Made by a program: the position numbers and the translations under genes. A stretch of DNA of 25,285 nucleotides, from IMG/VR virus record IMGVR_UViG_3300032247_000307, positions 1 to 25,285 of that record. The stretch is one strand, 5' to 3'. Shown here in pieces: positions 1 to 25,285 of the stretch; the first letter of the stretch is position 1, and every line of letters starts with the position of its first letter. The notes beneath the pieces were generated by a model, which saw nothing but the letters and a program-made list of their open reading frames with translations, did no database searches and was not told where the DNA came from. This DNA comes from a virus (lineage: Duplodnaviria; Caudoviricetes).

Positions 1-158
1 TCTTGATTTTTAACAATAACTTGTACAGGGTTATCTACCCCCTGATAAACTTTAATTGGGCGGCTATACACAGTTCGATTCCTTGTTGTAAATATCGCGG
101 GATCAAAAACTTGAACCTCGGCAGTATTTGGGTATAAATATGTTTTGACAGTGATCAT
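1..158 (-). CDS. Hypothetical phage protein, N-terminal part only (runs off the window edge)
   Basis: ATG at 158-156 opens a frame (MITVKTYLYPNTAEVQVFDPAIFTTRNRTVYSRPIKVYQGVDNPVQVIVKNQ...) with no stop before position 1. TAAATA motif upstream at 181-176. Not in the ORF track. Confidence 0.75.
   Translation of the reverse strand, partial: MITVKTYLYPNTAEVQVFDPAIFTTRNRTVYSRPIKVYQGVDNPVQVIVKNQ
133..140 (+). promoter_or_regulatory. T4-type late promoter-like TATAAATA
   Basis: Exact TATAAATA ~53 nt upstream of the + strand gene at 194. Confidence 0.4.
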
Positions 159-193
159 TTTCGTTGTCTTTAACATATTTACCAAGAAGTACA

Positions 194-568
194 GTGGATA
201 TAGAACACAAAACATTAATCGATAAGTATCCGTTTTTAACGTTTTTATCATACGGCGGAAACGAATACATTGGCATTATACAAAATGTTGACGATTTTAT
301 TACCACAATCTACGACTACGGCGCTATCCGTACCTTAGACGAAAGAACTCAGTTCCTAGATTTAGGTGATCAGTGGTGGTGGGAGAGTAATAGATTAATA
401 CCCATTAACGTATTTCTAAAAAGTGAATGGATCCAGTTTCGTAGTTGTCTAAAAACTATGAATAGTAAGGATGTAGAAATACAATTTGGGCCACAAGTTA
501 GCCTTAAGGAAATGGCCAACAAACGCAGTAAACGACGTAGTATTACGCTTGTTCGTAGATTAAGTTAA
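194..568 (+). CDS. Hypothetical phage protein
   Basis: ORF 164..568; GTG at 194 is the more plausible start (MDIEHKTLIDKYPFLTFLSYGGNEYIGII...WWWESNRLIPIN). Basic C-terminus; convergent with the DnaE-like gene. Confidence 0.75.
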   Translation: MDIEHKTLIDKYPFLTFLSYGGNEYIGIIQNVDDFITTIYDYGAIRTLDERTQFLDLGDQWWWESNRLIPINVFLKSEWIQFRSCLKTMNSKDVEIQFGPQVSLKEMANKRSKRRSITLVRRLS

Positions 569-1158
569 CTGAATCCGTAACTAATCTTTTCACAGATGAG
601 ATTCATGTGTACTGCAACCAACTGTGCGTATGCCACACTGTGTGATTTCTTAAAGAAATAACTATCATCTTCGGGCTGTTGCCACACAGTCTCAGCAACT
701 TCTCGCCAAGTGCGTCCGACTAAATGACGTTTACCCGGACGAATTACAGCCAGTAACATGGCCATGCGAGGAATACTATCTACAGGCTCGGGCATTTTGA
801 TCATTGTGTCATAATGATTGCCAATGTGTATTAGTTGACTACAAAAATCACGCTGTAATAACAAATCCCACAACGGCTCAGTTGCTATCAATTCTTGTAG
901 ATGTTGTTCACTCTTTATCTGTGTATATAAAGATACATTCAACAAGTCCAACTTCATATATCCACGTGCTTCTGCATCTTTGTAATCTAAACTAGATACA
1001 TTTGAAAACGGATCTTCGGGAACATCTGTTACATATACACCAGTGTTGTGTTTAACCAACTTGCCATCACGAATAATGCCCGCAGGTGTGTGTTTCAACA
1101 ATGCCAATGCTGTTTCTCTATCCCCAAAGTCAATGTCAATATCACTAGTGAATTTCAT
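565..1158 (-). CDS. Miniature DNA polymerase III alpha (DnaE/C-family)-like protein
   Basis: SDIDIDF (PDIDxD catalytic aspartates), KHNTGVY (HAxG motif), KLDLLN (KxDxLG third Asp), AVIRPG (ALxRPG) and FKKSHSVAYA (FNKSHxxAY), in DnaE order within 197 aa. Confidence 0.8.
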   Translation of the reverse strand: MKFTSDIDIDFGDRETALALLKHTPAGIIRDGKLVKHNTGVYVTDVPEDPFSNVSSLDYKDAEARGYMKLDLLNVSLYTQIKSEQHLQELIATEPLWDLLLQRDFCSQLIHIGNHYDTMIKMPEPVDSIPRMAMLLAVIRPGKRHLVGRTWREVAETVWQQPEDDSYFFKKSHSVAYAQLVAVHMNLICEKISYGFS

Positions 1159-1558
1159 TTTTTAAATACCTTACTGCATTTTCTAAACTTTTTATTATAT
1201 CGTTAAAATTACCCAGACCCAAATTACACTTGTGGCAAATCCATCCCCTAAATGTATCAGTGTCATGGTTATGGTCTGCACACCATATACCTTTCTTATT
1301 TGGATTTTTGGCTTTAATTTCGGCCTCAGTTCGTTCACATATTGGGCAAGTATGATTTACTGGTGGTGGAGGATTCTTTTTCTTTAATTCTGCAACAATT
1401 TTGCTCTGCTTTTTTGCACAAGGTTTGCATTCATATCTAAGATACTTGGCACCACCGTCAGTTCCAAACATTGTTAGCGGTAACGCTTGTTGACAAATGC
1501 CGCAGACTTTGGTATCCTCAATGAGATCAGGAAATAAATTGTGAATTTCGGTTTTCAT
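1145..1558 (-). CDS. Endonuclease VII-like (His-Me) nuclease, probably a free-standing homing endonuclease
   Basis: CPIC...DHNHDTDTFRGWICHKCNLGLG matches the Endo VII DHxH...RGxLCxxCN motif. Extra N-terminal CxxC...CxxC Zn ribbon. Confidence 0.85.
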   Translation of the reverse strand: MKTEIHNLFPDLIEDTKVCGICQQALPLTMFGTDGGAKYLRYECKPCAKKQSKIVAELKKKNPPPPVNHTCPICERTEAEIKAKNPNKKGIWCADHNHDTDTFRGWICHKCNLGLGNFNDIIKSLENAVRYLKNEIH

Positions 1559-2256
1559 AACCCTGCTGCTGTTAATACTTCTTTTACCCAGACAACATCA
1601 GCTGGATAATCTTTAAATTTCTTTTGCCAATATGCTGGATCAATATAAGGTAACACTATGCCAACTTGTTCTTCTCCGAGTTGGTCAAGGAAATCCACCC
1701 CCGATGCACAATTATATATAATCCAAGGACTGATCCTGCCACTGACAATATGGTGACAAATACGATTGCCATTGCCATACTTAAAGTAATCTCTAAAACC
1801 ATTCTTAAGCTCCGGATGATCGTCTGCATATTTTTGCATTTCCTTTAATGCTCTTTCTAGAGCGTCTTGTGGTGATTCTTTCTGTAAGTACAGCAACATC
1901 CATTCTTCATATAGACTGTCCTTACACCAAAAATCTAGTTTCTTATTATTCTTTAAGAGCCAGGAAGTAAAACTAACAAAATTGATAGCATGTATAGCCA
2001 CACAATATCGTCCGTACTTAACGAAAGCACTATAATAAGGACTAGAGCTGAAATCCTCGTAAGACTTATTTTTGGCTGGTCCTTGAGTTGTTTCATAGAA
2101 TTGTACGTAGGCTTGGTATCCAAATTGTACTCCAGTTTCGTTTTGTTGATTTGCTCTTCGTTTTTGTTCACAGAGATGCGAAAGCAGCGTTGACTCTTTT
2201 GCAAACGCTCGCTCACAATACTTACACTTATAGCTCGGCTTTGATTCGCTTTTCAT
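1555..2256 (-). CDS. Phage protein with N-terminal C2H2/C2HC-like zinc finger
   Basis: YKCKYCERAFAKESTLLSHLC. Start placed at ATG 2256 to limit overlap with the upstream gene (ORF track extends to 2328). Confidence 0.75.
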   Translation of the reverse strand: MKSESKPSYKCKYCERAFAKESTLLSHLCEQKRRANQQNETGVQFGYQAYVQFYETTQGPAKNKSYEDFSSSPYYSAFVKYGRYCVAIHAINFVSFTSWLLKNNKKLDFWCKDSLYEEWMLLYLQKESPQDALERALKEMQKYADDHPELKNGFRDYFKYGNGNRICHHIVSGRISPWIIYNCASGVDFLDQLGEEQVGIVLPYIDPAYWQKKFKDYPADVVWVKEVLTAAGL

Positions 2257-2695
2257 CCCATCCATGGGCCCTAGCCAACTGCTTAATATCATCTTTAGTG
2301 TTGAGTCTTCCGAGGAGTTCAATTTCATCTTCTTTCATATGCGGATATAGTTCTCTAAAAAACTTGCTCGCCTTGGTGTTTGATGCGGCTTTCTTTCCGG
2401 CAAGCCAGTTATGTCTATGTTTGCCCATGCCCGGGCTAACGGTACTTGCCAATAACCATTGAAATTTTTTATGTTCCGTTGTGCTTATATCAAAAAAGTG
2501 TTTGTTCAATCTTTCGTTAACGCTCATCAAATAATAAGCCTGCAAGTCTGAAGAACCTTCAACCACACTTCCCCAACGTATCATCATAAAAGGGCTAAAC
2601 TTTTTTTGTTCTTCTGGTGAGAGGTTGTCAAAGAAATCTCGATTCTTTGTATCAAACTGTGCCATTTCATATCCAATGTTTAGTTTATCTGTCAT
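2228..2695 (-). CDS. Putative clamp loader small subunit (T4 gp62-like)
   Basis: 155 aa; FSPFMMIRWGS...NERLN...HKKFQW...RHNWL resembles gp62-like proteins. Replication-gene context. Confidence 0.55.
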   Translation of the reverse strand: MTDKLNIGYEMAQFDTKNRDFFDNLSPEEQKKFSPFMMIRWGSVVEGSSDLQAYYLMSVNERLNKHFFDISTTEHKKFQWLLASTVSPGMGKHRHNWLAGKKAASNTKASKFFRELYPHMKEDEIELLGRLNTKDDIKQLARAHGWDEKRIKAEL

Positions 2696-2985
2696 ACTGG
2701 GTGGTACATTACGTTATTGTTGTCTTCTTCTAGCAGTCTATAGAATATTATAACACGTTCCAATTCTTCTGCCAAGCCAGGGTGGGTTCGTGCGCGACGT
2801 CGAATTTCTCCCCACAGTTTATCTTCTAGTACATGATCGCGTAATGGCCTTCCATCGCCTGTGCGTGGATCAGGTTTATAGTCGTATCCAATCAAAGTAC
2901 GATCAGTCTCGCCAAATTCACGGGCATATACCTCATCTCCGTTACGCTCGTAAATGTAAGTGGCACCAGGTTTAAGTTGTCCCAT
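2692..2985 (-). CDS. Hypothetical phage protein
   Basis: 97-aa ORF with ATGA overlap to the next gene. Confidence 0.75.
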   Translation of the reverse strand: MGQLKPGATYIYERNGDEVYAREFGETDRTLIGYDYKPDPRTGDGRPLRDHVLEDKLWGEIRRRARTHPGLAEELERVIIFYRLLEEDNNNVMYHPV

Positions 2986-2991
2986 AATATA

Positions 2992-3495
2992 CTACCAACA
3001 CTTAGAATAGTCCACCACTTCTGACTGGCGACTAATGTCTTTGACAAAGAATGCACATAGAGGTTTGTCTGTGCCCGATTCTAACGGTACTGCCAACATT
3101 TGTCCGGGCTTGAGTTTAGGGAAATACCATTTAACATCTTGATAGATATCCACAATTTCAACTGGGAAGAACTCTGGTTTAAAACTACTCAATGGATTAA
3201 AACAGAATACACTAAATCCCCTGTCGTTAATACTTGTTAGTGGCACCACTTCAAGATCGCCTAAGTCGTGTTCTCCAATTAGTAATTGCCAGTCAACCGG
3301 CATCTTGATAATACTTGTACCAATTTTTAATACCAATGCCGGAGCATTAAATGATTCTAGAAAGATCAAGGGTATATAAAAATAATCGGGATTTTTAGGA
3401 TCACTATTATCCAATACCGCAAATCGTAAATCTTCTACTTCATCTGGTATCTCATTCAGCTCATAAGCTGTGTTGTCTAAGGTTAATATTCTCAT
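2992..3495 (-). CDS. Hypothetical phage protein
   Basis: 167-aa acidic ORF, tightly packed downstream of the helicase. Confidence 0.8.
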   Translation of the reverse strand: MRILTLDNTAYELNEIPDEVEDLRFAVLDNSDPKNPDYFYIPLIFLESFNAPALVLKIGTSIIKMPVDWQLLIGEHDLGDLEVVPLTSINDRGFSVFCFNPLSSFKPEFFPVEIVDIYQDVKWYFPKLKPGQMLAVPLESGTDKPLCAFFVKDISRQSEVVDYSKCW

Positions 3496-3514
3496 ATCGC
3501 TTTCTTTTTAATTT

Positions 3515-4999
3515 TTATTGCCAGTCTACTTTTTCTACTGTAAACGGATAATTGGCTTCTGTATAAAATTTCTTACGTGCTGTTAAATGGCGCTTTGAAA
3601 ATTTACAAGTACTGGTTATGTCCCAGATCTGTACGAAATCCTTGTCTTCTGCTTTTCTAATACCTCGCCCAATACTTTGTATAACTCGGACAAAGCTCTT
3701 TCCGGGCTCAAGAAGAACCATATTAAAAATACGGGGGATATTAATACCCACAGCGGCCACACCATAAGTCGCCACAATAATCTTGTTAGTGCTACTCGCA
3801 ATCTCATCATATTCGTCCTTTCGATCTTTTGCCTTTGTTGATCCACTGACAAATACCACATCAGGTTTGTCACTTAATAAACTGAATAATGTGCTGAGTT
3901 CAACCTGTAACATTTTACCTGTTTCAATTCGATCAACTAGTACAAGTGTATTGCCGCCTTCTTTGATTCGATCAATTAGTTTAGCAATATACGCAATACG
4001 TTCTGCTGTGGTTGTTAGATACTTGAGTTCGCCTTGATATTCTTTGTACTCAACATGATCTTTAAGTTGTACAATATTAACGTGACACATGGCAAGATGT
4101 CCTGCGTCTTGTAATTCGCTGGCACTAAGTTTTCCGACAATTGGACCAAGTGTGCAAAATATACTCACAGCCGCATATTCTTCTTTGGGGATAGTTCCAG
4201 TTAACCCCCATCTAATAGGCACCTTTGCAAACACACTGGTGAGTAGGGTCTTTAGTGCATCTGCTTTGGCCATATGCACTTCGTCAACCATTACCAAGGC
4301 AACATCCTCTACAAACTCACCAATGGTGCATTCGGCATTACCTGTTTGTGTTGCTTTAAGTAGCACATTTAAACTTTGCCAGGTACAAATAGTATGTTGT
4401 TTACCCCACTCCTTACGGTCGCCAAAGTAAACACCCACATCCAGTCCTAGGTTCTTATAGTCGGCTTCGGTCTGCGTCACTAGACTCTTGTTGGGTACAA
4501 TAACAATACTACGCCCATACTTTTCTGCCATCAAACTCAGTGCCGCTGTCATAATTGTTTTACCAGCACCAGTTGCAATCTCTTGCACACTCTGTGGATT
4601 TTTTATAAAGTTGTTTATGATCTCAACTTGATAATCGCGGAACATGATAGGTTGTCCTGCTTGCGGATGATCCGCAGGCCAAGTTTTATGTGCAAATGTG
4701 TCTTCTCTAAACTCGTCAAATTCTACTAGATTACTGTATTCCCGTAGATCAACAATTTCTATATCGTAACCTTCTGCATCAATGATAGAAAGAATCTCTG
4801 GAAGAAGATTAATATAACTACTTCCGCCCAACTGGAAATAACTTACTTTACCGTCCCAACGGCCTAGACGTACCGCGGGCAAATAACGTGCGCCCGGAAT
4901 TTCGTACTTGAATTTGTCCACTAACTTCTTTCTAGTAGATAATTCAAGACCTTCTATTTTAACGTTGACTTCGTCTTTAATTATTAATTTGGCTTGCAT
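3515..4999 (-). CDS. uvsW: Superfamily 2 DNA helicase, UvsW-like
   Basis: Q motif RDYQ, Walker A ATGAGKT, DEVH, motif III TGT, motif VI QSIGRGIR. N-terminal WDGKV segment as in UvsW; 494 aa. Confidence 0.85.
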   Translation of the reverse strand: MQAKLIIKDEVNVKIEGLELSTRKKLVDKFKYEIPGARYLPAVRLGRWDGKVSYFQLGGSSYINLLPEILSIIDAEGYDIEIVDLREYSNLVEFDEFREDTFAHKTWPADHPQAGQPIMFRDYQVEIINNFIKNPQSVQEIATGAGKTIMTAALSLMAEKYGRSIVIVPNKSLVTQTEADYKNLGLDVGVYFGDRKEWGKQHTICTWQSLNVLLKATQTGNAECTIGEFVEDVALVMVDEVHMAKADALKTLLTSVFAKVPIRWGLTGTIPKEEYAAVSIFCTLGPIVGKLSASELQDAGHLAMCHVNIVQLKDHVEYKEYQGELKYLTTTAERIAYIAKLIDRIKEGGNTLVLVDRIETGKMLQVELSTLFSLLSDKPDVVFVSGSTKAKDRKDEYDEIASSTNKIIVATYGVAAVGINIPRIFNMVLLEPGKSFVRVIQSIGRGIRKAEDKDFVQIWDITSTCKFSKRHLTARKKFYTEANYPFTVEKVDWQ

Positions 5000-5681
5000 A
5001 CTGTGTATAATACGACCTTTTAATCAAAGAGTCAAATATTGCGGAACGATCTTGATGAACTATAAGATGGTATCGTGTTTCATTACTATTATTAATTATT
5101 GTATGTCGGTTAGATATGTTTAGCATATAAGATTCACCAACTTGATATGGGACAATTCCATATTTTTCAAAATAAAAATTACACCCACTGGGTTGAGTAA
5201 TAGCAATATTGACTGGGTTCAGACAACCCGGCGGTTCTATGTCCCTGTGTACTGATATTATTCCCCCGGGAGCCAAGGCCATAACTCGCAAACGTGCAAA
5301 ACTATCCGCAGGCCAAACATTACGAAAGTAATTGACTGTAACTGGCATTAACTTCTCTGCTATCCCAGTCCATATGTAAGGCCTAGAGTCGTTGTAGAAA
5401 CTATCTTCCCTAGTTGCATCTTCACTTTTTCCGTGAATACAAAAACTCTTCCACCCTTGGTGATCTCCGTATGTGTCTCTGTGTTCTACTAGATAAGGAA
5501 TAATGTGTAATATTTCTTTATGAATTTCTTTTACTGGTAATTCTATATCTAACTTTAGCCACGGTAATTGACTTTGACTGACTATCCATTCTGCATCAGC
5601 CGTTGGATTGTAAGTGGGCCACGGCCCAACAGCCTTAATAAAATTACGGGCAGCTAGTTCACTTATCTTCTTAATATCCAT
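4977..5681 (-). CDS. Aspartyl/asparaginyl beta-hydroxylase-like Fe(II)/2OG oxygenase
   Basis: RLRVMALAPGGIISVHRD (HxD) ... NISNRHTIINNSNETRYHLIVH (distal His, Arg). Confidence 0.75.
   Translation of the reverse strand: MDIKKISELAARNFIKAVGPWPTYNPTADAEWIVSQSQLPWLKLDIELPVKEIHKEILHIIPYLVEHRDTYGDHQGWKSFCIHGKSEDATREDSFYNDSRPYIWTGIAEKLMPVTVNYFRNVWPADSFARLRVMALAPGGIISVHRDIEPPGCLNPVNIAITQPSGCNFYFEKYGIVPYQVGESYMLNISNRHTIINNSNETRYHLIVHQDRSAIFDSLIKRSYYTQYASQINN
5007..5035 (-). promoter_or_regulatory. Sigma70-type promoter for the helicase (probably leaderless mRNA)
   Basis: TTGACT-17 nt-TATTAT-7 nt-ATG, embedded in the 3' end of the upstream gene. Confidence 0.6.
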
Positions 5682-6826
5682 TTAGTACCGTTATTAATTT
5701 GTTCCAACTCCGCGTCGGTGTGCTTTAATAAATTATATTTGTAATCTAATATGTTTGACATCCATAAGTCAAATCCACTCATTTTGGTTTTATTTAAAAA
5801 ATCAATAATACTAGAATTAGTAAAAGAGAGTGTAACTCGGTGTCTAGTAGACCATAATTCAGCAAAATCTATGTTATATTCACGACATTGATTGTTGAAT
5901 ATTTCGTTAACTGTATTTTCTATGTAACCCGGATTAGATAATCGCAATTCCTCAAGTCGATCTATAGATTTGTCTAATTGAAGATTTTTTATTTTATTTT
6001 GTTTAACAAAATCTGCAACCCTCTTACCATAATTAACACCATCCCATGTGTTCCAAATCTCTTGACTAAACTCAATCTGTGTTTTACTTATGTCAACCAA
6101 ATCAATATTTGTAATTGACCGGTTTACTAGATTAAAAATCCAAAACAACCCACTTGCCGGTGTTACTAGTCTAGTATTCTCTGTTGGTATATTTAGGATC
6201 TCATTATTGAAAATCCAAAACTGTGATTCTGCAAGAGCAAAATAGTCAGTTTCTTCTGCAATATATTGTTCTATGTTCTCAGGAAGGTATATAAACTTTT
6301 TATACTCTCTAAGTTGTTGATGAAAGTTAACTACTATTCGGTTATTACTTAACTGCCGAGCAATCAGATGTTCACCAAAGTGTTCACTAACACGCATGTT
6401 ATGCCCCACAGTGGCTTTGATCCACAACGGAGTATATGTGTCATGTATATTACCTGCACTGCGTTGTACGGCGGGTATAGTGTAGTCTCCGGTACATCTA
6501 AAATCAGCGATATCAAATAACGCCAACTCAAGATAAAAGCATTGCTGATGAAGATAATAGGTCGCACCATCTTCTACTATATGTCCAATTAATCCCTTAT
6601 GTGGATAATTTTTTAATAAATCAGCAAATCGATCCCAGTCCGAGAAGATGGTGCCCGAATCAACAAACAAGGCATGAGTATGGTTAGTGTGTTTGGCCTG
6701 TACAAATCCGTCTTGCCAATTACTACAAAATATAATATCTAGAGGTCTCCGGTTGCCAAATTTTTGGAAACGTATACTGCTTAGTGTAATGTTTTGATTT
6801 GGTCCCGAGCGTATTACAATGATCAT
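5663..6826 (-). CDS. Hypothetical protein
   Basis: 387-aa ORF overlapping both neighbours; no family recognised with confidence. Confidence 0.75.
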   Translation of the reverse strand: MIIVIRSGPNQNITLSSIRFQKFGNRRPLDIIFCSNWQDGFVQAKHTNHTHALFVDSGTIFSDWDRFADLLKNYPHKGLIGHIVEDGATYYLHQQCFYLELALFDIADFRCTGDYTIPAVQRSAGNIHDTYTPLWIKATVGHNMRVSEHFGEHLIARQLSNNRIVVNFHQQLREYKKFIYLPENIEQYIAEETDYFALAESQFWIFNNEILNIPTENTRLVTPASGLFWIFNLVNRSITNIDLVDISKTQIEFSQEIWNTWDGVNYGKRVADFVKQNKIKNLQLDKSIDRLEELRLSNPGYIENTVNEIFNNQCREYNIDFAELWSTRHRVTLSFTNSSIIDFLNKTKMSGFDLWMSNILDYKYNLLKHTDAELEQINNGTKWILRR

Positions 6827-7623
6827 TTTAACGTGAGCCTAACTATTTTATCATTTGCTTTTAATAGATCTTTAAATTTTTCTATATCAGTTATATGGCC
6901 AATTGGTATTCTACCAAATATTTCCCGTTCAGACCAATCCTGCAGTCCCCAGTAAGCACACCATTGATCTTTAAATTTACCAAACCAAGTGTGAAACAGG
7001 GAGATGTCATGCGGAACTAAATCAACATCATCCAATAGAATTTTTATCTTAGGTTTAAATGTTAGCCAGGGTTTTGCTAATTCACACATACGGGTAATAT
7101 CTACAGGCTCACCATCTGACCAATATGCATATGGGGTTTTCCCTAATTCTGTCCAATCGATACAACAATCACCTATACTGAGATCAGTAGTAATTAAATC
7201 TAAATGATCTTGCGTGATGGGTTGTTCTACTTTCCCGCCGATCTCTCTATAATTAATTAATGCATGAACATTTTCCGATGTATGTTCAAGTTTAATATGC
7301 TCAATTACATGGATAGCTTCATGAAAGTGCAACCAATCATTGGTACCATCATATCCGGTTTCATAAATTTGATGTAACTTGTTTAGATCCGATTGAGTAA
7401 AGGGTAATTCTGGTAATGTGATATTTAATCTAGATGCATATTTTGATAATTCGTTAACTGCATCCTGCATGTTCCAATTATACGGATTATCAAATATGTA
7501 TTGAGGAATATCCACATGTTGTAGATGTTTTAACATAGCAACATATGTGCGTGTGGCCGCATTGTCTAATAAGTTAATTATAATTTGATTCTTTGATTCA
7601 AATTTAATGAGTATACTATCCAA
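6823..7623 (-). CDS. Hypothetical protein
   Basis: 266-aa ORF with TTG start; LNKLHQIYE...FHEAIHVIE His/Glu helical motifs suggest metal binding. Confidence 0.75.
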   Translation of the reverse strand: MDSILIKFESKNQIIINLLDNAATRTYVAMLKHLQHVDIPQYIFDNPYNWNMQDAVNELSKYASRLNITLPELPFTQSDLNKLHQIYETGYDGTNDWLHFHEAIHVIEHIKLEHTSENVHALINYREIGGKVEQPITQDHLDLITTDLSIGDCCIDWTELGKTPYAYWSDGEPVDITRMCELAKPWLTFKPKIKILLDDVDLVPHDISLFHTWFGKFKDQWCAYWGLQDWSEREIFGRIPIGHITDIEKFKDLLKANDKIVRLTLK

Positions 7624-8806
7624 GTCGTACTACTTTTCTTGGTTTATTTCCGGGGCCGCCGGTTGCTCCATATATGTCTGCAGCAATGTATACAATCTTT
7701 TCACTGCGTTGAGTCATAATTTGTTTATCGCCGCCAAATATCATTCCGGCGCTGGTCACTAACATTGGTATACGATCTAAGTTCCTAATGGGCTTGCTAA
7801 TATGTATAAACTTCACTCCGTCGGGAATAGCAGGTCTTTTATCTAGTATTACAGCGACGTCTTGGGATGGATATAATTTTGTAAGTTGCGACAATAATCG
7901 ATTACTGAGATCTGGTTCATATACTACTACCGGTAATCGATTGGTTGCAATAGAATATTCTAACACACTTGCAAAGTCGCTGGCAACTGTGTTTGTGTTT
8001 GGAGTAATCTGTACTTCTCTATGTTTAGATAAAGTTAGATACCGAGGACCCCACTGCTTGATAACCACATCCGATAATGCCGGTTCAATTGTATAGCCCA
8101 ACACTCCGGAATGATCTATTAGTTTAAGTACATTATCGTGACCGAATCCACCCAATTTATTTTCAATATGTTCACGCAGTGTGTCTGGGCAGTTGGTTAT
8201 AGATAACTGATCTTTGTCATAAACCAATTCAATACGATGCGGTGTGCGCTCTTGTGCCAGTATTAATTCATTTATAGTTTCAATTTCTTGAGTAATTTCA
8301 AAATTATTTGCTTTTGCCCAAGTATAAATCCAATTTAGATTATACTCTGTTAGTGCCACAGTCCAAACTTTTAATTCTCGATTAAACACACAAGACCCCT
8401 GGCTGGAGTTTCGGAACTCACGTAACGTTTCGATTAATTTTGAATTGTAGGGAAATTGTAAAATTATTTTATCGTTACTGATTGACACTCGGTGCGAGTA
8501 ATCCATTTTACGCAACAACATTCGCCACACCGGATTCTCAATTGGGGTTACATCAATTCCCTTTGATGCAAATTGCCGTTGATACTTTAATAGTATCTTA
8601 CATAGCAATGTGCCTTGTTTTTCAGTAAGTGGTTTGTTGTTTGCAGTGGACTCACTCATGCTGGTAAGCACATCCACATCATATCTAGCTAAACTAATAA
8701 TTGGAGTAAATCCAAGAAACCATGCACTTGTTAGTTTACCTGTGGCCACATCACGCATACCGGCCAACACTTCAAGGTAATCTTCAACGGTATTAAAAGT
8801 TTTCAT
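7616..8806 (-). CDS. Hypothetical phage protein with possible HARP-like segment
   Basis: 396 aa; LQFPYNSKLIETLREF...FNRELKVWTV resembles the FxY...W signature of HARP-type ssDNA-binding domains. Confidence 0.7.
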   Translation of the reverse strand: MKTFNTVEDYLEVLAGMRDVATGKLTSAWFLGFTPIISLARYDVDVLTSMSESTANNKPLTEKQGTLLCKILLKYQRQFASKGIDVTPIENPVWRMLLRKMDYSHRVSISNDKIILQFPYNSKLIETLREFRNSSQGSCVFNRELKVWTVALTEYNLNWIYTWAKANNFEITQEIETINELILAQERTPHRIELVYDKDQLSITNCPDTLREHIENKLGGFGHDNVLKLIDHSGVLGYTIEPALSDVVIKQWGPRYLTLSKHREVQITPNTNTVASDFASVLEYSIATNRLPVVVYEPDLSNRLLSQLTKLYPSQDVAVILDKRPAIPDGVKFIHISKPIRNLDRIPMLVTSAGMIFGGDKQIMTQRSEKIVYIAADIYGATGGPGNKPRKVVRLG

Positions 8807-8822
8807 ACTGCATTATAGCAGT
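8807..8822 (-). promoter_or_regulatory. Extended -10 promoter, leaderless
   Basis: TGcTATAAT (8820-8812) followed by 5 nt and ATG (8806); no Shine-Dalgarno. The -10 is flanked by the inverted repeat ACTGC/GCAGT. Confidence 0.6.
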
Positions 8823-9537
8823 TATTCATAAATTTTGCGATAAGTAGCCAACCAAAATTCAAACAAGATAGCTTGACTTTCTGGAGTCGTATGGTATACA
8901 CTTTCTATTCCCGGATCGGTCCATCCTAACCACATATTACCACCTTCGGGTACCTCATTCTTGTATATGCTCCAGTCAAACATACATAGGTCACCTCGGG
9001 TCCATACATAAGGAATGCCCGAGTGTTCTAAACTCTGGAAAGCACTTGTACAAACAAATAGTCTTGATGGTATTTCAACTCTTCGTTATACAACTCAGTA
9101 AACCAATACTGCAACGCTTTCCTAGCGTCGGGAGTTAGCTTTTCATTTAAAGGAAAACACTGACCATCAATGAAATTCTTAATGCCATCACTTACAATAC
9201 TTTCCTGTTCAATATTAATCTCATTTGGAATTATATTGTAGTAGTTGGTGTATCGAACATTGCTTGCTAGATTATGTTGGTTATATTGTACGGGTTTACC
9301 CAATACAGCAAGCGGCAAATCAATACGAGATGCACTGGCAAACTCAAAAAGAATAAGATCCGGTTTTAGTTTAATGGCCGATTCAATTTGCAATCGTATT
9401 GCAAAGTTTGTTGCGCCCGGCTTTGCTAAACTAATTAATTCAGCATTGTATTCGGATGCGAATCTTTCACTGATGTGAGTACCCGGTAGTCTACTATCTA
9501 AACTTGAAAAACTTGAACCGCACGAAACTATACGCAT
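8822..9537 (-). pseudogene. SGNH-hydrolase-like protein interrupted by a single-base frameshift (or sequencing error)
   Basis: N-terminal CGSSFS, LAKPGATN. The frame stops at 9028, but adding one A at 9046-9047 (CAA GT to CAA AGT) continues as SAFQSLEHSGIPYVW...YHTTPESQ...YE to TAA at 8824-8822, filling the gap. Confidence 0.7.
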
Positions 9538-9543
9538 TGATTC

Positions 9544-9843
9544 TTATTCGTCGGTTGGTAGAATACCATTACTGTGTTTGTCTGACACTGTTTCAACATC
9601 CTGAAATAGACGTTTCTCTTGTGTGGTTAGTTTGTCTTTGTGTGTCTTACGTGGGTTCCCACACAGGTAACATTGTGGATTGCCACAATCCATGGCATGA
9701 TGTTTGGCTAGCCTATGTGGCTGTCGAATGTTTGCTTGATTAAATGTACCATGTGATCGGGCAATTTTAACTTGCCTTGCGATCGCTACATCATTTTTGT
9801 GTCGTCTACGTGAATTAAGGAATTTTGCTGTATCGTTACTCAT
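9544..9843 (-). CDS. Small basic Cys/His phage protein
   Basis: HHAMDCGNPQCYLCGNPRK; TAAATA lies 4 nt before the ATG. Confidence 0.75.
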   Translation of the reverse strand: MSNDTAKFLNSRRRHKNDVAIARQVKIARSHGTFNQANIRQPHRLAKHHAMDCGNPQCYLCGNPRKTHKDKLTTQEKRLFQDVETVSDKHSNGILPTDE

Positions 9844-9850
9844 ACAGTAT

Positions 9851-10006
9851 TTAATTCTCTTCTTTACGCTGATAATTAATAACTTCTAACCACCCAATTA
9901 GTGCAACCATCCACCCAGTTGCATCTCCGTCGGGCCACTTAAGAAAAATCATAATGCTTGCCATTAGTGCAATAAGAATTGCCATAATATTTTTAAATGC
10001 TGTCAT
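9851..10006 (-). CDS. Small membrane protein (51 aa)
   Basis: MTAFKNIMAILIALMASIMIFLKWPDGDATGWMVALIGWLEVINYQRKEEN; AAGGA RBS; two hydrophobic segments. Not in the ORF track. Confidence 0.7.
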   Translation of the reverse strand: MTAFKNIMAILIALMASIMIFLKWPDGDATGWMVALIGWLEVINYQRKEEN

Positions 10007-10073
10007 ATTATTCCTTTTAAAAATTTATCGAAAGGGACTTATTGGCATTGCCCTTACGCACACTGCAGGGATC

Positions 10074-11108
10074 TTAGTTAGGCTTCATGCATGTTGTTTG
10101 AGCCATACGTGTCCATGTAGTTGGAAAGCTCTTACGCAACTGTGCAACTTTGATGGCCATACGCAAACTCATCTCACGCAACTTGGTTTGATTAGTTTCC
10201 ATAAACGCAATAACTTCATCTTGAGCACATGGTTCCATGTCCATATCTGCAAACAATGCACCGTCGTTAGCAATCTGCTTGATACGCAAAATCTTATCAC
10301 GCATTGTATCCAGTGTAAGATCCAAATAGTGACAGCGTGATTGCAAAGCATCCAAGTGATCACGCAATTTCTGGCTCTTCATTGTGTCAAACTTCAAGTT
10401 AGTAATAAAAATTACACTACCATGGAACTCAAACTGTGATGGAATACCTTCACGTTTAAGCATATGACTGTCAGCAAGCCAACTAATTTTACGTTTCTTG
10501 CCTGAATCCAATGCACCCTTAAGCAAGTTCAAACTTACGTCGTCTAGCAAAATGCTATCGCAGTCGTCAAACACAACTACGCAATTAGGATCGCTGTACT
10601 TATACAGTGTGCTATACAAACCAAGTGGTGTTGCACTACCCTTAACAACTTCTGCACGAAGTCGCTTGCCTGCAATTTGATCAAACAAGCAAGCCTTGTC
10701 AATGATTTGTTCAACGCCATAGCTCTTGCCAACTCCGGGAGGACCACTAACAATCATTGCACGGATGTCACCGTTAGTTGTAGCTTTGGTCATCTCGTCG
10801 AGAATCTCAAATCTTGAACGAATGCGTTCAATAATTTCTGCGTCTGTTTCAACACCGGGTGCTGAGTCAACTGGTGCAGTACTTACAACCGGTTCTGTTG
10901 TGTCTGCATTTACAAATTCATAATTTTGGATACTGTTCATTTTGATACGAATATTATCTGGGAAGCCCGGGAAGGCTCCATTGTTGGACACGGTAACAAA
11001 GCCCCCTTTGATACCTTCTTTGTATTGTTCTACCAGCTCAAAAACTTTACCTGATACGTCGGTGTTACGGTAAACACCTGACTTAATACGGATAAAACTT
11101 TGTGACAT
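10074..11108 (-). CDS. AAA+ family ATPase
   Basis: Walker A GPPGVGKS, Walker B VVVFDDCD, sensor-1 ITN, Arg finger ALQSRC; AGGAG RBS. Confidence 0.85.
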   Translation of the reverse strand: MSQSFIRIKSGVYRNTDVSGKVFELVEQYKEGIKGGFVTVSNNGAFPGFPDNIRIKMNSIQNYEFVNADTTEPVVSTAPVDSAPGVETDAEIIERIRSRFEILDEMTKATTNGDIRAMIVSGPPGVGKSYGVEQIIDKACLFDQIAGKRLRAEVVKGSATPLGLYSTLYKYSDPNCVVVFDDCDSILLDDVSLNLLKGALDSGKKRKISWLADSHMLKREGIPSQFEFHGSVIFITNLKFDTMKSQKLRDHLDALQSRCHYLDLTLDTMRDKILRIKQIANDGALFADMDMEPCAQDEVIAFMETNQTKLREMSLRMAIKVAQLRKSFPTTWTRMAQTTCMKPN

Positions 11109-11140
11109 TTACGTGCTCCTGTGTTGTTAACAATGTAATT

Positions 11141-11149
11141 ATTATAACA
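11141..11149 (-). promoter_or_regulatory. Extended -10 promoter (TGtTATAAT) for the ATPase
   Basis: TGTTATAAT 32 nt upstream of the ATG, followed by an AGGAG RBS. Confidence 0.6.
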
Positions 11150-11193
11150 CCGTTTTCCAATTTGGATACCCAAAATGTCAAAATATTTGGCTA

Positions 11194-11225
11194 TGTTGTA
11201 AAAATACAACACAAAGTAATACTTT
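11194..11225. repeat. Tandem palindromes, operator-like
   Basis: TGTTGTA-AAAA-TACAACA (11194-11211) and AAAGTA-A-TACTTT (11213-11225). Confidence 0.6.
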
Positions 11226-11427
11226 ATATGTAATACTCGTATGCCATCTCGCTCAGTAATGCGGGATATTCATCTGCAAGTTGAATCAGTTCGTCGTCAG
11301 TGAGTTCTATGCCCGAACCTTCATAAACTGCATACGAAAAATGTGCATCACAAAAATCTGGATAATCGTTTCCGTCAACACCGTCAACTTCAACATCTAC
11401 TACTTGTTGTCCGTTTAAAACCATCAT
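11224..11427 (-). CDS. Small acidic phage protein
   Basis: 67 aa, DYPDFCDA motif, AAGGAG RBS, TATAAT at 11458-11453. Confidence 0.8.
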   Translation of the reverse strand: MMVLNGQQVVDVEVDGVDGNDYPDFCDAHFSYAVYEGSGIELTDDELIQLADEYPALLSEMAYEYYI

Positions 11428-11476
11428 AATGAAAACTCCTTGTTGTAGAAGTATTATACAGGTTTTTTCTTTTTTG

Positions 11477-12283
11477 TTAGAATTGTTTCCAAAACATATG
11501 TTCTTGTTTTAACCATTCTACAGTTGAGGCGACTAGCTCAGGACTGTGGGTTTCAAATTGGTCCATGACATCAACTATGCTAGTATAACATCGACGTTCA
11601 GTCAACGCCAACAGCATATGATGCCATTTGTGTATGTTCCATCCCGTATAACTCATATGCGCTAGATAAAAATCAACAGTATCCATATCTGCTAACTTTA
11701 TCACATTCCATGGACCATGAAATCCAAAACTAGGAGCATAGTTGCCCAGTTCATAACTAAACTGTGATGCCAGTGCTACATCCGGATAACAAATATTGTA
11801 CTGGTCTTCTAGGTATTGCCGATATGCATGTCCAATGACTTGATCTTCATTGACCGCATTTGGATCATTGGCATCCATTTTGATTCTGTGATCTTGTAAT
11901 GCTTCTAATAATTTACGGCTACGCAAACTAAACCCACCATTACCGATATTGGTTCCCGGAGATGCCCAGGGCCAAGGTGCACCGATATAATCATATTTTA
12001 GGAATTCATTGGTCCACATAGATTTATTGTAGGCCATTGCATCCCATTGTACAAATAGAATATGGTCAGTGGTTATGTGCTCCAACATGCCACGTAGCAT
12101 AAATTCACAATATTCTGTTACACTGGGAAAGTGATCAACATGCACATTACGGGCACCGGCCAGTATGGACTTGTTGCTAAATGTTAATACTTCGGCAACG
12201 TCTATATGTTTTAATGTTTCCGTAAGTGCTCTTGCAGCCAACTCATGATACATTGTTTCTTGAGTAACTAAAGTAATACTCAT
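11477..12283 (-). CDS. DUF5672-family protein (glycosyltransferase-like)
   Basis: FVQWDA...YDYIGAPW...GNGGFSLRSRKLL...NED...FGFH. Start at 12283 gives an ATGA overlap with the upstream stop. Confidence 0.8.
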   Translation of the reverse strand: MSITLVTQETMYHELAARALTETLKHIDVAEVLTFSNKSILAGARNVHVDHFPSVTEYCEFMLRGMLEHITTDHILFVQWDAMAYNKSMWTNEFLKYDYIGAPWPWASPGTNIGNGGFSLRSRKLLEALQDHRIKMDANDPNAVNEDQVIGHAYRQYLEDQYNICYPDVALASQFSYELGNYAPSFGFHGPWNVIKLADMDTVDFYLAHMSYTGWNIHKWHHMLLALTERRCYTSIVDVMDQFETHSPELVASTVEWLKQEHMFWKQF

Positions 12284-13179
12284 AGCTGTTTGATAATAGC
12301 GTTGGCAATTTTGGCAACATCCCATAGTTTGTTACAAGCAAAGTCTCCGCGTTCACAAACAATACCACGCACAGGTCTTTCTTGACGACTATGGCAACCA
12401 ACACAGTCAACATTGGCCTGGATAATCGTACAGTTATCTCCCATGACTCCGTTACGATACGGCATTACTTTTTCAGGACTCATATGGCTCAGTAATGCCA
12501 CAATATGTGTTTCGCTTGCACCTGCAATATGAAATGGACCCGAATCAATACCAACAAAACATTTGGCATGATCCAGCAAATAACATAATGCTCCGGGTGT
12601 TATGGTTCTTCCATCGATCACTCTTGGATGTTCTTCAGGGAAAAAATCAGTAGGGCCACCAACGCAGACAATTTTAACATCTGGGTTTGCTGTAAAAATT
12701 GCGTCAAACACTCCTACCCAAACAGCAGGATCAATGTTTTTTAATTCCCAATGCCATCTACGCATATGTACCGCAATAAACGGCGCATTAATAGTTTTGA
12801 CAAATTCATCAACGGCAGATTCTTCATCGTCACTGATAAACAATTCCATGCTACGATCCATGTCAGTTGTACCAAATACTCTATAGAAATAGTTGTCGGC
12901 AAAATGACCTGTGGGATTGTATTCATATGTATCATCTAAGTTATAGTACACATCATATAATTCCGGTGTAGATAAAGAATCATCTGTTTCGCTAATAGTA
13001 ATTACATTGCGGATATGAGGATTATGATCAAAAACTGTGGGATGTTGAGTTGCTACATCAATGACGCAATTATCTCCATACATGGCCTTTAGTTCACGCA
13101 ATATTCCGGTGGCAACTACTACATCGCCCAGTGCAGCTCGTCTACGAACTAATATTCCAATTGGTACTTCTAGTTTCAT
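12280..13179 (-). CDS. Glycosyltransferase family 9 (heptosyltransferase WaaC/WaaF-like)
   Basis: RRAALGDVVVAT and FVGIDSGPFHIAGA; C-terminal CxxC...C...C. Confidence 0.85.
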   Translation of the reverse strand: MKLEVPIGILVRRRAALGDVVVATGILRELKAMYGDNCVIDVATQHPTVFDHNPHIRNVITISETDDSLSTPELYDVYYNLDDTYEYNPTGHFADNYFYRVFGTTDMDRSMELFISDDEESAVDEFVKTINAPFIAVHMRRWHWELKNIDPAVWVGVFDAIFTANPDVKIVCVGGPTDFFPEEHPRVIDGRTITPGALCYLLDHAKCFVGIDSGPFHIAGASETHIVALLSHMSPEKVMPYRNGVMGDNCTIIQANVDCVGCHSRQERPVRGIVCERGDFACNKLWDVAKIANAIIKQL

Positions 13180-14396
13180 TCTTCTACTGCAACTTCTGGA
13201 AAATATTTAACAAAGCGGTCAACTTGGTTAGACCGTTTTTGTTTAATGCGATTACGAATCTCACTGTAAAAATTCCATGCTAATGGGATAAACAATAATT
13301 TATCATCGGCACCAAATTGATCTAAATAATCAATTGATACAATAGGAATATGTTTACCGGGGCTATATAAACCTTGTTTAAGAGAATTATCATCGATGAT
13401 TACGTCAACATCTAAATTAGAATATTGCAACAAAGTATTGCCCTTTGCAGCTGCACCATAGCCAATGACCCGATATCCTTGTTGCCTGTATCCATCTACA
13501 GTACCAACCAATCCCGCTCTCATAGCTTCAACACTTTGCGTCCACTTTGTATAACGTTCGCCTGACATTAATCCCTGGCTTGCTTCTAGAGCAATAAGGT
13601 TTTTAATATGCTGAGTACGCTCATGCCCGCTTACTACAAAAATGTAACTAGTACCGTGAATTGGTGTCTTAACAACATCTTCTAAATATAGTCCGGCACG
13701 TTTACATAATTCATTCATGCTATTAATATTGTAAAAATTAATATGCTCATGATATATAGTATCAAATTCGTTATTAACAATCATGTCAGCCTGACTTGTT
13801 TGAATAAAGAACTTGCCACCTTGGCGTAAAATACGTTTAATATTCTTTAGGTAGGTAACTGGATCTGGATTATGTGCAAAGCTATTTTGTGCCACAACAA
13901 TGTCAAACCGATCGTCATTTTCAACCATTGTATCGGTAAGATCGGTATCAAAGAAACTGCAATAAATTTTATGATTTATACTACTGGTTTCGTACAGATT
14001 TTCTGCCGGATCAATTCCACAGGTAGTTAGTCCCATCTGCTTGAAATAATCTAACTGAGTTCCATCATTGCATCCAATATCAAGAACGGTACTTGGCCAA
14101 TAACTCATATGTTCTTTGGCAAACTTTGCAAACCATTCAAAGTGATCACGGCCAGTTTTACTTGTGCCACTAACATACAGATAGTGAGTATAAATTAATG
14201 CCGGATCAACTGCGTGTGTGAGTTGTAAATGATTGCAATGATTACATCGGTTCACTGCCAGAGGAAATTTTGGTTCCTCTACTTGCAAATTCTCAATACA
14301 GTTATTTGCAAGTGCCTGTATTCCTAGATCAAGTTGAAAGGTGAGATCACTGCTGCCACATGCCAAGCAGTCGTCGATTTGATTACAGTTGTTCAT
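13176..14396 (-). CDS. SAM-dependent NDP-sugar C-methyltransferase
   Basis: N-terminal Zn site CLAC...CNHC, LDIGCNDG, FDTIYHEH, IHGTS, GYGAAAKGNTLL, LAWNF: TylC3/EryBIII/NovU-type architecture. Confidence 0.85.
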   Translation of the reverse strand: MNNCNQIDDCLACGSSDLTFQLDLGIQALANNCIENLQVEEPKFPLAVNRCNHCNHLQLTHAVDPALIYTHYLYVSGTSKTGRDHFEWFAKFAKEHMSYWPSTVLDIGCNDGTQLDYFKQMGLTTCGIDPAENLYETSSINHKIYCSFFDTDLTDTMVENDDRFDIVVAQNSFAHNPDPVTYLKNIKRILRQGGKFFIQTSQADMIVNNEFDTIYHEHINFYNINSMNELCKRAGLYLEDVVKTPIHGTSYIFVVSGHERTQHIKNLIALEASQGLMSGERYTKWTQSVEAMRAGLVGTVDGYRQQGYRVIGYGAAAKGNTLLQYSNLDVDVIIDDNSLKQGLYSPGKHIPIVSIDYLDQFGADDKLLFIPLAWNFYSEIRNRIKQKRSNQVDRFVKYFPEVAVEE

Positions 14397-15115
14397 AAGT
14401 CTGTTCTATAGTTTGATTCTGGGTATTCATTATTGTAATGAAAACTCACGTCAGCTTTGTTGTGACTAGAATGTATTTCATACACATGTGGTTGACCCTG
14501 GCCAACCCATGCTTCACACTCATATCGCACATTACCCGGATCCAATACAATATCAGGTTTGAGTAATTTGCTCTTTGTTCCCCACACCACTGTGGTTGGA
14601 TCCTGCAATAAGGGCAATCGACGAATATAGTTAGTATTTGCCCACCAGGTATTTCCGCTTAGATGTGGCCACGGATGATCTAACCAGTTAACTCCAACCA
14701 GCTCAAATCCTTCGTCTAGTTTATCTACACTATCTCGCCAACGCTCAATTCCCCAGTAGGTTAAATGTCGGCGCCAGTCTATAGTTTTTTGGTCTGTTGG
14801 GCGTGTAATACCTTTTAAGTGTGCATATCCAACATAGTGCAACTCGGTATCATCATCAGCATCTAGTTTAATTTGATTAATAGTTGGCCACTCCCATTTA
14901 TGGGGATCACCGTTGACGTGACGAACACGAATTTTGTCACTGCTTCTTAACAAAGGTAATAACGGAATTTCCATGGTACTCAAAGTACCATTTAGACATA
15001 GATTAATTTCATCCATTTCGTCAATCAATCCACTACTGTCCATTTTTTCCAACATCTCAGCAAATATTGATTGCCAAGTTGGTAGTTCGGGCATGTGTAA
15101 ATAAAACTTCTTCAT
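14393..15115 (-). CDS. Hypothetical glycosyltransferase-like protein
   Basis: EWPTI...YAHLKG...HLSGNTWWANTNYIRRLP...RYECEAWVG. Start at ATG 15115, directly after the upstream stop; cluster context. Confidence 0.6.
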   Translation of the reverse strand: MKKFYLHMPELPTWQSIFAEMLEKMDSSGLIDEMDEINLCLNGTLSTMEIPLLPLLRSSDKIRVRHVNGDPHKWEWPTINQIKLDADDDTELHYVGYAHLKGITRPTDQKTIDWRRHLTYWGIERWRDSVDKLDEGFELVGVNWLDHPWPHLSGNTWWANTNYIRRLPLLQDPTTVVWGTKSKLLKPDIVLDPGNVRYECEAWVGQGQPHVYEIHSSHNKADVSFHYNNEYPESNYRTDL

Positions 15116-15116
15116 A

Positions 15117-15827
15117 TCAATTCCTAATAGCTGCACCATTGGGTGCAATTGTGCCTTCAACACCCACTTGATCAATTTCAAGCACATGTTCTGTGGGCAA
15201 AAACTTAGCAAGAACGTGTTCGATGTCGGTGTATCCACCATTTGATACACGTTCATTAAAGTGTTCAAAACTTTGTTTGTATACTGTGATTATCTTGTCT
15301 GTTAACTGTATTGGCCATGACCACAAACGTGCCATATATTGCCAAGTTTGTTGAGTTAATTTGGGATCAAACTGTGATTGATATTTTTTACCAATGATGA
15401 TTTTATCAGTTTCTCTCTCGTATAGTCCAACATCAAATTGATCATTGATCAAATACCGGCCACTCATTTTGTGTACACGATCAATTCCGTCAAACTCTTT
15501 GTCATCGTTAAGAATTTTAAGAGCCTGGCCAAAGCACATGATTTCGGTACCATTCTTTACTATATCCCAGTTGTCTGTACTATTGTAAAGTTTTCTAACA
15601 TCTTCTTCTTCAGTAAAATCTAAAAACACATCTGCAATACCAGATAATACCTCAGACTGTTCCTCTGTCAAAGCGACTCCGGTAACTTCCATGAGCACAA
15701 TCTTGGAGTCTGGAACATGTTTACGTATACTTTCAATGGTACTAATGGTCTGAGCCAATCTTTCAATTGGCGGAAAGATACCGAAGCGACTGTTAATGGC
15801 ACTGGTTACAATAAAGCAATGTTTCAT
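15117..15827 (-). CDS. Hypothetical glycosyltransferase-like protein
   Basis: FIVTSAI...R..QT..TIESI...KMSGRY...DIEH; lies in the sugar operon. Confidence 0.6.
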   Translation of the reverse strand: MKHCFIVTSAINSRFGIFPPIERLAQTISTIESIRKHVPDSKIVLMEVTGVALTEEQSEVLSGIADVFLDFTEEEDVRKLYNSTDNWDIVKNGTEIMCFGQALKILNDDKEFDGIDRVHKMSGRYLINDQFDVGLYERETDKIIIGKKYQSQFDPKLTQQTWQYMARLWSWPIQLTDKIITVYKQSFEHFNERVSNGGYTDIEHVLAKFLPTEHVLEIDQVGVEGTIAPNGAAIRN

Positions 15828-16864
15828 TTACTGAGCCAACGATTGTTGTCTAGGGTCCACTTGGTCATTTCGGCTATACGCTCACTTAGTTTAATACGTG
15901 GTTCCCAACCTAATTCTTTTAGTAGACCGCCATCCAATGCATATCGCAAATCGTGCCCTGGCCGAGATCCGTGGAAGTCAACCATTTCGTAATTGAGCTC
16001 TTTGCCCTGTGCATCAGCAATCCATCGTGCCAATGTTAGATTATCTACTTCTTCTGTGCCAACTAAGTTAAATTTAGGACAATGTGCATGTCCGTAATCG
16101 CCTGTGTGTTTATAATCCAATGGCAAGTTTTGCAGAATAAACATCAGTCCTTCTGCCACGTCCTTGGCATGAATATACATACGTGTACCAGCTTCTGTCT
16201 TTTCGGCATTGGCATGGATATACACCCGCTCACCGTCTCTGGCACGTTGGATAACCATTGGGATAAACTTCTCAGGATGCTGGCGTTCACCGAACACGTT
16301 CATGGTATGTGTGACCACAATAGGCATTTTATATGTGTTTTCATAAGCGACACAGAACTCTTCTGCTGCCGCTTTGCTAGCCGAATACGGGTTGGTTGAG
16401 TTGTACCTATCGTATTCTTTATAAGACACCCCAGGCGGCGCCACACCAAAAATCTCGTCTGTGGAGAAGTAAACAAAACGTTCCAAGTCAGGTAAATTTT
16501 TACGTGCATAATCTAACATGTTAACAGTACCGACAGTATTGTCTAACACAAACTCCATGGGATATGTAATTGAACGATCTACGTGGCTACCAGCTGCCAA
16601 ATGCAGCACAATATCAATGGGACCAATGTCCTTGACAATCATTTCATTTAGTTCTGCTTTGAGATCATGAAAAACAATGCGTAGTCGTTCACTAACCATT
16701 TTAGGGTCATGTTCTTTTAACATGTCATGTAGGCGATTTAAGTTTCCCGAAATATCCAGTCTATCTAGACAGATAATTTTCCAATCGGTTGTTTTTAAAA
16801 TGTTATCAATTGCATGATGTGCAATAAAGCCGGCACCGCCGGTAATTAGTACGTTCTTTGACAT
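15824..16864 (-). CDS. rfbB: dTDP-glucose 4,6-dehydratase (NAD-dependent epimerase/dehydratase)
   Basis: TGGAGFI, HLAAGSHVDRSI, STDE, YSASK, QHPEKFIP, RPGHDLRYA; GGAG RBS. Confidence 0.9.
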   Translation of the reverse strand: MSKNVLITGGAGFIAHHAIDNILKTTDWKIICLDRLDISGNLNRLHDMLKEHDPKMVSERLRIVFHDLKAELNEMIVKDIGPIDIVLHLAAGSHVDRSITYPMEFVLDNTVGTVNMLDYARKNLPDLERFVYFSTDEIFGVAPPGVSYKEYDRYNSTNPYSASKAAAEEFCVAYENTYKMPIVVTHTMNVFGERQHPEKFIPMVIQRARDGERVYIHANAEKTEAGTRMYIHAKDVAEGLMFILQNLPLDYKHTGDYGHAHCPKFNLVGTEEVDNLTLARWIADAQGKELNYEMVDFHGSRPGHDLRYALDGGLLKELGWEPRIKLSERIAEMTKWTLDNNRWLSK

Positions 16865-16973
16865 AGTTCTCCGTGTATAGTCGATATGGTATTTATTTTA
16901 TATATTTTACTGTCTGTAAATTTTTAAAGCAACGAATCCGGACTGAAATAAGTAATATATATAAGAGGACATT

Positions 16974-17612
16974 ATGCTATCACTAAGACAAATATTTGAC
17001 ACAAAAATAACACTAAAATCTGACAAATGGGAACCTTACTTTGACACATACGAATCGTGTTTTGGTAGATTCCGAAATGCAAATCCAACCTTTGTAGAAG
17101 TGGGCGTACAAAGTGGTGGTAGTATGCAAATGTGGGTTGAATACTTTGGCCCCGGAGCTCGTATATTTGGTACTGATATTGCACCCGAGGTTACAGAGGT
17201 AGAGGGTGCCGAGATCATTGTGGGTGATCAGTCCAGTAGAGAATTTTGGGATAGTATTCTTCCACGCATTGGTCCAATTGATTGTTTTGTTGATGATGGT
17301 GGACACACTAGTACACAAATGCTAGTTACATTCGAAAAAGTGTGGCCCATGATTAAACCGGGCGGGGTATATGTGTGTGAAGATACTCATTGTTGTTACT
17401 GGGGCGGGTGGGAAGGTGCATATCGAGGTGAACATACCTTTATGGAATTTGCCAAGAAGTTTGCCGATGTAGTACACGGTGATCATTTTCAAATGCCAGA
17501 AGAATTGCAGGCGCTACCAAGGGATATACTACAGGTTAGTTTCTTTAATAGTCAGATTGCGTTTGTTAAGGGTAGACCCGCATTTAATAGATTAATAGTA
17601 AACCCAAAATGA
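16974..17612 (+). CDS. Class I SAM-dependent methyltransferase (sugar O-methyltransferase-like)
   Basis: VEVGVQSGGS, GDQS, DDGGH, GGVYVCED; AGAGG RBS. Confidence 0.85.
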   Translation: MLSLRQIFDTKITLKSDKWEPYFDTYESCFGRFRNANPTFVEVGVQSGGSMQMWVEYFGPGARIFGTDIAPEVTEVEGAEIIVGDQSSREFWDSILPRIGPIDCFVDDGGHTSTQMLVTFEKVWPMIKPGGVYVCEDTHCCYWGGWEGAYRGEHTFMEFAKKFADVVHGDHFQMPEELQALPRDILQVSFFNSQIAFVKGRPAFNRLIVNPK

Positions 17613-18367
17613 AAATAGTTGTATGCACTGGTGGGTTTGATCCGTTGCATAGTGGGCACATTGCCTACTTAAATGCTGCAGCTATGCTCGGTGATAGACT
17701 GATTGTGGGCGTAAACAGTGATGCATGGCTTGAGCGTAAAAAGGGTCGTGCATTTATGTCTGCGGCAGAACGTAGATCCGTAGTCGGTAATTTAAAACCA
17801 GTATACTGCACTATGTTGTTTGATGACAGCAATGGATCTGCTGTTAAACTGTTAGAAGAAATAAAATTTGACAATCTTTACGCTGATATTATATTTGCCA
17901 ATGGCGGAGATCGTACAGCCAGTAATATCCCAGAAATGTCAGTACAGGGTGTAACATTTGCATTCGGTGTAGGCGGGGGAAACAAAGCCAACTCAAGTAG
18001 CTGGATATTAGAAGAATGGAAAAATCCCAAAACAGAACGTACCTGGGGCGAATATAGAGTACTGTATGATTGTACCGGAACCAAAGTTAAGGAATTAACA
18101 ATCGAGCCCGGACAATCATTGAGTATGCAACGACACATGCATCGCGCCGAGTACTGGCATGTGGTATCGGGACAATGTATAGTAGATCAAAGATTAGAAA
18201 ATGGGAATCGGTTACCGGCAAGAATAATGGTTGCCCACGATAACATTGTAATACCCACTAACGGATGGCATCAATTACAGAATCCATATGATGAACCTTG
18301 TCGTATTGTGGAAATACAATACGGCACACAGTGTGATGAGCTAGATATTGAGCGAGATCAATCTTGA
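17609..18367 (+). CDS. Nucleotidyltransferase (RfaE domain II/TagD-like) fused to a mannose-6-phosphate isomerase-type cupin
   Basis: GGFDPLHSGH (HxGH), GVNSD, FANGGDR, SSS; then RTWG.Y, LSMQRHMHRAEYW, HQLQN, EIQYG..DIER. Confidence 0.85.
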   Translation: MKIVVCTGGFDPLHSGHIAYLNAAAMLGDRLIVGVNSDAWLERKKGRAFMSAAERRSVVGNLKPVYCTMLFDDSNGSAVKLLEEIKFDNLYADIIFANGGDRTASNIPEMSVQGVTFAFGVGGGNKANSSSWILEEWKNPKTERTWGEYRVLYDCTGTKVKELTIEPGQSLSMQRHMHRAEYWHVVSGQCIVDQRLENGNRLPARIMVAHDNIVIPTNGWHQLQNPYDEPCRIVEIQYGTQCDELDIERDQS

Positions 18368-18519
18368 TCGTCTGTGGTGATCTTTTCACCTAGGTGTGAT
18401 TTAATGACTCGCATAAGTTTACGCTCTGTATCGTAAACAAATTCTTTTTGTTCATCTTCGGTATTAACTACCAAAATAAAACCATTTGCGGCTCTGCGGA
18501 TTTCGAGTGATTCAAACAT
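18358..18519 (-). CDS. Small hypothetical protein (53 aa)
   Basis: MFESLEIRRAANGFILVVNTEDEQKEFVYDTERKLMRVIKSHLGEKITTDDQD; has its own consensus promoter. Not in the ORF track. Confidence 0.75.
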   Translation of the reverse strand: MFESLEIRRAANGFILVVNTEDEQKEFVYDTERKLMRVIKSHLGEKITTDDQD

Positions 18520-18546
18520 AAGTTGTCCAGTGTTAGTTGAACTGTT

Positions 18547-18575
18547 ATTTTAACAGATTTACACATTTGTGTCAA
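18547..18575 (-). promoter_or_regulatory. Sigma70 promoter
   Basis: TTGACA-17 nt-TAAAAT, with TGn extension. Confidence 0.75.
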
Positions 18576-19834
18576 TTGATAAAGGACATGTCCAGATCAA
18601 TAAATTGTCCGTGTATTGATCTATAATCCAGTACGGTGTTGCTATCACTGAGCACCTGACTAACATGTGCCGCAGAATTGTAATCGGGTCGTGCTCCGAT
18701 AATTAAATTATCTTCACCAACGATACCCGGTAGCTGGCGCAATATCTCACCTAGTTGTTGCTGCCATTTTATTCCACGTTCATCTAAAATTTTAAGTAAG
18801 GGCCCTTCAATTGACATATGAAACCCCCACTCACTTTGCTTATGGCACTGCCACATCTTAGGATCAAAGTATTGGTATAACAATTGTTTAATAGCGTCCT
18901 GAACATATCTAGACATTTTTAAATCAAATCTATCATGCAAACTTGTTGAACTAGAGTGTGCTTTATATACCAATGGATCTTGTTTGCATAGAATTAATAA
19001 CTCGTACCACCCACGGATGGCTAATTCGGGCAGATTGGGAGTCCAATAAAAAAACTCCCATGTTTGATTTTCTTGGTAACCCATGCTCTTTCGGGGATAT
19101 GCACATATACGTAATAAACCTTCAGGAAAGAATCCTAGAGCAGATTGCATATCGTTATGAATAATACATGGCTTGTCAATGCCTTGCAACACACACCCAT
19201 TTTTGTTACCAACGTCTTTTAATAGTTCGGGATGGCGTGATAATGTAATGTGCCTACCAAACCAAAATCCCGGCTTTGTCCGACTTTCCTTATACAGTGT
19301 TTCAATGTCACTATCTAAGTAAGCATTGATCGTAGTTTCGATCCACGGGATTTCGATTAATTTTGTATTGGGATTACGCGAACAAAATGCTCTAGCAAAC
19401 GGTAATGCCGCATACTTAATTTCGCTGTACCAATTTTCGGCTTCAAGTGAGTCTGCAGAAGTAACTGTATCTAACTCAGGAACTACATAGATTGCAATGG
19501 CATCAATATGAATTCCTTCTCTTTCAAAAATATTAAGTATATTTTGACTATCCCACCCACCGCTATATAGTACAGTAATATGTTCGTATTGGGCACGTAG
19601 TTGTCTAGCACGTTGAACATATAGAGTATCCAAACTCATATTTCTCCAAAGCCCCAAATCGTGTGCTTGTTTAAACACATCGTCGTAAAACTGCCACGTA
19701 ACTTTTTTATTGGTACGATTAGATTCTATAAAAGCTTCACTATTATTGTAGAATGTTTTATCACCTACATAATAATTACCAAAGGTTCCGTACATGACAT
19801 CACCGGTACTATCGGGAGTATTGGTCCAATTCAT
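18572..19834 (-). CDS. PP-loop (adenine nucleotide alpha-hydrolase-like) protein
   Basis: VLYSGGWDS PP-loop; RARQLR, GIDKP, EFFYWTP. Confidence 0.65.
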   Translation of the reverse strand: MNWTNTPDSTGDVMYGTFGNYYVGDKTFYNNSEAFIESNRTNKKVTWQFYDDVFKQAHDLGLWRNMSLDTLYVQRARQLRAQYEHITVLYSGGWDSQNILNIFEREGIHIDAIAIYVVPELDTVTSADSLEAENWYSEIKYAALPFARAFCSRNPNTKLIEIPWIETTINAYLDSDIETLYKESRTKPGFWFGRHITLSRHPELLKDVGNKNGCVLQGIDKPCIIHNDMQSALGFFPEGLLRICAYPRKSMGYQENQTWEFFYWTPNLPELAIRGWYELLILCKQDPLVYKAHSSSTSLHDRFDLKMSRYVQDAIKQLLYQYFDPKMWQCHKQSEWGFHMSIEGPLLKILDERGIKWQQQLGEILRQLPGIVGEDNLIIGARPDYNSAAHVSQVLSDSNTVLDYRSIHGQFIDLDMSFIN

Positions 19835-20670
19835 TTTATTTTAGAGTTAATTGATTTCTTAAAGCGGTTGACAATAGTATCATATTCAATGGAAGATCCA
19901 CCGATTGGGGCAGATCCCATTGTGGTAACAAACCATTGTTTAATATCAGGATGATGTATAATTTGATTTAGTGCTCTGTTAATTTCTTGTAATTTTTCAT
20001 CAGGAAAATTCTTAGCAACCGAATAACCAACTGCTCCAATTACTGGATTAAAATCAGCAATAACTTTGACCTTATCTTTATAGGTATACAACAGCGGATT
20101 AATACTAATAATACTGGCTAGATCAATTTCCTTTTGTAACAAAGAAGTAATGATTTCATTGTCACCTTTAAAGGGAATCAGTTGCACATCTTTGTCAAAT
20201 TTTGCTCCCACAAATAACGCATTATTGGTCGCATTGCTACTACCAACATTTAATTTACCCGTAACATCTTTAATTGACTTAATATGACTATCTGTTCTAG
20301 CCACAAGATAGTAATGTACTTTTAATATTGTTATTAGACTTTTGGTTTCGTTTAGTGGATTTAATTTTAATTCGGGTCGAAATATTGAACTAGCAACTAG
20401 AGAACTAGTCCCACTGGAAAATATAACGTTTGGGTTAGTTCGGCTTTCCTCAATAAACAACTGATATGCTACCATTTGATCAGCACCGGGCTTATTAATG
20501 ATTACAAAAGTATCGCCTGTGATCTTATTCACGTGGTCATATAATTTTCTAGTGTATACATCACTCAGGCTACCGGCTGGTACACCCATGTAAATTTTGT
20601 AGGTTTCGGCGTGGGATATATTAGACAGGACAACAAGTCCAAAAAGAATAGTAAACAATTTTTTGATCAT
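19831..20670 (-). CDS. Tripartite tricarboxylate transporter substrate-binding protein (TctC/Bug family)
   Basis: Signal peptide (MIKKLF...SHA-E), PAGSLSDVYTR, INKPGA, IPFKG, EIDLA. Confidence 0.8.
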   Translation of the reverse strand: MIKKLFTILFGLVVLSNISHAETYKIYMGVPAGSLSDVYTRKLYDHVNKITGDTFVIINKPGADQMVAYQLFIEESRTNPNVIFSSGTSSLVASSIFRPELKLNPLNETKSLITILKVHYYLVARTDSHIKSIKDVTGKLNVGSSNATNNALFVGAKFDKDVQLIPFKGDNEIITSLLQKEIDLASIISINPLLYTYKDKVKVIADFNPVIGAVGYSVAKNFPDEKLQEINRALNQIIHHPDIKQWFVTTMGSAPIGGSSIEYDTIVNRFKKSINSKIK

Positions 20671-20689
20671 GGATCAATTCCTATAGTAT

Positions 20690-20718
20690 ATTTTAACATA
20701 TTGCTAGTAGGATGTCTA
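20690..20718 (-). promoter_or_regulatory. Sigma70-type promoter for the TctC/PP-loop pair
   Basis: TAGACA-17 nt-TAAAAT, with TGn extension. Confidence 0.6.
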
Positions 20719-20813
20719 CACACGGTGTGGCGTTCTGAGCATAGTTGTTGTCAGTAAAGGGTCACTACCCAAGCGTCACTATTATACCGGCGTCAATGGT
20801 ATATTGGCGCTGC
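20717..20813. other. GC-richer structured intergenic element (candidate small RNA or binding-site array)
   Basis: Hairpins CACA/TGTG, GGGT/ACCC, TATACC/GGTATA and GGCGTCAAT/ATTGGCGCT; 11-bp direct repeat AAG(G/C)GTCACTA. Confidence 0.4.
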
Positions 20814-20821
20814 TATTTTAT

Positions 20822-21472
20822 TTATTCAGAGATTAACTCTCTAAAGTTTTCCATACAAGTTTCGTAAGATTCAAATGCCTTACTGAAATTAATAATCAAT
20901 GCATATCTCGGTCCAGTTACTCCCGTTACACCGTGAATATGATTATGATTAAAGGAATACCAGTTATGTTGTAGCATTATTTTAGAATCTACTTCAGTAA
21001 CATCTATTGGTCTCCAGACTGGTCCAAAAAATGGACCAGTATCACTATTATAAAAGCTAGTTTTGGCCGCACTCTCAGTGAGAAGATAGTACCAGCTAAC
21101 TTTTCGTGAAGTAGGTCCATTCCCATCATTATGTATAAAAGACCTACTAGGAAAATTATCAGCGGTTACTGCTTGTACTTCAAAATCAATACCAATTGGT
21201 AAACTAACTCCAATTTCGGTTCGTATTCTTTTCTCTAAATCCAAATCAATAATCTTTTTTATATGCAACGGTAATGAATTAAAATTATATAAAGATTTTA
21301 ATTCAGAAATTTTATTTAAAGAATCGGTATCATTTTCTAGTAAGGCTTTTTGTTCAAGACTCGAAATAGTTATACTAATAGCCACATCCTTAATAGTGTG
21401 AGCTTGCTTTAGTAAATCTAGATTGAGATGTTCGGACAATGAATGTAATTTAAGATGTTGTATAGGTTTCAT
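20822..21472 (-). CDS. Hypothetical cupin / Fe(II)-2OG oxygenase-like protein
   Basis: FIHND (HxD) ... WYSFNHNHIHGV...RYAL. Confidence 0.6.
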   Translation of the reverse strand: MKPIQHLKLHSLSEHLNLDLLKQAHTIKDVAISITISSLEQKALLENDTDSLNKISELKSLYNFNSLPLHIKKIIDLDLEKRIRTEIGVSLPIGIDFEVQAVTADNFPSRSFIHNDGNGPTSRKVSWYYLLTESAAKTSFYNSDTGPFFGPVWRPIDVTEVDSKIMLQHNWYSFNHNHIHGVTGVTGPRYALIINFSKAFESYETCMENFRELISE

Positions 21473-21474
21473 AC

Positions 21475-21993
21475 TTAGTCTTCTGCGTTGACTTGGGTTA
21501 CCGATATCCCCGAATTTTTAAGGAAATCAATCCCGGAATTATCCCTATAACCAGTACCAAAGAATACTCGTCTAATACCGCTTTGGTAGATAAGTTTGGC
21601 ACAGTCCAAGCAAGGAGCATGAGTAACAAAAAGATCCCCATCGAGACCAGACTCATTACTTCTAGCAAGTTTTGCAATGGCGTTGGTTTCTGCATGTAAT
21701 ACCTCAAGTTTGGTTTTTAGTCCGTAGCGTACATCACGTTGTGCTTCGGGATGAAATCCTTCATACGGATACTTGGCGTCAAACTCGTCTGGATCTAACC
21801 AGCCGCCTGCGCCCGAATCCCATACCACATCTTCGCAGTTGTTTTCCCAACCTGCTGGCATACCATTGTAGCCAATACTAATGATTCTATCATCTTTGAC
21901 AACAATGGCTCCAACATGTAATCTACGTGCATGACTGAGCTCAGCATAGTTGCGAGCTGTTGCCATGTGTGCTTTGATTAACTTTGGTTTCAT
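21475..21993 (-). CDS. dCMP deaminase (ComEB-like)
   Basis: VGAIVVKD, GYNG, HAETNAI, PCLDC zinc motifs. Confidence 0.92.
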   Translation of the reverse strand: MKPKLIKAHMATARNYAELSHARRLHVGAIVVKDDRIISIGYNGMPAGWENNCEDVVWDSGAGGWLDPDEFDAKYPYEGFHPEAQRDVRYGLKTKLEVLHAETNAIAKLARSNESGLDGDLFVTHAPCLDCAKLIYQSGIRRVFFGTGYRDNSGIDFLKNSGISVTQVNAED

Positions 21994-21999
21994 AATATT

Positions 22000-22073
22000 T
22001 GGAGCGGGATAGGAGAATCGAACTCCTTTAACTAGCTTGGAAGGCTAGGACACAACCAATATGCCAATCCCGC
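22000..22073 (-). tRNA. tRNA-Gly(TCC)
   Basis: Acceptor GCGGGAT/ATCCCGC, anticodon arm CTAGC-CTTCCAA-GCTAG, T loop TTCGATT, U73, encoded CCA. Confidence 0.95.
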
Positions 22074-22661
22074 TTATTTAAATCTTGGGCCTGCCACCCA
22101 ACCCACAAGACTATGTCGTGTACCTTGAGTAACTGGTTTAACTTCGTGTAGAGTATAACTGGGAAAGAATAATAACTTCCCACGTTCCTTGGGCATTACA
22201 GTTGGTTCTGGCCCAACGTGTAACATCAACTCTCCACCTTCGTATTTAGCGGGGTCACTCAACTGCAATACAAAACTCAGTTTTCTAAATCCTGCCATAG
22301 TTTCCCCGTTGTCTACATGGGCACGATAACACCCACTAACATCTTCATTGTACTCAGTAAACTGTAATGTTTCAATATGAGTTAAATCAAAATTAAATGC
22401 ATCCTTGTTTATGACCTGGATATTCCAACTTAATGTATCGTAAATCCAAGAAAAATTTGTATTACCGGGAACCCATCTAATAGTACTTCTTCGTATTTCA
22501 TTTTCTTCTCTTACTTCATTTTTATGTCCGATTACCGACGCAGTTTCTGCAGGTAATTCTTTACATGTATCAATTATATTATCTAGTTGTTCGTCCGTAA
22601 ACATGCCCGATCGCCAGGACCAAATACGTTGTTTATCGGTAGGTTGAAGTATCCAAGTCAT
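22074..22661 (-). CDS. 2OG-Fe(II) oxygenase (PKHD/prolyl 4-hydroxylase-like)
   Basis: YRAHVD, RKLSFVLQLSDP..YEGGEL, FPSYTLHEVKPVTQGTRHSLVGW. Confidence 0.9.
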   Translation of the reverse strand: MTWILQPTDKQRIWSWRSGMFTDEQLDNIIDTCKELPAETASVIGHKNEVREENEIRRSTIRWVPGNTNFSWIYDTLSWNIQVINKDAFNFDLTHIETLQFTEYNEDVSGCYRAHVDNGETMAGFRKLSFVLQLSDPAKYEGGELMLHVGPEPTVMPKERGKLLFFPSYTLHEVKPVTQGTRHSLVGWVAGPRFK

Positions 22662-22667
22662 AATTTA

Positions 22668-22743
22668 TGGTACATCCTGACGGGCTCGAACCGCCGACAT
22701 TCACGGTGTAAGCGTGACGCTCTACCAACTGAGCTAAGGATGC
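22668..22743 (-). tRNA. tRNA-Val(TAC)
   Basis: D arm GCTC-AGTTGGTA-GAGC, anticodon arm TCACG-CTTACAC-CGTGA, TTCGAGC, CCA. Confidence 0.95.
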
Positions 22744-22747
22744 AATT

Positions 22748-22824
22748 TGGTTGCAGGAGCTAGATTCGAACTAGCGGTCTCCAGGTTATGAGCCTAGCGG
22801 GATGACCAACTTCCCTATCCTGCG
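22748..22824 (-). tRNA. tRNA-Met(CAT), initiator (fMet)-like
   Basis: Anticodon loop CTCATAA, C1:A72 mismatch, purine11:pyrimidine24, A73, TTCGAAT, CCA. Confidence 0.9.
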
Positions 22825-22852
22825 ATTTATTTATAATGTTATTAATCCTGTA

Positions 22853-23317
22853 TCATTTATTAAATGACCATTTTACCACAATACCACCGGATGGTACATA
22901 TACTCCGGTAGATGCTACGTTGTAGTTTCCACAAATTTGAATCACTTCAGTTGTTTGATTACATAACTGCAAAAATGCTGTTGTTTTAGTGTCGCTCTGG
23001 ATACGAGTCTGATAATTATCAGCCACCCATATACCACCAGCTAGATCCCAGACGCCACTTCGATAAAAAGAGTAAGATGTTAACAAATAGTTTGAATACC
23101 GTGTCTCAACAAAACTGTTGCGGCCATGTATAAATCCAACTTTTACTCGATCAATTGGCTCATACTCAATGCCAACACCCCATACATTATCATTATGTTT
23201 TTCGCCATCGAAGTGCTGTGCAATAGTTCGAACTTGGAGATTTAAATCTCCTTGTGCAGCCATTGCAGAACTCGCTACAATTAGTGTAAAAATACAAAAC
23301 AGGATTTTTTTCATCAT
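22853..23317 (-). CDS. Secreted outer-membrane beta-barrel protein, PagP-like
   Basis: Signal peptide (..AMA-A), amphipathic beta strands, QHFD...HNDNVWGVGIEY...RNSF...SNY, aromatic C-terminal strand KWSF. Confidence 0.6.
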   Translation of the reverse strand: MMKKILFCIFTLIVASSAMAAQGDLNLQVRTIAQHFDGEKHNDNVWGVGIEYEPIDRVKVGFIHGRNSFVETRYSNYLLTSYSFYRSGVWDLAGGIWVADNYQTRIQSDTKTTAFLQLCNQTTEVIQICGNYNVASTGVYVPSGGIVVKWSFNK

Positions 23318-23356
23318 AACCTTAAAATGAGTTAATTACGTCTATCATCACAAAAT

Positions 23357-23621
23357 GCTCTGGCGTCCCTCGGCGGTAATTATATCGCATCAGAAATTTG
23401 GTCAGCAAGTTTTATCTCACCAATTAGTCTTTCATCACACACGACCTCCACCCGCTTCCCGACAGGGACCGTTCTCGTATTGCTAACGCCGGTTAGGTTG
23501 GACCGCACATACATCCATGTTCAATCATGGCTTCTGTGTGAAACTTTTCCGTTTCAGAACCACCCGTGCATGTCATTGCACTTCTCATCGTCTGGGTCAG
23601 ACTATCCAGTGACGCTGGAAC
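23357..23621 (-). ncRNA. Candidate structured ncRNA (~265 nt) immediately 3' of tRNA-Cys; possibly related to the GOLLD 3' domain
   Basis: Ends pair (GTTCcaGCGTC / GACGCcaGAGC), many internal helices, GC-richer than flanks, no credible ORF. The family assignment is a guess. Confidence 0.65.
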
Positions 23622-23625
23622 GTTT

Positions 23626-23703
23626 TGGAACACTGGGCTGGATTCAAACCAGCGATTTTACGGATTTGCAATCCGTTGCATTTGATCACTCTGCCACCAG
23701 TGC
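23626..23703 (-). tRNA. tRNA-Cys(GCA)
   Basis: Anticodon arm ACGGA-TTGCAAA-TCCGT, T arm GCTGG-TTTGAAT-CCAGC, U73, CCA. Confidence 0.9.
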
Positions 23704-23710
23704 ATAAACT

Positions 23711-23794
23711 TGGTGCCCCAGGGGAGACTCGAACTCCCACACCTCTCGATAACGGCTTCTAAGACCGTCGTGTCTACCATTCCACCACCAGGGC
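23711..23794 (-). tRNA. tRNA-Leu(TAG)
   Basis: Anticodon arm ACGGT-CTTAGAA-GCCGT, long variable arm, TTCGAGT, A73, CCA. Confidence 0.95.
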
Positions 23795-23800
23795 CGATAA

Positions 23801-24961
23801 TTACTTATCGTTTAAGCTGTTATTGTATGTGAATTCGATTTTACTGTCAACATGTTTTTTCATGATATTTTCAAAATCTTCAAGTTTTTCTGCTTTGGGC
23901 GCACAGTATCCACATATGCATCGTTCTTTTGCACATTGTATAACTGGCATCTTGTTTGAGTCAATATCTTTTTGCAACGTTTCTAGGATAGATCTGTAGT
24001 CTGCAATATTGCCAATTGGCCCAACTGTTCCATCTATACGCATACGACAATCTTTATTTAAAAATACATCGCCGGTTAATTGTCGTACAAACAAAAAATA
24101 CCAATTAACACTACAATACCAATTAGAAAAATCATTGGCTGGCATAAACGCAACCGGATTGGCCAACTCTTGATTACCACAGAGTTTGCGTCCCCCGCAA
24201 CAACTTCTACCAACATCCCCCACGGTTCCGGAGTCTACTAGATTCATTACATCTGCAATAATGTGCTGACTCTTGGTAGATGTTTTTGATTTGTAATATT
24301 TTTTAAAGAACATAAATTGTTCATTATTATACTTCCACTCGGGGGTAGGTCGATCATTGGCTTTAACAATATGTTTAATATTGTTTTGTTTACAAAATTC
24401 AATTGTATCTTGACTAATCTGCCATTTGCTGGGATCGTTATGCATAACAAACACTACCTTTTGATTTCGGCCAATGCTTTTATTATAAAGTATATTATCA
24501 CGAACCTGTTGATGCTGTTTAGGTAATGCCTCACTATGAAAGCTAATAGTAAATTCATCAATGAGTTCTGAAACTCGTTGCCATAAATTGACCCCGGCTA
24601 CTGCATTTGTAGTACAAGTAACTGTCAATGGCCAATCGTATTTTGTGTGACGTTCTCGTACCTGTTCAAGTATATACTCAATCTCGGGATGAAAAATGCT
24701 TTCGCCGCCGTATACATTAAGAACTACCATTCTCTGCCATTTGGGTTTCAACTTCATGTATTTGTCTGCATACTCATACATAAAATCAATTGTACGTAAA
24801 CACTCCTTTAGTGGAGGATGATTTGTGCTATTATCATGGCCTACGCCTACTGGACAATAACTACAGTCCAGGTTACACTTCATCGTAAGTTCCCAGTCTA
24901 ATAGAAAAGTTGGTCTATTAGATGGGTCAATTGCTGGTTCAATGGATATAATTTTTGTCAT
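23801..24961 (-). CDS. Radical SAM protein with Cys-rich C-terminal (SPASM/Twitch-like) extension
   Basis: CNLDCSYC (CxxxCxxC), GGE, TTN, SFHSE; C-terminal CC...C...C...C...CxxxxCxCxxC. Confidence 0.9.
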   Translation of the reverse strand: MTKIISIEPAIDPSNRPTFLLDWELTMKCNLDCSYCPVGVGHDNSTNHPPLKECLRTIDFMYEYADKYMKLKPKWQRMVVLNVYGGESIFHPEIEYILEQVRERHTKYDWPLTVTCTTNAVAGVNLWQRVSELIDEFTISFHSEALPKQHQQVRDNILYNKSIGRNQKVVFVMHNDPSKWQISQDTIEFCKQNNIKHIVKANDRPTPEWKYNNEQFMFFKKYYKSKTSTKSQHIIADVMNLVDSGTVGDVGRSCCGGRKLCGNQELANPVAFMPANDFSNWYCSVNWYFLFVRQLTGDVFLNKDCRMRIDGTVGPIGNIADYRSILETLQKDIDSNKMPVIQCAKERCICGYCAPKAEKLEDFENIMKKHVDSKIEFTYNNSLNDK

Positions 24962-24972
24962 GTTATTAATTA

Positions 24973-25254
24973 TCTATAAAAAGGTTGGACATATAAAATC
25001 TGCTTTTCAACCGCTGATCGTTGCATGGCAAGTAATTAACTCACTCACTAAGTAAGTTCAAACGGTGACATGCCGTAACCTCGCTTACTTGTTTCTTCAC
25101 GAATTCTTGGCCATTCACAACTTTAAAATCAATTTGCCGCCTCGGGGGTTCCCGATACTTAGGTCACGGGCTGCTTTTCTCAGGCAAGTTGTTGTTACTA
25201 GACCTCCAACAGGTATCAGATAGCTGCCTTGCTTATGTCCAACTTTTTTATAGA
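24973..25254 (-). ncRNA. Candidate structured ncRNA (~280 nt) closed by a 21-bp terminal stem
   Basis: Inverted repeat 24973-24993 / 25234-25254 (20 of 21 match), nested helices, no ORF; directly downstream of -10 and boxA. Confidence 0.65.
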
Positions 25255-25257
25255 CAA

Positions 25258-25269
25258 TGTTAAAGAACA
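25258..25269 (-). promoter_or_regulatory. boxA-like antitermination element
   Basis: TGTTCTTTAACA versus rrn boxA TGCTCTTTAACA (11 of 12), 6 nt downstream of TATAAT. Confidence 0.7.
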
Positions 25270-25275
25270 GCAATC

Positions 25276-25281
25276 ATTATA
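25276..25281 (-). promoter_or_regulatory. Sigma70 -10 box heading the ncRNA/tRNA region
   Basis: TATAAT; the -35 would lie outside the window. Confidence 0.55.
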
Positions 25282-25285
25282 CTAA

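Follow-up and report, generated by a model that had tools for sequence, protein, structure and literature searches.

Phage tRNA arrays are known to hold structured RNAs besides their tRNAs. In phage T4 two small stable RNAs, rnaC (139 nt) and rnaD (119 nt), the species 1/2 RNAs, are placed behind a tRNA within the tRNA array. GOLLD is an ncRNA of lake phages near tRNA arrays, and GOLLD and ROOL are described as occupying the same niche (PMC12286853). ROOL is pseudoknotted, about 575–660 nt long, found near phage tRNA islands, and forms cages. The theta ribozymes of gut phages, which are HDV-like, also adjoin phage tRNA genes (PMC10879173). Two structured RNAs of T4-like cyanophages, manA and wcaG (RF01761), are described as 5'-UTR riboswitch candidates (PMC2864571), and ARRPOF, a Fusobacterium plasmid element, is reported as an RNA of 255 nt with four pseudoknots that dimerises by domain swapping (PMC12990946).

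The window, by which we mean the whole stretch of DNA that was analysed, is a virus record of 25,285 bases rated as 7% complete, which implies a genome of about 350 kb. Besides a UvsW-like helicase it codes for enzymes that modify sugars, and its minus strand carries five tRNAs. We are confident that the minus strand at 23356..23623 is the gene of a real, conserved ncRNA, 268 nt long from ACGU to AGAGCA as delimited by the family alignment and model R1. It belongs to an ncRNA family of uncultured large phages that is not catalogued in Rfam 15. The general kind, an orphan ncRNA in a phage tRNA array, is already known, but the fold with its tandem pseudoknots is new. A preliminary description had considered that the phage tRNA cluster might hold a structured RNA of a new class, and conservation, covariation and the lack of a reading frame support this.

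The locus and its surroundings

The gene is flanked by a tRNA-Cys on one side and an ORF on the other. The tRNA-Cys(GCA) lies directly upstream (23626..23703, minus strand, called by ARAGORN including the CCA), and in front of it is a tRNA-Leu(TAG) (23711..23794, minus strand, ARAGORN), the first gene of the likely transcript. The RNA had first been placed at 23357..23621, starting 4 nt after the CCA of the tRNA-Cys; this distance agrees with the ARAGORN call and the locus stands, while the family alignment shifts the two ends to 23623, 2 nt after the CCA, and to 23356. A sigma-70-like site, TTGACA-17-TACAAT (23822..23850, minus strand), is the likely promoter of the tRNA-Leu, the tRNA-Cys and the ncRNA. 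It was the top site of the promoter scan with 11 of 12 matches, in a scan whose total of 12 sites against a chance mean of 9.9 is at chance level. The ORF on the other side (22853-23317, minus strand, 154 aa) lies 39 nt behind the ncRNA, and its match to a PagP-like family of phages is weak (E 1e-5).

Within the gene there is no ORF of 50 aa or more on the ncRNA strand, and a plus-strand ORF of 75 aa (23480-23707) was rejected as coding, it runs antisense through the tRNA-Cys. Translation of the stretch could be rejected from the family as well: the lengths of the members fall into all three classes modulo 3 (58/42/39), and no sense frame stays open in 129 of 139. The G+C content of the ncRNA stretch, 0.48–0.51, is above that of the surrounding ORFs. 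Folded as a single sequence the stretch had a z-score of -1.16, with 25 of 200 shuffles as good and neither strand beating its shuffles, and the minimum-energy fold includes a false terminal helix. A single sequence folds no better than chance; the support for the ncRNA is comparative. Rfam found only tRNAs in the window at gathering scores, and only chance-level matches at E ≤ 10.

Elsewhere in the window, positions 11477-18367 hold sugar-nucleotide and methyltransferase genes (GDP-mannose dehydratase, mannose-6-phosphate isomerase, GT9 and C-methyltransferase), a cluster that looks as if suited to surface glycan synthesis. An intergenic element of 290 nt (24969-25258, minus strand) has a 25-bp inverted repeat at its ends, a fold far superior to that of its shuffles (z-score -4.28) and no credible Rfam match; it may be a further ncRNA or else a small mobile element. 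As a partner of the ncRNA the element was rejected, a search without positive control giving no match in five near-complete phages.

Members and distribution of the family

The family comprises at least 139 distinct full-length sequences, the window's included, of 170–277 nt and from at least 239 full-length loci. The first motif scan had found 5 true relatives among 80 loci, and further patterns anchored at the 3' end, in the middle and in the 5' domain gave far more; the counts are lower bounds, and the invariance of some columns partly reflects the search anchors. A profile search matched 270 of the 407 loci collected by the pattern scans, which are again minimum numbers. The metagenome scan contributed at least 120 matches and at least 86 further distinct sequences. 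Among cultured phages there was no match to the window RNA, and a short member gave only chance words of 19–24 nt (E 8).

One exact-pattern scan of the GTDB genomes returned nine loci, of which one is real (L400); a single pattern is no proof that cellular genomes lack the family. The contig that carries it (L400/L630, contig 90 of the bacterial metagenome bin G006) is 23 kb long, with 28 tRNAs in the first 20 kb, and codes for phage-family proteins beside the family copy, and it is thus probably a piece of a phage in the bin. Five near-complete phages of 342–525 kb, all picked for holding a match, have one copy in four cases and two in the fifth, G003. This record of 525 kb has its two copies (L411 and L415) in two tRNA arrays and also two bS21 genes, and may be two phages joined in assembly.

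Close relatives were present in contigs from RNA runs of four metatranscriptome studies of lake and freshwater, 4 of the 16 listed runs. In three of the runs 159–180 bases were covered with 5 differences, and in the fourth there were two shorter pieces. The ORFs flanking the window RNA had no cover in the four runs, the holders of these contigs being relatives with other neighbours. Contigs from RNA libraries give the presence of relatives, not strand, ends or level, and could hold DNA.

A literature search, mostly without subscription papers, found no description of this RNA. The published candidates in PMC10690425 are 29–151 nt long. Its tables, searched by motif and contig name, hold no match, and pieces of the family may stand in its alignments.

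Secondary structure and covariation

The members have a fixed fold: a compact 5' domain with two tandem pseudoknots comes first, then a hairpin with a tertiary pair, and then an arm at the 3' side that is long and irregular. The hairpins at the periphery are ornaments that members can do without, and the window copy is an ornamented member. From the 5' end the order is ACGU, P1, UA, P2 with the loop ACC, GAUGAGAA, P3, GGGUGGU, P4 with ACC in its loop, P5 and AGAA. In the 3' part P6, a small helix, a bulge, P7, an internal loop, P8, an optional K-turn, a variable tip and the tail AGAGCA follow.

To test covariation we aligned 34 of the 139 members independently with MAFFT; they were chosen for diversity and are all of at most 215 nt except the window's. 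The revised fold with both knots was 96.1% paired and 33 of its 49 pairs had changed on both sides, a covariation that none of 500 shuffles reached, and slid controls were 33–47% paired. Covariation among relatives had been suggested as a check in the preliminary description, and the outcome was clearly in favour of the RNA. In anchored columns 138 members were parsed (L313 was dropped for a wrong start) and 136 scored (L282 and L305 were dropped as mis-parsed). The top ten covarying column pairs of these 136 are all Watson-Crick pairs and lie in P1–P6 and P8, and on the tree the strongest helix pairs share 13–33 changes by branch as compared to 2–5 for three unrelated column pairs.

All positions that follow are on the minus strand. 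P1 (23605..23619) is the hairpin TCCAG/CTGGA with a variable loop, 93.5% paired and with all five pairs double-changed. The 5' bases thus form a local hairpin, which is why the terminal pairing GTTCcaGCGTC/GACGCcaGAGC, proposed earlier, fails: it is 65% paired and 142 of 500 shuffles are as good. P2 (23590..23602, GTCTG/CAGAC, 99% paired) has the loop ACC (23597-23595) that takes part in pseudoknot 1. The A-rich linker behind it (23582..23589) is conserved, with GA and GAA invariant, and judged by the geometry of H-type pseudoknots it would dock in the minor groove of P2. P3 (23566..23581, GTGCA/TGCAC) contains the top-ranked covarying pair, with 33 shared tree changes. The first part of the GGGUGGU strand (23559..23565) belongs to pseudoknot 1 together with the P2 loop, and the last GGU to pseudoknot 2 together with the P4 loop.

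P4 is 97% paired, and in the window an insertion of 51 nt makes it a four-way junction (23489..23557). It consists of P4a (23556-23539), P4b (23538-23506, containing CCATG/CATGG) and P4c (23505-23490), the loop of which (23501-23494) supplies the ACC for pseudoknot 2. Such an insertion is present in 31 of the 138 parsed members, and the 26 distinct insertions of at least 30 nt each fold into two hairpins. Read by eye, the pairing TGAAAC/GTTTCA is kept through sequence change among the long forms, and CCATG/CATGG turns into ACATG/CATGT in L120. P5 (23472..23488) is the hairpin CGU/ACG with the 7-nt loop UAGCAAU and the linker AGAA, and has a lone pair between 23479 and 23472. The GCAA of this loop had been taken for a GNRA cap but is not a strict GNRA tetraloop; the variants GCUA and GCAG are found as well, and the seventh base of the loop covaries with a base behind the stem.

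The long 3' arm extends from P6 to P8 (23364..23471). P6 pairs 23471-23464 with 23370-23364, with seven of seven pairs double-changed, and a local TCCC/GGGA hairpin from the preliminary description loses out to it: the hairpin is 83% paired and has one of four pairs double-changed, and 339 of 500 shuffles are as good on the latter measure. Between P6 and P7 there is a 2-bp helix and an NGRA bulge. P7 (23455-23452 with 23376-23373), in which the second pair is C-G, A-U or U-A, is separated by the conserved internal loop GUGGAG/AUAAUUA from P8 (23445-23440 with 23389-23384), which is 100% paired. Beyond P8 (23390..23439) come the optional K-turn (UGUGAUG ... CUGA, box C/D type) and a variable distal hairpin. 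The latter includes TTGGT/ACCAA, which is present in the window but lies in the variable arm and was left out of the pair counts. A box C/D-type K-turn has a 3-nt bulge, tandem G-A/A-G pairs, a U-U and a G-C, and the stretch in the window (23439-23433 with 23393-23390) has all of these. The pattern occurs in 95 of 138 members and is absent from 43, and two chance-level C/D snoRNA matches of the Rfam search fall on it. The unpaired 3' tail (23356..23363) ends in AGCA, which is kept in at least 97%, and is followed by a U-rich run; TTTT follows the tail in 45 of 139.

Every stem that had been listed in advance can be read in the sequence, and most of them recur in the family fold with compensatory changes: GTCTG/CAGAC as P2, GTGCA/TGCAC as P3, the stem of the GCAA hairpin as P5, the long-range GTCCCT..CG/CGAGGGAC as P6 and GCGG/CCGC as P7. 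GTCGTGT/ATGCGAT corresponds to P8 in its first six pairs. That first list had neither P1 nor either of the pseudoknots, and it lacked the four-way junction and the K-turn.

Pseudoknots and tertiary contacts

Pseudoknot 1, predicted between the P2 loop and GGGU, is supported by covariation. The scored pair is A-U in 130 and G-C in 6 of 136 members, and all four tree changes are shared; by eye, L225 (ACAC/GUGU) and L084 (GUCC/GGAC) add to this outside the scored set. Pseudoknot 2, between the P4 loop and GGU, is likely to form. It is 96–100% paired and nearly invariant, with one shared change (L164), and its GGU strand was fixed by design in one search pattern. Both knot strands switch together in L164 and L084. 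Three couplings outside the helices point to a packed fold: the lone pair between the last base of the P5 loop and the fourth base behind the stem (U-A in 127 and C-G in 9 of 136, seven of seven changes shared), the coupling of the P3-closing base with a base of the P4 loop (8 shared tree changes), and that of the linker base just before P4 with a P4 pair (7 shared tree changes).

A sister family and the modular build of the RNA

In tRNA arrays there is also a sister family of about 210 nt, with about 15 distinct sequences from 93 pattern matches. It has the same P1, P2, GAUGAGAAG and P3, and a GGGAC strand that matches its own UCCC loop, but another 3' half. The ten sister loci tested scored 21–40 bits, and the sister form had no match in cultured phages. 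Its members are L545, L546/L233, L547, L549, L551, L557, L560, L562, L563, L579, L582, L585, L592, L604 and L623, with L267/L594 more distant.

Within the family proper L283, L326, L386, L450, L462 and L488 have another or a shorter distal arm and keep the 5' domain and P6, so the distal arm is not a universal binding surface. A recurring distal junction, CCUG-CUGAG..GAUGG..AACCAGG, takes the place of the internal loop and the K-turn in L326 (880-1010), L386, L450, L488, L496 and L501. The 5' knot is kept both in the arm variants and in the sister family, which implies that it is the oldest and most constant part of the RNA, and as the 5' module recurs with another 3' half it appears to be a reusable unit.

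Position in tRNA arrays and probable release of the RNA

As a gene of its own, the RNA shifts its place among tRNA arrays, and there is usually one copy per genome. In 80 of the 133 members with enough flank the end of a tRNA is at most 12 nt upstream, the spacing in these being 1–6 nt and exactly 2 nt in 58, and the tRNAs directly upstream are of 12 kinds. CCA is found within 6 nt upstream in 98 of 139. On the downstream side 47 of 132 have the start of a tRNA no more than 15 nt away, and a same-strand tRNA is at most 500 nt away in 96 of 104. The gene neighbours of the copies are not conserved. The variable tRNA context, and the tRNAs that follow downstream, imply that no fixed mRNA is regulated; taken together the counts describe a gene of the array, neither the leader of one mRNA nor the trailer of one tRNA.

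In the other 53 of 133 copies ARAGORN called no tRNA directly upstream. Eight of these have a match to a loosely defined promoter pattern, and in several the RNA is preceded by another small hairpin RNA. Conserved hairpin elements of about 70 nt, of several kinds and not called by ARAGORN, are seen between tRNA and ncRNA, about 70 nt upstream of the latter, and many of them end near a CCA (L100, L178/L209, L223 and L227; L110 and L394; L142 and L184).

It is probable that the ncRNA is released from a tRNA transcript. Judged by the context and by what is known of tRNA processing, it would share a transcript with the tRNAs, begun at a host-type promoter, and would be cut free as a stable RNA by the host nucleases that process the adjacent tRNAs. 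Release by tRNA 3' processing had been put forward in advance; it would suit the 80 copies that start close to a tRNA, but not the 53 that do not.

Comparison with known RNAs

The window RNA is similar to GOLLD in being an ornate ncRNA near phage tRNA arrays, and the GGAA..AUAAU loop near the 3' end of the GOLLD consensus resembles its internal loop. GOLLD differs in having a model of 416 positions, many members of more than 800 nt and another order of helices. With 170–277 nt the family is also well below the size of GOLLD and ROOL, about 550 to more than 800 nt. The suggestion that the RNA might be a minimal GOLLD or ROOL came with a search with their models as a check, and neither matched. 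The GOLLD model (RF02032) found nothing in the window at E ≤ 10 and nothing in 20 homologue loci at E ≤ 5, whereas in the near-complete phage G004, the positive control, it scored 201 bits at another locus. This GOLLD is a separate gene (L408, 1086-1966) with a tRNA-Lys inside and a long structured-looking 5' region, and it ends about 420 nt upstream of a family copy in the same array, a copy among the closest to the window's (182 bits). Model R1 did not match the GOLLD of L408, and there was no cross-match either way. ROOL (RF03087), like the window RNA pseudoknotted and near tRNAs, had no match in the window at E ≤ 10, in a single-family search without positive control.

The T4 RNAs are alike in position, and rnaD (L416, 1554-1672) starts with AUGAGAAA and a hairpin as the window RNA has its linker and P3, with a score that is not significant. 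They are shorter, rnaD ends in CCA, and no pseudoknot strand was seen in them. The best score of R1 on the rnaC/rnaD locus was 6.5 bits (E 0.28), partly on a tRNA-Arg. The manA RNA (RF01745), which with a model of 192 positions is of similar size, had no match in the window at E ≤ 10, and its 5'-UTR placement at a metabolic gene is not found here: no fixed gene lies downstream, and 47 of 132 members are directly followed by a tRNA. ARRPOF is like the window RNA in size and in having several pseudoknots, and the window RNA has no Rfam match. Theta ribozymes have a minimal HDV fold. An HDV-like topology is a nested double pseudoknot, and the present knots are tandem, in an RNA of 170–277 nt with a variable spacer and no match to an HDV-type model.

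The RNase P RNA model (RF00010) had no candidate in the window, with the control above cut-off in 8 of 14 genomes, and ARAGORN found no tmRNA. A permuted-tmRNA match on L199, at 23 bits and E 0.2, stayed below the cut-off of 47. Apart from tRNA, no Rfam family was above cut-off in the twenty homologue loci. A likeness to the RNase P S-domain or the L1 stalk was rejected, the matching bases lie in covarying helices of another order, and so was a hammerhead ribozyme in the CUGCUGAG insert that some relatives carry, where the core bases do not fit the consensus.

Possible functions

The ncRNA may act in trans by its shape, and would then bind a host protein that works in translation, in RNA decay or in the defence against phages. 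The protein would be held as a decoy or on a scaffold, by an RNA that is made in step with the phage tRNA supply. We regard such binding as the most likely job of the RNA, a reading that we hold tentatively. The type III antitoxins are described as pseudoknotted RNAs that neutralise proteins by direct binding (PMC12373285). Points against this reading are that the neighbours of the copies are not conserved, that a phage-encoded L7Ae partner was rejected, a protein of that family being absent from the five genomes examined, and that the K-turn itself is missing in 43 of 138 members. A fixed companionship with bS21 was likewise rejected, as it was found in three of the five genomes. It is a more doubtful suggestion that the ncRNA is a protein-free counter-defence decoy, which would trap host tRNA-cutting nucleases or a nucleotide alarm signal so that the replacement tRNAs of the same transcript survive.

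Instead of a protein the RNA could bind tRNA in trans, clamping the elbow or the CCA end and protecting the phage tRNAs or helping them to mature. The copies do reside in tRNA arrays and the UGGU of the ncRNA is complementary to ACCA, as in T-boxes, where a free UGGN pairs with the NCCA of the tRNA. Also GGGUGGUACC, found in some members, GUGGRA and UGAGA look like T-box and RNase P loop motifs. The GGU is kept in 137 of 138 parsed members, partly by the search anchor. However, in L164, L084 and the sister family its strand has changed along with loops of the RNA itself and complementarity to CCA is then lost, which weakens the case for CCA binding. Furthermore, GCAAUACG is a covarying hairpin and not a joining strand as in RNase P, deletions are tolerated in UGAGA, and no T-box or RNase P model matches, and we find tRNA binding unlikely.

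An oligomer made of RNA only, like GOLLD, ROOL or ARRPOF, with the pairings between loops and GGGUGGU swapped between chains, has about the same low probability. The niche is that of GOLLD and ROOL (PMC12286853), the domain-swapped dimer of ARRPOF is a precedent (PMC12990946), and the 5' end is palindromic in many members (GAACGTTC in 61 of 139). Pairing in trans looks like pairing in cis in an alignment, and covariation is therefore blind to the difference. Against an oligomer, there are no spare conserved loops left for kissing, the peripheral loops vary freely, both knots could close inside one chain, and there is no homology to GOLLD.

Slightly less likely still is that the knotted 5' domain forms a pocket for a small molecule, as an aptamer that soaks up a nucleotide signal, or the core of a trans-acting ribozyme of a kind not yet known. 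The domain is laid out like several riboswitch aptamers, as an H-type knot in which a hairpin is inserted and the third loop is A-rich and invariant, and the 5' module is reused with another 3' half in the sister family. Yet no riboswitch or ribozyme model matches, and there is no expression platform, a tRNA often being next downstream.

Cis regulation and the formation of tRNA ends fit the context poorly. An element in cis, which like the theta ribozymes would generate the 3' end of the tRNA before it or else would protect the transcript, would explain the close spacing behind the tRNA (80 of 133) and the nearby CCA (98 of 139), but it is improbable, since the spacer varies in length, the upstream tRNAs already encode their CCA, a single copy has to serve arrays with as many as 28 tRNAs, promoter-like sites precede some copies instead, and the topology is not HDV-like. 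A shrunken homologue of GOLLD or ROOL, to which the common niche and the GGAA..AUAAU loop could point, is very improbable and largely refuted by the failed searches and by the presence of both genes in G004.

Should the ncRNA protect translation from host defence, phages would have in it a new weapon made of RNA. If the RNA is the protein-free decoy considered above, the 5' knot module shared with the sister family would define a clan of phage decoy RNAs. The stable orphan RNAs of phage tRNA arrays, T4 species 1/2, GOLLD and ROOL, lack an assigned function, and the present family joins them. It is small, down to about 170 nt, deeply sampled and strongly covarying, and has natural minimal and ornamented forms. 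Together with the predicted tertiary contacts, the small size makes it a tractable target for structure determination and for the hunt for its partner.

Follow-up and report, generated by a model that had tools for sequence, protein, structure and literature searches.

A conserved, structured RNA from the tRNA regions of jumbo phages, with a self-complementary loop that may mediate its self-association

When examining a 25,285-nt contig of a T4-like jumbo phage (the whole virus record, hereinafter the window), we observed a gene on the minus strand, at 24973-25254, for an RNA with a conserved, covarying multi-junction fold that is located in or near a tRNA cluster and has no fixed neighbor gene. 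That this is a real, well-folded and so far uncatalogued phage RNA appears to us nearly certain. As for its role, we give about an even chance to the interpretation that it is a stand-alone, trans-acting RNA of the phage tRNA operon, representing an uncatalogued family, that dimerizes or oligomerizes. In a more specific and distinctly more tentative version of this proposal, which we consider possible and on balance doubtful, these RNAs would constitute a compact self-assembling class, with less than 300 nt, that forms an RNA-only dimer or cage through a kissing interaction of hairpin P9 and acts, possibly as a catalyst, on the tRNA or translation machinery of the host.

The genes of the window, almost all of them on the minus strand, include those for a UvsW-like helicase, endonuclease VII, dCMP deaminase, sugar-pathway proteins and five tRNAs. 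The helicase shares 48-54% identity with its counterparts in cultured jumbo phages, for example, Phosso, Atu_ph07, PA5oct and GAP32. Among the carrier relatives, those with a completeness of 90% or more span 320-374 kb, and the sequencing runs containing the stretch are mainly freshwater or lake metagenomes (20 rows from 13 studies). In one carrier phage, G003, a GroEL-like chaperonin gene (538 aa; L487, 4413-6399, together with a small adjoining ORF) has its closest matches in the plasmid collection, with 74% identity, among Burkholderia entries, a weak hint that the host of this carrier might be a betaproteobacterium.

The element is closed by an inverted repeat of 21 bp with one mismatch (24973-24993 and 25234-25254; extendable to 25 bp at 92%). 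This repeat, already reported in a first-pass annotation of the sequence, is confirmed here as the only one in the window with at least 21 bp, at most one mismatch and a span within 400 nt, and none of 50 shuffled windows contained its like. The gene, delimited by the closing stem, would extend from 24969 to 25258 on the minus strand. The strand is indicated by the wobble pairs: when the 28 core pairs are read on the minus strand in 25 sequences, there are 24 G-U cells versus a single A-C cell. Compared with shuffled sequences, the whole element folds with z-scores of -5.0 on the plus strand and -3.7 on the minus strand, and the interior alone scores -0.54, with 52 of 200 shuffles folding as well, so that homologs were needed to decide on the inner helices. 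The description of this stretch as free of ORFs is not strictly correct because two 52-aa ORFs overlap the element, although a gapped alignment, inspected by eye, gives no sign of their conservation.

Homologs were gathered from the surroundings of relatives of the downstream radical SAM gene (see below), by scanning viral and metagenome contigs for motifs and by whole-record model searching. The pattern scans yielded 32, 19, 98, 8, 38, 29 and 44 stretches, the majority of them chance matches, and homologs were told from chance using nhmmer and model R1, which was trained on 17 sequences, the window among them. Altogether, 25 distinct homologous sequences besides the window were identified, on 30 phage or metagenome contigs; counts out of 26 given below refer to these 25 and the window. 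When applied to 100 sources, model R1 scored exactly the 25 homologs known at that stage (99-233 bits; the window, as a training sequence, scores 136.7 bits) and none of the other 75. About 18 homologs remain at an identity cutoff of 85%, pairwise identity has a median of 55%, and over the core, no other family member exceeds 58% identity to the window. The homolog tree separates group 1 (12 rows, one of them the window) from group 2 (14 rows) with a support of 99/99, and the window itself appears to be a divergent branch of the family. There is one copy per genome in the five records in which a whole-record search found the RNA. The RNA is not universal, being absent from five of the nine near-complete records searched, some of which are unrelated phages.

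Partial searches of bacterial genomes, plasmids and cultured phages detected no homolog. A motif from the 3' part of group 1, which would miss group 2, had 23 matches in bacterial and archaeal genomes, none of them homologous among those tested; model R1, under strict filters and without a positive control, gave nothing in a sample of 151 genomes from a single bacterial class; and eight named phage records, seven of them from the cultured jumbo phages with the closest helicases, had no R1 match, with the positive control detected in one search. Comparisons by blastn returned short chance matches only, both for three homologs and the window against 50,697 phage records and for the window against plasmids. 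A 9-mer that is repeated in the window, when used as a pattern, retrieved 120 stretches, and the 80 that were examined with their flanks included no homolog. One candidate from Chthoniobacterales (L448) resembled the 3' half of the element and was rejected, as its 5' side is where a 337-aa dehydrogenase-like ORF ends.

The window has no match in Rfam 15, either at the gathering threshold or at E-values up to 10, and in the homologous loci, nothing was matched over the element at gathering (20 loci) or at E up to 10 (13 loci), bar an overlap of sX4 with the edge of one element (21.8 bits, E = 2.2). These results agree with the earlier failure to match the element to tmRNA, RNase P, SRP or 6S RNA. 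In the portions of the literature covered by our search, there is no description of this RNA; the 10,006 viral candidates of PMC10690425 (Fremin et al. 2023) could include part of it, and motif terms had no match in three of the six supplements of that paper.

Strong covariation bears out the first-pass annotation of the element as a structured phage noncoding RNA, and the comparison of homologs recommended there was decisive in its favor. In an unfitted MAFFT alignment of 25 sequences, 95.3% of the 1239 cells of 50 base pairs in seven helices are paired, and double changes are found in 33 of the 50 pairs, compared with 77.6% paired cells in shuffles (none of 500 as high as the real alignment) and 34-42% in slid alignments. 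The alignment fitted to the model, which leans towards the structure, has 92.1% paired cells over 47 pairs.

The architecture of the RNA is nested throughout (all coordinates are on the minus strand). The stalk P1 (5' arm, 25234-25254; 3' arm, 24973-24993) is identified by the inverted repeat and by covariation, with 96.7% of the cells paired and double changes in 19 of 22 pairs; it leads to a junction with the short hairpin P1a (25222-25233; 98.6% paired, double changes in all three pairs in the fitted alignment) and on to P2 (25217-25221 with 24998-25002), which is paired in 100% of the cells and has a double change in one of its five pairs, the others being near-invariant. A conserved 2x7-nt internal loop, the A-rich strand of which is at 25003-25009 in the alignment, separates P2 from P3 (25206-25214, with one bulged base, and 25010-25017; 99.4% paired). 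One P3 pair occurs as C-G, U-A, A-U and G-C, and at a second P3 pair, the only double change comes from the window. Beyond P3, a three-way junction gives rise to a long arm and to P7. The long arm starts with the short helix P4a (25201-25204 and 25109-25112), which was obtained with an optimizing script and by eye and is weaker than the other helices, followed by a motif that we take to be loop E-like (AGUA at 25196-25199 opposite GAA at 25114-25116; both sides exact in 19 of 25 sequences) and by P4 (25191-25195 and 25117-25121), with double changes in all five pairs and 94.4% paired cells in the structure-fitted alignment, and 76% in the unfitted one. The upper arm (25122-25187) consists of P4.1 (25184-25187 and 25134-25137, placed by eye only), P5 (25169-25171 and 25139-25141, from the script and the fitted alignment), the hairpin P6 (25142-25155; 100% paired, one covarying pair) and a conserved U/A-rich linker (25122-25129). 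P7 (25100-25102 and 25018-25020; predicted by RNAalifold, double changes in all three pairs) encloses two variable hairpins, P9, discussed below, and P8 (25050-25090), a long hairpin variable in both length and sequence that was delineated in the alignment by eye and by laying the model on the window.

No pseudoknot in the family model is supported by covariation, and a pseudoknot that was initially envisaged as joining the 3' core to the P1a strand was abandoned when further homologs gave the nested P2 and P3. The loop of P1a may touch the loop of P6, given that they can pair at two positions in 25 of 25 sequences, with one covarying pair that reflects a single change on the tree. For the window sequence, the comparative model has an energy of -61.9 kcal/mol versus -85.2 kcal/mol for the single-sequence minimum, a lower stability that would be expected if tertiary contacts matter but that is also a caution.

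The sequence motifs listed in the first-pass annotation are all present where it had placed them, but only three of the inner helices fit the comparative model, namely, 25142-25155 (P6), 25050-25056 with 25084-25090 (P8) and a 4-bp tip at 25062-25076. The strands of the helices 25027-25031/25134-25138, 25182-25186/25225-25229 and 25190-25194/25207-25211 either pair elsewhere or are not conserved, judging from the alignment by eye and from the model laid on the window, and both loop-loop pseudoknots fail likewise, their strands being paired elsewhere in the covarying model or located in unconserved stretches. The 9-mer that occurs twice on the minus strand is real, and its copy at 25000-25008 is found in 25 of 25 sequences, but the second copy is present in only one of the 25, that of the window.

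The family is closely associated with tRNA genes, which are found within the examined flank in 25 of the 26 loci; in the remaining one (L471), the nearest tRNA of the array is about 3.6 kb away. A -10 hexamer is located 1-18 nt upstream of 17 of the 26 copies, accompanied by a -35 element in 12; seven copies start 0-2 nt behind the CCA of a tRNA; and two show neither a promoter nor a CCA clearly. In the window, the -10 hexamer (25276-25281, minus strand) is 17 nt upstream of the stem, and the -35 position is beyond the end of the contig. The element had been described as the first one after a boxA promoter. A boxA-like site is indeed there (25258-25269, minus strand, with one mismatch to what we take to be the boxA consensus), but it has counterparts in only three of the 26 copies and so is not a family feature, and the contig includes no more of the promoter than the -10 hexamer. 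This rarity, together with the copies that start directly behind a tRNA CCA, undermines the analogy with rRNA precursors, in which boxA is followed by an RNase III-processed stem.

Downstream, tRNA-Leu or tRNA-Thr is found within 20 nt of 11 of the 26 copies, and the others precede unrelated ORFs, in one case an ORF on the opposite strand. The downstream neighbor in the window is a radical SAM-like gene (386 aa; 23801-24961, minus strand; Pfam Radical_SAM, E = 1.3e-5, which is below the curated cutoff), followed by tRNA-Leu and tRNA-Cys; among 54 loci of relatives of this gene, the element is nearby in three. The neighbors differ across the homologs, and the gene is a local neighbor and not a partner of the family. 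Given the varied neighbors on both sides, the RNA travels within the tRNA region as a single unit and has no fixed cis target, and since no neighbor gene is fixed, the RNA probably acts in trans. The tRNA upstream of the RNA is a tRNA-Ser with the anticodon ACT in four loci (L422, 2372-2461; L436, 2372-2461; L400, 2619-2705; L404, 2114-2200) and GCT in three others. In L392 (approximately 2772-2815, minus strand), L373 (approximately 2205-2250) and L383 (approximately 2200-2245), the promoter before the RNA is an inverted repeat of 14-15 bp that spans the -35 to -10 spacer and is a possible operator or hairpin.

Metatranscriptomes, suggested in the first-pass annotation as a source of evidence, gave a partial answer. 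Two of them, from different studies, contain near-identical contigs at a depth of 3.6-4.1, one (X3) corresponding to 24933-25234, with one different letter and a 4-nt gap, and the other (X19) to 24991-25155, with one different letter; one of these contigs runs 29 nt into the downstream gene. The RNA may be transcribed, but the contigs reveal neither strand, nor ends, nor level, and carry-over of DNA is possible; the lack of cover over the neighboring protein genes in the RNA runs was not counted as evidence. The RNA is presumably stable and processed.

A feature of the family that suggests self-association is in the loop of P9 (25025-25048, minus strand; loop 25033-25039, with a 6-nt palindrome in the window), where the central dinucleotide (25035-25036) is the proposed kissing site. 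The paired changes in the window's own P9 stem (25031/25041 and 25033/25039) that are seen in a close relative from DNA run X4 support the hairpin itself. The dinucleotide is self-complementary in all 26 sequences (GC in 13, CG in seven and AU in six), compared with 9, 6 and 4 of 26 at neighboring P9 positions and with a mean of 9.8 and a maximum of 20 of 26 in column shuffles. The loop axis was derived from the stem alone, the dinucleotide being the central one in odd loops and the one immediately 3' of the axis in even loops, a rule that for even loops was fixed after the sequences had been inspected. The tree requires three changes of the dinucleotide, each of them a double change, for which the chance probability is about 0.04 if any double change is allowed; a cruder earlier test on 15 distinct loops, with loops defined by RNAfold and two sequences misplaced, gave p values of 0.02-0.04 for palindromes. 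The palindrome extends to 4 nt in 13 of the 26 sequences and to 6 nt in five of the six AU types; the X4 relative no longer has the outer pair of the 6-nt palindrome seen in the window. None of the 185 adjacent column pairs of alignment A4 behaves like this dinucleotide, and no intramolecular partner columns were found for it, the best outside the loop reaching 14 of 25.

Adjacent bases of one RNA chain cannot pair with each other. Paired changes of adjacent bases are the pattern that PMC12286853 used as support for intermolecular kisses, and from the same pattern in P9, we infer a homodimer or oligomer. The precedents described there are a GC/CG switch in L21a of GOLLD and palindrome switches in L9.3 of OLE, with the intermolecular kissing loops seen by cryo-EM; hence the signature is known from GOLLD and OLE (PMC12286853), and what is new here is the self-complementary dinucleotide of P9. 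On the strength of the three events in the tree, self-association of the RNA through a P9 kissing loop seems to us as credible as its opposite, and a kiss of 2 bp may be too weak without other contacts.

GOLLD and ROOL are ornate phage RNAs of unknown function, often found near tRNA islands, that self-assemble by A-minor contacts and kissing loops, the symmetric kisses showing palindrome-switch covariation (PMC12286853 and PMC5737381). The present RNA is similarly phage-borne, located near tRNA islands and devoid of a fixed cis gene, and it shares with these RNAs and with OLE, for which an RNA-only dimer with a kissing loop switching between palindromes has been reported (PMC12286853), a predicted symmetric kissing loop with palindrome-preserving covariation, present here as a sequence signature. 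Unlike GOLLD and ROOL, which are approximately 580-800 nt long, the members of the family have 257-302 nt, a closing stalk of 16-27 bp, no pseudoknot supported by covariation and a single candidate intermolecular contact; OLE, for its part, is bacterial, protein-bound and larger, whereas the present RNA is found on phage or metagenome contigs only and has no Rfam match. The GOLLD and ROOL models do not match the element, and the search evidently works for GOLLD, which it found at other places in these loci. Specifically, GOLLD is present in the tRNA regions of two of the three carriers scanned (L001, 5308-5774, 198.8 bits, 2.9 kb from the RNA; L488, 460-921, 191.7 bits), each match overlapping a tRNA call.

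In the scenario that we propose, the RNA would be transcribed from its own sigma70-type promoter or within a tRNA polycistron and would be excised by host tRNA-processing nucleases, with the long P1 stalk protecting it. Two copies would pair via the self-complementary P9 loop, tertiary contacts would come from the loop E-like motif, the A-rich linkers and the near-invariant P2/P3 core, and the working form would be a homodimer or a larger RNA-only assembly, as is the case for GOLLD, ROOL and OLE. Conceivably, and this is a guess, the target of such an assembly during infection is an RNA-binding protein of the host or a part of the translation machinery, which it would bind or sequester.

Alternatively, the RNA could work as a monomer, serving as a scaffold or decoy to which a protein of the host or the phage binds, such as RNA polymerase, a ribosome factor, a nuclease or a defense sensor, and the P9 pattern would be a protein-binding or chance feature; we regard this as unlikely, albeit a possibility to be taken seriously. 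The invariant pairs in P1, P2, P3 and P6 suggest sequence-specific recognition, the trans-acting context is compatible with such a role, and T4 offers a parallel in RNAC and RNAD (species 1 and 2), the stable RNAs of its tRNA cluster, which are late RNAs of unknown function from the same kind of locus (PMC9697503). These two RNAs resemble the present one in their placement in the tRNA region but are shorter (139 and 119 nt), and model R1 had no match in the RNAC/RNAD region at E up to 10. A monomer, however, leaves unexplained the concerted change of adjacent loop bases that keeps them self-complementary, and no co-occurring protein was found: the 32 ORFs that are common to four carriers and missing from two non-carriers simply follow kinship, and RVT_1, TROVE and RtcB are absent from four near-complete carriers and one non-carrier (in the control for RVT_1, it was detected in three of 14 genomes). 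A scan of 46 ORFs for an RNA-processing domain gave nothing obvious except for one WYL_2 match.

It is rather improbable that the family is a new class of ribozymes that cut themselves out of, or process, the phage tRNA precursor. Such an activity would suit the compact, near-invariant core formed by P2, the A-rich internal loop, the bulged P3 and the loop E-like motif, as well as the closeness of tRNAs, with seven of the 26 copies beginning 0-2 nt behind a tRNA and 11 ending within 20 nt of one, and there is a precedent in the theta (HDV-like) ribozymes that adjoin the 3' ends of phage tRNAs (PMC10879173). The theta ribozymes, however, are minimal double pseudoknots, whereas the present RNA is far larger, is mostly promoter-led and has no match to an HDV-like model, nor does any class of self-cleaving ribozymes in Rfam match it at E up to 10. 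Moreover, the majority of the copies are preceded by a promoter rather than a tRNA, and where there is a tRNA junction, it lies outside the 16-27 bp stalk, at a distance from the core. One X3 contig joins 25013 to 25206, that is, the two strands of P3, skipping 192 nt, which could be taken as a product of cleavage; this joint, with 21 letters on its short side, comes from one contig, was not found in the other three runs compared and fits a reverse-transcriptase jump on the folded RNA, real excision or an artifact alike.

We consider it very unlikely that the RNA is a diverged member of, or a stand-in for, RNase P, tmRNA, 6S, SRP, Y RNA or retron RNA, notwithstanding the similar size and the long closing stem. 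With bacterial RNase P RNA, it shares a similar size range, a long closing helix and a helix with one bulged base, P3 resembling in shape the P4 of RNase P (3 bp, a bulge and 4 bp). In RNase P RNA, the conserved regions I and V form the P4 pseudoknot, whereas P2 and P3 of the present RNA are nested, the conserved regions and the order of the P4 pseudoknot are missing, and there is no Rfam match. In 6S RNA, two long stems flank a large central bubble to form a rod, in contrast to the multi-junction fold with a 2x7-nt internal loop seen here, again with no Rfam match. The absence of RVT_1 from the four near-complete carriers speaks against a retron msr-msd RNA, and that of TROVE and RtcB against a Y RNA; the only YrlA score, 21.8 bits, was over the flanking tRNAs. 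A tmRNA has a tRNA-like domain ending in CCA and a reading frame for the tag, and ARAGORN called none over the element. The idea that the RNA replaces tmRNA was dropped since the two coexist in the same genomes, permuted tmRNAs being present in two of the four carriers as well as in both non-carriers. In the latter survey, the permuted (two-piece) tmRNA genes of four of six related jumbo phages are at L501, 876-1270; L530, 11983-12379; L556, 5566-5893; and L570, 16894-17230.

The gene context largely refutes the notion of a cis-acting leader (a riboswitch or translational control) of the radical SAM gene, to which we attach very little credence: in the window, the stem does end 7-11 nt before the start codon, but this is the only one of the 26 copies that directly precedes this gene, 11 precede tRNAs and one faces an ORF on the opposite strand. 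A MITE or another DNA-level element, a possibility raised in the first-pass annotation and suggested by the terminal inverted repeats and the variable genome position among the phages, can be practically dismissed because the RNA is present in a single copy per record (five records), the G-U bias marks one strand, the arm sequences diverge and yet stay paired, and there is no consistent target-site duplication, the shared flank words of 2-6 nt having no fixed length and the 6-mer of the window not abutting the repeat.

The large orphan RNAs of phage tRNA clusters, T4 RNAC and RNAD, GOLLD and ROOL, have no known job, and how common RNA-only multimers are has been stated as an open question (PMC12286853). 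The family described here is small enough for synthesis and mutation, has a well-supported fold and yields a sharp prediction, namely, that assembly is controlled by whether two loop bases are self-complementary. Should this hold, a compact and unrelated RNA-only assembly would be added to those already described, and the question of why such RNAs are carried by jumbo phages would become tractable.

Several further features of these phages are recorded here. In G003, a tRNA with the CTA anticodon, called as tRNA-Pyl (L481, 16114-16189), is far from the main array and is a possible amber suppressor. The window contains several genes of 234-420 aa (18572-19834 and 5663-8806), most of them without a Pfam match, and the product of the 420-aa gene is similar, by eye, to that of the long ORF that lies upstream of the L001 tRNAs. 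Finally, behind tRNA-Cys, the window has a second ORF-poor stretch (23320-23625, minus strand), which has no Rfam match and is covered to a summed depth of 59-150 in contigs of RNA run X3.
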